This document shows positions 1-64,000 of a stretch of DNA of 64,000 nt, piece after piece. The DNA lies in contig DF237034.1 in NCBI GenBank assembly GCA_000708835.1, positions 62,001 through 126,000 of the forward strand. Direction: 5' to 3'. The stretch is from Klebsormidium nitens (lineage: Eukaryota > Plantae > Klebsormidiophyceae). The first letter of the stretch is position 1; every line of letters starts with the position of its first letter. The translations under genes and the position numbers were made by a program. Below the pieces are notes generated by a model that saw only the letters and a list, made by a program, of their open reading frames with translations, did no database searches and had not been told where the DNA came from.

Positions 1-966
1 GGCTCGACGCGGCGCAGCTGCACATGGTCTTCCAGCTGAGTGCCTGCAGGAGAAGGGCAGTGGTTCGCACCAAGAAAGTGAGGTGGAGGGCCAAGCAGCA
101 CAACGAGTTGAGGGCAGGAGTGATGATCATCTGCTATGCAATATGGAGCTGAGTGTTTGCCCTTCAGAGAGTGGGGCTTACCCATGCTGCGGAAGGCTGC
201 CCGGTACGCCTGGGGCATCAAGAGCAAGCTGCAACAAGGAGCGAGGTGGACTTAGGGGGGAAAACACAAGCAGTGCACAATCACAATCGTGCCGCTACAA
301 GCCACCGCGTCTTTCTCCAATCATTGAACCGCCAATGCAGGGGCGTCATATTGTGGTCAACCTCAAGGTCCGGCGTACCTGGGCCCTGTATCAAACCGAT
401 GCCCGCCTTCCTCAATAGTTTGCAGGCGTCCACCAATATCAGCATTTTTCTCAATGATGGTCACTTCAACACGTGACCTGCACAGCACAAAGGAACATGA
501 AGGACAAGACAAACATAGTTATGTGGTGATCAAATTGGGGTTGTTAAAATTGGAAGCTTCTTGCCATTTTCACAATGAGGAGGGGCCCGTAGCGTGCTCA
601 GACTTTGAGAGCTCGGATCCCTCACCCCAGTTTGTGAGCCAGTACTCCGCTGACGACCAAACCGCCCACCCCTGCTCCAACAACAACAATCTGGAGGGGA
701 TCCTTGCCACCACGTTGCAACCTGCCAGAGCTTGCTGGCGCAGCATTCTGCATGCAGCAGACAACCCCGGTTCGCAATGCGAGTTTCCTGCTGCAAGCGA
801 GCTCACGGGTCAGCGTAGGTTTCTTACAGTTCTTGTGGTCCCTGCAAAGCAACAGTGTACGCGGTGGCGGGTGCAGCCGGGAGCTCCTAAGCGTCCTGAA
901 TCGAATCGTTGCATGGTGGAGGGCGGGGAAAAGGCCATCAGGACTTGAACCAACAATCACATCCAT
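1..966 (-). CDS. crtI: CrtI-family (bacterial/fungal-type) phytoene desaturase-like FAD oxidoreductase, 5' part only (gene runs off the left edge)
   Basis: Exons 966-626, 477-379, 228-182 and 43-1 (all GT-AG, in phase) give ...LQIVVVGAGVGGLVVSGVLAHKLGSRVEVTIIEKNADIGGRLQTIEEGGHRFDTGPSLLLMPQAYRAAFRSMGTQLEDHVQLRRVEP. This has a Rossmann GxGxxG, E-K-x4-GGR and RFDxGPSLLL, typical of CrtI/CrtN/Al-1/CarB. A ~95-aa N-terminal extension rich in R/S/L looks like a transit peptide. First ATG is at 966 (the track ORF starts at a TTG at 1017). Confidence 0.8.
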
Positions 967-1483
967 CCGCTTGGAATTGAATCTTTGGCAGAGGGTGTCC
1001 GAGCGGAAAGGCGGCAACCAGCCCTTACTACTTTACAGGGCACCAGCTAAAGGTGGTACTAGTAGGTATCTTGAAGGATGCTGTGCACAATGCTGGCCAG
1101 CATCCAGCTTTCTGAAAGCTGCATTGCTGGACAGCAGAAAATTAGGGTTTCGGGACAGCAAGCAAGAGCTCTTCAAACTTTTTGATCAGCTCGACAAAAG
1201 TTCACCCCGTGCACGGCAGGAGGGGGACCGGAGGCGACCACAAATCTGCCTTCCGAATTTACTTGAGAACACTAAAAGCAGACTTCAGTCGCTGCAAAGC
1301 CTGCAAAGAATCGCATGGGAGTTCTCGCTATGCCGCATGCGTTTGGTTTTGGACAAAGCTGTGAAGAGAAAGGAGAGAAAAGACCAAAGGCCCTGGAGGG
1401 CGCTTGTTGCAGGCACTTCGGAGCTTAGCAGAAGTTGTAAAGTTGTCTGATCGTCTGATCGTGAAGCTGCGGTGCTGGTGACC

Positions 1484-4400
1484 ATGGCGAGTACAGCGGT
1501 GCAAGGGAACGGAGGCCTTTCTGGAGCAATCTCTCCCAACGGGACAAAGACAAGGGCGGGTAATCGGACATCTGGAGGTGCCGAGAAAGATGCTGACAGC
1601 CCCCGTCTCTTTGTAGGGCAGGTGAGGTGTTCTTCATGAGTCCTCCGGTACTTTGGACTTTGGCTCGGACATGTTGTGAGCAGGTTCGCATCGATTGGAT
1701 CTCAAAAGGTTCCAATGCGCTGACCACAGTATAATCAATTTGCAGGCGTTTCTTTTCTTGCTCTTGACATGTACCTAAGCCATTCTCCTCTTCTTGGCAG
1801 ATTGGCAATAAGCCAAATGAGGCGGAATTGAAACAGTTGTTTGATAACATTGGCGAGGTAGTGCAGTTCCAAGTACTGAGGGACAAGAAGACTAAGCAGA
1901 CCAAAGGTAAGTTTCCAGATCCATGCTCTTTTACTATTTATTGAGTTATTGAGGAACTTTACAGGGTAACGGTTTGTAACATGTTGTTGGGCTGGTCAGC
2001 TGAGCCTTTCTCAGGCACTGGTCTTCGGTACCTGTGGCATCTACTGGTAGACTGACAGGCTACCACGATAGGGGTTTATATTTGCTGTCCATTTCTGAGA
2101 AGGTTTCCTGTCTACTCATTTTTGTGCGAGTAGTTTGCAAAGTGGTGTGGTCCAAAGGTTGTTTGGTAATCTGTTTCACCTTTTCTGTATTTTAAACTTC
2201 ATGCACTGCTTTGAGCAGCGGCAATACTTTGACAAAACAAGCGAGTAGTTGTAGGTTTGACATGCGCAGAGTCCCTGCTCTTTGACTATCACATTCTGCA
2301 TTAAGGGAATTCTTGACATACAACTAAAGTGCCTCTGTCATATACTTAAGGTGACTCCAGACTGGAGTCCAGAAAATTATTTTTTGGCCTTTCTTGGGTG
2401 CCATCTTACCTCATTGGGGCGCACCTACCAGAATCGGTGCGCCAGTCATCAGAGGTTGTGCTGATGCTCAGCATCCTGCCTTGAACGTCTACCGTGGACG
2501 TCGTGGTGGACCGGCCCACCATCACCTTATCCGCATTCAGAGTTCTGATGAGGTGCCTTGCCCTTGGTGGATTTCCTCTTTCCTGGTTGTCACTCAATAG
2601 CACCGGATGGTGCACGATCAGTAGCATCTTGCCTTCCAGACCTCAGAATCATAATCATCTTGTTCACTGTTGTGAACAAACACCCCTGTGAAGCTGATCT
2701 GGGGCTTCACAGACTTTGAATTCCATGCTGACAGTTGCATCCTGAAAAGGGCTCTAAGCAGGCGATCATTCCGCAAGCTTTTAAAAAGATACTGTACCAG
2801 TCCTTGATGATACAAGGAACTCGATCAGAGGTATCTTCAGGCCAGGCTGTTTCGTTGGTGAACAAGTCCTTTTGATGGTGCACTTGTGGTCTTCTACTTG
2901 GTCAGAGGACATCTGCGTTGATATTTTCGCAACAGAAAGTATTTCACATGGCAATCTCTGCCCTATGGCACTGCAATTTGCCTCCAGCGACAGAGAGGCA
3001 GTGGTTGCTTTTCTTACTTGCGGCCTCACGTTAACCAGGCTCAGAAATCCACAAACAGGGCATCCTGCAGGAGATGTGTGCAACACGCGCTTTGTCATCT
3101 TCGTTGGCTCGTTGAGCAGACGGAGCTTGACAATGAGCATACGGGCAAAAGGCTGGTGTTTGCCAGCAAGTGCCTGTGCCCCGTACCTTGAGTATCTCCT
3201 CTCCGGTGTCTGCCGTTCTCATGACCGCAAGCGGTGCCTGTTTGAACTTCAGAGGTCACGTTGAATTTGCAGGCTGCTGTTTTGTGGCTTACCGCACCCG
3301 GGCAGATGCTGAGAAAGCCATAGCGTCGCTACACGAAAAGCATACCATTGCGCCAGTACGTGATGGTCGTCAATCTTTTCCTTCTTATCCCTCCTACATG
3401 CTTTCAGAAAGTTTACGCTAGCGAGTCTTGGCTTGGTGACAGCTGTCCTTTGGATTGTTCCTTCTTACCGTTTGCAGTTAATCTTGCAAGTAGCAATCCC
3501 ACGGGCGGTTGGGCGTTTTTGGATTGAGAGATTCGAGCCAACAATTCTTTCTAGACCAGCATGCGAAGGACCTTGTTGCCGCTCAATTTAGTTCCTGTCT
3601 TTGTGATTGACGGGTGTTATGAAAGTCACCGCAATGGAGAGATGGTTTCGAGCCTGCCATTTTAATGTGCAACTGTAGCTCCTCCTGGCTCAAGCTTTTT
3701 ATGTATGCTTGACGGTCATTCTGGACGTATTGCGCATATTGTTCGTGCACTCTATTTGTCTCCATTAGATTCTCCAGATGTGCTGCAAGTTCAATCTCAA
3801 ATGGTCCGTTGGGTCCATCGGGTGCATGTCCATTCTCCTGCTCATGCTTTTGTTTACCTGGTGGCCATTTGCCTGTACCTCACAGTCGTCCTGCTTTTCT
3901 GCAGAACCGGAAGCCACTGGTGGTACAATATGCCGCTGGAGAGCTGGACAGGATAGGTGAGTGAGCACATTGAGAAAAGTACTCTTTGTGGCAGAGATAT
4001 CGAGCCTTTGCACTGGGGTCGCTGCTGGAATGGAGTGGCAATAGGGATGATGCTGGTGTTTGATGGAGCTCACTTTGTCGGAGTGGTAGTTTGCTTGATT
4101 GAACATGTTTTCAGGGGACAAAGGTCGGGAGCAACTGTGATTGCATGGTATGGTCAGGGCCCCTCTTCTTTCAAAAGTGGTTAACATTATCATTGAGGAC
4201 TTTATTGAGCATCAGGGCTCTTTGGAGTGTGTGCTCAGTCTTGTGATCCTTGTGCAGAGAACAAGCTGTTCGTGGGGTCCTTGCCTCGTGAGCTGGATGA
4301 GGCAGCGCTGAGGGCCCTGTTCAGCCAGTTTGGCACCGTCAAGGAGATCTCGGCGCCCAGGCAGCCCGGTGGCCAAAGCAAAGGTGAGCACGGAAGGACT

Positions 4401-6978
4401 TGAGAATCATTCGATTATCTTGCCACAGTCGTTTTGGATTGTCCACCCTGTGTTGGGCTCTTACTGTGTATGTTCATGTCTGTTTCTTAGTCGGCCCTGT
4501 GCTCATGTCTGTTTTGCTTTGCGACTCTGCACCTTTGACCTGATTGCTGAGATGCTCTTGTTTTTCTCCGTTCAGGTTTCGGCTTTGTGAAGATGTCGGT
4601 GAAAGAGGAGGCTGCGAAGGCTATCGAGGGGCTCAATGAGAAGCATACGATGCCGGTGAGAGGCTGTCCTCTTTTCCTGCTTGTTGGAATATAAGCGTCA
4701 AACCATCGATGGTCCAATCATCCATGAAATACAAGCAATACAAGCTTATCTCTTCTTACGTCCAAGCTAGCCGAGCCTGGCTCCATGCTGTTCACCACTT
4801 CCTCCAATTGTGGACAATGGAACTTCAGGATGGCGGAGAGTTTGCCGTCAGACCTTGACACGTGCCTTCTGATACGCGAGGTGTGCTCACGCCGCAAGCA
4901 ATCGTTTCCAAGACACAGCACAACTTTGAAATCGGGCTTTTCCTTGCGTTTTGCTGGCAGGGCCAAAAGAAGCCGCTGGTGGTCAAGTGGGCTGACACCG
5001 AGGAGGGGCGTGCTCAGCGGATGGCGGCCAAGCAGGGGGCGCCCTTCGGAAGCCCGATGCAAGGGCCAATGCAAGGGGGTTTCCCCATGGGCCCCAACAT
5101 GGGCATGGGCATGGGCATGGGAGGACCGATGGGCGGGCCCATGGGGGGCTTCTCGCCCATGCGGCCACAGGGGGGGCCCTTCATCCAACAGCCTGGCATG
5201 AACTTCTCCCCACAGCAGCAGCAGCAACTGCCGCAGCAGGTGAAGCTTGCGGATTGCTTCGAATCCAACGGAATTGTCCGTCAATTGTACCTGCGTCATT
5301 GGCAGTTCTTCAATGGAAACTTGTAGTCTTCTACGAATGCTCGTTGACAGAACGCACGGAAGGAGAACGTGGACTCCAGTTTTCATTTCTGGACCCCCAC
5401 ACCGGTTGGCACTCTGCACACGCACCTCAGATTGACTCGGCTACATTTCGGGTCACCGGGTCATTTCTTCGGCAACTGGGAACATGGTGCTAGGTCTGAA
5501 AACCTGCATTCGAGCGCTCGGTGGAAGTCGGGCTGGTCGGTCAGCAGCAGGCTTTGAGTTACATTACCAGGGGTTATGCTTGGCCGCGCGCGTGACCAGC
5601 CCTACCTCAATCCGCTTGCGCACGCAACTTGACCAGTACCAACCGGTGTGGGGGTCTCGGACTGCAAACTGCAGTCCGCGTTCTCCTTCCATCCGTTCTG
5701 ACAGAGGACTGAATGCTTGTTGTTCAAGAGGGCTTGGTAATTCGTGCACAGAATTGCATTTGTCCGGAATTACGTCTACTCTTACTGGGGATGTCTGTTT
5801 CTGATCAGAGCCGGTCTGTGTGCTCAGATGGGTGGCGGGCCATCTCCTGTCATGGCCAACTTCGGCACCATGGCGAGCCAGGGCTTCATGGGGCTCCCCT
5901 CGAACAGCCCCCCCCTTGCATTCAACGCCCGCCCCGGCCTGCTCTCTGGTCCGGGATCCAGCATGCTGGGCAGCTTCGGCGTCAACCAGATGCAGCCGCA
6001 ACAGCAGGCGCCTCAGCAGGCGCTGCCCCAGCCAACCCAGACACAAGGTGAGGCGCATGGGGGCGTTTTTGATGTACCATTACCTGCTCGTTACTCGGTG
6101 CTTCAAATCTGTTCGTGCTTGTGTTGACACAGCTGTTTGCCCCACAGCTCCGTGCCATGCGTCCTTTTGCCCTTTGGCAAGTATTGCTGGGTTTGCTCAC
6201 AGTCAGTATTCCCCTATTCACAGCAGGCATCTCTTCCCCCAGCCCTGCGCAAGCTGCCCCAGGCCCTCAGGGGACGATGAGTCCCGCCTTCGTGACCAGG
6301 GTCCCTGGCCCCACCCCTCCCACGGGCCTGCCTGCCACTGCCTCTGCCGCGCAAGTAGCGGCCACGGTGGCGGGTACGGCGCTGGGTAAGGATTCGGTCG
6401 TCTCGTCACTGTTGTTCGAGGTCAGGGGTGTTTCTGAAGATGCGCTTTTGTTCAGACTTGCGGCTGAAGGATTGGGGATGAGAATGAGCTACTTCCCCAC
6501 TTGTAGTTTCATCTTTGGTTGGCCAGTGATATCCAACTGACTCAGAGGCACCCTTTTGTCAATGCAGGCACCCCAGGTGCGAGCCTGTTTGTCTACCACC
6601 TCCCTACCGAGTTCCGGGACAACGATCTGATGACCACCTTCTCCCCTTTCGGCAACCTCGTCAATGCCAAGGTCTTCATCGATCAGAACACGGGAGAAAG
6701 TAAAGGCTTTGGTGAGTGAGTTTGATTCACTGAGGAGGGTCAACTGCCTGCGTTGTGCCTTCTTCTCGAGTCAGCTGCGTTGCACCTAATCCTGATACTG
6801 CTTTAGCGAATCTTACTTGTCGGCAGATAAATTGACGGTTTACGCTTGTTTCGCAGGCACTGTGTCTTTCGACACCCCTGAGGCAGCCGAGGCGGCTGCG
6901 TCGGTGCTGGACGGTTTTGCACTTGGGGGGAAGACTCTCAAGGTTCAGGTGAAGAAGGAAGCGCCAAAGCCTTACTAG
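1484..6978 (+). CDS. BRN1: CELF/Bruno-like (BRN1/BRN2-type) RNA-binding protein with three RRMs
   Basis: 11 exons: 1484-1621, 1801-1906, 3273-3355, 3905-3956, 4258-4383, 4576-4655, 4961-5239, 5828-6047, 6227-6385, 6568-6711, 6857-6978. RRM1 PRLFVGQ...GCCFVAY; RRM2 [10 protein letters not shown]...GFGFVKM...[10 protein letters not shown]; a G/M/P/Q-rich linker; RRM3 [14 protein letters not shown]...SKGFGTVSFD...LKVQVKKE. This is the canonical CELF architecture. Confidence 0.93.
5345..5705. repeat. Long imperfect inverted repeat (foldback) inside CELF intron 7 (5240-5827)
   Basis: Manual pairing of arm ~5345-5415 with arm ~5635-5705 gives ~70 bp with ~9 mismatches and 3 G-U wobbles. It includes two 18-bp continuous helices (GGAAGGAGAACGTGGACT with one G-U; GACCCCCACACCGGTTGG all Watson-Crick). 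Weaker similarity continues inward to ~5460/5590. Confidence 0.9.
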
Positions 6979-8460
6979 GCATCTGTCGAGGGGTATGTTC
7001 ATTCGTTGGGTACTATCTCACCCGTCAATAGTTTCATCGCATCCCGCGGTGTCAGCAATCCGGCAGTAGACAGCAAGGCGTCATGCGAAGGTCGTTGTCC
7101 TTCTCAGACGTCCTTGCAGTATTCGATGAAGTTGCAAAGTTGGTTGGGACGATGAGCCCAGGCACCTATGGCGTTCATGACAGCAGGGGCCGTTCAGCTC
7201 TACTTCCTTGATGTTGTGGTCCATGCTTTTGGTCCTCTCATGGGTTCGCTTCAGGCTTCAATCATGCTCTACACATATACCCTGCCATGCATGCACTGAG
7301 AATCGTGAGTGGCATGCCTGTCGCCATGCCTTGTCCATACTTGTGGTCATGTGTGAAGAAAAGGCCTACAGCCTCGATTTGGCTGTAGAATACAGTGAGG
7401 TCAAAATAGTCACTGACTGTTGTCAGCACTCAACTGCATGGCCGTGTAATCAACGAACGATCTGTACCTAAACTTCGAAAGTTCGTTCCTATATGATTCA
7501 GGTCTAACACAATATGAGCATCATGCGTGCCATGATCCGACGCCATAATTGGAGTTGCTGCCCTCATGTGCTGCATGTCTGCCGGATGGCCTGCAGGCCC
7601 ATGGCCGCCCTGCATGCTCCAAACGGTTCATCATGGCATATGGCTCCAATGATACCGCGCGCGTCCGCGCCGCACATGGATCAATGATTTGCGAAATTGC
7701 AATATAATGTACAATTAGCTAGCTGCATGGTGATAGCTAGGGACCGCGCGTGTGGGGCCCCGCCAGTAAATGATAATGCATGCAAGCTATCCAAAAAAAA
7801 TCTTTGATATCTCAGTGTGGCACACGGCGTGAGCTCCAAACGCAGGTCGCCGCACTTAGGCCATGCAGCGCTGCAGCTCCGCATGGCCGAGCCTAGATCC
7901 GAATTGAATGCAAAGACGTCACGTAAGCAAAGTATCTGGCACACTTTGCAAGGTACAATGTATGTCGGTGGATACGTTCATCCAAGTGTCATTCATCATC
8001 AACGGGGCATGGATTTGAGCGGCTGCCAAACTGAAAGAGCTAGGGGTGGCTACGTCTCTCGACCTGCGATACCTGGTAGAGGCCCGGCCCTTCCATGGAC
8101 ACTTCATCGTTTTGGACGACTTGCAAAACCCTTTGCCCGGGCTCTGCAGAACGCAAATATAGATTCCAGAGTCTTGCAATCTAGAGCGTAAGGCTGACCA
8201 AACTTCGTATTACCGAACCTGCCGTCTTGGCTTTCGGGATGTACTGTAAGTTCGGTGTCCTGATCGCCCGCCCTGCCAAAAGATGTGCCCAATGCTTGCT
8301 GATCAAACACTTGGTCACTTTTAGCAATCTGAACAGCGAGTGACGGTAGAAAGGACACATCTCAAATGCAGACTGTCGGACTTCGGTTGCGGCCATTGTG
8401 GCTTGACAGATACTTTGCCAAGTTCACCTGTAGTATCCCTTCCGCAAAGAGACGCCAATA

Positions 8461-11288
8461 TCAAGAAAGTACCTCCTTTTCTATCTGCACTGTTAGATCT
8501 GCCACGCCCATGTTGTTGAAACAACTGTGTATATGCTTTAGGATCCGCTGCTCATCTGCATTTGCTCGTACCTGCAACATCAAAGAACGAACGCTCTTCG
8601 CTTACTGCAAAACAAGCAATTTGCTCAACCAACGACGACTACAATGGTTGACGAAGGCTTTGGCAAGGTGACGATTGGCTATGTCAAAAGTCGTATATAG
8701 TCGCTGAGTGACTCGAATCAAATTGTGATTGGAACACAGGTCGATATTCGGTACAGAAGCTCCTCCAGTGGTTCTCACCCTGACATGCAGCGTGCCAACC
8801 GTCGCTCCCGGCACCAGAGCCCAGAACTTGTGGTCCACGATGTCCAGCACGCCGTCACACCAGCGCGCCTCCCGCAGAGTCTTGTCGAGCGCCCCTGCCG
8901 TGATGCTGGGGGGCGTCGTCTGCAGCAGGACGGCCCCCGCCGCATAGAACAGCGGCAGGGTGATGTACAACACGAGGGCGGCCACAGCCGCCGCCACGAA
9001 CGTCTCAGCGTAAGGCAACCTGAAGGCAGTCAAGGCACGGGGGAGGAGATTAGATCCATCGTTTGGCCTAGGATTAAGAGGCGTACAAGCTTTTCACCCC
9101 GTTTGTTACTTGAGAATGACGAGGAGTTTGGAATACAAGCAGAGCGCCCAAGGCAACGACGGGGTGCAACTCGAAAGCAACGCGCTTGAAACTGCCTGGA
9201 TCGAATTGAGGAATCCTGTGAGATGAGCTCACCCGATTGCCAGCAACCAAGAGGCGAGGATGATGCCTCCACTCCTGATGGAGTCGGCCAAAACATGGAG
9301 AAAGATGGAGTGGTGGTTCATGTCTTGAGAGCGCCTATATACTGCACAGAGGACAAGAAACGGAGGGGTCAAAAATCGGAGAGCATGTCTAGAAGCGGGC
9401 TGAGCATGATTTCGATGAGAGCTGCGCAGATACACGGGCGACAGGATCCACTGGCGTCCCCCCAGTGTCCAGGCATGCTTCTGACGGCCGAGGCCTTGTT
9501 CGTTGGCAAATCGCAGACAGCAAAAGCGACTCACCAACTCGCACCCGGGCAAAGTGCCGGAAGAAGATGACCCCCAGAACGTTGACGACCAGATTGGTGG
9601 CAGCCGACAATGTCAAATAGTGCCTGCACCAGGGGCACAGGCGGTGGTGAGGTTGCGTGCCGGCAGCCTCTCAAATGACAAAACGAGATGAGGGGGCAAA
9701 CAAACGAAACAAACCCACGTTTTGTGCAGCCTCACGGGTGCAAAATGAGGATGAGAGCGCACCTGTGCTCGCTTTCGTCCTCAATGAAGGCTGTGAGAGC
9801 TTCTACTGAGAGGGAGAAGGACAAGAAGAGGAGGAAGAGCTGCACAACGAAAGAGAGACGTCAGCCAGAGTACTGCAACCGACGCGCATCAAGGCCGAAA
9901 TGCACCCCAAGGTTGGACCTTGACACAGAAACAGGTATTGTCGAAGCAGGATAATGTAACCAGCCAAATCTTGTCCCAGAGTTGGCAACATCTTTGGCTG
10001 ATTACCACACCCTTGAGCAGGTGTTTGCTAGCTCACCGCATTCGTGAAGCCCGCAAGCACCTCCAAGCGCTCATACCTGCAATCGTCGTGATACAACAGA
10101 ACTCTCAGGCGTCAAGTTTCGCACGCTTGCTCAAACAACCCTCATAACATGGGGATTCCACTGTAAGCCGTTGCAATACTACAATACTATTGTAGTTTCA
10201 CCTAACGGGTGAACAATCACCTCTCACCATCAAGCTCATGCATCGATCAATACGACCGGGGTGCTTACCCATAAGTGTACTTTGCATCGTGTGGCTGCCG
10301 CGATTTTGCCATGGCCACTAAAGACAGGGTCAGCACCCCGCAGCCAAACCACAAGTGGAAGGCATCCGAAACAAGGGCTGCAAGCAGATCAACAAATCAG
10401 ATTGTCAAAGTGCATATGCTAACGAAGAGCTCAGTCTTTTCTAGTGATTAAAAGCTTACAGCTCACAAACAAAGAAGCAAGCTGCAACCCCATCGAGGGT
10501 TGACCACAATGATTGCAAAAACCCTAGAGGCGACAGCACCGGGGCCACTCACTGATGCGGCTGGTGAGCAGGCCGTAGAGCATCTCCGCAGTGGAGAAGA
10601 CGGCGTTGATAGTGATGAAGGCAAACAGCTTCTTGGCGTCCCGGCTCTGGAAGCGCACCCTGTTCTGCAAAATTGCCAGCTTCCCGGGGGCGGAGTGCCG
10701 CTTGGCGCGTCCGGGTGTGTGCTGGCTGTCCAGGCTGGCGCGCCCCGTGTGGCTGGGTGTGCCGGACAGGCTGCGCCGCCGCGCCATGTCCTGCAGGTCC
10801 TGGATGGAGATGGACGTGGACGAGCTGGCGGGGTGGTCGCGCGAGGTGGGCGATGACACCCCGCTCTGGTTGCTGTAATTGCTGAAGGAGGGGGTGGCAG
10901 GGGAGGGCAAGTACGACACTGGGGTGCTGGGGCCAGAGGGGGGCTGCAGGGCGAGCGGGGACTTGCCAGGGCCCAGGGACGCGGCGTAAGAGAAGGGGGT
11001 GATGCTGGGAGGGGGGGTGCTGGGGACGTAGGGCAATGCATGGCTGGGACCGGGGCCGCGCGGGCGGGGCGAGAGAGGCGGGCGGGGGGAGTGGAGGGGG
11101 CTCTGGCTGAAGCGGGATGGGGGGTGAGGGGGGAGATTGCGGGAGGGGGGAATTGGAGAATGGAGGGGTGAGCTGGAGGCGCTGTACATGGCTGGGCCAG
11201 GGCCCGCCGGGGAATTGCTGCCGCTGGACGGGGGGGTACCAGCTTCCTCGCTCGAAAGCCGCCGCACGGACAAAGGAAGGGACTCCAT
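8461..11288 (-). CDS. MTP5: Cation diffusion facilitator, MTP5/ZnT6-type zinc transporter subunit with a long Pro/Ser-rich N-terminus
   Basis: Spliced peptides: KKLFAFITINAVFSTAEMLYGLLTSR, ALVSDAFHLWFGCGVLTLSL, YERLEVLAGFTNA, LSVEALTAFIEDESEHR, SAATNLVVNVLGVIFFRHFAR, DMNHHSIFLHVLADSIRSGG, FWALVPGATVGTLHVR. The last exon (8570-8461) reads VRANADEQRILKHIHSCFNNMGVADLTVQIEKEVLS*. The order is collinear with plant MTP5. Confidence 0.92.
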
Positions 11289-12057
11289 TCTTGAACTTAG
11301 GGTTCCCAGATAAGTATGATCAGGCCTGATCAGGCACGGGGCTGCCGACGACCTTCGCAAACGACTCTGGGACGATCAATATATTGGAAGCCTTGCTTGT
11401 TCCGTGCAGGTCATCGATGAGCTGCACAGCAACTTGAACGAGCTCCCCGCCGTGGGGGATTAACCATGCTTAATTCTCCTTTGCCAATTGGGCGCCCATG
11501 TCCACCTGTTTCTGTGGTGCCAGGCGCCTGTTAGGCTAAAGTGTAAAGCAGAATGTGCATACCTATCAATGACGAACTATAGCCTATATGCTTGTTGTAT
11601 AGGGTATTATAAATGAATATGGATTTTATGCCCTGGCTTGACAGTGGTACATATTAGAAGGTAGTTGGGGGCTTGTTGCATGTAGGCCTTATCTCATCGA
11701 CGGCTGTAGAGCTGCCGACAGTCCAATGGACATCAGAGGAACACTTTGAGCGTTGGATCAGTATTGCCTATGTATACCGTATACGAAGGGTCCATCACCT
11801 CTTCAAACAAGCTACCCGTAAATTCGTGGGCGTCCAGCTATGCACCGCCTGCTGGTTTGCCAGCGTTGTGCAAGAAGAACCATGCATCCCTGCATCAGGC
11901 TGCATCACTTTTTGAAGTTTAAACTGTGTCCCCTCTTTCGAAATTTGCCTTGGCACTGGAGCTAAAACTTTAGAAAGGCGTCAAATTGGGGAGGTCGGCC
12001 CGAGCACTTGCCAACAGCCGAGATCTATCAGATCCCTTTCAGAATCAAGAAGTCATC

Positions 12058-14510
12058 ATGGCGCTTGCAGGCGCTGCCAGAGCAGCGGTGTCGTTAAATG
12101 CCATGAGCTGCGCTGCGGGGGGCAGTGCCAAGGATCTTGGCGCCCCCAGCCTGGCAGCCCTGCCTGTCCACCGGCTGAGCAGCACTGCCGCTCATGGAGT
12201 CCAATTGCCAGCAATCAGACCAATGATGGCTGCTGCAGGGCATCATGCGAAGAGCTGCAAGGTGCAAGCAACCGTTGCCGCCGCTCCTGCCGCCAGCTCA
12301 GCAGCTGTGCAGGAGGAGGGCAGGGTGTACAACTTTGCAGCGGGGCCAGCGTGCCTGCCGTACAACGTACTGAAAGAGGCGCAGGCAGATCTGATCAACT
12401 GGAAGGTGAGACAGCTTGATTACGCGGGTGATCACGGGGTGTGCACGCCTTCACTATGATGAAGTGACCATCACCCTTGTGTTGGTTTGAATTTTGGGTT
12501 GTGATGGGTAAGGTGATTGCCTCACTGCAATCAAATGCGAGGCATGCTGATCAGTTGATGAAGCAGTAATTTACGGTGGAAGATCTCGATTGGCGTCCGT
12601 TAGCAGATCTTCGATCTTTAGGCACTGGTTGGTGATGCCGAGCTCAAGCCCCAGGTTGCTGCTTCTTGAGTGGTGGTGCTGGGCCTTGTAATCAGTAATT
12701 GCAGAATCAACTTATTTTTTGTGTTTGCGGTCAGTGTGAGCAGTGATACTTGTCCTCATGACTTGCCATGGCATTGCAGGGCACTGGCGCCAGCGTCCTG
12801 GAGATGAGCCACCGCTCGAAGCAGTTCCTGTCCATCATCCAGAAAGCGGAGGCGGACCTGCGGGAGCTTCTGGCCATCCCTGACAATTACAAGGTCCTCT
12901 TCTTGCAAGGCGGTGCCACCTCGCAGTTCTCCGCAATCCCTTTGAATCTAGCTGGCCCTGAGGACGCGGTGGACTATGTTGTGACGGGATCATGGGGTTC
13001 AAAGGCTGTCCAGGAGGCTGGCAAGTACGCCAAGGCGAACCTGGCGGCCACGGGCAAGCCTGGCAAGTTTACTGATATCCCCCCCCAGAGCGAGTGGAAG
13101 CTGACCCAGGGAGCCAAGTACCTGCACATCTGCGCCAATGAGACCATCCAGGGGGTGGAATTCAAGGAGTATCCGGAGGTGGAGGGGGAGACGGTGCTGG
13201 TGGCAGACATGTCGTCAAACTTCTGCTCCAAGCCTGTGGACGTGTCCAAGTTTGGTCTGATCTACGCTGGGGCGCAGAAGAACGTGGGGCCATCGGGGGT
13301 GACAATCGTGATTGTGCGGGAAGATCTGTTGGGGAAGGCGCAGCCGAGCACGCCGGTCATGCTAGACTACAAGATCCACAGTAACAACGAGTCCCTGTAC
13401 AACACGCCACCCTGCTTCAGCATCTACATGACAGGTGAGCTGCAATAGCATTATTGGATTCCTGCTCCGATCGTCATATCTTCTTGCGGCTTATATTGCT
13501 GTGGCGATGCTGTTGCAAGACAGGTGGGTCACCTTGACCATTTATTGCAAGGGGTAAATAATGTGGAAAGACATGGGGAATCGACTTTTCAAGTCGACTG
13601 GTCGATGGGCCCTGTCGTGGTCTGGGCAAAGGGGCCTTTTTTCAGTATGCAGACTGCCAGACAAAGTTCTCCTTGATGCTGTGGTGGTGCACATGCCACT
13701 ACAGCTGTGGTCACAATGCATGTGTCTACCACTACCTGTAAAGCTGCTGCCCCTAATCGTCTGATAGATGTATCATCCACTCACAAGCCGCTTCTGAACA
13801 GATGTTCGCTTCTGGGATCACCAGGTGGATGCTTCAGTATTTGTGTCGCAGTGATCTCGAACCAGGAGTAGGTCTGAAACTCGTGTCTGAATTCGGCGAA
13901 TCTGACTCTGTGTGAGTCTTGCAACCCCTGCAGGTCTCGTGTTTGCCGACCTGTTGAAGCAGGGCGGCCTGGCTGCGGTGGCCAAGAAGAACGAGGAGAA
14001 GGCCCAGCTCTTGTATGACGCCATTGAAGGGAGTGACGGCTTCTTCAAGTGCCCCGTGGCCAAGCCTGTACGCTCCCTCATGAACGTGCCCTTCACGATG
14101 CGTGACCCGGAGCTCGAGGCAGAGTTCCTCAAAGAGGCAACCGCACAAGTGAGTTGGGGACATTCACCATCTGGCTGCCTTACTTGAGCCATCGCACTGC
14201 TTAGCAGCGGGGTTCGAGTTTTGATGGAATGTTTCCCCATCTTTTCTTTCTGCACTCGTTAGTGATTCGGAAAGGCGGAGGACTACGCCACTGTAAGTAT
14301 TCCGTTTGCATTGAGAACTATGGAAGTGGACGTCAGGCTGCAAGGTCTTGCTTGTCTCACTACCTTTTCTGTTGACTGCAGGGATTGATTCAGCTGAAGG
14401 GGCACCGTTCCGTGGGTGGCGTGCGTGCATCCATCTACAACGCACTCCCCTTGGCGGGTATTCAGAAGCTGGTTCATTTGATGAAGGATTTCCAGGCCAA
14501 GCACTCATAA
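12058..14510 (+). CDS. PSAT: Phosphoserine aminotransferase, plastid-targeted
   Basis: 4 exons: 12058-12405, 12780-13434, 13934-14148, 14382-14510. Motifs [30 protein letters not shown], the PLP-binding [17 protein letters not shown] and [15 protein letters not shown]. Ala/Ser-rich transit peptide. Confidence 0.97.
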
Positions 14511-15959
14511 GGTCCCTTTCACTTTCTTGTACTGCTGGGCAACATCCACCAGATGGTTTTTGCTTACAGAAATGTTGATAAGATAGGTGTTGAGAGACTC
14601 CCTGAATCGATACGAACCTGTAACATTGTAGAAAGGCACTGTGGGTTTATAAGCTGGGCATCCATGTGTCACTTAGCCCGATTCCTGTTACGACTTTTGA
14701 GATGGACGCAAATTGCTGTCAGACGCCTCAAAGTGCTGTAGCGTGACGATCAAAAAAATGCGGCAAAATTTCCAGTTGAAACCCGGCCAGGCCGCATGTG
14801 AGCTACTCGGTGCGTCTCGATCCGAATCAAGTTTCATCAGCTTTGTAGTAAGTTCCCTGAACTACGCATGGCGTAAAGACACTAAAAAGAATTATCACTT
14901 GTCGAGATAAAAAGTAGATCAATGCCATGAGAAGCCTATGGCCTATTTGGCGACGGCATATTTGAAAGAGACCATCATGGCGGCCTGGTGAGATCGTATA
15001 CTTGTTTGGAAGGCTCGTGCAAGTGATTGATTATAATGATCAAGAGCTTGTGTAATTCAAGCTTGAGCCGGTCTGAAATGCCAGGTATCGAACTGGCGCG
15101 GACAGAAAGCATACACACTGAGAGCCTACGTCTAGTACGTGGGCCTAAGCGCAAATGGGGCGGCTAGGTTTTAGAAGAGCCCGTCGGACTCGAGGGGCCG
15201 CGAGATGTCGCGAAAATCATGTATACGACTGAATGCTCCCGGCGACCCATACATGCGCTTCTATGACGGAATTAGATGCAAGTTGTGCACGTTGGAACCG
15301 TTGTGCTTCAGCGGTTGCGCATGAGTTCGATCGACTCGGTTTTTGACGGTCGCTCAATACGCACAGCAGCCTTTTACGTTGCAACAGATGGTCGACATGC
15401 ACGTCCTCGGTGTAGGCTACAGTCCAACCGCGGCCGCTTCAACTCGGGTGCGCAACCTGGCCGCCGTGTGTTGCAGATACCTATGACGGTCGATTCTTCG
15501 AAACATCAATGATAACGGCTGAATATCTACATTTTAGTCTGTGCTGAAGCATGGTCGCACACTCAGCTGTTCTGACGGAGTGGGCCAACAGATTCCAGCG
15601 TATCAATCCCATTCAAGCTGGTCCGGGCAGCGAAGAACTAGTGTTTGGCGCCAAGAGTATATGACGGACAGACGGATAGCACTTCAAGAAAAGCATGGCC
15701 AAAGCGTTCGTAGCCACTTACTTTTCCCATAACGCCAGGCATGCTGCATTCTTCAATGATAAAGTCCGTGGTCGAGTGTGACTGAAACGATGACCGCCGG
15801 GAAACCATGCGCAGGTGAATTGTGAACGTTGCATGATAAGAGGTCCGTCTGCGTTAGCAGCTTTTGATGTGGCTCCTGTGTAGGCTGCTGAACGATTGAC
15901 GTGTACACCTCACCGACTCAGACAACTCAAACTTCAGATTTCGGCAACGCTTCGATAAA

Positions 15960-18900
15960 TTACGGGAACCTGAGGTTGGACACGATGTCCTGCCGGGTGT
16001 AGATAGGATGCGTCCACTCCAGGTACCTGCAATCAGCAAACGAGAATCAAAATCGTCGTTGCAAAAACTTGGTGACGCAGTCAGAAGCATGGGCGCCGCA
16101 CAGCCTCGGCTCAATCAAGGACTCTCGACAAGGTGTGTCAGCCCCTCTTGAAGCAGTTTAATCATTGGCCAAGAGCTAGCCTGAGATAAGAAGATCATGA
16201 TCCCAGTGTTCAAGAGCTGCACCGTCGACTCACTTGTAGGCGTTCTCGGTGTGGTCGGTGAAGTAGCCGTCCTGCGGAAAGAAGAGACTCCCATTAGCTG
16301 TTGCAAGCGTGCACACAGTCCGAACTCCAACGAGCGCAGCGCGCACTTCCGTCGAGCTCATCAGGGCAAGGGCTAATCGAGCCCGCGATATCCCCCGTTT
16401 GATATCTACCAGGGGAAATTACGGGTTCAAAACGGCCCTTCCCCATTTGGAACATTGTATCAGACCACCAGCCTGCAAACGGGTCCCCCTCCCGCACAAT
16501 TGCGGCCTGGTGTGCTCACCACGCCGATGACCTTGTCGAAGTAGAGCAGCTCGTTGAGGAAGTCGCCGTGCAGGTCGTACGCCAAGAAGTTGGAGTCCGC
16601 GCGGAACGTGTACGGGTGCACCTGCACGTCAGCGCCCGCGTCAGCAGACAGAACCATCACATGCAGGGCCCACATCAGCATCCAGGCCTCCGCTCTGCTA
16701 CGTCCAAAGATTGACACCAGACGTTGAGTAGTCACGACACGCGTCAAGGACAAAGACTTGCGCCGGGAAGCAGCCGCGCAAAGCGGCGCACCTCCATGTT
16801 GTACTTGTGGGCGCGCGTGACGAAGTCGATGGGCGCCCCGACGTAGTAGTTGGTGGTGGTGTTGACGGGCATGAGGCTGCCCTTGGCGGGGCCCAGCCCC
16901 ACCACGCCCATCGACGCAAACATGGCCATGCTCTCGTCGGTCGCCAGCGAAGCAAACGTCTGCAAGCAACGACGGTTCATCAGCCGCGAACGAGCTTGCT
17001 AGAGGCAGTCAGGAAGGCACCACAAATCGACTGAGTATTTCAACAAGCGGTCCAACGATGCTGGATGAGCGCTCATCTGCATAACACCCGATTGAGCAGT
17101 CTATCGGATCCCTCACTCAGTAATTGGTCAGAAGTAATTGAACGGCCCAACGTCAGCTTATTGCACTCGAGGGGTCGCCACACCAGGGCCCGCACCTGGT
17201 TGGTGTCCTGGGTCCTGGCGGTGAAAGAGTCGTAGAGGAAGACGAGCGGCAGGTCGGTGTACTGGGCGGCCCGCTGGAGGGAGGTGGGCGCGAAGGCCTG
17301 GATGAACACGGGCTTGGCGTACCAGTCCGCGCTTTTGTACTTGCCCTGGTAGCCGTACTTCTGCAGCATCTCCACCACCGCCTGCTCGAAGCTCTTGCCG
17401 CCGGGGAACTGCAGGGGGAGCGCAAAAACTGGGGAGGTCAGGCGGAGATGACCAAAGAGTAGAGTGGTTCAAACAGGGAGCAGTCGAGGCGCATCGAGAT
17501 TGCTGCTCACGGATGGGAAGCCTAACATTGTCATGTGCGGAGCTCTTATTCAATACGCCCAGGAATGTGGTAACTTACCTGCACGTACTGGTTGATGAAA
17601 ACGGGGCTCTTGATCTCTGCACGAAAGATGTCAAGCCCCAGGCCAACACGTGTCAGTATTTATCTACAACACGTGTCAGTATTTATCTACATAAGTATGC
17701 ATACCAGCTCTCAACAAAGAAAGGAACGGATTCTTGTGACACAGTGAAGGTTCACGAAATCGATGCGAAGCTCTAGGCGCACCAGTCTCAATGCAATTCG
17801 CATATTGTTCCTGAGAAGTGTCCTCGCGCCGATGGCGTACCTGGGTAGATGCCCACAATTCTGGGAGCGGCCAGGGCAATCTGGATGTACTTCTCAAAGG
17901 TGATGATGGGGAACTGGCCTGCACGCACGGCAGCAAAGTTATTGGATAACACGGAGCGGATTCCCATCCTCCCATCTCCTCACCAGAGTCTCATGCCACA
18001 GCGAGAGGCAGTCTATAAGCCACTCAGTTGCATTGTGCTGGAAGGATTATTTCCAGAGACCTTCGTAATGAGTTCAACCTGAAAGTAGTCCTCTCAAGAA
18101 CCTGAGTCTCAAATGCACCCTCACGGCTAACGATGAACGATACATTGCTCCAAATGCGTCCTGTTGTCTCTGCCTGCAGCTGCTTACCATCGAAGGACTT
18201 GTCCCTGGTGGTAGGGAAGCGCTGCTTCACGCGCAGCGTTGACAGCTCCTCAAATGTGAAGTCCACTGCACAGCACCACAGCAAGCGCTCAGTCCCGACC
18301 AAAAGCCACTGTATGCCACCATTCCTAAGGCCCATAAGACGCTCAGCAGTCTCCTCGGGCATTAAAACGTTCCCTAGTCGTTGAGCTGACCAGATCAGCT
18401 TGCTGAACGAACGAGACCATTGTGGACGTCTTCAAGGAGGCCTGCTTACCAATGAACCAGCCAGTGTTGACGCCATCGCCACCTGAAGGGAGAAGCATGA
18501 CAAGTGTCACTTATTGGGTAAGGGATTGAATCACTGAGACTCTAGGAGCCACTCACAGTTGTAGGATTGGATGCGACCAGGACTTGTGCTCTGCCCGAAG
18601 ATTTACTCCTTGCTGTCATCAGGTAATACCTGAGATGAGTACGATACCTGGAGCTACCTCTAGTTGACGCTCTTGCCCCTGGAAAGCCGGCTGTACCAGG
18701 CAAGTCAGCATGCTTTCTTAGTATGCAAGTCTTAGTCCTTACCAACAATGTTGTTATACGTCTTCCTCTTGCTGGCAAACTCGGTCCTGTTAGCAACATC
18801 TGCAAAGCAACACCAATGTTACCGTGGGGACGAGAGGGGAGCAGGTCAGTAAACATGCCAAGGGTACCAGAAGCATGAGAGGCAACCAAGACGAGTTGAC

Positions 18901-20062
18901 ACGCCAGAAGCGCCAAACAACATATTCTGGCAAGCTAGTGATTGCAAGCAGATGTAAATGGTGGAATCCAGGCTTACCAGTGAGGAGGGAGAGCTCAATG
19001 TCGTGGCACATGACGAGCACTCCGTCCTTGGTGGCCTCCACATCGCCCTCGATGAAATCCGCTCCAAGATCAATGGCGGCCTGAATGAAAGGAGGATAAT
19101 CGATCGGATATCCAGAGAACAAACACTTGAGCAATGTCCTGACGAGTGATAACTGTCAGTCAGCCCTTCCCTGTTGATCCAATCTTGGCTTCCTGTTTTT
19201 CACTAGAGATTGGCTGTCTCGAGAAGCTTTGACCTTCCTGGCATTAGCCTGATTGCAGGATGTACATCGAAGCTGGTGAGACGTAACACCAGCACACCTT
19301 CATTCCAGCTCACATGTGGAATGCATGACCGTACTTGAAGACATCTCAAGTGCTTCATCTGGAAGCTCCTGATTATGAGAGCAATCCTTTGGCATGCAGT
19401 CCTTCACTCACCAGATAGGAAGGCTCCGTCTCCTCAGGGTAGATGTTGCACGCACCTGTAAGCCAAAAGACTCTGGGTGTCCTGGACTTTCATATATACT
19501 GACAATTTCAACACAGCATTGCATATCCACCTGCCAATTGACTGCAGAGCCGTCGACACCCCAAGCTTGCAGGAACTGGTCTTAAAAGGGGCAATCTGTG
19601 GCGGGTGCTTACATATCACTTGACACACTCTGATCAAACATCTACTTCTTTAGGAGGGATCCTCATGTGCTCAAACCTTACTTGAAAAAGAAAGCGTCAA
19701 TGGCAGTCTGAACATGTGAATAGTACTGGACAAGCAGGCAAGCCCCCCACAGATATCCATGCAGGCCCCAACTCGAAAAGTGCTCCAACTGATTCATTGC
19801 CCTGCACCCCTTACTGCAGTGCATTCAGGCTTGATCTAAGTCGATACGGCCTCCACAGAAAGTAAAGTTGTGTGTCCTCACCTCTGTGGGCTACATTGTA
19901 GGGCCGCTCAGACTGCAGGCCCGCGCCAACAATGGGCTTGACGAAGGGGCTCTGTCTCGGGACCACCGGGGGGTACTTGGGGCTGGTGGGAATGTTCAAA
20001 GCGGAGGTCAGGGTGGATGCGAGGAGCAGGCACGCCACCACGGACACGCGGAGGGCCCCCAT
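15960..20062 (-). CDS. GDPD: Glycerophosphodiester phosphodiesterase (GDPD5/6-like) with signal peptide
   Basis: N-terminal MGALRVSVVACLLLASTLTSA signal peptide. Spliced catalytic motifs RPYNVAHRG|ACNIYPEETEPSYL|AAIDLGADFIEGDVEATKDGVLVMCHD, VDFTFEELSTLRVKQR, IITFEKYI, GIYPEIKSP, VFIQAF, VHPYTFRAD and DGYFTD. The last exon ends ...VSNLRFP* at 15960. Confidence 0.93.
17645..17690. repeat. Perfect 23-bp tandem duplication in a GDPD intron
   Basis: AACACGTGTCAGTATTTATCTAC occurs twice head to tail. Confidence 0.9.
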
Positions 20063-20914
20063 CGTGAGAAATGCGGAGGGGATTGTCTGCCTGTATCAGG
20101 AAATCTTATCGAAGCTGCTACTCAATCTATGCTTGCATTCAATGACCTGCTGTTGAGATCCAGGCCGCCAGGTTTTGAAGAGCATCTACCGTATGCAGAG
20201 CTCTGCACAGTGGACACCACATGGTTTGATCAGTGCATCTTACCGTACCTACCTGCTACAAAGGGAATGTGACGAATGTCGCTGCGGTATATATCTGCGG
20301 TATATTGTACGGTGTAGGTACCTGAAGCATCATTTGATGCCCTCGAAGGGCCTAGCCCAAGTTCCAACTTCTGATTCAGTCAGTCAGACTCAGGATACCC
20401 AGGCTGCAAGAGTGGTCGGTGAAGGGAGAAGCTCAGAGATAAAACGGCGAACCGGGCGCTCACAGACTGCGAGTCGTGGATGGAGCTTGATGTGCCCGGG
20501 GCTAGACCGGACTCGGACTTGCAATCATTGCATGCTTGAGCGTATGATGTATCTAATGCGGTTCTTACCGGCTAGATGCCCGCGCAGTGCTTGTAACTCC
20601 CCGAGAGAACAACCTCGAACTTCTTGGAGTTCCTTATTGTCCGATCGATCGATCATCGAGTGTGCGTGAGGCTGGTCAGGTCAAGATTTGGAGTCTCCCG
20701 AACCCCTGGTTGATACGTCCTTGCTGGATGGGTGGGCACTGCGGTCGCCCGGTGCCGTTGTGACAAGCACCATGGTTTGCACCATCATCATCCTGCATCA
20801 GTGCATGCCCGGGAGTTCCAAAACAGGAATCTTGTCGGCACCAAGGTGAATCTGATGTCGACATCGCGGAGATTCTTCCGTCTGACGTGACGCGTAAGAG
20901 AATCCGCGTCGGAA

Positions 20915-20955
20915 CCGCGGCCGCCCGCTCGCGGCTATGCGCAGGGCGGCCGCGG
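20915..20955. repeat. GC-rich perfect 12-bp inverted repeat (hairpin), intergenic
   Basis: CCGCGGCCGCCC (20915-20926) and GGGCGGCCGCGG (20944-20955) around a 17-nt loop. GGAACC overlaps both ends as a direct repeat. Confidence 0.8.
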
Positions 20956-22416
20956 AACCTTTCAAGCTCAGCGCTCTAAGCCCAGGCTCTCAGGCGTACC
21001 GGGCACACAGCGCCTCCGAGAGCATCGACCATCATTGTCATGTTCCATTCTTGCACTAGCTCAGTCTAGCTGCATACCGGTATAACCGTACTGTTGGGGT
21101 ACTATGATGGCCTTTGAGAGACGCTCTATACGGTCCATGTATCTTATCATCACTCAGAGGACTCAGAGACTTGAATAATCTTGTCAATCTTGCAACCTCA
21201 GTGCAACCCGTAGCCATTCAATGGCACCTTCATTGCATATCATACCAAGATCATACAAGCAGACCCCGGAGCTTCAATTTCCAGCCTGACTGTTCCAGGG
21301 ATCGCCACTCTTCACAATTAATCTAGGTACCGATAGCCGCATGTTACTCAAATCACATGCGACAGCATGATATGTCAACGCCAAGATACTATTCCATGCT
21401 ATTACTCTTTACGTAGACCGGTTCTATATTAAACGTATAAAAGATTGACTGAAAGGACCGGGTCACGTGCTGTGTCGCTTCAATTCTAGCTCGATTCTCG
21501 AACCTCTATTTGCCCTGACCAGTGATTGGCAGCCATATCACCAAACCTTAACAGCCCGGCCATGGAAAAAAAGGCCAATCCTGGCAAGGCTCATATTAAA
21601 CTGCGCGGTCGGTTTCAAACTCCTTTCATCAAGAAATCTGGTGTACGCTATATGTAGGATTGTATACAACCACTTGATTCAGCATAATTAGAACGTTCTA
21701 GTTCCATCATTTCAAAACGCTTGCGGATGATTATTTGGCTCGGACTCATCCAAGCCGGCCCATGGCCGTATTCAATCTTGAAGATCCTGCGTGCTAGTGT
21801 AACTTCACCGGCCAGTGCTAGCTGCTAATGTGCCATGCGGCGGGCCTCGCAAGTTTCAAGCGATCAAGACAAGGCAATGTGCCGCCCCTTGACTGAGGCC
21901 ATACGAGTAAGTTGGGCAGAATCGGTCCCAAGATATTGGGCGAATGCAAGCATGTTCTCTAGCAGCTGACCAAACACTCGCATGGGAAGCAATGGAGTCA
22001 AATCCAGCCTGTAGTTCGATATTTGAATTGAACTTGCGAAGACATGTATTTAGAGAAAGAGCATTACAACCTGACGAGTTTATGCAGCGAACCTTTACTA
22101 CTAAAAGATATGACAGTAGGAAACCACAGACCGACACTTTCGAGAGTTTTTAGAGCGAACGCGATCTCCTGCCCTCGTTGCAAAATGGTATATGTACTAT
22201 TAATGCGATGTGTCCGCATCTAATGGAGGCCAACGGTTCTTAGGTGAAGTCGAGAACCTGAGCGACGCAATAAAAGCTGCCCCTTACGACTTACAATTAA
22301 TCACTTCTCAAATCGACCCAACATAGCAGGAACACTCCGAGAATGGGATCCCCCTCACAACACCTCCTCGGTCATTGCCGTGAATTGTTGGACCCGATTA
22401 CGCAGAAATGAACGTC

Positions 22417-25400
22417 TTATCTCTTTCTCCGTGGCGCTTTTGAGCGCTTCTTGGGTTGTGCCTTCCGCTTGGTTCCGGCGGCGCTCTTCTTCACTGGCTC
22501 TTTGCCCCCTGCCAGCTCCTCGATTGCTGCCTCAACAGCGTACAGAACCATGCGCTTGACCTGCCCAAGCACACATGGCGAGTTGTCAATGGTGACGAAG
22601 GCAAAGGGCAAAACCATTTTTGGGCAACCCACAACGTTTCCCTTTCGCTTGTGCCTTCTCATCTATTCCAAGAACCCTCCGCGCCTGTGTGCGCTTCCGA
22701 TGCATTTCCACCCTGCACCATAACTCCCAACGAGGCATAAACTTGTCCTTTGACCTGGCAGTCCAGGAGCTGTTGCTGGCCACCAGGAGCAAACGCGTTT
22801 GATCACCTTCCGCCGGAATTCCGAGCAGGTGGCGAGTGCGGCACGCGCTCACCTGGAGCTTGTCCTCCTTGGCGCGGTGGTCGTCGGGCAAGACCCGGAA
22901 CTCCTGCGTCAGCTTCCAGCACTCGTCCAGGTTCTCGGGGGACACGAAGTCCATGGCCACCTTCACGCACGACTGCGCACCGCACCAGCAACGTCAGGAC
23001 ACAAGCTCAAGCACCGGAAAGGCCCTCGACTTTCAGAGGGCGCCCACTCTAAACCTTCACGGCAGCTGCGGGCGACTCGGACAAAAGACTCAGCTGTTTT
23101 TTTGAGAAAACAGGCGTGCATACCCCTATGTTACACGACAGTAAGCGATTCTTCTAAAGTTTCTGAAATGAATCTATACATAAGGCGTGCGGGTCCTGAC
23201 CTTGAGGTTGCGGACCTGGTGGGGGCAGCCCGCCGGGATGAAGACGGCCTCCCCGTCGTACTGCTGGAACGTCCACGCCTCCACGTCTGGAAGGCAGCAC
23301 CAACAGCCGTGTCAGCTCAACTTCCGGCAGCAACCATTACTCCAAAAAACGGCATGAAAGTGGAATACTGATAGTGCATTACGAGGTCAGACGGCGAGTG
23401 CTGAGACAAACAACAAAGTGGATGTCTCGATTGTATGTTCAAATAAGGCAAGGACTGCTTGAACCAAGCGGAGCGTGCGGCAGGGAGGGCCCTCACTGTA
23501 CTCCTTCTTGAGTTGGTCCTTGTGATGCTGCGTGAGGAAGAACGTCTGGTCGTGCACCGCGTCGTCCACCTGCAGGGCAGACCAAAAGATGCGCGTCTTT
23601 CCTCCACGCCATCCTTCATGCGAAAACAAGATTTTTGGAAGAAGTTTACAAGAAATACCTAAAGACACCTATAGATACCTAAAGACACCTAAAGAAACCT
23701 AAAGACACCTAAAGAAACCTAAAGACACCATCTAGAGAAGTAGACGCCTCTTGCAGGAAGGAGAAGGCCCAGCCGGACCAATATATGCAAGCACGAACGC
23801 CTCCATCGCCACCCGCCTCTACAACTTAGCCCCGCCACCGACCCCGAACAGAATCAAAGTGCGGCATGGCCCTCGCAGCGCAGCCCACCTGGGTGACGGT
23901 CTCCTCATAGATGTGCCGGAACTCGGCCGCGTGCTTGGTGAGGTACTCCTTGAGCTTCGGCACGTCCTCCCGCCGGAAGATGTCCCACACGGCGCCTCCG
24001 TACTCGGCACTGTCCTGTGCCTGCGCTGCCTCGCTGCTCGCCGTTTGCTGGGCTCCCTTGGCCGCTGCCAGGCACACCCGCGGCGGCTGGACCACCTTGG
24101 GCCGCGCGGCCTTCGCCTTTGCCCTCCGCTTCGGCTCTTCTTCCCACTCCTCGACCGGTTGGACCTTCGGGGGGTTTCTAGTACGCAGGATCCGCCCGCC
24201 CTTCTCCAGCGGGGCCACGTGCACCGGCCCCTGCTCGCTGAGAACCACTAAGTCATCGGACGCTTCCTCGTTCGACACAGCGGCAGCGTCAGGCATTGGC
24301 TCGTCTTTCACAGCGCCTCCTGCAAGGACCCCGTCGGCCTCCGTCGGTGCATCCGCAGCCGCACCTTCTGCCGCTGCCTGCGTGTTCTCTCCGGGGGCGT
24401 CCCCAGCGGCGTCGCCAGCTGGCGCTTCTTGCGGGGGTCCCGCAGGCGCTACGTCCTCCATCTTGGTATCTTGGGGCGGCCCGTCCGCAAGCGCCGCGTC
24501 CGCTGGTTCGCACGACTTTGCGTCCACCTTCATGTCCGCCCCTTCTTCCGCGGGCGCATCTGCCGCTGGCCCGGTCTCCCCAGCTGCCTCCACGTCACCG
24601 TTTTTGCCAGGACCGGCACTCTTCTTCTCCTTCCCGGAGCCGTCAGAGTCCTCTCCCGTCACCTCATTGGCAGCCTGCTCAGCCGCCTGCGAGCCGTTTG
24701 CGCCGCGGCGCTTCTTGCCCCCTCCCTTCTTGGCGGCCGGCTTGGCGGCGGGCTTCTTGACCTCCTCGTTCTCGCGCTTGTCGGCGGGCTCGGCCCCCAC
24801 ACGCTCGATCGCCTTCTGGACCTCGGGGCGCACCGGGACAGCGTGCGAGTGGCACAGGATGTTCACCTGCAGAGCGGAAAGATGGGCTCGGATGCGCTCT
24901 GGTGGTCGGGTTAACTGGTCCCAGCATTCAGAACCCCTTGTGATAAATCATTGCTCCTCGCAAAGACCAGCGATGGTTCTAGGCCAGCTATGCGGCTCTT
25001 TCTTTCGCACTATTTTCTTTGGAGGTCGCGTCTTCTGAAAACCTCAAACGAGCTCAGGATACGTTCTGGCGGACCCGTTTGCCAAGAACGGAGCACGACA
25101 ACTGTGCGAAGCGTTTGCAGAATATGCGATGCGCTTGCAGGTATTCCAAGCGGAGCTGGGCATAGAAGTGGCCCCCGCACGGCCCCGAAGGGAAAGGGCA
25201 AACGGCCGCAGGTGCTCACCGCATCGCTCATGTCGCAGTGCAGCTTGGTGACGGAGTCTCCCCGGCCCAGCTCCTCGCGGTGCCCATACGCCACATACGT
25301 TTTAGGACCCAGGTCCGGGGGGTTGGCAGCCTGCAGGACCAGGAATACCGTTTGACTCGATGCAGGCCGGGGTACCGTCCTCTCGACACAAATGATGATG

Positions 25401-28400
25401 CTGACGCCATATAAATCCTGTCCCCGCTGAACATGCGAAGGGATCTCCCCCCGAAGATGGTGGTCAGGTCGCATGGCACGCGGCGCGGCTCACCTTGGGC
25501 AGCTTGGCGGCGATGTTGAGCACGCCGGCGTGGGGGTGCGTGTACTCGTGGAAGGGCAGCGCCTCCACGAAGTCGCGGCAGTGGCGGGGCAGCCGCTCGT
25601 GGAAGAAGCTCTACGGCACGAGAGCAAAAGCCACGTGAGGAAAAGCTCGGGGCAGACGCGCCTTGCCACGCAGGCAGTCTGGGTTTCAGGCTCAGCTCTC
25701 GCAATTGAATCCATAAGTACTGCTCCCGGAAACGAACATGTGTCTTTGCAGGTCATAATACATTCTCAACCGCTGCATAGCATGTCTCCAATGACTTCGA
25801 CTTCTTGCACGAGCACGTCCGAGGCAGACCCTGTGAGTAAAGAGGGCTCGCTTACCCGGGGCGGCCAGTCCTTGAGCTTGAGCATGGCGGGGTAGTTGGC
25901 AAAGAAGCCGCGCCCTTCGGTGTCATACTCGCGACCCTCCAGGTACCCCGAGAAGAACGTCCGCAGGCTCAGCGAGATCTGCCACACGTCAGCGGAGAAC
26001 CGATGGGTAAGCACTTCGTCTGACGCTGCCTGGCTGCGACACATAGCTACTGTGCTTTTTACTTTGTTGCACTAGAAAGCAATACTGCAAGCAACTCCAA
26101 GCTCATGGCGGAGTAGCAAGACGGCTTTGCTCATGCTAAGCGGTGATGGGGCTTGGTCGGCGTTAGTGAGGGCCTCACGAAGGTCCAGTCGAGGCAGAGC
26201 AGCGCGTCCACCCAGCTGCCTTCCTCCACGACGTTCTTGCGCGACGTCTCGCGGCAGGCGCGCCACATCACAAACGGCTCCCAGCTCAGCGCGTGGTCCG
26301 TCTTGTGCGTGTTGCGCACGATGACCGGCTCGCCCTGACCCCAGTGGTGCTGGAAGTGCTGCAGGGCCGAGCCTGGAGCAGGCAAACAAAGGAATCAGCT
26401 ACCGACTAGCAAACGCTCGCTTAAGACCCAGAAGTAGTAAACATCGGAGCTGTCACTGGAGAACATTCTGAGCGTCCACTTCTCGTCTTCCTGAGATGGT
26501 CAGCTCAGCAGCTCAAGTCAGTGCAGGTGGTTCCAAAGCGAAATAACGACACATCACTGGCCCTTTCCGTCCCACCTTGGTTCTGCTTCAGCTGCTGGGC
26601 GTCGGGGGTGTACAGGTAGTTGTCAGTACCCTGCACAGAAAAGCCTGCGTCAGTTCGTCATAGACCCCCAGGCCCCCTGCACAGCTGTCCTCTTCCTGTA
26701 CCTGGCTTGCAGTCAACTGAACAAAGTAAGCGCACCTATCGACTGAAGGGGAGGCAAGAAGGCCCTACGTTTTCTCTCTGAGCGGCCTTCCTCCGGTTTG
26801 CCTCTTTGGCGGGGTCGCTGCACTCCTCGCAAGGTGCTGGCTCGCCCTGCACGACACAGCCCAGGCAACCAAGACTAATTTAGCACTCGTCAGATCGTTT
26901 GCAGATCCAATGACTTAACAACGAGTATCAACCACCACCCAGGAGCACGCCGTTGCAGTGGTCTTCATGCAATCCGACCGGCCAGTAAATGACCATGCAG
27001 CGTTACGAGCAGCTCATCAGCTTCAAAAGTATTACGCGAGGCGGGAACGAATTATCAGCCATAAGTTTGAAAACTCAAACCCAAGAAACGGCCTTGTGCT
27101 CACCTGGGCAGGCTCTGGCTCCTTCCAATTCTTTCCCAGTATCTTCAGCAGGCGCTTCCTCAGGTCCTCCAGCCAGCCGTCCCCCTTGAACGACTGCAGC
27201 TCCAGGTAGCCCTCCCCGCAGCCCCCCCACTCCTTGGCAGGACACGGAATGCGCCCGTGCTCGTCGGGCAGCCAGGCCGGTCGCAGCTCTTGCGGGATGC
27301 GCACCACCTCCACCTCCTCTTCTTCCTCCTCTTCCTCTTCTAGTTCCCCCTCCTTCTTCCCCTCTTCCTTCTCCCCCTCCTCCCCCGCCTTCTGCTCGTC
27401 CTCCTCACCAGCTTCCATGGCCTCCTCTGGCTCGTCTGCCGCCTTGAGGTGCGCCTCCAGTTTCTTGCGGCCCTCCGCCGCCGCCTGCCGCTTAGGGCGC
27501 ACCCCCCACGAATCTCCTCCAGACTTCTCGCTCCCAGCCTCCTGTGCAATTGCACCCTTCTTGACATCGTCGTTCTCTTGTTCGCTCTTGATGTTCCTAG
27601 TAGCGGCCTTCCCCGCAGGAAGCTTCTCCCGAGGGGAGTCGTTGTCCTGGCTGGAAATCTCCAGCACCTCCTGGGCCGCCGCGTGTTGCGGACATGGCGC
27701 AATGGCGTCCATTTTGCCCGCCCTCACCTCCTCGCAGCAGGTGAGGCACAGGTCGAATGCGTGGTCCGAGTTGCTGCACACCCGCACGTAGTCCACAATC
27801 GTGGTGCGGCAATTGTCGCTGCAACAACAAGGATCAAAGATTAGGCTGGAGACACAAACATGAAGACAGGCAGCACTTGGACGGGCTTTCACAAACAGCG
27901 CATACATGAGGCCTAGGGAGCCGAAGCAGTCATCATCAAAATGTAATCAATATCTTTGACGCTTGACAAGAGGCACATTATCAGGGGAGTGGGCAATGGA
28001 GTCACTTATGAGCTAGCAAACATTTGGACTGAACTGAAGCCCCAAAACAGGGTACCTTCAAAGAAGACTTGATTGACTTGTGTCCTCCTGACATCTTTCG
28101 TGTGACTTGCGCCTATAGAAGAAGCGCCACCTACCAGTAAACCCTCCTGTCTATGGGGATCTCAAGGTGCGGCACCTCGCCCATCTCGTCCCCTGCATTT
28201 GAGCACACAGGATAAGCGCGCGCCGACTTACGTTTCTTCACTCCAGTGAGAGAAGAGCTTCAAGCAATTGGGGTCATTTAGAGTATGAAGCAGTGAATCG
28301 CAGGGATGCACAAAAAGGTCTTTACAAAACCAAGCCAAACAAAAAGAGAGATATAGGGTTTGAGGGTCGCTCCACACTTTCTCAAAAGATGCCCTCACCT

Positions 28401-31116
28401 GGGTGAAGCTTCTCCCAGATCGCCTTTTCTAGTCTTAGCTCGTGCGCCTGCTCGTCTGCAGTGCGTTTCAGGTAGGGAGCCGCATGTTCCAGCAGCTGCC
28501 GCAGCAGTGCCACATGCTGGCCAGAGGCCTGGGCGTCGCTGCCCAGCTGCACGAAGAAGAAGGTCACGCCTTGAGAAAACTGGCATGCCAACCCCCAAAA
28601 CGGCAAGATCTAAATCAAGCAAACACAAGAATACCCAAAGAAAATGGGCGAAGGTAGCCTATCCTCCCTCTCAAAAACAGCTTGCAGTTGTGGGCTTCTC
28701 GTGTGTTGTAATAAATGTGGAGCTCCTCTCAAGCTCCACTTCTAATACAACACACGGACCATCAACAGACTGGAGATGTCGCTGAAGATGTTTCTTACAT
28801 AGACCAGGTCGCCCTGCCGCCTGAGGCAGCCCTTGCAGTTGCAGTTGCCATAGCAGCGGGGGCACTTGACATCCCACTTGTCACCATCCACCTTTCGAAA
28901 CTCGTTAGCACGGGCGGGATACCTGCAATTTGCAATCCAGATGGAAAAATCCGTCAGGGAGGCACTAGCCACATGAGAAGCCACGTCAACCTCTTCCAAC
29001 GCGGCTCATCAGCGATGCATGCGACCAGATACGCACGGACGGTGTTAAAATGCACTGGCAGTGAGGGTGCAAGGTGCACTCAACAACCGGCGAAAGTTGC
29101 CAGTTTTGGAAGTGTTGTGTGCCAGAATCGCATCTCAATCAATAAGTGACCAAGCGAGCAGACCCCAGGACAAGATCCTAGCTGGCTTCGGCCAGGCTAA
29201 GAAAGGGACAAATTTTGTGGGTCTGTGAAAGAATGCACAAGGCAATGCTGGTTTTGATGTTAGTGTCTCCGTATGTAACTGCGCATGGAAACCCAATCAC
29301 AATTTGGATTCCAAGAACATTTCAGAAGATTGGAGAGAGTTCTGGAGACTGTCCTCATAACTTGGAGTATAGCGGCACCTCAAGTAGCCTCACCAGTTGA
29401 CGGCACAGTCCCAGCAGTAGCGGGTGCCGCAAATCTCCTCTTTCCCCGTCTTGTCTTTCTTTCCCGTCGGGTGGTTACAGCGGATAACAATCGTCCGCTT
29501 GCTGCTCATACATTGGTGGCACATGCGGATCTCCCCCTTAGGGACGTCCATAAGCTTCTCTATCCGCCTCCGCTCAACATCGTCCATTTCCTGCAATAGC
29601 CTTAAAGCAAGCTGGTCAGAAAGGCAACAGGACAAACTTTGACAGTTGCTGATGTAAGAGCGACTCACCCGATTTGAGTACACAGCCAATAGAAGCTTCA
29701 CAGGATGGGGGCAAAGAAGCTTTGGAATCTCACAACACATTTATGGCCCCAACTCACCAAAAGCTCTTTTGCCCTTTCGGGGTCTATTCCTTCTTCTTTC
29801 TTCCTCTTGGGTGCTGCTTCCTGCATCTCCTGTTTGCCCTTGTCCTCTTCTTGCACCACCTTCTGCTTGGGCCGCCGCTCTCCCTCTGCAACAGCCTGCA
29901 AGCAGAAGGGCTTGTAAGAGGCAACATCACCTTTCAAACCACCCCCTTGCAAGCGGCACACCGGCAAAATTTGTTCAATAGTTGATTATAGCCCTGTCTA
30001 TGAGCACCATTTGTGGATGCGAGTGCCAAAATGGTCACAATCTGCTGCAATGGGTGCGGTTCTGAGTTTAGTGATAGGCAGCTTGCAACACCCAGTAGGC
30101 AATCTGGTGAGGTATCTCTCCAAGCGACTGCAGACTGGTGGCTCCAGCACCCTGCAGAAACCGATGACCTTATATACTCACCAATTACTCAACAACCTGG
30201 CTTGCTCCTGGACCAATACCTCCAGACATTGCCTCCTCAACGGCGGGCTTGAAGCAAGTAGTCTTCATTTCTATTGGAGCACCAAACAAGTTTCAACACC
30301 CCAGTGCTACAACTTGAGTGCAGAAAAACCTGGAGTTTGTTCAGCATCGCTTGCCTGTTCTGGTGTGTTCCTGTGTTTAGCACACAAACTGCCGCCTTCA
30401 TTGCAAACCCCCGTGCACCGCCGCCCGCCTCCAGTTCTCTTCTCACACCGCACACTCTCCCGAAGCCCGTTGGTCCCTGGGGGTACCGCCGCCCGGTTTG
30501 TCCTCCCTCCAGGAGACAGCTTGCCACTTGCAACTTTGGCATTGTGTTCACCAAGATAGCTTGCATTGCTGCTCCTCATGTCCTTGGACAGCTGGTTCAA
30601 CTTCTCAGTTGCTAGAACGGAAGCACGCCGCTTTGAAAACATCACCCCACTCTGAGCAATTCCCTGATTAGCACCTTCCTGCGTTCCCCGTTTCCTCTTG
30701 GCTGCTTGCCCACCCTGACCTGGTCCTGGCTGGCTTGGTCCAGGTCCAGCACTCTGTGGGTCGGCCCCTGGAGCACCTGCCTCAGCACTAGCTTCGATGC
30801 AGCCCTGCAAATCGTCCCCACCTACCAGCGGCTTGTCCTCCCAGTGATAAATTCTTTGCCCATCACACAAAACTGTACAACTGATGTGCTCAGCCGACTG
30901 GAGAGCGTGCTTCACGTTTCCCACTGCCAAAGGATTGGCAAGATTGAGATTGATATCATGAGCAGGAAGCTGCTTGATGACATCGTCCAGGGTGAACTCA
31001 TGCTTCCCATGGGCAATCTTCTTCACGGCTGCCACCAATTCAGGAATCAAATCGGCACGAGAGGAAGAGCCTTCCTTGGATTCTGCAGGGCGCTTTTTGC
31101 GCCGATAAGAATCCAT
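22417..31116 (-). CDS. KDM3/JHDM2-type JmjC histone H3K9 demethylase (JMJ25/IBM1, JMJ26-29 family) with WRC and Cys-rich zinc fingers
   Basis: WRC-type C-x9-C-x10-C-x2-H ([26 protein letters not shown], ~30380-30460); CHQC...RYCWDC and [15 protein letters not shown] fingers; [15 protein letters not shown]. Also [36 protein letters not shown]...[49 protein letters not shown] and [11 protein letters not shown]. The Fe(II) ligands HxD...H are intact. The start (MDSYRRKKR at 31116) and some internal exons are uncertain. Confidence 0.93.
23651..23730. repeat. 10-bp minisatellite (AAAGACACCT consensus, 8 units) in a JmjC gene intron
   Basis: AGAAATACCT AAAGACACCT ATAGATACCT AAAGACACCT AAAGAAACCT AAAGACACCT AAAGAAACCT AAAGACACCA, lying within intron ~23570-23889. 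Confidence 0.95.
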
Positions 31117-31942
31117 AATTGCAAGGAAAGACTCACATATATAATCTATTCCAAATGCACGAACAAGTGCGCCCCCAGCCAACAACACGCCTGCAGGGCA
31201 GCGCCGACAATGGAGAGCAACTGCAGGGATCAAAGCATGGATGATTGCAGATTCCACAACTGGCACAAGCTCGAGTACCTACCTAACAGAGCAGGCTGAT
31301 CAAGAGAAGGGACTTTCCTGTGTGTACAATTTGAATTTTGAATATCGACCGTCCGATGCAGGCTCCAAAAGTTGGCGGTACCTGATCAGCGGTTGATGAC
31401 TTGGATAATGGAAAGACTGCGTAGTCTGTAGAGCAGCTCTCACTGTGCTGCGTGCATCCAATTTGCAATGCCAACACTGGCCTGAGGGCAACACTGTCAA
31501 CAGCACGAAGGAAATGCGCGCTTCGTTTCAACTTTTAGAGGCACAATTGCTCCAAACGAAGTCTGGAGAAAACAAACCGTCAAAGACGAAGACAGACACG
31601 AGGCAGCTCTGAGTCTTCACTATCCTAGTGGACTTGCCTTTCAAGTTGCACAGATTCTGCAAGACTTCTTCTCAAATCAGCGAGAATCCAACCTCTGAAC
31701 CTCGCTTGTTACACTTTATACTACCTGAACAAGGGGCGTCTATTTTGAGAAGATTCAGGGCTTAATGCCAGCCTGCACTGGTCGTCCACCTGCACATCCG
31801 GTGTCTTGGCCAGTTTGCAAGTGAAGGGACATCTGCGTCAGAAACGAAGCCTAGAGCTCGTTTGCCTCAATTTTCTGGATTGAAAGTTTGAGAGGCTGTG
31901 ACCCAAGTCAGATAGATATCCGTATGAGAAGCAGCTTCACCC

Positions 31943-33196
31943 ATGGATGCATCTGGTCCATCAAAGGACAAAGCCAAGGGTATAAACTTGCTGGACTCGT
32001 TTGCTGTCAAGAGGCACCTAGACGAGGTTGCAACGGAGGTGAGAACGTTGCTACCATTCTCAGACTGCACAAGTTTTGGGGTACTCCTGAAACTTCTCTT
32101 GCTTGCGGTTGCTTGTCTGGCATCCACATGGACTGGGTTCTGGCGATACAGAGTTGCTGGCACATTATGCTGTTGCAGCCTGGCACTAAAAAGCTGCCGC
32201 CACAAGTATTGCCTCATCAGCGTTCTTCTCGTTCTCAAACAGGATCAAAATCTTGTGCAACATTTCAGCTGCAAGGAATCTGCCAATCCTCTGGCTGTGC
32301 ATAAGAGGAGCTGATCTCCTAGTTCTTGCTTGCAGGCGATCATCGATCGGGGCTACTTAGAAGACGTTTTTTTCAGCAACGTGCGCATTGCTATTGGTCT
32401 TGCATCATGCGGAGTGGCATGCCTTGCCCAGTTCTACCCCCAGAAATTTCCTGCTAACGTGACGCTTCTCATGGTCTGCATTGGCATCTACATATTGCTC
32501 AACTTGGCCCTCCAGTTCTTGGCAATTTTCAAGGAGAAGAACCACATACTATTCACTCATCCGAAAACGGTGAGTTCTTTGGGCTATATGCTCTTCCCAC
32601 GAACTGGGCCTAAGGACAATGCAAATGCTTCAGCCTATTCTTCGTACATGTCAAGTAAAGTCCGTGCTATCCTTGTTGCATGCTTCAAAGCCTTGAACTT
32701 AAAGAGTTGCGCTTATCCATCTATGAGCACCCCAAGAACCGAGAACATCGGAGTACATGTTTTTTGTGGAGGAGAGTTCTTACATGGATTGCTGTCCGCA
32801 GGGTTCCTACACAACAACGGGGCTAGCCGTGTCCTCCAAGCTTCCTCGATTCTCCTCCCAGTATACTCTCAGAATAGGCAGCAGTGAACCCAACTCGGTA
32901 TCTGCGCGGCCAGCTGTTGAGATGACAAGGAGTATAACGGAATGGTAAGGCCTCACGCCTATGAACTTGCACGTTTTCAAACATGTTTGCCAGCTCGTGC
33001 CGATCCTTATGCCAGCAGTTCTAAGAATTTGGTCCACGCATTGTCATCTCAACGGCTTTCTTCTGGCTCCCCCAGTCTTCTTATGAATATATTTTGCAGG
33101 TTTACCGGAGACGGGATCCTTGCTGAAAAAGAGTACTGGAAGGCAGTTGAACAGCTTTTAGACGAGTACGAGGGTTCTGCCAAGAAAAGGAGATGA
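31943..33196 (+). CDS. SPCS2: Signal peptidase complex subunit 2 (SPC25)
   Basis: 4 exons: 31943-32038, 32336-32569, 32802-32944, 33100-33196. Peptides NLLDSFAVKRHLDE, GYLEDVFFSNVRIAIG, two TM segments around YPQKFPAN, KEKNHILFT, VSSKLPRFSSQYTLRI and RSITEWFTGDGILAE. Confidence 0.93.
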
Positions 33197-33890
33197 CAAA
33201 TTGTGTGTGGTTCAACAACCATCTATTCTTTGCCACCGCAAAAGGAGCAAAAAAGGGGCAACGAAAGTGGCTTTTGATTACATTGGGGTCGGAAGTGTCT
33301 GTCATGATGAGCAAATGGCGTACGGTCAGTACTTGACTCATTGATATTTGCCTCCGATGTGCAGCCGCAATGAATTGATCTTGTTTTCGTACACGGCGTA
33401 GCCTGGCACATACATAGGCTACAGGCTTAACTCCCCGGATCATCAGATATGTACTAGGTAATACCGGTAGTAATATAAATGACATGTTAAAACCATAAAT
33501 GACATATGTGGATCTAAGCTGCATGCAAGCTGCGCTGGCAACCGACGTCATGCCAGCGTGTGCAGTGCAGCATGGGCATCCTTAGATGATTGTAATGCTC
33601 GACAGCTAGATCGCCGCACGCGCGCACATCCAGACGGTTAAAGTGGAAAAAATCATTGTATATGAAAGGGACTGAGTCCTCTTAACTATTCAGTCAATTT
33701 CATTTCTGGATACAACATCTGGAATTCAAGGATCACGTCAGGTGGTCGAAACATACTATAAAGTACAATTGATCAAATCATCTCTACAAATCGGAAAGCT
33801 CTTCTCGCTCTTGGTGGAGGAGCACAGCACATATATCAGCTCTTGGCAGAAGATAACCGGAAGAGATATCAAGTATGCTCAAGCGCGCTG

Positions 33891-35660
33891 TCAGCTAAGA
33901 GCTCGGATTGTTACATGGAGTGCACTCTCTCGAAACCAGTCATACATGTCCGGCAACTCCGCATCAACCGCCGCGCGAAATGCTCGCAAAGGTTGAGGAA
34001 AATCTTGCAGGAAATGCACAAGAGTCGCTCCTAACTTCGGATTCCTGTAGTGCGAGATGCTGTTGCCTGCAGACATGGCGACGACAGCTGCGCTTAAAGA
34101 AACCTGCCAGAAGCAGGGGCTGTTCCTGGAGCTTCAATCAATGGTGCCCCTAATAATGGGTAACTCACATGCAAAAAGGAGCCCCGTTTTCTTCCGTGGT
34201 ACTTCCGGGACGAGAAGCATACACTTTCCCTAGCATCATAATTTGCCTCGCTCTTGTACATTCTAAAACGCTTACGAATGCTCACCATCTTTTGAAGCGT
34301 AAAACCAGTATTGCTCCAGGCGATCCAAGGCAAACTCGTCCATGACCTGCGACGATTTCAAGACTTCAGTTTTTCTCAAGAGAACGGAGGATCACAGCGA
34401 CCTGGACAGGCCGACTTCGACAAATCACATGGAGTGTACTCATGACTGAGCAAACAGGAAAAGTGCAGTGCTTTGATGGCTAGGGATAGAGATATTAATA
34501 TCCTGCAGACCACGTCAAGCCGTAGATAGTAAGGCAAGCAGCAAGGCGCCCTCATTGCCAGTGTACCTCCTGAACGAGTGATCATGCTTGACGAGAGGTT
34601 TATGCTACTTCAGGTATTGAGCAATTACCTTCTCCACGTTGCGCAGCTCCACGTCAGTGGGGGTAGAATCGGAGGAGGGTAGCAGCAGGGGTACATTCGA
34701 GATCGACAGTGTTTCTTCTAAAGAGCAACTCGCAAAAAGCACCTGATGATAGAAGAAGACAAAGCGACTGTGAGTCAACGACTTCCAACGAGTTCGACCC
34801 GTTGGCCAGGCAGGACAACAGAGAAAGCCACAGTACTGAAATTATGATGGGGCATCTAGGCAGGGCGTATCTCTGTCTCCCCGTTCAGTTCAGCTCAGGC
34901 ACTGTCAAACGCGGCTCACCACTGACAACTTGTCCACCAAAAGCTGCCGCTCATTTGCAAGCGCCTTGCTCGAGTCACTGCAAGCAGCGGGTTGTATTGG
35001 TCCGTCCACCAGGTTTTAGTGCTTTCTTAGAGAGAATCATGTGTATATCCCGGCGCATACAAATGCACCCATTCTCGCTGCCTTTGAAAACGCACTTCTG
35101 CTTCTCAATTGTTAGATGTGGCAGGTCTAAGCTCCAGGTAAGCTCCAAGTAGAGTATGCACGATTAAGTACAGGAGTCGCCTACCGGCAGATCCTCTTCA
35201 GTTTCAGGAGCTGCTCAAACGACAGCCGCTTCCCATCCCTGAGCGCTGCTAGGGACACCTTCGGCCACTTGCTCCCAGGGTTTTCCGGCTTGAGAGTTTG
35301 AAGGTATGGCAGCTCTTGGTCGATCTGGGCCTTCATCTGCGCTGCGACTCTCAAGAGTAAGGGATTGCAGAATTGGCGGGCAATTGTGAAGAACCATCAG
35401 TACAAGGAGGACTACCAGAGGAACAGGCGGTTGAGTGGTATTTCTTTGTTTCAAAGTAAAATCACAATGGTTAGAGCGGGCACGCACCTGCAACAGCTCC
35501 GGAGGCAGACCAGTGAAAACCACCGTTAAGACCCCGCTCCAGCTCACAAAGAATTGGGAGAACGTCAGTCGGACTGCTTGAGTGGCTGCGATAATCGGTT
35601 GCAGGCGGCCCTTTGGAGATGTGGCACTGGTCTTCGTTTCTTCAGAGGCACAGCCATGTT
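33891..35660 (-). CDS. Uncharacterised protein with a 2H-phosphoesterase-like internal repeat; 5' end unresolved (a possible further exon lies at ~36270-36400)
   Basis: In-phase GT-AG exons give ...FVSWSGVLTVVFTGLPPELLQ|MKAQIDQELPYLQTLKPENPGSKWPKVSLAALRDGKRLSFEQLLKLKRICR|DSSKALANERQLLVDKLSV|VLFASCSLEETLSISNVPLLL...RNVEK|VMDEFALDRLEQYWFYASKD|GNSISHYRNPKLGATLVHFLQDFPQPLRAFRAAVDAELPDMYDWFRESALHVTIRALS*. The C-terminal LHVTI is an HxT motif. Confidence 0.7.
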
Positions 35661-37195
35661 GGGCTGTCCCTGCAGGGGCATCTCTGGTTGCTATCTGATG
35701 CCAAATTCTGGTTGGATACCGGCTTTGTCTATCGGCAGCATTCTTAATCCTTACATTGGGTATTCGCTGTTTTTTAAGACCACTTTATCCAAACACCAAA
35801 GAGAGCTTCAAATCGGCGCCTCCGCCACCGCTGAAAAGCCAATCAAGACACAGGGGCAATACACTGTTGGCAGACATGGCCAAAATTGAGCGATTGTTGT
35901 CAGCTGCAACCGGACTTGCAAATGAAATCAAGAAGCTGCACTCAAATCACCCTTTCTAGAGACCATACTTTATCATCCTTTCATGCTCACGTAAAAAGCA
36001 CGCAAAGCTGAGCCCATTCCTTGGCTGAGCATGAAACTTGGATCACCAACATCTATGTCTTAGAAAGGCAGTGTTGGTCCGGATCCTTATAAGAAGACGC
36101 TCCTTACCTTTTTAACTCATCACAGAAGAAGGGGAATCACAGATGCAATTTGCCCTCAAGTTCTCGGTCCTATAGTTCTCAACTTCTGAGGGCCCAGATA
36201 CCGTATGCCCCCCCCATATAGTTTGACGAAGCAGAAACCTGTCACAAATGCTCAATGTATCTCCCTCTCACCTGTCCCATCATGGTTCGGTCCAGCGCCA
36301 GCATTTGACTTGTCAGGTGCTACGCCTGTTCCCACAGCATTCTTACAACCCTGTACATCATCCTTCTCAAGCTCTTCCTTCACTTGGCGATACATCGCCT
36401 GACTATTCAACTAATCAAAGTGTTTGATACACCTGGTGCGTTGGAGAGCATGCCTCAAGTTCGCTTCTGCTATTGGATTGACAAAGTTGAGGTGGATGTG
36501 GTGGGAATGTAGCTGTTTCTTTCAGAACCTTTACTCCTCCAAGCTGGCGCTTTCACTCCCGCGCACAATCTCCGCAATTGTGGCTGCCACCAACTCTCAT
36601 TTGAAGGGTGGCAGCAACCGCCTTCGTTCAACTTCAAGTGCATCTTGCCAGGCTTGGGAACCATGCTGCTTCCCAAACAGCCGATCGATGCATGTCCAAA
36701 GATAATGTAGGCTTTGCTGCCGTCTTCCTGAGGTCCCACTTCAGAATCCTGCCCAACTCTTGCCAATGCGGCGGCAATGCCAGTATTACTATTAGTCCGA
36801 GTCTGGGCAATAATACTGTAAAGCGGCAAGCCTGATGATCAGAACTGGAAATCCATCAAACTCCAAATATTGTCAGATCTGATCAGGCCAACTTCCAAGT
36901 TCCAAACAAAAGAAGCGCATGCAATGCCGTGAGGGGGCACCAAGCCTGCACTGAGCTTAGCGAAGTACAGCTTAGCTCTGGCTTAGCTTCGCTGGACACT
37001 TCCTGGCCCTGCCGTCGGTTGAGTAGACGTGCAATTCCGGAACAAGGGCGCACCTGGCTGCGTTGCAGAGCTCGCAGAAGTTGCCAGAAAGCTTTTCTTC
37101 AAGCTGCAGCATGGCTTGGACCGATCCGAGTGGTCGGTGCAGTAGGAGAGACAGCGCAACCTCTGTGCTGCGCTGAGCATAGCAAGTCTTTGGAG

Positions 37196-40100
37196 ATGGC
37201 TGCAACATTGCAGCGCACCGCCGCTAAAAAGTTGCATCAGGCTGCCAATTGCCGCCAGGGCACCCTGGAAGGTGGACCACTTCAAAGTGGGTCAACACGA
37301 TGCCTGGTGGTGGGCAAAAGCTTATCTCCAAAATTGGTCGGGTGGGCGAGCGAGTACCAACAACTGCAATTAGAGATTGTTGACAACCGATGGGGCTCGC
37401 GGCACCTTCAATCCACCAAGTGCTTCCAACGGGCAAATGATTGGCACGGCTTGTCCACCAGGGGCTGTCCAAATCAAAGGCGGCGGTCTTCAAAGTCCAA
37501 TGTGGGGCCACTCAATGCCGTAGCTGTTCAGAAACCTACCTACCCGGTGGAAGAGCTGGGGAAAGCCCAGGACCAGGCGTGCATCTTACAGGCCTTCAAC
37601 TGGGGGAGCTGCCGCCGGGATGCACGTTCCTGGTACCAGCTGCTTCTCGACAGTGTTGACAGTATTGAGGAGGGGGCCTTCACCGACGTTCTCCTGCCGC
37701 CGTGCTGCCAATCTCTGGATCCGCAAGGTCTGTTTCATCTTGGCCACTGTATTGGCTGCTAAATGACTTTTAGACGTGTCAGGTCACTAAAACAAGTGCT
37801 GGGATGCCAGTATCGGTGCCGACAGCTGTGCAACTTCCGACTACTGGTCAGTCTTTTCAGCTGAAAGTCGCTTCCTGAGTTGCTTTACTAAAGGCCAAAC
37901 TTGAATGATGTGTAAGATGGAAAGTGAGTGCGTAAGTTCAGGCTGCCCTCCTCTCCTGATCCAGGATTCATGCCAGTGGATTTCTACGAGCTCGACACCT
38001 CATACGGGACAGCAGAGGAGCTGCGGCAACTCATTGCAGCGCTCCACTCTCGTGGAGTGCACGCCATCGCCGACCTGGTGATCAACCGGCTGGCAGGCGT
38101 GGCCACCGACAGCACGGTCTCCTGGAAGAAGGCGGGGGGCACCGTCGCAGATGTAAGCCAGCCAGGGCGTGTTTGGTTGTCACCTGGTGTTTTGATCTTC
38201 CAACTAAAGGCCCAGAGAGAAGTCTGTGTCCAGCAGAATGGAAGTTTACATTGAAAAATAGAGACTGCACCAAGCAGTGGTGAGGCGTCCTACGAAAGCC
38301 TTTGACCTGTCTCCTTTTGGCCTGCACTAAAAGCCGGCTTTTAAGGTCGGAGTGCTTTTTGACTCCTTCCTTGAATTCGCATTCGACATTCTATTGGGGT
38401 TGTCTATCCAATCCTGGACCCTCCCTTTTCGATGCACCTCGACCTCTTCCGTGGCTTTGTTCACTTTGTCTTAGTGCGTCTGTTCATTCGGCTGTTCTCT
38501 CACACCTGCCCCTCTCACACCTGCCCCTGTCTCGCTCTTCCAGGATATTGATTGGATGGACTGGGTCTCCGGCAGCGGCTCCCCTGCTCTTCTGACAGAG
38601 GACGCGAGTGCCGACAGCTACCCCGGTCTGGCCGCTATTGACCACTCCAACCCCGTCGTCCAGAGTGATCTCAAGGGCTGGCTCCTCTGGCTGAAAACGG
38701 AAGTCGGGTTTGATGTACGTCCACTTTCCTCTTTACGCAGTTGCCCTCCAGGAATTATGTTGCTTCCTTGCTTGGCCACAAACGTCCCAATTGAAAGGAA
38801 GTGGGTTCGAAGTCCTTGATTTCGAAGGCCTCGAAGTTGTCTGCTCTTTAAGGCATCAGCCAGGTCCGAAAGCACAACGCAGCGAGCGGGTTCGCACAGC
38901 GGGCTGCCTTTACAGCGTCTCCTGACCAACGCATCTGGGCGTCCCATTACAGGGTTGGTTCTTCGACTATGCTCGAGGATTCGACCCCCAAGCTGTGGCG
39001 AAGTGAGCAGCCTTTTTCCCTGTTTTAGCCTCTCTCTCGGGCTATTATGTCAACCCCTCAATTGGCACGAAGTACTGCCTTCGAAGCTGGTACTGTATGT
39101 TTAATCGACTTCCTGTGCTTCCGTACTCCTGCATCTGGTGACAGGTTGTCACAAGGTCGTAATGATTGTTCATCTTCATCATGCGTGAGACCGCGTGCCC
39201 AACTGAGCGTACGTCGTGGTTGTGCAGTTACGGGGAGGCCAGCGGGCCGTCCCTGGCCATCGCCGACTACTGGAACCCAATGCGCTACAACGGAACATCC
39301 CTTGAATACGGCCAAGGTGAGTTGTCTGCAAATGAAACTTACGCATCTACGTGTCATTTGTTGCTGATGCAATGGTTCTGTTCTCTGCTCGCGTGAGTCA
39401 AGCAAGTCTTCTGATGCTTTTCGTTGAACGGACTTTTTGGTCAAGGGACAGATACAAGTGTGAGGGCGTGGCTTGCAGATCAGCACCGGGAGGACTTGTG
39501 CAACTGGGTCAAGGCTACCGGAGGCTCCGCAAGGGTCCTGGACTACACCACCAAGGTGGGGCCGCAATGCCTGCTCATATTGACACGTTGTCAATTGAAT
39601 GATCTGTTTCATGTTTGATTAGTGTGGTTGTGCAGCAAATTCCAGGCCTTTTGATCGCGCCAAAAAGACGATTCCTCCGTGTGTGGACGGTTCTTGTACT
39701 AACCGTCTACAGCAGCCTCACGCTACTTGGTTGCCAGCTTTTGTTCATAGATGCAAAAGCCGCTCTGTGTCGCCGACCGCAATCCCCTCTCGAGTTGCTG
39801 TGCTCTTCTCTTGCAGGGCATCCTCCAAATGGCGGTCGAGCGGTGCGAGTACTGGCGGCTGATCGATCCCAAGGGACGGCCCCCAGGCATGATCGGCTGG
39901 TGGCCCGCCAAAGTGCGCAGCGAAACTTCTCAACTTTGAGTGTCATCTCTACCGGCACTTCCTGCGTCCTCCAGCCACCTCGATGATTCCTGTCTTGCCC
40001 CGCACCTCCCTTAACCTCGACTTTCAAACCACGAGTTGCAAAGGCTTCCTCCCAAACGACGAAACCTGCTTGAACTAGGCCGTCATTTGATACCTTCACC

Positions 40101-41076
40101 AAGATTAGAAACCACCACCTCCACGCCACAATCCCGCGCACGTTTTCTGTATAACCGTTGAGTTGCCCCCAGCTCCAGCGCGGGCATCTTTCATCGCAGG
40201 CGGTGACGTTCGTGGACAACCACAGCACGGGGTCGGAGCCGCGGCACTGGCCCTTCCCGGACTGGGGCGTTATGCTGGGCTACGCCTACATCCTGACGCA
40301 CCCCGGCACGCCCTGCGTCTTCTGGGACCACGTGCACGCCTGGAAACACAAGGTGGGCGCGCGCACGCTCGCAGCCGCACCTCTGTCGTTCTGCTCCGAA
40401 CCGCGGCCGTTTGGAGGCTGTGCTGTCGGGTGCTTTCCCTTGAGCAATCAGCGGGGTGTGTTTGACACGCTTTGCCTCCATTTGGGAAGGCTGGTGGGGC
40501 CGCATGAACTCAGATCAAAAGATGAGATTGATGACCGCTAGTGTTTGAATGAGAGGATAAGAGGCGCCGTTCTGTGCCCTGCCAAGCGCTGATTTTCGTG
40601 CTGCCTCCAGGATGCCATCTACTCGCTGCTCGCGGTCCGCCGCCGCAACGGCATCCACGCGCAGAGTTCCGTCCGGATCACCGCGTGCCACTCCGACTTG
40701 TACGTGGCGCAGGTCGGTTCTTTCGATGGGCCCGATCAGGCCTTTCGGGGGGTGTACGTCAAGCTTGGGCCAAGCATGAACCTCCGGGGGGGCGGCCCGC
40801 CAGGTGAGTGGAGACGCAAGCGGCCCTTGGGACAAAGCATCGTAGGTGCATCAACTTTCCGGAGAAAGACGGCTCCGCTCAGCTTGTCGCGGTTTGTCCT
40901 GCGGACGAACCAAATGCATGCCTCCTGTTGGAAAGCAACTTCAATTGACGGCTGGATTATGTTTTGACTAGGTCAAGATCAGCTGCACGGTTCATAGCGT
41001 TTGTACTCTATCTGCAGGGAGCGATTGGGTTGTGGCTGCCTCAGGTCATGACTACTGTGTTTGGGAACAGCGGTAA
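37196..41076 (+). CDS. Plant-type alpha-amylase (GH13) homologue, probably plastid-targeted, with substituted catalytic residues
   Basis: Uninterrupted spliced frame: ILQAFNWGS...[12 protein letters not shown]|[19 protein letters not shown]...[10 protein letters not shown]|...[28 protein letters not shown]|[10 protein letters not shown]|...LAIADYW|[11 protein letters not shown]...DYTTK|[32 protein letters not shown]|[12 protein letters not shown]...[18 protein letters not shown]|...|[13 protein letters not shown] ~125-aa transit-peptide-like leader starts at ATG 37196. Confidence 0.92.
38497..38526. repeat. Perfect 15-bp tandem duplication in an amylase-like gene intron
   Basis: CTCTCACACCTGCCC occurs twice head to tail. 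Confidence 0.85.
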
Positions 41077-42529
41077 TCCTCGAATGCGAAAGGCTCTTTC
41101 GGCTCAGAGAATGGACTGGCAAGCTAGTCTGACCACAAATAGATTGACAGCACCATGACACTGAAAGAGGTGTTCTCAGAAGGTCAGACAAGCTTGTTGA
41201 GGTTGGACATCTTATAGTGGTGCCGGCAATTGAACAACCGGTTGTGCCGGCCTGTGCGGTATGTTGCACGCCCCAGGTAACACTTGATAGGTATGACCAG
41301 GTTGGCAACTTGGCATGGAGCGTGAGTGTCGCTTGCAGAGCGGCTCCTCTTGCTGCAGATTTGATTCCTAAAAGTATAAGCAGAACAGCGAGGAATGGTC
41401 ACTTTTGATTATTTACGCCCTGAGCCACGACGCGAAAGTGGTCGGAGCTATCATCTTTATTTTGAACGTGCAATCTAGGCGCTGATCCGCTTCCATCGGC
41501 CTACAGTGCCGGAACATGGACAGTCGTTTGACAAGCTGTTTCGAGACCAGTGTGAACCTCTTATTACACAATGGAGTCATTGGCAGTACGTGCCAACTCC
41601 AACGGTTAACCTTCCTGGCACGTACTATAAAGGTACGTACACACCTAAGTTGGCGGCCGGCCTTGTCATTTACGGCCTGCATAATCCACGGGCCGTGCTA
41701 GGCTGCCGCTTGACGTGTTGCGCCGATTGAGATCCGAGTCTGCAGGATTCAAGCACACCGACTATATTGCTTGACCGCGGCCGCCCGGATCGTGCCTCCT
41801 TTGCGTTGATGTTGCTTGGGGGTTCGACCTTTTCTAAACCATTGTCGTGATCGTGGTACATAGCATGTCTGCATAGAAGCTATGATCGATATACATGCGG
41901 CCGCCTAGCTAGTATGTTAGTACGCCACACATATACGTGCGTACGTGACTGAAAAAACACAACATTCGGCTCATGGATCAGTAACTGAACATGGCCCCTA
42001 TATTAAGTGAGGTTCGCCTCTCGTCAGCTATAAGAACATATGTGCGAGGCACTACACATGCATAAGTTAACCTACTTGGATATTCATGCATGTATATGTT
42101 AGAGTATTATCTGCCGCCTCTTTACGGGCACTGAAATGTGCTGCAGGCGCAATACTAAGGGCGCCACATAGGCCATGCAATAAATGACTCACCTGAGGGG
42201 CTCAGCGCTGGCTGACAGTGCATTACTGTAAGGTGCATCATTATTGCATCATCGATCGGAATGTGTTTGCAGTCTATTCGTCACAGCCTGCTTTGAGGCA
42301 GAAAATCGGTGGAACCATGTCAATCAGGAAGCCTTTCGATGGCGCCACCATATGAACCTGCATAACGATATTAGATAAGCCATCCTATGTTAACAATTTG
42401 AAGATGGGGCCAGTACGTTCCGGCTGGTTCTGTAGCCATGTTTACCAGAGTTGAATAGCTATGTAAGAGCGGAATCGGACCTAGGCTTTCCTATCCAAAA
42501 AGGTTCTCACACAAATGAGTGCAGGCCTT

Positions 42530-45117
42530 CTATCTGATACGGTCCTGCAGGTCAGCAACGAAGCTTTGTGCCAGGTTAGAGAACTTTCGGCTGGCAGCTC
42601 CGGCCATGTTCTTCAGCTGTCCCATGTCTTGACGAGCCTGCACCGAGAGCAGGAAGTTCGTCAGTATTTCGCGATTTGCGCCAATTGCACCTTGATGCAA
42701 GAATACAATTGAGGGCACAGCTGTTGACAACGTTGCCATCGCTACTGATCATAAACATGACCCCAAACTGCTGCGTCCAAGTTCCCTTATCCTCGAACAA
42801 AAACCCTGCTGCCCCGCGGTATCGGCACCCACCTGGACAGTCAACTTAGACATGAGCTCGGATGCTGTCATGTCGAGGGATGAGTCCATCCCTTGGTTGC
42901 GGCTGCCGCTGCCGCTGCCATTGCCACTTCCCCCGGCTCCCCCAGTCCCATCATCATAGAAGTCCGCACTGGAAATGGAGCTCGAGTTCTGCAGAAGAAG
43001 GGGAACAACTGGCTCACTTAACAGAATTTGAAGCTAATGTACCCTAACCGGCACGATCGAGGTTGAAGGCTTCGGAGTGAAAATAAGGGAAGGCCAGCAT
43101 ACTCCCTGCTCCTGCATGTTTCGACTAAGTCCAATTGCAGCTTCGACGACAAGCACCAAAAGACAGGACCCCCTTGACGCCCCTGAGGGGCAGCCACATA
43201 TACTACTAAGCAGATTGACGGAACATGCTGCCGAACAAGCAAAGATGACTGAGCCTTACCGCAAAGCGTTGGAGCCTGACTTCAGTTTCGCGGCTGTTGG
43301 CCTGATTCTCATTCCCAAAGAACTGAGCCGACGAGATGGACTTGGCATTTGCAAAGCGCTTTTGCGCCACCGCGTCTTCTGATGGCACCTGTAACCGCAG
43401 GAGACAAGCATTGGGACATGGAACGAATCAAGGCCCTGATTTTCAGAAATTTGTTTGCAGATTGCAGATTTCAAACTTTAACTCACTGCGTCGAGGTCTC
43501 TGGGTCATAGGATGAAGAAGAATCGAAGCGCATGGTGCAAGGCAACCTGCAAGACGGCCGGCAAAACATCACTGGAGAATGCACCTTATGAGCAAGTCCC
43601 AGTCCAAATTCCCCCTCAGATGCGCACCATCCAGGACAGGAAGAAACAATCTGCGCGCCTTACCTCTGGCTTCTTACTGGTTCCTGAGGACCTCTTTGCT
43701 CCAGGGCCAGAGGTGAAGTCAGAGAAGAAGTCTCCACCGGTGGTGGGTGGTGCTATGTGGCTTCCAGAGCCGCTGTCTCCATACCCAAACCTGGAGCTTC
43801 CGTTGATGCTAGAAGATGTATCAATAGACGCACTGACAGCAGGAACAGGAATCTCAGTCGGCTTCTGATCGAACAGACTATCGTTGACCTGCGGAATAGT
43901 GGAGAATGTAATTAATTTCAAACCTCTACCTTGAAAGTGGACCCATTGCTTGAGGCGGTCTGCGGCACATATTGAAGCCGCAAAGCATGTTCTCAAAGTA
44001 TTGAAGAGCACAACATGCATCGCAATCGTTCAATTGAAGGACACGCTTCAGTGTTAAGAATCTCCCCTACCTTCGCACTCAGCTTCTTGACTCCTAATCC
44101 ACCACCAGGCTTCGCACCAGCGAGCCGCCTGGTCACAGCCGGTCCTTTTCTTGTGATGTTGGATACTCGCGGCGAGACAGCCTTGGGCACCTCAGGCGTC
44201 TGAGAAGGTGCTTCCTCAGGTGCTGCATCTGCCTTGTTGTCCTGCGAGTCCACAGCCTCCTCCACAGGTGCGGAGGCTTCCGCAGAAGCAGTTGCACCAA
44301 GGAATGGGGCTGAGGATGGAGCTACCACGGAGCTGCGCACGACCTCCTTCGCCAGGAGCTGCCGGTAGAGATCAGCTGCCCGCGAGGTGTACTTCTGCTC
44401 AATCTTGCCGCCATCTGTCCAACCATGCTGCTTGAAGAAAACCCTAGCCCTTCCATTCCCGCCGAAGGCCATGGTCTTCAACTGATCCTGATTCCACGAG
44501 TCCAGTGAGGTAGACCTGCAAAACAATCAACCCCACAATGCTAAGCACAAGCAAGCGAGCAGAAGTAGGTAGACCAGGGAGGCAGCATCAGATAAGAAGA
44601 CACTAGATAGAAGCTCATTGTAAATCGCACAAACATTTGGATGCTAAAAGCACCCAACCATAGATCTACCATCCAGCAGCAAAGCGAGAGCATTGGCTCA
44701 ACCAACTCAGAGTAGCCGCCTGTTGGAGACTGCTTGTGCACTCACCGGACAAAGCTGACGTGCACGCCCAGGCTCCGGTGCATTGCGGAGCAATCAAGAC
44801 AGATGAAGACTCCATATGTCACGGATGCCCAAGTTGGATTCTTGGCATTGCAATCAAAGCACATCTGCAAGCAGAGGCCTACAGATCAGTTGCAAATCCA
44901 GATCCAGGAAAACAAACAAGATACCTTACATGTGCATGATGATTGAATGGAAATTGTTTGCAATCAGACAACCCTAGATGGACGCAAGCAGCATCCTGCC
45001 CTCTTCTAGTGGTAGGAATCACCCAACACCTACCTTATTTTCAGACTTTGCCCTCAATTTTCGAAAAAGGGAGTCCCGCTCCAGCAACTCTGGCTCTTGC
45101 GCTGACGCCGCAGCCAT
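42530..45117 (-). CDS. ADP-ribosylation factor GTPase-activating protein, AGD8/9/10 (ArfGAP2/3, Glo3) type
   Basis: [28 protein letters not shown]|[40 protein letters not shown]|[32 protein letters not shown]...[14 protein letters not shown], with a CxxC-x16-CxxC ArfGAP zinc finger. The C-terminus reads [36 protein letters not shown]. Confidence 0.93.
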
Positions 45118-45524
45118 GGCGTACAACAAGATCGCACTCTCAAATCCAATCTCAGATTGTAATAGGAAACAGACGATGGTCAACAGACGGTTGGCCAATA
45201 GCGACTGCCACCTGATCGGGCTGTAACAGACTCTATCTGGCGCCCTTCCACATCACGTCTTGTGTGTCTTCCCTTCCTGCGTCTCGACTCTCGTATACTG
45301 CAGTTCCTCAATCGAAGTCAATGCCTCATTCCGAAAACAGCCCTTCTCTGCCGGGCTTCCCTCCGGAATTGTCGGCGGTTGCGCGTGAGATGGTCGCCAA
45401 AGCGCGAGGCCCCGCTGTGAGGCCAAGTTTTTCCGCTTTGATTCCAAGCTCAGGCCGATTGCAGACTGTATCGTCTTGAAAGTTGCTGTGTTACGAGGCC
45501 CCATTGCAAGGCCCTGTTTCGAAA

Positions 45525-45550
45525 GCCGTTGAACCCTGCCGTTGAACCCC
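45525..45550. promoter_or_regulatory. Tandem 13-bp motif in the ArfGAP/RMI1 divergent promoter, each copy carrying CAACGG on the - strand (MSA-like core)
   Basis: GCCGTTGAACCCT then GCCGTTGAACCCC, ~280 bp upstream of the RMI1 ATG. The repeat is seen directly; its function is inferred. Confidence 0.3.
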
Positions 45551-45828
45551 TAAAATTCGTCCTCGAGCTCTGGCTTTTGAAGTTTTGTGTTCGCAGCGGC
45601 ATTGGAGCCGCAAAGGTGGAAGTCGAGGTATACATGGAGACCAGGCTGCTCTGAAGCTTTGAAGCTGCTCTGAATCCTGATGGATACCTTGACCATACTA
45701 GGCAGATGAAGATCGCCGTGGAGCCTTGTCCTTATGTAAGTCTTATGAAGCAACAACCTTTGGTGTAAAGCTCGTGTGCGCCACTTAGAAAACTTCAGTG
45801 CCTGAGGTATGTGACGAATGTAGCTGCC

Positions 45829-48800
45829 ATGGCTCAGGATGCTGAGGTGCAATTGAACAACGTTGGCATATACCCACGGCCTGAGTGGCTAAGGGCATGT
45901 GTGCAGCACCAGTCACAGCAGAATCCTCGGTTTAGTAACCTCCCAGCTGAAGAACAAGCTCGATTATGCCTCGCTGACTTCCTGGAAAGCGACATGAACA
46001 TGGCCGCCCTTGGACGACTGCCTCCTGACGTGACAATGCTGCATAAGGAGGAGTTGAGGGGACGATACGTCCTACAGGTGAGCAGTTTCTGTAGCAATGG
46101 GAAGCATACAGCCACCAGATCCTACCATACAGCATACTTAAAGTGCGCCACTTGTTGTTTTAGATCGAGTCTGCCTGTAAGGTGATGGTGGTGTGTGGAC
46201 AATGAAGGTATTGTACACGGCTTTTGCAAATTATGTCTCATCTGATATAATTCGCAGATTGCAGCGTCATCTGGAGTTGGTCATAGTAATTTTGAAGGGC
46301 GCTCGCTGGCTTTCGATGGGCATGTTAGAAGGAAGTGGGCTAGGCACCACTTGAGACGAAAGATGGCAACAAATGAGGTACCCCGTGACTCTAGCGTGGG
46401 CATCCTCGATGAGCTCTGTGCATATCTTTGTGAAGCAGCACCTGACGATACTTCCCTTGCTCGCAGGTAGATGAGGCGGCAGATGTTGGTTGTGCCCCCC
46501 AGAATCGGTACAAGGAGCATCCCAGCAGCTGTTTGAAGCTCAGTCTGACAGATGGCGAGCAGAGGGCCTATGCCATAGAGTACCGCAAAGTTCCCCAGCT
46601 TTCCCCCATGATGCCAGCCGGCATTAAGGTGGGGCAATGTTCAACAGGAAGCTTGCAAGTCCATGTTTTGAAGATGCTTCATCTTGCTTGCAGCAAGGGT
46701 GCCCATCCTAGTTGAGAGGACTGACGTATCTTGACTGCTCTTTCACTGTCGGTGCTTGCATGATCGAACATTCGCCCCCTGGTGTACTTCTGGCTTGTTT
46801 TCTGTGCCAGTGCTTTCAAGTCTTGACATTAGCGCCGTGGTTCAGCACTGGCTCTGATCCGCGATGAACTCTGTCCTTGCCTGGATGGGGAATGGGGCGG
46901 TCTTGATGAGCTGCCATCTTTTGCAGATTGCAGTCAGCAACGTGTTTGTCCGGCAAGGCCTCCTGCTCTTGTGTCCAGAGAATGTCGTTGTGCTGGGGGG
47001 CAAGGTACAGTGCCTGGAGGAGGCCAGACAGCGGGTGATGGAACGGTGGAACCAGCCTCCGCGAGGCAGGCGGTATGTGAAAAGACCCTAATCTGCTTGC
47101 AATCAACATAAGATTGGGAGTCTTAAACCACTAGAACTGACTGGAGCATGTGAATCTCAAAAGCATAAATGCGATTTGATGACGAGAAAGTATTACTGAC
47201 TCTCATAAGGGAGTCTTCCAAGCAAGGACATCAGTAAATGCGCCCAGCAGAGGATATAGTCCCTTTGCACTCAAAGCACCCTCTCCTTTTTCGTCCTCCA
47301 GGACCCCCCTGAACCAGGGTGCAGTCCCCACAAACTACCGCGATGCTGCTGCAGCAGCTGCCTGGCCCCCACAGGCCAACCCACCGCCGAATGAGACAGA
47401 AAACGGCCCAGCCCCTGGCAGCCGAGTTCATCCCACCAATGGTTGGGCCCCACCCCAGCCTGCCGCAACCTTTCGAGCGGCTGGTGAATGCTCCCAGCCC
47501 GCTCAGCCAAGCCCTCACGTGATTCCACTCCAGGGTAGAGCGCACTCTTCTAAGCCGTTGCCAAACCAGTGGCAGGAGCCGCCATTTGCGAGCGACGCAG
47601 CGCCCTGGCCAAGAAGTGGGCAGCAAGAAACCGCTCCCGGGAGTCCCGAGCGAGCACGGCGCCCGAAAAGAACGCAGGCGGACCGACCGCCGGACGTTGG
47701 CCTGGATCTCGATACAGACGACGAGGAGGAGCAGCCGCTGCGGGTGGCGCGCCGCACTGCGTCGAGGCCTAGGGCGCGCGCATTGTCGGAGGACGAGGAC
47801 GAAGAGTTGCCAGCCGCCTCACCGGAGCGACCTTTTCGGTTCTCGGCAGAGCCCGTGCGGCCGCCGTTTGTTGATGAGACTCTGGGCCCATTGGGTACAA
47901 AGCGCCAGTCGGTTCCTAAGCAAAGCACACCAAGGGTCGCGGCTGTGAGAATGTCTGGTGAGGCCTTTTGTCACAATCGGTATGTAGGCCGTATTCCCTT
48001 CCATTTTTGCCTGTTGGTCCACAACAAAGAGAAGTGTTGAAGGACCAGACTTCGGATCCTTGCAGGATTTTAGCTTCATTGATAGGCTCTGCTGGTGCTG
48101 ATTCTTCGGCTTGCTCTGGCAATCTTCCAATGCACCTGAAACTCGGAATGCGATGTGTGAGCGCAGTGTTACAAACCTGTTGAGCGGTTTGCTGACACCC
48201 GTCTTAACTCAATCAAGTTGCAGACGGCGGCCGGCCCAGCTTCGGTGTGGCCTCTACTCCTCCCCCCGCTCGGTCAGCCGAGGTCATTGATCTGGCGTCT
48301 CCCGAAATGGACGTGGAGAATGACGAGGTAGTTGCAGTGGCACCACTTGCTCCTGAGAGCAACTCCTCGCCTTTCTCCTACCTCAAGCACGTCTTGCGAC
48401 AGAAGGCCGCGCTTCCGCCCGGGGGGTGTTTTGAAGCACGAGTGAAGGTGAGGGCTACGCCTCCAAACCTCTGAGCCAAGCTTGATTCGCCACTGGTCCG
48501 GACGCTGCCCTCGGTCTAAGGCTGAACTGAAATTCAGAAAATCTAAAGGTCATTCTCGCTTACCATAGGACTTTAACAGATTGTTATTCCTGTCTGAACA
48601 TTCCCTTGAGGTGATCAATCAGAGACAATTGCAGTGAGGGCCCCCCTGTATCTTGTTTATGAGTTCGCGCTGTCTCCCAACCTCACTGACGGATCTCGGT
48701 CTCGGTTGGCAGTGTATTCTGGTCGGAGTTACTCGCTTCGACTTCAAGAGCGGCAGCTCGTTCGCAACGCGGGTGCACATTGACGACGGCTCCGCCATGT

Positions 48801-49876
48801 GCGAGTGTATGATCGCTTCCGAGGTGAGCAAGTTTGTTAGCGGCGTCACATGACCCCTAAACATTCCGGGACACTTTGTTTGTCGACAGTGCGTGTCGTC
48901 CGCTGGTCCTACAAAACTTTGATTTTGCTTCTTCCCGCCTCCCAGGCTTTCCCTTGCGGCCGTGTTTCTCGTCGGCCCTTTGGCAGTGGACGTTTCTCAG
49001 CTTTCGAGTCGGGACGTAGTATTCGATATTACTCTCTTAGATGCCTTTTTTCGCGAAGGCATGAGGGAATTCCTGTTCCGATCCATCTATCTGAGCCTTC
49101 GTGTGGATTTTACTTTATTCTTGAAGAAGGCTCCTACATCTCCTACGACCTGCCGGCTTGAGTTCATTGTCTGATCGGTTATGGACCGGACGTCTCGCCT
49201 CCCACCTCTTAAGCGGAACAGGACATTTTTTCTTCGTTGAGAACTTGGCCGCGAGAGGTGCATCCGCTTCTCCTTTCAGGCTGTCGAAGAGCTGGTGGGG
49301 CACACGGCGCCGGTGGTGAGCGCCGCCCTCTCGAGCAAGGATGCGGAGGAGAAGGAGGCCATGCGGGCCAAGATGAAGCGCGTGCAGCACTTCTTCACCA
49401 CGTTTGAGGTGGGCAAACATGCCCCGGAGATAGGCTGGCGGCCTCCGTAGGTTTTCTTGCGAAGCAGCAGATACATGTGAAGTATCGGGATAGGGATAGA
49501 GAAACATATCCGGGTCCGTAGATGGGACCCTCTCGACGCTCTACACCCTGCAGTCTCTAGTTTAAGTTTTCTTTGTTCCGTCCATTTCGGAAGTGAGCGT
49601 CTTTATAAGTACATTCCGCCTTATTCTTCAGCCACCGTTTCGCCACCCTCACTGAGAATCTCGTCAGTTCAGAAACTTAGGACATCCCTCTTTCTTTGTC
49701 AGGGTGCATGTCATTGTGATGATTTCCAACTGTTCACCGAGATCCAACCCTTGCAGGGCACCATGGATCTCCAAGTCGACGAAAGATACCAGTTACCAAA
49801 CGTAGTAAAGCTACAATCCGGCATATCGGATGAAGATGGCTGGAAGCTGCTTCGACGGCTTCAGAATACCGGCTGA
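45829..49876 (+). CDS. RMI1: RecQ-mediated genome instability protein 1
   Basis: N-terminal DUF1767/OB-fold peptides PRPEWLRAC...LESDMN...LPPDV...GRYVLQ, MLKLSLTDGEQRAYAIEYRKVPQLSPMMPAGIK and VRQGLLLLCPENVVVLGGKVQCL. A disordered linker follows. RMI1_C OB fold: PFSYL...FEARVK, CILVGVTRFDFK...RVHIDDGSAMCECMI and HFFTTFEGTMDL, ending LRRLQNTG*. Confidence 0.92.
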
Positions 49877-51274
49877 GGTTGGTCGTCTAGATGGTCAGTG
49901 ACCAGCTTCTTTTCGATCCCAGTCAGACTGACAACTTGCTGTAGGCGCTTGATCAGGACCGTATCGAAACGTGTTGAACGTATCATCATATAACCCGCAA
50001 TGGAGTAGCGAATACGTCCAAACTCGAACATCCCGATGTCGAGACCGTCCGATTGTTCTTCGCTCATGGCCGGGCTGCTCATCCCTCTGGACGTTCGTTC
50101 TGCGGTGCCGAGTCTGCAGTCTGGCGGCCTCAAGTGTGCATCCAGCAAAGCTGCACAGCGCGCGCCCAAAGTGCCGGTCACTTCGATATTCGATATCGGC
50201 AAGCACGTCTCTGCCGGCGCGTACCGAGTTGCAGCGACTGACTGCACATGTATGCGTCAATAAAGCACTGCAATGATTCAAAAACACGATATAGGGCATG
50301 TGAGTCCGAGTCGCTCCGATTAGCATATATACCGACTCAGTCATTTAAACATGTATCCCGCTCATGATATGCCAGGTACGTATAGAGCCCTTGGCGGCTG
50401 TCATGGAATGCGACTGGACCAATATGCATCATTCTCGTTCAGCTAGTGAGATATGACGGCCTCAGGACCATGACGGTGCGCAGAATCATTGATTGGTGCA
50501 TGCCACATGCTCACATGGTGCAAGATCGCGAGTCAGCGTATTATAGCTGACATAAAGATCGGTTAATGACTCATGAGTCATGAGGCACCGACTTCAATTA
50601 AGCGCGGTGTATCAGTGCCGTTATGGTTGAAATTCAAGGAATCGAAAGCAACCGGCCACTTATATCACGCAAGGGTGCCAGTGTCGATCCATTTGTTCAG
50701 GTGCGTATAAGCTCATGCAAGTTCAGGCTGGCCGCATCCCAAAAACCGATGGAGTCGTCGAACTTACTATAGGACAGGTGCTGTTGCTCTAGCATGACCG
50801 TAATGATCTGATTGTTGTCAAGTAAAGGTGCATGATGCAGTCCGACCGACTATGGCGGCAGAAAACCATCCAAGGAGACTTGCGGACAACTTACAATTCT
50901 GAAACTTAAGTTGTATTATATTTTCCACCCTGGGTTTGTGCTCGAAATTCTTGTTCGACTCATCTCGAGCAAACAGATCTATACAGCCAAGCGAGAGCAA
51001 AGTGGCGCAGCTGTTGGAAGACCTTTTTATAAAGACAGCGATTTAGCTGTAATACCTGAAAGTGAACATATCTCCAAGGAAGTTTCGAGACTAACATCAA
51101 TGCATGTAGTTGATGATCTCGAAGATGGATGCCAAGTAGGCTGCTATTGAACGCAAGCCAAGCTGCAGACTTTCCTTTATTCAAGACGAGCATTGCGCAA
51201 TCACCAAACCGATGGGCATACATACCGGTTTTCCCCCCTATGAAATGAAAGCTGTCCAAGAGTGGCCCTTCCAA

Positions 51275-53174
51275 TCAGTTTGCTGCGCGCTCCTGTATCT
51301 TCACGTATTGCACCACATCCTCGTCTTCAGTGTCGGTTACTTCTTCGACACCTTGAACCTGTACTCGACAAGTCGACACATAAGCTTCCTACATGAAAAA
51401 GCCACAACATAGACATCAAGCAACGCACGTGAGTGACAACAGAACAATCTCAGTGCCACTGATTCTTTGGACACAAGGCAAATGTCTGACAAGGTACAAC
51501 GTCAAAGCATTATTACCCACCTCTGGAACATAGTGCATCAGCATGTTCTGAATTCCACTCTTCAGGGTCACCGAGGAGCTGGGACAGCCGCTGCAAGCTC
51601 CTTGCATCTTCAGTTTCACGATGCCCGAATCCCTGGAAAGAAAGTGAGACACAAATCTCTCAATGTCAAATCAAAAGCCGTACTGTCTATCCCTTGAGGT
51701 GTTGCTTGTACTACTTTCCATGATCATCAACCACAGAAACCCAGGAGGGCCCACATCAGAGGAGCGCGACGAGACAGAAAGAGTAGCTGAACTTACGGGT
51801 CATAGCTTTTGTACATGATGTCGCCCCCGTCCTCTTGCACTGCTGGTCGAATCCTTGTTTCTAGTAGTTCTTTGATCATGGCTACAACCTCGTCATCATC
51901 CTGCAAAAAGAGCGGAAGGCTTCGTGTCACGCAGAATAGAACAGGACAACAAACATGCACCATGCCCTAGCAGTGGAGTCCAGAGCGGCAGAGAAGAGCT
52001 GCTGGTGGTCAATAATTCTCTTATCAGAACCTCTGAGAGCATGTCAGAATCTCTAAAAGTTAAAGTTGAAGAATGGCATCCACGGACACTCACCTCGTGA
52101 ATTGCTGTGTCGGCTGCCATGCCAGCCTTGTCTGTGAACAAAGGTTCCCCCGACGCAAAGAAGTCCATGATGGCCGCAAAGATGTCCGGTTTCAAAGTTG
52201 ACCAGTTAATGTCATCCCTTTTTGTAACTGTCACAAAGTCCGACCCATAGAAGACGCGAACGACACCTGCACAATGAAGATGGGACATCATTGTCTAACT
52301 CAACTGCATAGCGAATTTCCGGCCAGAGGGGCCATGTAAGCTACGGTAGCCAGACAACAGCAGCCAGCCAATGCTTGTGACGGACTTTACCTTGCCATTA
52401 AACTGTGGCACAAAGGGCGTAAAGCAGCGTGTATGCAATCAACAAAGCCCTCTTTATGCCTTTGCGCCAATTGCCAAGATGGTGCAGCACTGGGCTTTAC
52501 ATGCGCACCACCCTTCAAACTTTTCAAACACACAACTGAAGTTGCCAGTAAACACCTACCGTCGATTCGAAATAGTGCCTTGGCGAGGGGGGAAGCCATC
52601 GCTGCTCGTGCGTTCTCAATATCAGCGCTGCCATCCTCCAGAACCTTCTGACCCGGAAGGAACATGAGACTTGCAGGATTGGGGGTGGACTGGGTTTGGA
52701 TGAACATGGAGCGCTGTTGTATACCTGCAACAGACAGGAAGGACTCTTTCAAAGGATAGTGCAACTTTTGGCAGCATTGATCACAGAAGGTGACCAGTGA
52801 CCAATCAAAGAGCTGGCCGCAGCCCATGCTCGGAAACCCAACCTGTAGATAAATGAGAAGCAGTCCTTCTTAAAACGGTATACATCGGGTACAAAAGAAC
52901 CTCGCAACTCTTTGTACACCAGTCAACTGCAGCATGTCAGCGTGTGCCTACCTGTTGCAAACACTGAGGAGATCAGAGGCGAGCCCCTTGGCCATAGCGT
53001 TTGCTGTTCCGTTCTGCCACTGCTGCTTGCAACTTCTCTGCTTCCACAAGCTGGCAAAAGTGTGCTTAAATTCCTTTGAGATACTGAAGCCGTTTCTATC
53101 CAATACGACATGGCGGCCGGTGTCTGGGCGAGAAGTCGGCCGAGGGCTCTAGGTCGGAGCGCCAAGGACCCCAT
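51275..53174 (-). CDS. NFU4: NifU-like Fe-S cluster carrier, mitochondrial NFU4/NFU5 (human NFU1) type
   Basis: Presequence-like N-terminus, then [80 protein letters not shown] and [33 protein letters not shown]|VQGVEEV, with an intact CxxC. Confidence 0.95.
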
Positions 53175-53872
53175 CAGACCTAGAAAATCAGTACTTTCTA
53201 ATCAAGCTCCTGCTCCAAGAAAGTGATTGGACGACGTCCTGTAAACAGCAAACGTAAAGTGCGCTAATCGCCCTTCGGGACTGCTTCAACTTCAACTTTC
53301 AAGTTCACAAGGCAAGATGACGGACTTCTTTGCCAGAGACTGGGGCAAAATCTGTCAAACTTGAAGGCTAAGAGAAGCATGAGGCCAGAGAACTCTCAAA
53401 GTCATGCACGCGCATGCGCGTGAGCGTTGTGACTTGTGAGGGCTTCTCTCTCGTCAGAACGGCCGGGAGAAAGAACCGGGCCGAGTGTCCAGGGACCGTC
53501 AAAGAGACCGACTGCCGAACGGGACAAAAGCAGCCCTTCTTATGACGTAGTTTCAATGGACGTCACGGCGCCATGCCCTCGGGGAAATATTAGGCCGGCC
53601 TCGGCGGTCCGGAACACGAAACCTCCTGCCCAAATATCTGAGCACTGCAGTGCTAGCTCTGGAGAGAGACGCGTGCACATGTACAAATTGCCGCTTCTCC
53701 GGTCACCCCATAACTTCCTCCATGACGAGACAGGGGCGCCAGGGTGTGCTTGTAGCACGCGGAAATGGTGTTCATCTTGGGCGGCAATTCCATGGCCGCA
53801 GGTCTGGCGAGCTTTCTTTTCCATTTTCAGGACGCACTTAGTAGTTCAGTCAGATAGTAGGCTCCGCTCAAG

Positions 53873-56800
53873 ATGAGCTTGCCACGGAGGAGGGGCCCTC
53901 CTGAGGAGGACCCCAACATTCCCCAAGAAGAAGACTACCCCCAATACCCTGAATATGGCTTGCCACCTGGGCCGCCCCTTCCAATGGAGCCGGGAATGGG
54001 CTATGACCCCAACGCAGCGGCGGCGGGGCTGCAGAGAATCAACCGAGGCTACATGGACACACGGGTGGCCGCCATGCCCTTCTACCCGCGGGGTCCGCCG
54101 ATGGGGAACCCTTACATGGGGGGTGGGTATGCGCTGGGCCCCCCCGCGATGGAAGGATATCCCCCCATGCGCGGAATGGCTCCCCTGGTCATGGGTCCTG
54201 ATGAGCTCACCCTCATCTCCCCGCAGGCCGCCATGCTGGCGCGGCAGCAGGCAGCAATGAGGGGGCCGCGTCCAGGTCCTATTGGGTCAGGCAGGCCCTC
54301 GCCAATTGAGCAGCTCTCAGGTGCGGTCGAGGATCTGTCCCTTGGGCCCCCGGAGCAGCCCTACCCTCACGCCCTAGCCCTGGCTCCCCCCCCTCTCCCC
54401 CTCACGAGAGCCGTCCGCTTCCCTCGGCGGCCCGGCATGGGGACTTTGGGCCGGCCAGTGAAAGTGAAGGCAAACCACTTTCTGCTGGAACTCCTGCCGC
54501 GCGTCGATCTCTTCCAGTACGATGTGAGTGCCTGCAACGTCTAACATGCGGGCTGGCATCACAAAGCAGCGTGGAGCAATGCTGTTTGAAATCGGACAAC
54601 ATTAGGTAGCACTTAGTTTTCAAAGCTTGCCTGTTATTACTTGTCTGATATGACATGCAGGGGTCAGGTCAGACAGTGATCCCGGACATAGACAGTGCAT
54701 TGCCGATAGGAAGCTCTCTATTTCAATTGCGAGGGATGCATGTCTGTGCGACAGTGGTTGAAGGGAGCTTGTGCGGAGTAGCTGTTTCACGCATGGAGGT
54801 AGAAGCCTCTGAGGCTCCTAACCCATGTTGCTGGATGACACTCCAGATCTGACTTGGACTGCAATTCAGTTTGGCTTCCATCAACAGACCAGGACAATCT
54901 TGTGTGAGTTCCGCCCCCACTGCCTGGTTATTTACGCCCCTGTCGCCCGGCATCGCCCGCACCGTTCCTTGGTTGACCCTCTCTGTGTGCCCTGGCAGTG
55001 CGTGATTGCTCCTGACAAGAACAGCCGCGGCATCAACCGCGTGGTGATGAAGCGCCTGGTGGAGATGTACCGCGCGTCCAGCCTGGGCGGCCGCCTGCCC
55101 GTGTACGACGGCCGCCACAACATGTACACCGCCGGCGCGCTGCCCTTCCAGCAAAAAGAGTTCACCATCGTGCTGCAGGACGAGGCCGACATGCAGGCGC
55201 AGGGCATGACGTGAGCGGCCCCTCTCTAGTTGCCAGGTTGCTCCAGGAGTTGGATGGCGGGCTCTGCATTTGACGGGCGCCAGTCCGTCATCTCCTGGGT
55301 AGCTAAGGGAAATTGAACTGATCAAGGTGCCAAGTCGTTGCTGAACCTTGCTGTTCTGAAAGTCAACATCCACACAAAAATATCCAGAAAAAAGATATCC
55401 AGGCCAACAGAAGGCAATGCCACCATACCAACAATCTGACCCGCTTGTGCTCCTTGGCTGGCAGCCCTTCGCGCAGCCAGACGTACACAGTGATGCTCAA
55501 GCTGGCGTCGCGGCCGGACATGGAGAACCTGCAGCAGTTTCTGCGGGGTCGGCAGGCGGAGGTCCCGCACGAAACGCTGCATGTGCTCGACATTGTGCTG
55601 CGGGAACAGGCCACGCAAATGTGAGGACCTCTTCAGCAGGACAATGAAGGCTCGTCTTGTAATGTTGGAACTCTGGTTGCTGGTAGAGATGCCAGCTTGA
55701 CGCAAAGTAGAAGCAATCTGCCTGCTGTCATCCTTCAGTCACGTACTTGATTGCTTTTTGATGCCAACCTGCTCTTTTGTGCTGCAGGTACACTCCCGTT
55801 GGCCGCTCTTTCTACACATCGCAGTTTGGGCGGGACGAGCTGGGGGACGGGGTGGAAAGTTGGCGGGGCTTCTACCAGAGCCTGCGGCCAACGCAGCTGG
55901 GCCTGTCGCTCAATCTAGGTGAGCCTGATAGGCTATGCTACACTAACCAGGCTGGCTGCATCTCTGTAGCGAGGGTACGAGATCTTTGGGGTCACTTGTC
56001 TCAACACGCAATCTCCAGGGTTTGTGATACAGGCTTTCTCAACGATCTCGTTTTCCATCTGGATGCTCTGAGCAGTGACGGCCTTCTGGTGGTTAGAAAG
56101 AGCAAAGATTATGGTTGAGCCTGATAGCAGATCTCTACGGTCCCTTTTCAGCTCGACCAACATCTATGATTCCATGTTGACATATTCCTTCCGAGACTGC
56201 GGACTATCGTCCCTGCAGATCAGTCACGATCTGTTACGAGGGCGTACTAATGTATTTTGCTGTCGTGGTGAGTCCTGGTCTTGACACGGCATTGGCTTTG
56301 CTTGCAGACATGTCGGCGACCGCGTTCCTGCGGCCCATCATGGTCACGGAGTACATCCAGCAGATCTGTAACATGAGGGATCTCAACCGGGGCCTCACGG
56401 ATGCGGAGCGCCTGAAAGTGAGGTCCCTGTTACTCGCTTGCACTCCAGCAATCTCTACTGGTAATTATGCGGAGAGCCGCAGTCAGCATGTGTCACGGTT
56501 AATGGAGGGTTCTCTGAGTCAAGAGGCTAGATGGCATGTTTCCGCGCCATACCTCTGCCCTGGCCCATTCGCACTCGCTTTTATCTCCAAATCCAAACTG
56601 GTTGTCATTCTAGTCGAGCAGTACTTTTGCATAAATGCTGTTCATGGAAAATAGAAGAAAGGGCGTTGCCAATCAAGGACACATTGAAGTGAATAAAGGC
56701 GTTAGCTACAGAGATCATGCTTTCCGCTAAAAGTATTTTGTTTATCGAGTCTGACCGTTTGCACAAGCTAGATTATGTGTCCTGGCTGTCATCTTGCAAA

Positions 56801-59800
56801 GCTTGAACTTTGGGTGTCCTCCACGTTGCAGGCCAAGCGGGCATTGCGAGGGGTTCGAATAGAGGTCACGCATAGGGGGAACATGCGACGGAAGTATCGG
56901 ATCAACGGCATTACGAACCATCCCGTGGGGCAACTGACGTGAGGCAACCATCTCCCTTTTGTTTGTCGTCCTGGAACAGACAGGACGCGTCTCTTGAGCA
57001 TGTTTTTTAGGCCCAGAACTTGTCGAGGAGCTGTGGAAACTAGCGAGAGCGGGGAAGAAAGCGGCTGTTGTCTCCGTGCTCCTCCTCTCGTTGGCCCATC
57101 CAGTTATGAGTACCCTTGTTCTTGACCCTTGGTTCGCTGTCGGCTCGCAGGTTCAAGGCGGACGCGGAGGGCACGATGCTGACGGTGGCGCAGTACTTTT
57201 GGCAGACGTACAACTACGCGCTGCAGTTCCCATCGCTGCCAGCTCTCGAGGTGGGCAACCCGGAGCGCAACAACTACCTGCCCATGGAGGTGTGCCGCAT
57301 CGTGGAGGGGCAGCGCTACGTGCGCAAGCTCAACGAGCGCCAGATCACGCGCATGCTGCAGATCACCTGCCAGCGGCCGCACGTGCGCGCGCAGCAGACG
57401 GAAGCGGTGAGGCCCGTCCCCTCAAGCTCGATAGTGTGCTGCCCGTCCTTTGGAATGGTAGTAATGGTAGAAAGTTGGTTGCAGATAGTCCAGCAAGCAG
57501 CAGCGTCGTGTATTCTGAGTCACGGAGAGTCTGTCAAACTTGTAAGCAGATAGCTCTTTTTACTGGATCGACGAAAGGTTCGGAACAAGGGGCTCATGAG
57601 GTGCTGTCACTAACCATGCACTTCCGGCGGCTGTGCAGATCATTCATCAGAATAGGTACAACACGGACGAGTACTGCTGCGAGTTCGACATCAACATCGA
57701 GCCCAATATGATGCAAGTCCAGGGCCGCATCCTCCCTCCACCCAAGGTAAACCCCACTTAAAATGCATCCCATTTAAGGACAGCATCGATTCTGGTTGAG
57801 TGCATCATCTTCGAGTCGTTTTGATGGGAGCGGCATACCTCAGGCAGGCAATAGCGACCTCTGTCATGTATGTCCACCGTTCGTCTTATGCTTAAAACTC
57901 CCAGAATTAGATATTGGTTTCTGTTTGAGAAGCTGGAGCGCTGACCCCGGTCCCGGTTGGTGCAGCTGATGTACAGCGACTCTGGCAAGGAGCGCGAGGT
58001 GACCCCCTCCATGGGCGCGTGGAACATGATGGGCAAGAAGGTGCGCGACGGCGGCCGCATCGCCACATGGGGCATCATCAACTTCGCAGTGCGCTGGGTC
58101 AACGAGCAGACGGTCAACCAGTTTGCGCGCGAGCTCGTGCAGATGTGCACCACCACCGGCATGGTGAGCAGCGCCGGAACAAAAAGCTGTCCAGTCTTTT
58201 GTGGCGGTTTATGCAACCTCTTCTCATGCATATGAGCTCCACTGCAGTGGTTTATGCGCCTTGCTTCCGGTTCGTGTGCAGTGCGTAGGGAATCTTGTGA
58301 GCAGGCGTTTCCACGTTTGATGCTTCTGTCTGCACGTGAAGCTGCTCGATTTGGTGACAGAGCAGTTTTACGTGAAGACAAGGGAATTTTTGCTCACATG
58401 TTTCCCTCGGCAATCAGGTCCCCGTCGTTCTGACACTCTTCTCCTCGCCCTGCAGCAAATGAACTCGCGCCCCGCCATTGAGCCCGTGGCCGGGCGGCCC
58501 GAGCTGGTGGCACGCGTGCTGGCCACGACGGTGGAGCGCATCCGGTCGATCTCGGGGCGCAACCCTGACATTCTGATGTGCATCCTGCCCGAGAACAACG
58601 GGTCGCTGTACGGCGACCTGAAGCGCATCTGCGAGGTGGACCTGGGCGTCGTCACACAGTGCTGCCTCTCCAAGCACCTCCAGCGCAACTCCAAGCAGTA
58701 CCTCGCCAACGTTGCGCTCAAGATCAACGTCAAGGTCAGCTACACCTCGCATATGATGCTTGTTTTGGTCTCATTCTTGTCGATAGCGTCTGAGGCGTCC
58801 GCCGGCCTCAAATGCGCCAGTCTTGGTGATATTAATTCACAAATTCTGCACGCTTGTGTTTGCATGGACGTTTGCAGCTTTTCCACGTACATCGTCTGAA
58901 AAGGCTCCAAATCCTTTGAAGCTTGTCTGTTCCGGTGTCTGTCTTTGTTGCGAAACCTATTCAGTAACCTTGCACACTGTTCCCCCGAAGATTGTCGATT
59001 GGTTCTGCTACCTCAGCATGCTTGTTGGTCCGCTTCTTGCCTTTTGCTGAGCCGTTTCCCTTCGGCAGATCGGCGGGCGCAACGCGCTGCTGTCGGAGGA
59101 GGTGGGCAAGCGGCTGCCGCTGATCAGCGACGTGCCGACGATTGTGTTTGGCGCGGACGTGACGCACCCGCACCCGGGCGAGGAGAGCAGCAGCAGCATC
59201 GCTGCGGTGGTGGCCAGCAAGGACTGGCCGTTCGTGAGCAAGTACGCGTGCCTGGTGCGCGCGCAGGAGCACCGGCAAGAGATCATCCAGGACCTTTTCA
59301 ACCCGGCGGACGGCGGCATGGTCGTGGACCTGCTGCGCACCTTCTACATCAACACCGGCGTCAAGCCCATGCGCATTATCTTCTATCGCGACGGCGTCTC
59401 CGAGGGCCAGTTCCACCAGGTGGGCTCCGCTGGTTTGATGTACGATGTGTTTGGAGGAAGTCGGAATGTTGCAGAGTGGCCCAAGAAAGGAAGACAGGCG
59501 CCAGGGCTGTCTCTATCTCACAGAGAGGAGCAAGGTTTTCCGATTGATGCTCTCAGCACCAGCCCTTAAGAGGCTGTCGCGCACACACCTGACGGCTCCA
59601 ATACAGAAGGTCAATCGTTACTTCGGCCGTTTCGCTTGCTCTTTCTGCTCCAGATTTTGTCACGTGGCCCGACCCCACTCCCACATGCCTAGCACTGACC
59701 GCAGTCGGCGCTGCACGCGCGCAGGTGCTGCTGCACGAGCTGGACGCGGTGCGCAAGGCGTGCGCGTACATTGAGGCGGACTACCAGCCGCCGGTGACGT

Positions 59801-61056
59801 TCATCGTGGTGCAGAAGCGGCACCACACGCGGCTGTACCCCACGGACAGCATGACCGACCGCAGCGGCAACATCGTCCCGGGGACCGTCGTCGACAGCTC
59901 CATCTGCCACCCCACCGACTTCGACTTCTTCCTGTGCAGCCACGCGGGCATCCAGGTGAGGCGAAAGGGGGGCCGCACGTGAGATACGCGGAAAAGGGAG
60001 AAAAGCGAGGGGGCGCCGGCGGCCGGTTCCTTTGAAGGCTTCCAGATATTCGTGGAATTCTGCAAAGAGAAGCTCTCAAAGAAGGGGGTTGGTCTTTTCT
60101 GGTCCATGCTTACACACCTCGTGCATGTTTGGGTGCACTTGGGTTAAAGGCTGCTTCGCTTCCTTGCGCAACTCCCGTCTAGCCGAGCAGGCCTGGACGT
60201 GATCGTGAGCCCATCTCAGTCATCGCTGAGGGTGCTTCTTCTTCTAGAGAAACGTTTTGTCAAAGCATATCCACGCCCGTGACCGCCGGTCGTTGTGTGC
60301 AGGGCACGTCGCGTCCGGCGCACTACTACGTGCTGTGGGACGAGAACCAGTTCACCGCCAACGCGCTCCAGCAGCTCACGTACAACCTGTGCTACACCTA
60401 CGCCCGCTGCACCCGCTCTGTCTCCATCGTGCCACCCGCATGTGAGCCGCATGCGGATCCTAATAACACCGACAAGACTTTAGATCCTCTTTTCGGCATG
60501 CTGTGTCAAGTCATTGATTGAAGAGGAGATTCTGAGTATTATCATTGCAATTGTCATGCATATGATAGCCTTTGACTCAAAGGACGAGGGTCTATGCAGT
60601 GATCTTGACGTTCGAATCTTGACCCGTTCGCTTCATACGATGGCGTCAAACCTGCATCCCTTTTCCTTGATGGCGTGGACGTGCCACAGAATCGATTGCA
60701 ATTGGATCACCACGTCCTTGGCGCAGGTCTTGGCGCAGGTCAGATTCTGGTATTGGGCACGGCAGTCATTGGATGCAGGCGTTGGCCTCTTTTGAGTAGC
60801 AGAACTCATCACTTGACATCGTCGAGCAGCTTTGCGAAGCGTTTGTGCATCCTTTGCAGATTACGCGCACCTGGCCGCGTTCCGCGCGCGCTTCTATGCC
60901 GAGGCGGACGGCGGGTCGGACAGCGGGTCCCGGCGCAGTGGCGCGGGGGCCAGCGCGGCTAGCCTGGGGGGTGGGCCCACCCGCCGGGGGAGCACTCCGG
61001 TGAAGCAGCTGCCCGAGCTCAAGGAGCCGGTGAAGCGCGTCATGTTCTACTGCTGA
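53873..61056 (+). CDS. AGO1: Argonaute, AGO1/5/10 clade, predicted slicer-competent
   Basis: P/M/G-rich N-terminus, then [21 protein letters not shown] and [19 protein letters not shown]: [12 protein letters not shown]...[18 protein letters not shown]: [18 protein letters not shown]...QCCL...[15 protein letters not shown]: [46 protein letters not shown] and [29 protein letters not shown], giving an intact D-E-D-H tetrad. Confidence 0.97.
60717..60740. repeat. Perfect 12-bp tandem duplication in the last Argonaute intron
   Basis: CTTGGCGCAGGT occurs twice head to tail. Confidence 0.8.
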
Positions 61057-62419
61057 CGGGGGCAAGCCCCGGATGGCACGCATGCTTTGCCCGCGCAGGG
61101 GTCCGTCGAGACAGGGAGTCCGGTGGTTCGTATGCAGTGTTAGGCCTGCGAGTTCTTCCAGTTTGTATAGCGCCGCTTCGTGAAGGCTAGATACAGGTCG
61201 ACATGGCAGCTGCTTCCTCGCGGGCACCATCTGGTGCTTAAGTCTGCTAGCCGCCTAATCGTACAAGTTCGATTGTGTGGGAAATTCCCCCTCCAGTAAG
61301 TGGCTCGAGCAACAGGAGCATAGGCTGTTCGCTGCGTTAGGGTTTGGCGACATGTTTTGCCATTTCTGGTTCTTCTTTGGCAGACATTATCATATGGAAG
61401 TGAAGACTTCACACAGAAGTAGGGTTTCGATGATCAGGATCAAAACTGCCTAGGTGTGAGAGTAGGTTGGGGTTAGCAGTGTCCACGCCCACAATTGTGA
61501 TGCAGCAACTACTGAAAAAGCGTGCAAGATAAACTTGCGGTTATGTCTAATTGCCATTTTATGTCAGTACAACTATTTTCTCCACATAATCAAAAGGTTG
61601 ACAGGATCTTCATGTTTAACCAGAAGTCGGCATTTGAAAGTCGTCACCCGGCCTGCATTCGATATGTGTATATGTGTAGATTAAAATACTGAGTGCATGG
61701 GCTGGTGCGAGCGGACACCGTGTACGAAATGCCGGCGGAGTCGATTCAAGCATGCACTGAGAGCTAATTATTATCAATTGTGTAAATATGAACGCTATCA
61801 TATAGCGCATGTGCTATCCTCTTATAGCCTCGAGGTACGGTCAAGCCTCAGCAGTGGCGGAGCTGCGCATGGCAGGCTCGTGTGATACCGAACATGATCA
61901 GCTCGTATCATGCGTGCACTTATCTTCATGCAAGCCTGAGCCCATAGACTCAGCCTCGGAGAACTTTTCACTTCAATCAAGGCGACGGCCGAATTGCATG
62001 AATCCTCGAGCATCCGTTCGAACGTGCAGCTCACCACGTGCATGCCTTGCGTACTGGCACTGTACTCTGGCAATCTGAGCCTCGCCGGCCGTCTCATAAG
62101 CTAACGCTTATTCCATAGGTCACTATGGCTTTCTGTTTTGATCATTCGATTGACGGTCCCGACCTAAGCGCTATCCAGCATGTCTGTATGCACCGAGGCA
62201 CACTGGCCTGACCAATTCAATGCAGACATCTGATGATCCAGCATGAGTTGATACCTTGTACTATCCGCAGTTGGGTCAGCTGTGCCGAACTTATCCCAAC
62301 CCCCTATCATGCCCAGGCTATGCCTCGTGCAGGGGCATCATGTTAGGCAGTAACGTCCGTGACAATTCGGTGATCCGACTGCAGCAGAGCAGATGGACCG
62401 TCACATCGGATCCAAGATG

Positions 62420-63968
62420 CTACACGAGCTTTAAAACGTACCTTAGTCGTTGAAGAAGTTGATCAGCGTTGAGTGCCCCTTCCTGCAAGTAGAACGCACG
62501 GGGTTTGCCCGTCATTAGTTGCGAAGCTTTGAATGTATGCCAGCGATCGAGTGTGCAGAATCTGACGAAAGCATGGGCTGAGTGTATTAAAAGGCTCGCT
62601 TCAGGTCTGAAGTTGAGCATTCAAAAGAGCGCTTACCACTCTGTCGATTACTTTTCCGTCTTTGAAGAGGACGAGGGTTGGCAAAGCCCTTATGCCGTAC
62701 TTGGACGCCAAGACTGGGTACTTCTGGGTATCGATTTTCACCTGTAATCAATGCCCTCCGTCTTAGTTCCTGACCTTCTACACAAACCTTGCAAGACTGA
62801 AGTGTCCGCTCTCTCAATGAAGCGACTAGAATAAACTGGGTTACTCAAATGGAGTCGGAGCTTCAAAGGTGCCAACAGACAGCTGAGACATTGAGCGGGC
62901 AGGGACGACAAGCATGTCCTCATTGTATGTGACAAACACAAAATCGAGAAGGCTTACCACTTTGAGGTGTGGTTTCAGCTGTGTCCCTACTTCATTGAGC
63001 ACCGGTGTCATCATGTGGCATGGTCCGCAGAAGTCAGCATACCAGTCGACCTGTTGTGTGACAAGAAGCGGATCCCCTGATGATTGTCCAAACAAGAAAA
63101 CGAGGTGATAAGAACTGCGCCAGACCAGAAGTCTCTCAGCAGTTGAGTTGATTATCGAGGAGAAGGCGAAAATAGTGGTTTGCAGAGTTCACTACTCCTG
63201 ACGGTCAAAAGTTGGAAAGAGATACAGAGAGTCTTATGTATATTGTGCCCATGTTTGGCTGCTTCTGCAGGACACGCCCTTGGCCAAGAAAGTCACTCAC
63301 CAGTACAGGCTGCTCGCTGCCCTCTATAAGTTCCTCAAAAGTTCTGAATGTTTTCTTTGCAGCACCCGTAATCTGGAACAAACACAAAAAGAATTACTGT
63401 CAGGCGTGTCAAGATGAAGATCCGTAACTACAGTAGCTTGACGGAAGAAAGCAAACCCAACACTACAAGTTGGATCCTATGCTGGCTGATGGTGGTGTGA
63501 GTGTTTGAACCTTGCTGATAGCGTCACTGAGATCTTTTGCTTGAGATCAGTGACAAGCGCATCACAATCCAGCATCTGAGAAAAGCCAGTAGGATGCTTC
63601 ACACTTTCAGTCGCAGGAGCAGAAAGAGCGGAGTTGTTCGCACCACCGTGCATCGCCGTATTGGCTTTTGCCCACTTCTCTGGTGCCCAATTCGTGGAGA
63701 AGTCAATGATTCCAACCCGCCACTACTTCTCAATCGAGTTTTTGGTCCAATTGCAGCTCTTTGACCCGGCCACGCAGGTGGGCGTGTGCAATCGAGGCAG
63801 ATGGGCAAAGGCGGACTGGTATATCCAGATATGCACAAGCGACGGGAATTGCTGTGGCAATGCTGTGAAGTGGAAACACAGTGCTCTCTTCTCCGGTGTG
63901 CTTCTTGCGGCCTGACGCCGTTCTGAAAGGTGGCTTGCGGCTGCAATTGCCGCATGAGCGGACGCCAT
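62420..63968 (-). CDS. TRX-y: Plastid thioredoxin y-like protein with an atypical FCGPC active site (5' exon structure uncertain)
   Basis: Spliced ITGAAKKTFRTFEELIEGSEQPVL|VDWYADFCGPCHMMTPVLNEVGTQLKPHLKV|VKIDTQKYPVLASKYGIRALPTLVLFKDGKVIDRV|EGALNADQLLQRLR. KKxTFxxFxxLIxxSxxPVLVD and VKIDTxKYPxxAxKYxIxALPT are Trx-y hallmarks. The start codon (63968 or 63955, or beyond the window) is not resolved. Confidence 0.88.
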
Positions 63969-64000
63969 TCGAAAGGACTGAACTTGGAAGTTGAAGTGCG

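What the first reader, a model, noticed from the sequence alone, without database searches (positions are those of the whole stretch)
37196..41076. Intact alpha-amylase homologue with dismantled catalytic machinery but a retained starch-binding Trp-Trp site: candidate plastid pseudo-amylase
Seen (codons read directly): region I VINH becomes VINR (CGG 38087-89). Region II GWRxD becomes GWFFD (invariant Arg to Phe, 38959-61; nucleophile Asp kept, 38965-67). Region III AE/GExW becomes ADYW (acid/base Glu to Asp, 39265-67). Region IV NHDT becomes NHST (Asp to Ser, 40224-26). Domain B is shortened. The frame, splice sites, C-terminal domain and GWWP motif are intact, and there is a transit-peptide-like leader without the CBM45s of AMY3. 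Known: GH13 catalysis needs Asp/Glu/Asp (barley AMY1 D180/E205/D291) plus Arg178, and W278/W279 in GWWP form surface binding site 1. Inactive starch-enzyme paralogues such as BAM4, BAM9 and SS5 act as regulators in plants. Inference: four independent active-site losses in a preserved ORF indicate a non-catalytic glucan-binding regulator or scaffold of starch metabolism. I know of no described inactive alpha-amylase with that role in the green lineage.
Basis: partly seen in the sequence, partly recalled or inferred. Interest (0 to 1): 0.8.

Follow-up and report, generated by a model that had tools for sequence, protein, structure and literature searches.

The report
Conserved dead alpha-amylase of streptophyte algae
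This Klebsormidium nitens gene is a spliced, expressed copy of a plant-type starch-cutting enzyme that has lost its catalytic residues, and the same dead form has been kept under purifying selection in other streptophyte algae and one liverwort, so it probably has a non-catalytic job that nobody has described.

Summary
A 10-exon gene (37196-41076, +) encodes a 535-aa protein identical to GenBank GAQ81605.1, "alpha amylase [Klebsormidium nitens]". All nine introns are confirmed by spliced RNA contigs from four studies, with no base differences.

The fold is barley-type alpha-amylase (PDB E 1e-105; Foldseek TM 0.89). The active site is remodelled: His->Arg, Arg->Phe, Glu->Asp, Asp->Ser, and also Tyr->Phe.

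This is not a one-off. Seventeen proteins share the same state. They come from Klebsormidium, Spirogloea (3 copies), Mesotaenium, Closterium (many strains) and the liverwort Calypogeia fissa (2 copies). They form one clade (SH-aLRT 100). All 251 other plant-type amylases examined are canonical.

dN/dS is 0.07 within Klebsormidium and 0.16-0.21 within Closterium.

- Domain B is not shortened (83 residues against a median of 86). It is degenerate instead.
- The Trp-Trp site is not kept across the clade (Leu-Leu in Closterium).

Plastid targeting and a role in starch remain inference. I found no paper describing this clade.

Verdict: a real, ancient alpha-amylase pseudoenzyme. It is a new variant of a known kind (BAM4/BAM9, ISA2, SS5, MKIP1).

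The parts
37196..41076 (+). Whole coding region of the pseudo-alpha-amylase gene. It has 10 exons and encodes 535 aa, identical to GAQ81605.1 / A0A1Y1HSK3.
   Evidence: Exon model and translation; identity to P0151; accession numbers; all nine junctions seen in spliced RNA contigs.
36700..37195 (+). 5' untranslated leader, minimum extent. The RNA contigs continue about 430-455 nt further upstream than the stretch I laid.
   Evidence: Contigs are contiguous from 36700 to 37725 in X1, X2 and X14. There is no in-frame ATG between the stop at 36836-38 and 37196.
37196..37579 (+). N-terminal leader, residues 1-128. It is unconserved, basic, Ser/Thr-rich and lacks CBM45, so it looks like a transit peptide.
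   Evidence: Composition of the leaders in 5 orthologues; AF2 pLDDT below 50 for residues 14-116; no Pfam hit.
37965..38152 (+). Exon 2. It carries Tyr->Phe179 (GFMP, 37967-69) and region I VINR (Arg219, 38087-89).
   Evidence: PF00128 hit on this exon.
38089..38952 (+). Domain B segment, residues about 220-296, spanning the end of exon 2, exon 3 and the introns on either side of exon 3. Its length is normal but its consensus features are lost.
   Evidence: Spacing of 83 against a median of 86; conserved Gly, Phe, Asp and Ala-Pro columns of active enzymes are not kept; pLDDT 41-52.
38953..39002 (+). Exon 4. Region II reads GWFFD: the invariant Arg is replaced by Phe300 (38959-61) and the nucleophile Asp302 is kept (38965-67).
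   Evidence: This position varies within the clade: F, V, C or S.
39228..39316 (+). Exon 5. Region III reads ADYW: the acid/base Glu is replaced by Asp327 (39265-67).
39817..39912 (+). Exon 7. It carries the GWWP surface-site-1 motif (39895-39906).
   Evidence: The motif is WW in 4 genera and LL in Closterium.
39913..40199 (+). Intron 7. It is partly retained in RNA, and retention would place a stop codon at 39937-39939.
   Evidence: An unspliced contig covering 39884-40229 is present in all 4 runs at lower k-mer depth; reading frame.
40200..40352 (+). Exon 8. Region IV reads NHST: His409 is kept and the transition-state Asp is replaced by Ser410 (40224-26).
40611..41076 (+). Exons 9-10 with the intron between them: the C-terminal beta-sheet domain (Alpha-amyl_C2) and the TAA stop at 41074-76.
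   Evidence: PF07821 at 59 bits; pLDDT above 90.
41077..41536 (+). 3' untranslated region.
   Evidence: Spliced contigs run to 41535/41536 in X10 and X2.

Best explanation
This is a bona fide, expressed nuclear gene of Klebsormidium nitens. It belongs to an ancient streptophyte clade of plant-type (GH13_6-like) alpha-amylase paralogues that lost hydrolytic competence in their common ancestor and have been kept since as pseudoenzymes. [quoted passage not shown] Five active-site residues are fixed in non-catalytic states: Tyr->Phe, His->Arg, Glu->Asp, Asp->Ser/Thr, and the invariant Arg replaced by variable F/V/C/S. Domain B, which forms one wall of the cleft, has degenerated. The nucleophile Asp, the region IV His, the Asp-His pair of the IDH motif at the end of domain B (273/274) and Lys369 are retained, as is an aromatic surface site in most members. 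I therefore think the protein most likely still binds alpha-glucan like a lectin. After import by its N-terminal leader, probably into the plastid, it would act as a non-catalytic binder, regulator or scaffold of starch turnover, in the way BAM4/BAM9, ISA2 and SS5 do. Shown: the gene model, expression, the residue changes, the fold, clade-wide conservation and purifying selection. Inferred: loss of activity (very likely), glucan binding, plastid location and a starch-related role.
For: Gene and expression: the 10-exon model equals the database protein P0151. All nine junctions appear in spliced contigs of 4 runs from 4 studies, with no base differences.

Fold: phmmer against barley AMY1 gives 2e-105 over residues 130-534. 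The AF2 core has pLDDT above 90, and Foldseek gives TM 0.89 to 1ht6, 2qps and 1amy.

Active site: 251 of 256 plant-type domains are H-R-D-E-H-D, and only this clade is R-[FCS]-D-D-H-[ST]. Of 85 columns that are at least 93% conserved in active enzymes, 59 are fully kept and only 8 are lost in every member. Most of those 8 are active-site positions: Y179F, H219R, R220, R300, E327D and D410S/T.

Clade: it is monophyletic with SH-aLRT 100 on a stem of 0.76. Seventeen proteins from 5 genera share the state, and so does an unidentified relative in a genomic contig from public run SRR14092358. The profile search shows a bit-score gap between members (476-791) and everything else (460 or less). Intron positions are shared between K. 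nitens and Calypogeia.

Selection: dN/dS is 0.069 (bootstrap 0.044-0.110, dS 1.07, 292 codons) between K. nitens and its relative. It is 0.16-0.21 for the domain among three Closterium genomes, against 0.48-0.59 for their leaders.

Leaders: 40-163 aa, basic, Ser/Thr-rich and unconserved in all orthologues.

Precedents: non-catalytic starch-enzyme paralogues BAM9 (PMC12046210, PMC8774843) and the ISA1/ISA2 non-catalytic functions (PMC12510319).
Against: - No biochemical assay exists. BmaN1, a GH13_45 enzyme with His in place of the transition-state Asp, is still active (PMC5347038), so an aberrant triad does not prove inactivity.
- Here the nucleophile is kept and the acid/base is still a carboxylate, conserved as Asp in every member.
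- The Trp-Trp surface site is Leu-Leu in Closterium, and the domain C 'sugar tongs' Tyr is Met in Klebsormidium.
- Domain B is degenerate, so glucan binding may be weakened.
- Localisation was not predicted with any tool.
- MKIP1 shows that a dead GH13 paralogue can leave starch metabolism altogether (PMC13172542).
- The clade evolves faster than active amylases: end branches are 0.5-1.4 against a median of 0.35.
- PF00128 scores fall to 20-37 bits, against 66 for active Marchantia.
Confidence: 0.5

Rival explanations
1. It is a conserved pseudoenzyme whose selected function has nothing to do with alpha-glucans. The barrel would serve as a protein-protein or protein-RNA interaction platform, as in MKIP1 (the former class III branching enzyme in the MatK splicing complex) or 4F2hc/rBAT.
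For: The pseudoenzyme facts are the same as for the best explanation. In addition, domain B is degenerate. The WW surface site is lost in Closterium. Clade-specific invariant residues with no counterpart in active enzymes (C129, F184, D308, R333, Y366, W423, G499) suggest a new interface. MKIP1 is a precedent that also arose in streptophyte algae (PMC13172542).
Against: Cleft residues that contact sugar in active enzymes (Asp302, His409, Asp273/His274, Lys369) are invariant in the clade. That is not expected if the cleft were irrelevant. No partner or new domain is visible.
Confidence: 0.25
2. It is still an enzyme. It would have a remodelled active site (Asp nucleophile, Asp acid/base, Arg219, Ser410) and a changed activity or substrate, for example a very slow or specialised glucanase or transferase, or activity on phosphorylated glucans.
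For: The replacement residues are themselves invariant (R219 7/7, D327 7/7, F179 7/7, S/T410) under strong purifying selection. The nucleophile Asp and His409 are kept. BmaN1 is active with an aberrant triad (PMC5347038).
Against: Five catalytic-centre changes occur together. The position of the Arg that is invariant in all 251 canonical plant-type amylases in the set, and from memory across GH13, is free to vary here (F/V/C/S), which argues that the -1 subsite chemistry is no longer used. From memory of mutagenesis work on barley AMY1 and other GH13 enzymes, changes at the acid/base and at the transition-state Asp each cost orders of magnitude in kcat; I did not re-check this in a paper. Domain B, needed for the cleft and the Ca2+ sites, is degenerate.
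Confidence: 0.15
3. It is a decaying pseudogene, or an assembly or annotation artefact.
For: Several catalytic residues are lost; intron 7 is partly retained in RNA.
Against: The ORF is intact and all junctions are canonical. RNA contigs from four studies carry the spliced form with no differences. Orthologues in five genera are intact and carry the same substitutions. dN/dS is 0.07-0.21. All three Spirogloea copies and both Calypogeia copies are retained.
Confidence: 0.02

Closest known systems
Barley alpha-amylases AMY1/AMY2 (PDB 1ht6, 1amy) and the plant AtAMY1/rice-type lineage (GH13_6)
   Same: About 44% identity over the whole mature enzyme, with the same three-domain fold (E 2e-105; Foldseek TM 0.89). 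In the tree the clade sits with this lineage and a chlorophyte group, not with the AMY2- or AMY3-type groups. Conserved regions I-IV are recognisable. GWWP corresponds to surface site 1.
   Different: His93->Arg, Arg178->Phe, Glu205->Asp, Asp291->Ser and Tyr52->Phe (barley AMY1 numbering from memory and from the alignment). Domain B consensus features are lost. A basic leader of about 128 aa replaces the secretory signal peptide.
Non-catalytic paralogues of starch enzymes in plants: BAM4, BAM9, ISA2, SS5
   Same: A paralogue of a starch-metabolising enzyme with substituted catalytic residues that is conserved and expressed. BAM9 is plastidial and activates AMY3 (PMC12046210, PMC8774843). ISA2 is itself a dead GH13 member (PMC12510319).
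   Different: It derives from a different enzyme: an alpha-amylase proper, for which no inactive clade is reported in the AMY1-AMY6 survey (PMC6426938). Its distribution is streptophyte algae plus one leafy liverwort, and it is absent from the angiosperm models in which the others were found. No partner, localisation or phenotype is known.
MKIP1 (former class III starch branching enzyme BE1)
   Same: A GH13 starch-enzyme paralogue that lost its catalytic centre, remains under constraint and arose within streptophyte algae (PMC13172542).
   Different: MKIP1 carries a CBM48 and a specific charged insert, is universal in land plants, and works in plastid intron splicing. The pseudo-amylase has neither extra domain and has been lost from most land plants.
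[quoted passage not shown]
   Same: A natural GH13 group in which the transition-state Asp is replaced (PMC5347038).
   Different: BmaN1 keeps the Glu acid/base, is reported to have only that one triad residue replaced, and is active. Here Glu, the region II Arg, the region I His and the -1 subsite Tyr are changed as well.
4F2hc / rBAT (SLC3 heavy chains)
   Same: GH13-fold proteins that are non-enzymatic members of the family (mentioned in PMC11239784; otherwise from memory).
   Different: They are animal membrane glycoproteins related to oligo-1,6-glucosidases and have an unrelated function.

Membership tests
GH13 plant-type alpha-amylase sequence family (GH13_6-like) | (beta/alpha)8 barrel with domain B and the C-terminal beta-sheet domain, and full-length homology to plant AMYs | tested here: met
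   phmmer against barley AMY1 gives 2e-105 over residues 130-534. Foldseek gives TM 0.89. PF00128 scores 37 bits and PF07821 59 bits. Domain B is modelled with low confidence.
GH13 plant-type alpha-amylase sequence family (GH13_6-like) | Conserved sequence regions I-IV recognisable | tested here: met
   DLVINR, GFDGWFFD, AIADYW and FVDNHST align to regions I-IV.
Functional alpha-amylase (EC 3.2.1.1, GH13 retaining mechanism) | Catalytic triad: Asp nucleophile, Glu acid/base, Asp transition-state stabiliser | tested here: not met
   Asp302 is present, but Glu is replaced by Asp327 and Asp by Ser410. The same holds in all 17 clade members.
Functional alpha-amylase (EC 3.2.1.1, GH13 retaining mechanism) | Invariant region II Arg and region I His | tested here: not met
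   Arg is replaced by Phe300 (F/V/C/S across the clade) and His by Arg219. Both residues are present in all 251 canonical sequences.
Functional alpha-amylase (EC 3.2.1.1, GH13 retaining mechanism) | Measured hydrolysis of alpha-1,4-glucan | not testable with these tools
   Needs an assay of recombinant protein.
AMY3-type plastidial alpha-amylase | N-terminal tandem CBM45 (PF23166) and membership of the AMY3 clade | tested here: not met
   No PF23166 hit. The tree places it away from the AMY3-type sequences P0168 and P0177.
Conserved pseudoenzyme (non-catalytic paralogue under selection) | Catalytic residues lost while the fold and ORF are preserved in several lineages | tested here: met
Conserved pseudoenzyme (non-catalytic paralogue under selection) | Purifying selection (dN/dS well below 1) | tested here: met
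   0.069 (0.044-0.110) in Klebsormidium and 0.16-0.21 in Closterium. These are Nei-Gojobori estimates on exons found by tblastn.
Conserved pseudoenzyme (non-catalytic paralogue under selection) | Expressed as a correctly spliced mRNA | tested here: met
   All nine junctions appear in contigs of 4 runs from 4 studies.
Starch-metabolism regulator of the BAM4/BAM9/ISA2/SS5 kind | Plastid localisation | tested here: inconclusive
   The only evidence is leader composition: basic, Ser/Thr-rich, few acidic residues, unconserved, 40-163 aa in all orthologues. No targeting predictor was available.
Starch-metabolism regulator of the BAM4/BAM9/ISA2/SS5 kind | Binding to starch or to a starch enzyme, and a starch phenotype on loss | not testable with these tools
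   Needs binding assays, pull-downs and mutants.

The most novel reading that the evidence does not exclude
An alpha-amylase-derived pseudoenzyme arose before Klebsormidiophyceae split from the lineage leading to Zygnematophyceae and land plants. It kept a sugar-binding cleft and works in the plastid as a non-catalytic regulator of starch turnover, for instance by occupying or marking the granule surface or by modulating active amylases as BAM9 does for AMY3. It was then lost from most land plants but kept in at least one leafy liverwort. That would add a previously unrecognised component to the ancestral streptophyte starch machinery.
Probability: 0.3. Interest if true: 0.75.

Novelty: new variant of a known kind. 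Interest (0 to 1): 0.6.

Why it matters
Regulation of starch breakdown in plants depends heavily on dead paralogues of its enzymes (BAM4, BAM9, ISA2, SS5, LSF1). No inactive alpha-amylase has been part of that picture, and the published survey of plant AMY genes states that the active site is conserved in all subfamilies (PMC6426938).

This clade has been conserved since before Klebsormidium diverged from the Zygnematophyceae and land-plant lineage, yet it is annotated simply as "alpha amylase". That has three consequences:
- Amylase gene counts in streptophyte algae are overestimates of enzyme numbers.
- It provides a new, testable candidate regulator of algal starch or pyrenoid-starch metabolism.
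- It is a clean natural experiment on which GH13 residues serve catalysis (lost) and which serve fold and binding (kept).

Its loss from most land plants may also bear on how starch control changed when plants moved onto land.

Tried and rejected
- **Full spliced protein as a query.** It has no window reference, so I did not type it. I searched with exon 8, recovered the orthologue P0002, and through it the identical database entry P0151. P0151 was then used everywhere.
- **Pfam on single exons.** Only weak hits; superseded by the full-length scan.
- **First hmmalign residue mapping.** It was offset by the --trim option and gave meaningless states. It was redone correctly, and one search should be ignored.
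- **Closterium dN/dS.** The loci hold extra diverged exon-like copies and the gene models are poor. I used the best HSP per position and required the NIES-67 codon to reproduce its protein, so the values are approximate.
- **Klebsormidium dN/dS.** Restricting each HSP to its own exon gave 0.069.
- **Shortened domain B.** Rejected.
- **WW site as a clade-wide feature.** Rejected.
- **Synteny.** A GDT1 gene lies upstream in all three Closterium loci but is absent from this window.
- **Rfam on 35500-42500.** Nothing found.
- **Literature searches** for an inactive or pseudo alpha-amylase in plants or streptophyte algae. No description found, but the library lacks most subscription journals, so this is not proof of absence.
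- **Not done:** a targeting prediction (no tool), side-chain geometry of the model (coordinates are not returned), and PAML or RELAX tests.
Full report
**What is there.**
Reading the three forward frames of 37100-41200 and joining the open stretches at GT..AG sites gives a 10-exon gene. The exons are 37196-37727, 37965-38152, 38544-38714, 38953-39002, 39228-39316, 39479-39555, 39817-39912, 40200-40352, 40611-40803 and 41018-41076. The CDS is 1608 nt and the protein 535 aa.

The protein is letter-for-letter identical to database protein P0151. That entry is GAQ81605.1 / UniProt A0A1Y1HSK3, "alpha amylase [Klebsormidium nitens]". The window is therefore nuclear DNA of this streptophyte (charophyte) alga, and the gene is already annotated, but as an ordinary enzyme.

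No in-frame ATG lies between the upstream stop (36836-38) and 37196. The window holds no second amylase-like sequence.

**Is it real and expressed?**
Twenty public runs hold 29-61% of the sampled words of the 3.9-kb stretch, which is roughly the exonic share. I laid contigs of four runs from four studies on 36700-41600. All nine introns are skipped exactly at the predicted GT..AG sites in every run. No base differences or indels were listed over the parts the contigs cover.

The runs are recorded only as "RNA?". The spliced contigs show that they contain cDNA of this gene.

An unspliced contig across intron 7 (39884-40229) is also present in all four runs at lower k-mer depth. Retention would stop translation at 39937-39939.

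**The observation.**
- Arg219 (CGG 38087-89) in VINR.
- Phe300 and Asp302 in GWFFD.
- Asp327 in ADYW.
- Ser410 in NHST.
- GWWP at residues 396-399.

The residue-by-residue alignment to barley AMY1 and AMY2 puts these at the region I His, region II Arg and nucleophile Asp, region III Glu and region IV Asp.

The protein matches barley AMY1 at E 2e-105 over residues 130-534. An AlphaFold2 model built on a 72-sequence alignment has pLDDT above 90 for 345 residues. Its best Foldseek matches are barley AMY1 and AMY2, at TM 0.89 normalised by target.

One claim fails. Domain B is not shortened, because 83 residues separate the region I Asn from the region II Asp, against a median of 86 (range 69-101) in 251 active enzymes. 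What is true is that domain B has lost most of the columns conserved in active enzymes: Gly229, Phe234, Asp253, the Ala-Pro-Asp before IDH. It is modelled at pLDDT 41-52. From memory, several of these positions are Ca2+ ligands in barley AMY1; I did not verify that in a paper.

**Is it a lone oddity?**
It is not. An exhaustive phmmer search with exon 8 found a 518-aa protein of Spirogloea muscicola (P0002). It is 56% identical to the K. nitens protein and reads VINR / AWCFD / GDVW / NHST.

Word-index searches with P0002, with a clade profile and with the liverwort member, plus a cluster look-up, gave 17 proteins with the same state:
- K. nitens.
- Three Spirogloea copies.
- Mesotaenium endlicherianum.
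- Closterium strains NIES-53, -64, -65, -67, -68, Naga37s-1 and Yama58-4.
- Two copies on chromosome-scale scaffolds of the leafy liverwort Calypogeia fissa.

A 3.3-kb genomic contig from run SRR14092358 (L004) carries exons 3-10 of a further, unidentified relative. It reads GWVFD / ADYW / NHST / GWWP.

Among 256 near-full-length plant-type amylase domains gathered in these searches, 251 are H-R-D-E-H-D. One Oxalis sequence has a single Arg->Cys. Only this clade is R-[FCS]-D-D-H-[ST].

In a maximum-likelihood tree of 72 sequences (LG+C20, quick search) the clade is one branch with SH-aLRT 100 on a stem of 0.76. It lies with the AtAMY1/rice-type lineage and a chlorophyte group, not with the AMY2- or AMY3-type groups. 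Its exact sister is unresolved.

The profile search shows a clear score gap: members score 476-791 bits and everything else 460 or less. K. nitens and Calypogeia share intron positions after residues 240, 297, about 314, about 344, 369, about 401 and 452.

The changes are therefore one ancestral event. It is older than the split of Klebsormidiophyceae from the Zygnematophyceae and land-plant lineage, and it has been inherited since. They are not four independent hits in this gene.

I saw canonical sequences only from Chlorokybus, Marchantia, Riccia, Sphagnum, Physcomitrium, Diphasiastrum and the seed plants. Chara, Coleochaete, Zygnema and Penium did not appear in the lists, which says nothing either way.

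**Selection.**
Nei-Gojobori estimates were made on tblastn-defined exons:
- K. nitens against the L004 relative: dN/dS 0.069 (bootstrap 2.5-97.5%: 0.044-0.110), dS 1.07, 292 codons, 89% amino-acid identity.
- Three Closterium genomes: 0.16-0.21 for the amylase-like domain (dS 0.55-0.77), against 0.48-0.59 for the N-terminal leader.

These are rough. Exons were found by protein similarity, dS is near saturation, and the Closterium loci are messy. They are nevertheless far from 1. They agree with the retention of all three Spirogloea homeologues and both Calypogeia copies. A decaying pseudogene is excluded.

**What was lost and what was kept.**
Of 85 alignment columns that are at least 93% conserved in the 251 active enzymes, 59 are fully kept in the clade and 18 are mixed. 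Eight are lost in every member: Trp166, Tyr179 (always Phe), His219 (always Arg), Arg220, Gly229, Arg300 (F, C, S, and V in L004), Glu327 (always Asp) and Asp410 (Ser, or Thr in one Closterium group).

Most of the universal losses are therefore catalytic-centre residues, while the fold-defining positions stay. Kept without exception are the nucleophile Asp302, His409, Asp273/His274 and Trp244. Lys369 is kept in six of seven members, the exception being Met in the partial Mesotaenium model.

The clade has also acquired its own invariant residues: Cys129, Phe184, Asp308, Arg333, Tyr366, Trp423 and Gly499.

The old Arg position drifts freely while the neighbouring nucleophile is frozen. That argues that transition-state chemistry is no longer used, but that the cleft is still under constraint.

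The Trp-Trp surface site is present in four genera but is Leu-Leu in all Closterium members. Only 128 of 251 active enzymes have WW at all. The domain C position equivalent to the barley "sugar tongs" Tyr is Phe in most members and Met in Klebsormidium.

**Leader.**
All orthologues carry an unconserved extension of 40-163 residues. It is basic, rich in Ser/Thr and poor in acidic residues near the N-terminus. It is disordered in the model, and it has no CBM45 or other Pfam domain. This fits an organellar transit peptide and differs from AMY3's CBM45 architecture. No targeting predictor was available, so plastid import remains an inference.

**Mechanism.**
My best reading, at about 0.5, is a non-catalytic, lectin-like alpha-glucan-binding protein imported into the plastid that regulates or scaffolds starch turnover. 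This follows the pattern of BAM9, a pseudoenzyme that binds and activates AMY3 (PMC12046210; PMC8774843), and of the non-catalytic functions of ISA1/ISA2 (PMC12510319).

The rivals are:
- A pseudoenzyme recruited to a non-glucan role (about 0.25). MKIP1 is the precedent: a former branching enzyme that lost its catalytic centre, remained constrained, arose in streptophyte algae and now works with MatK in plastid intron splicing (PMC13172542).
- A remodelled but still active enzyme (about 0.15). BmaN1 is the precedent: it is active although His replaces the transition-state Asp (PMC5347038). BmaN1 keeps the Glu, though, and here five residues are changed and the Arg site is unconstrained.
- Pseudogene or artefact (0.02 or less).

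**Novelty.**
The published survey of 472 plant AMY genes divides them into AMY1-AMY6. It states that the active site (E205, D291) and SBS1 are conserved across the subfamilies and mentions no inactive clade (PMC6426938).

Six full-text searches found no paper describing an inactive alpha-amylase in plants or streptophyte algae. The library lacks most subscription journals, so this is not proof.

That would make the present gene an extra paralogue beside canonical enzymes; I did not test it.

Dead paralogues of starch enzymes, and dead GH13 proteins, are a well-known kind. This is a new variant of that kind: the first for alpha-amylase proper, with an unusual phylogenetic distribution.

**Verdict.**
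The specific claims about a shortened domain B and a diagnostic Trp-Trp site are not supported. The plastid and starch-regulator role is plausible but unproven.

Noticed in passing
window 39884-40229 (intron 7, 39913-40199): All four RNA runs contain an unspliced contig across intron 7, at roughly a tenth to a third of the k-mer depth of the neighbouring spliced contigs. Retention would end the protein at a TGA at 39937-39939, before region IV and domain C.
   Followed up: partly
window about 36245-37195: The spliced RNA contigs are contiguous with the genome from 36700 to the ATG, and their lengths show that they continue about 430-455 nt further upstream. This implies either a 5' leader of about 950 nt or an overlap with an upstream transcript. 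Short upstream ORFs exist, for example 36205-36402.
   Followed up: no
L001, L002, L003 (Closterium NIES-67, NIES-64, Yama58-4 loci): The Closterium orthologue loci (7-16 kb) contain extra, diverged exon-like copies inside introns: several query segments hit two to four places. One database model (P0003) repeats the FVDNHSTGS exon. This recalls the twin-exon finding s1-326888 in the K. nitens AMY3-type gene.
   Followed up: no
L001 1-2224, L002 1-1789, L003 (fused in model P0152): A GDT1/UPF0016 (PF01169) gene lies directly upstream of the pseudo-amylase in NIES-67 and NIES-64 and is fused to it in the Yama58-4 gene model. There is no GDT1 in the K. nitens window.
   Followed up: partly
P0234 (Oxalis oulophora): An otherwise canonical plant alpha-amylase with Cys in place of the invariant region II Arg. 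It is the only other deviation among the 256 domains and could be a sequencing error or a young pseudogene.
   Followed up: no
P0002, P0357, P0358 and P0155, P0356: All three Spirogloea muscicola copies and both Calypogeia fissa copies of the pseudo-amylase are intact and carry the same motif state.
   Followed up: partly
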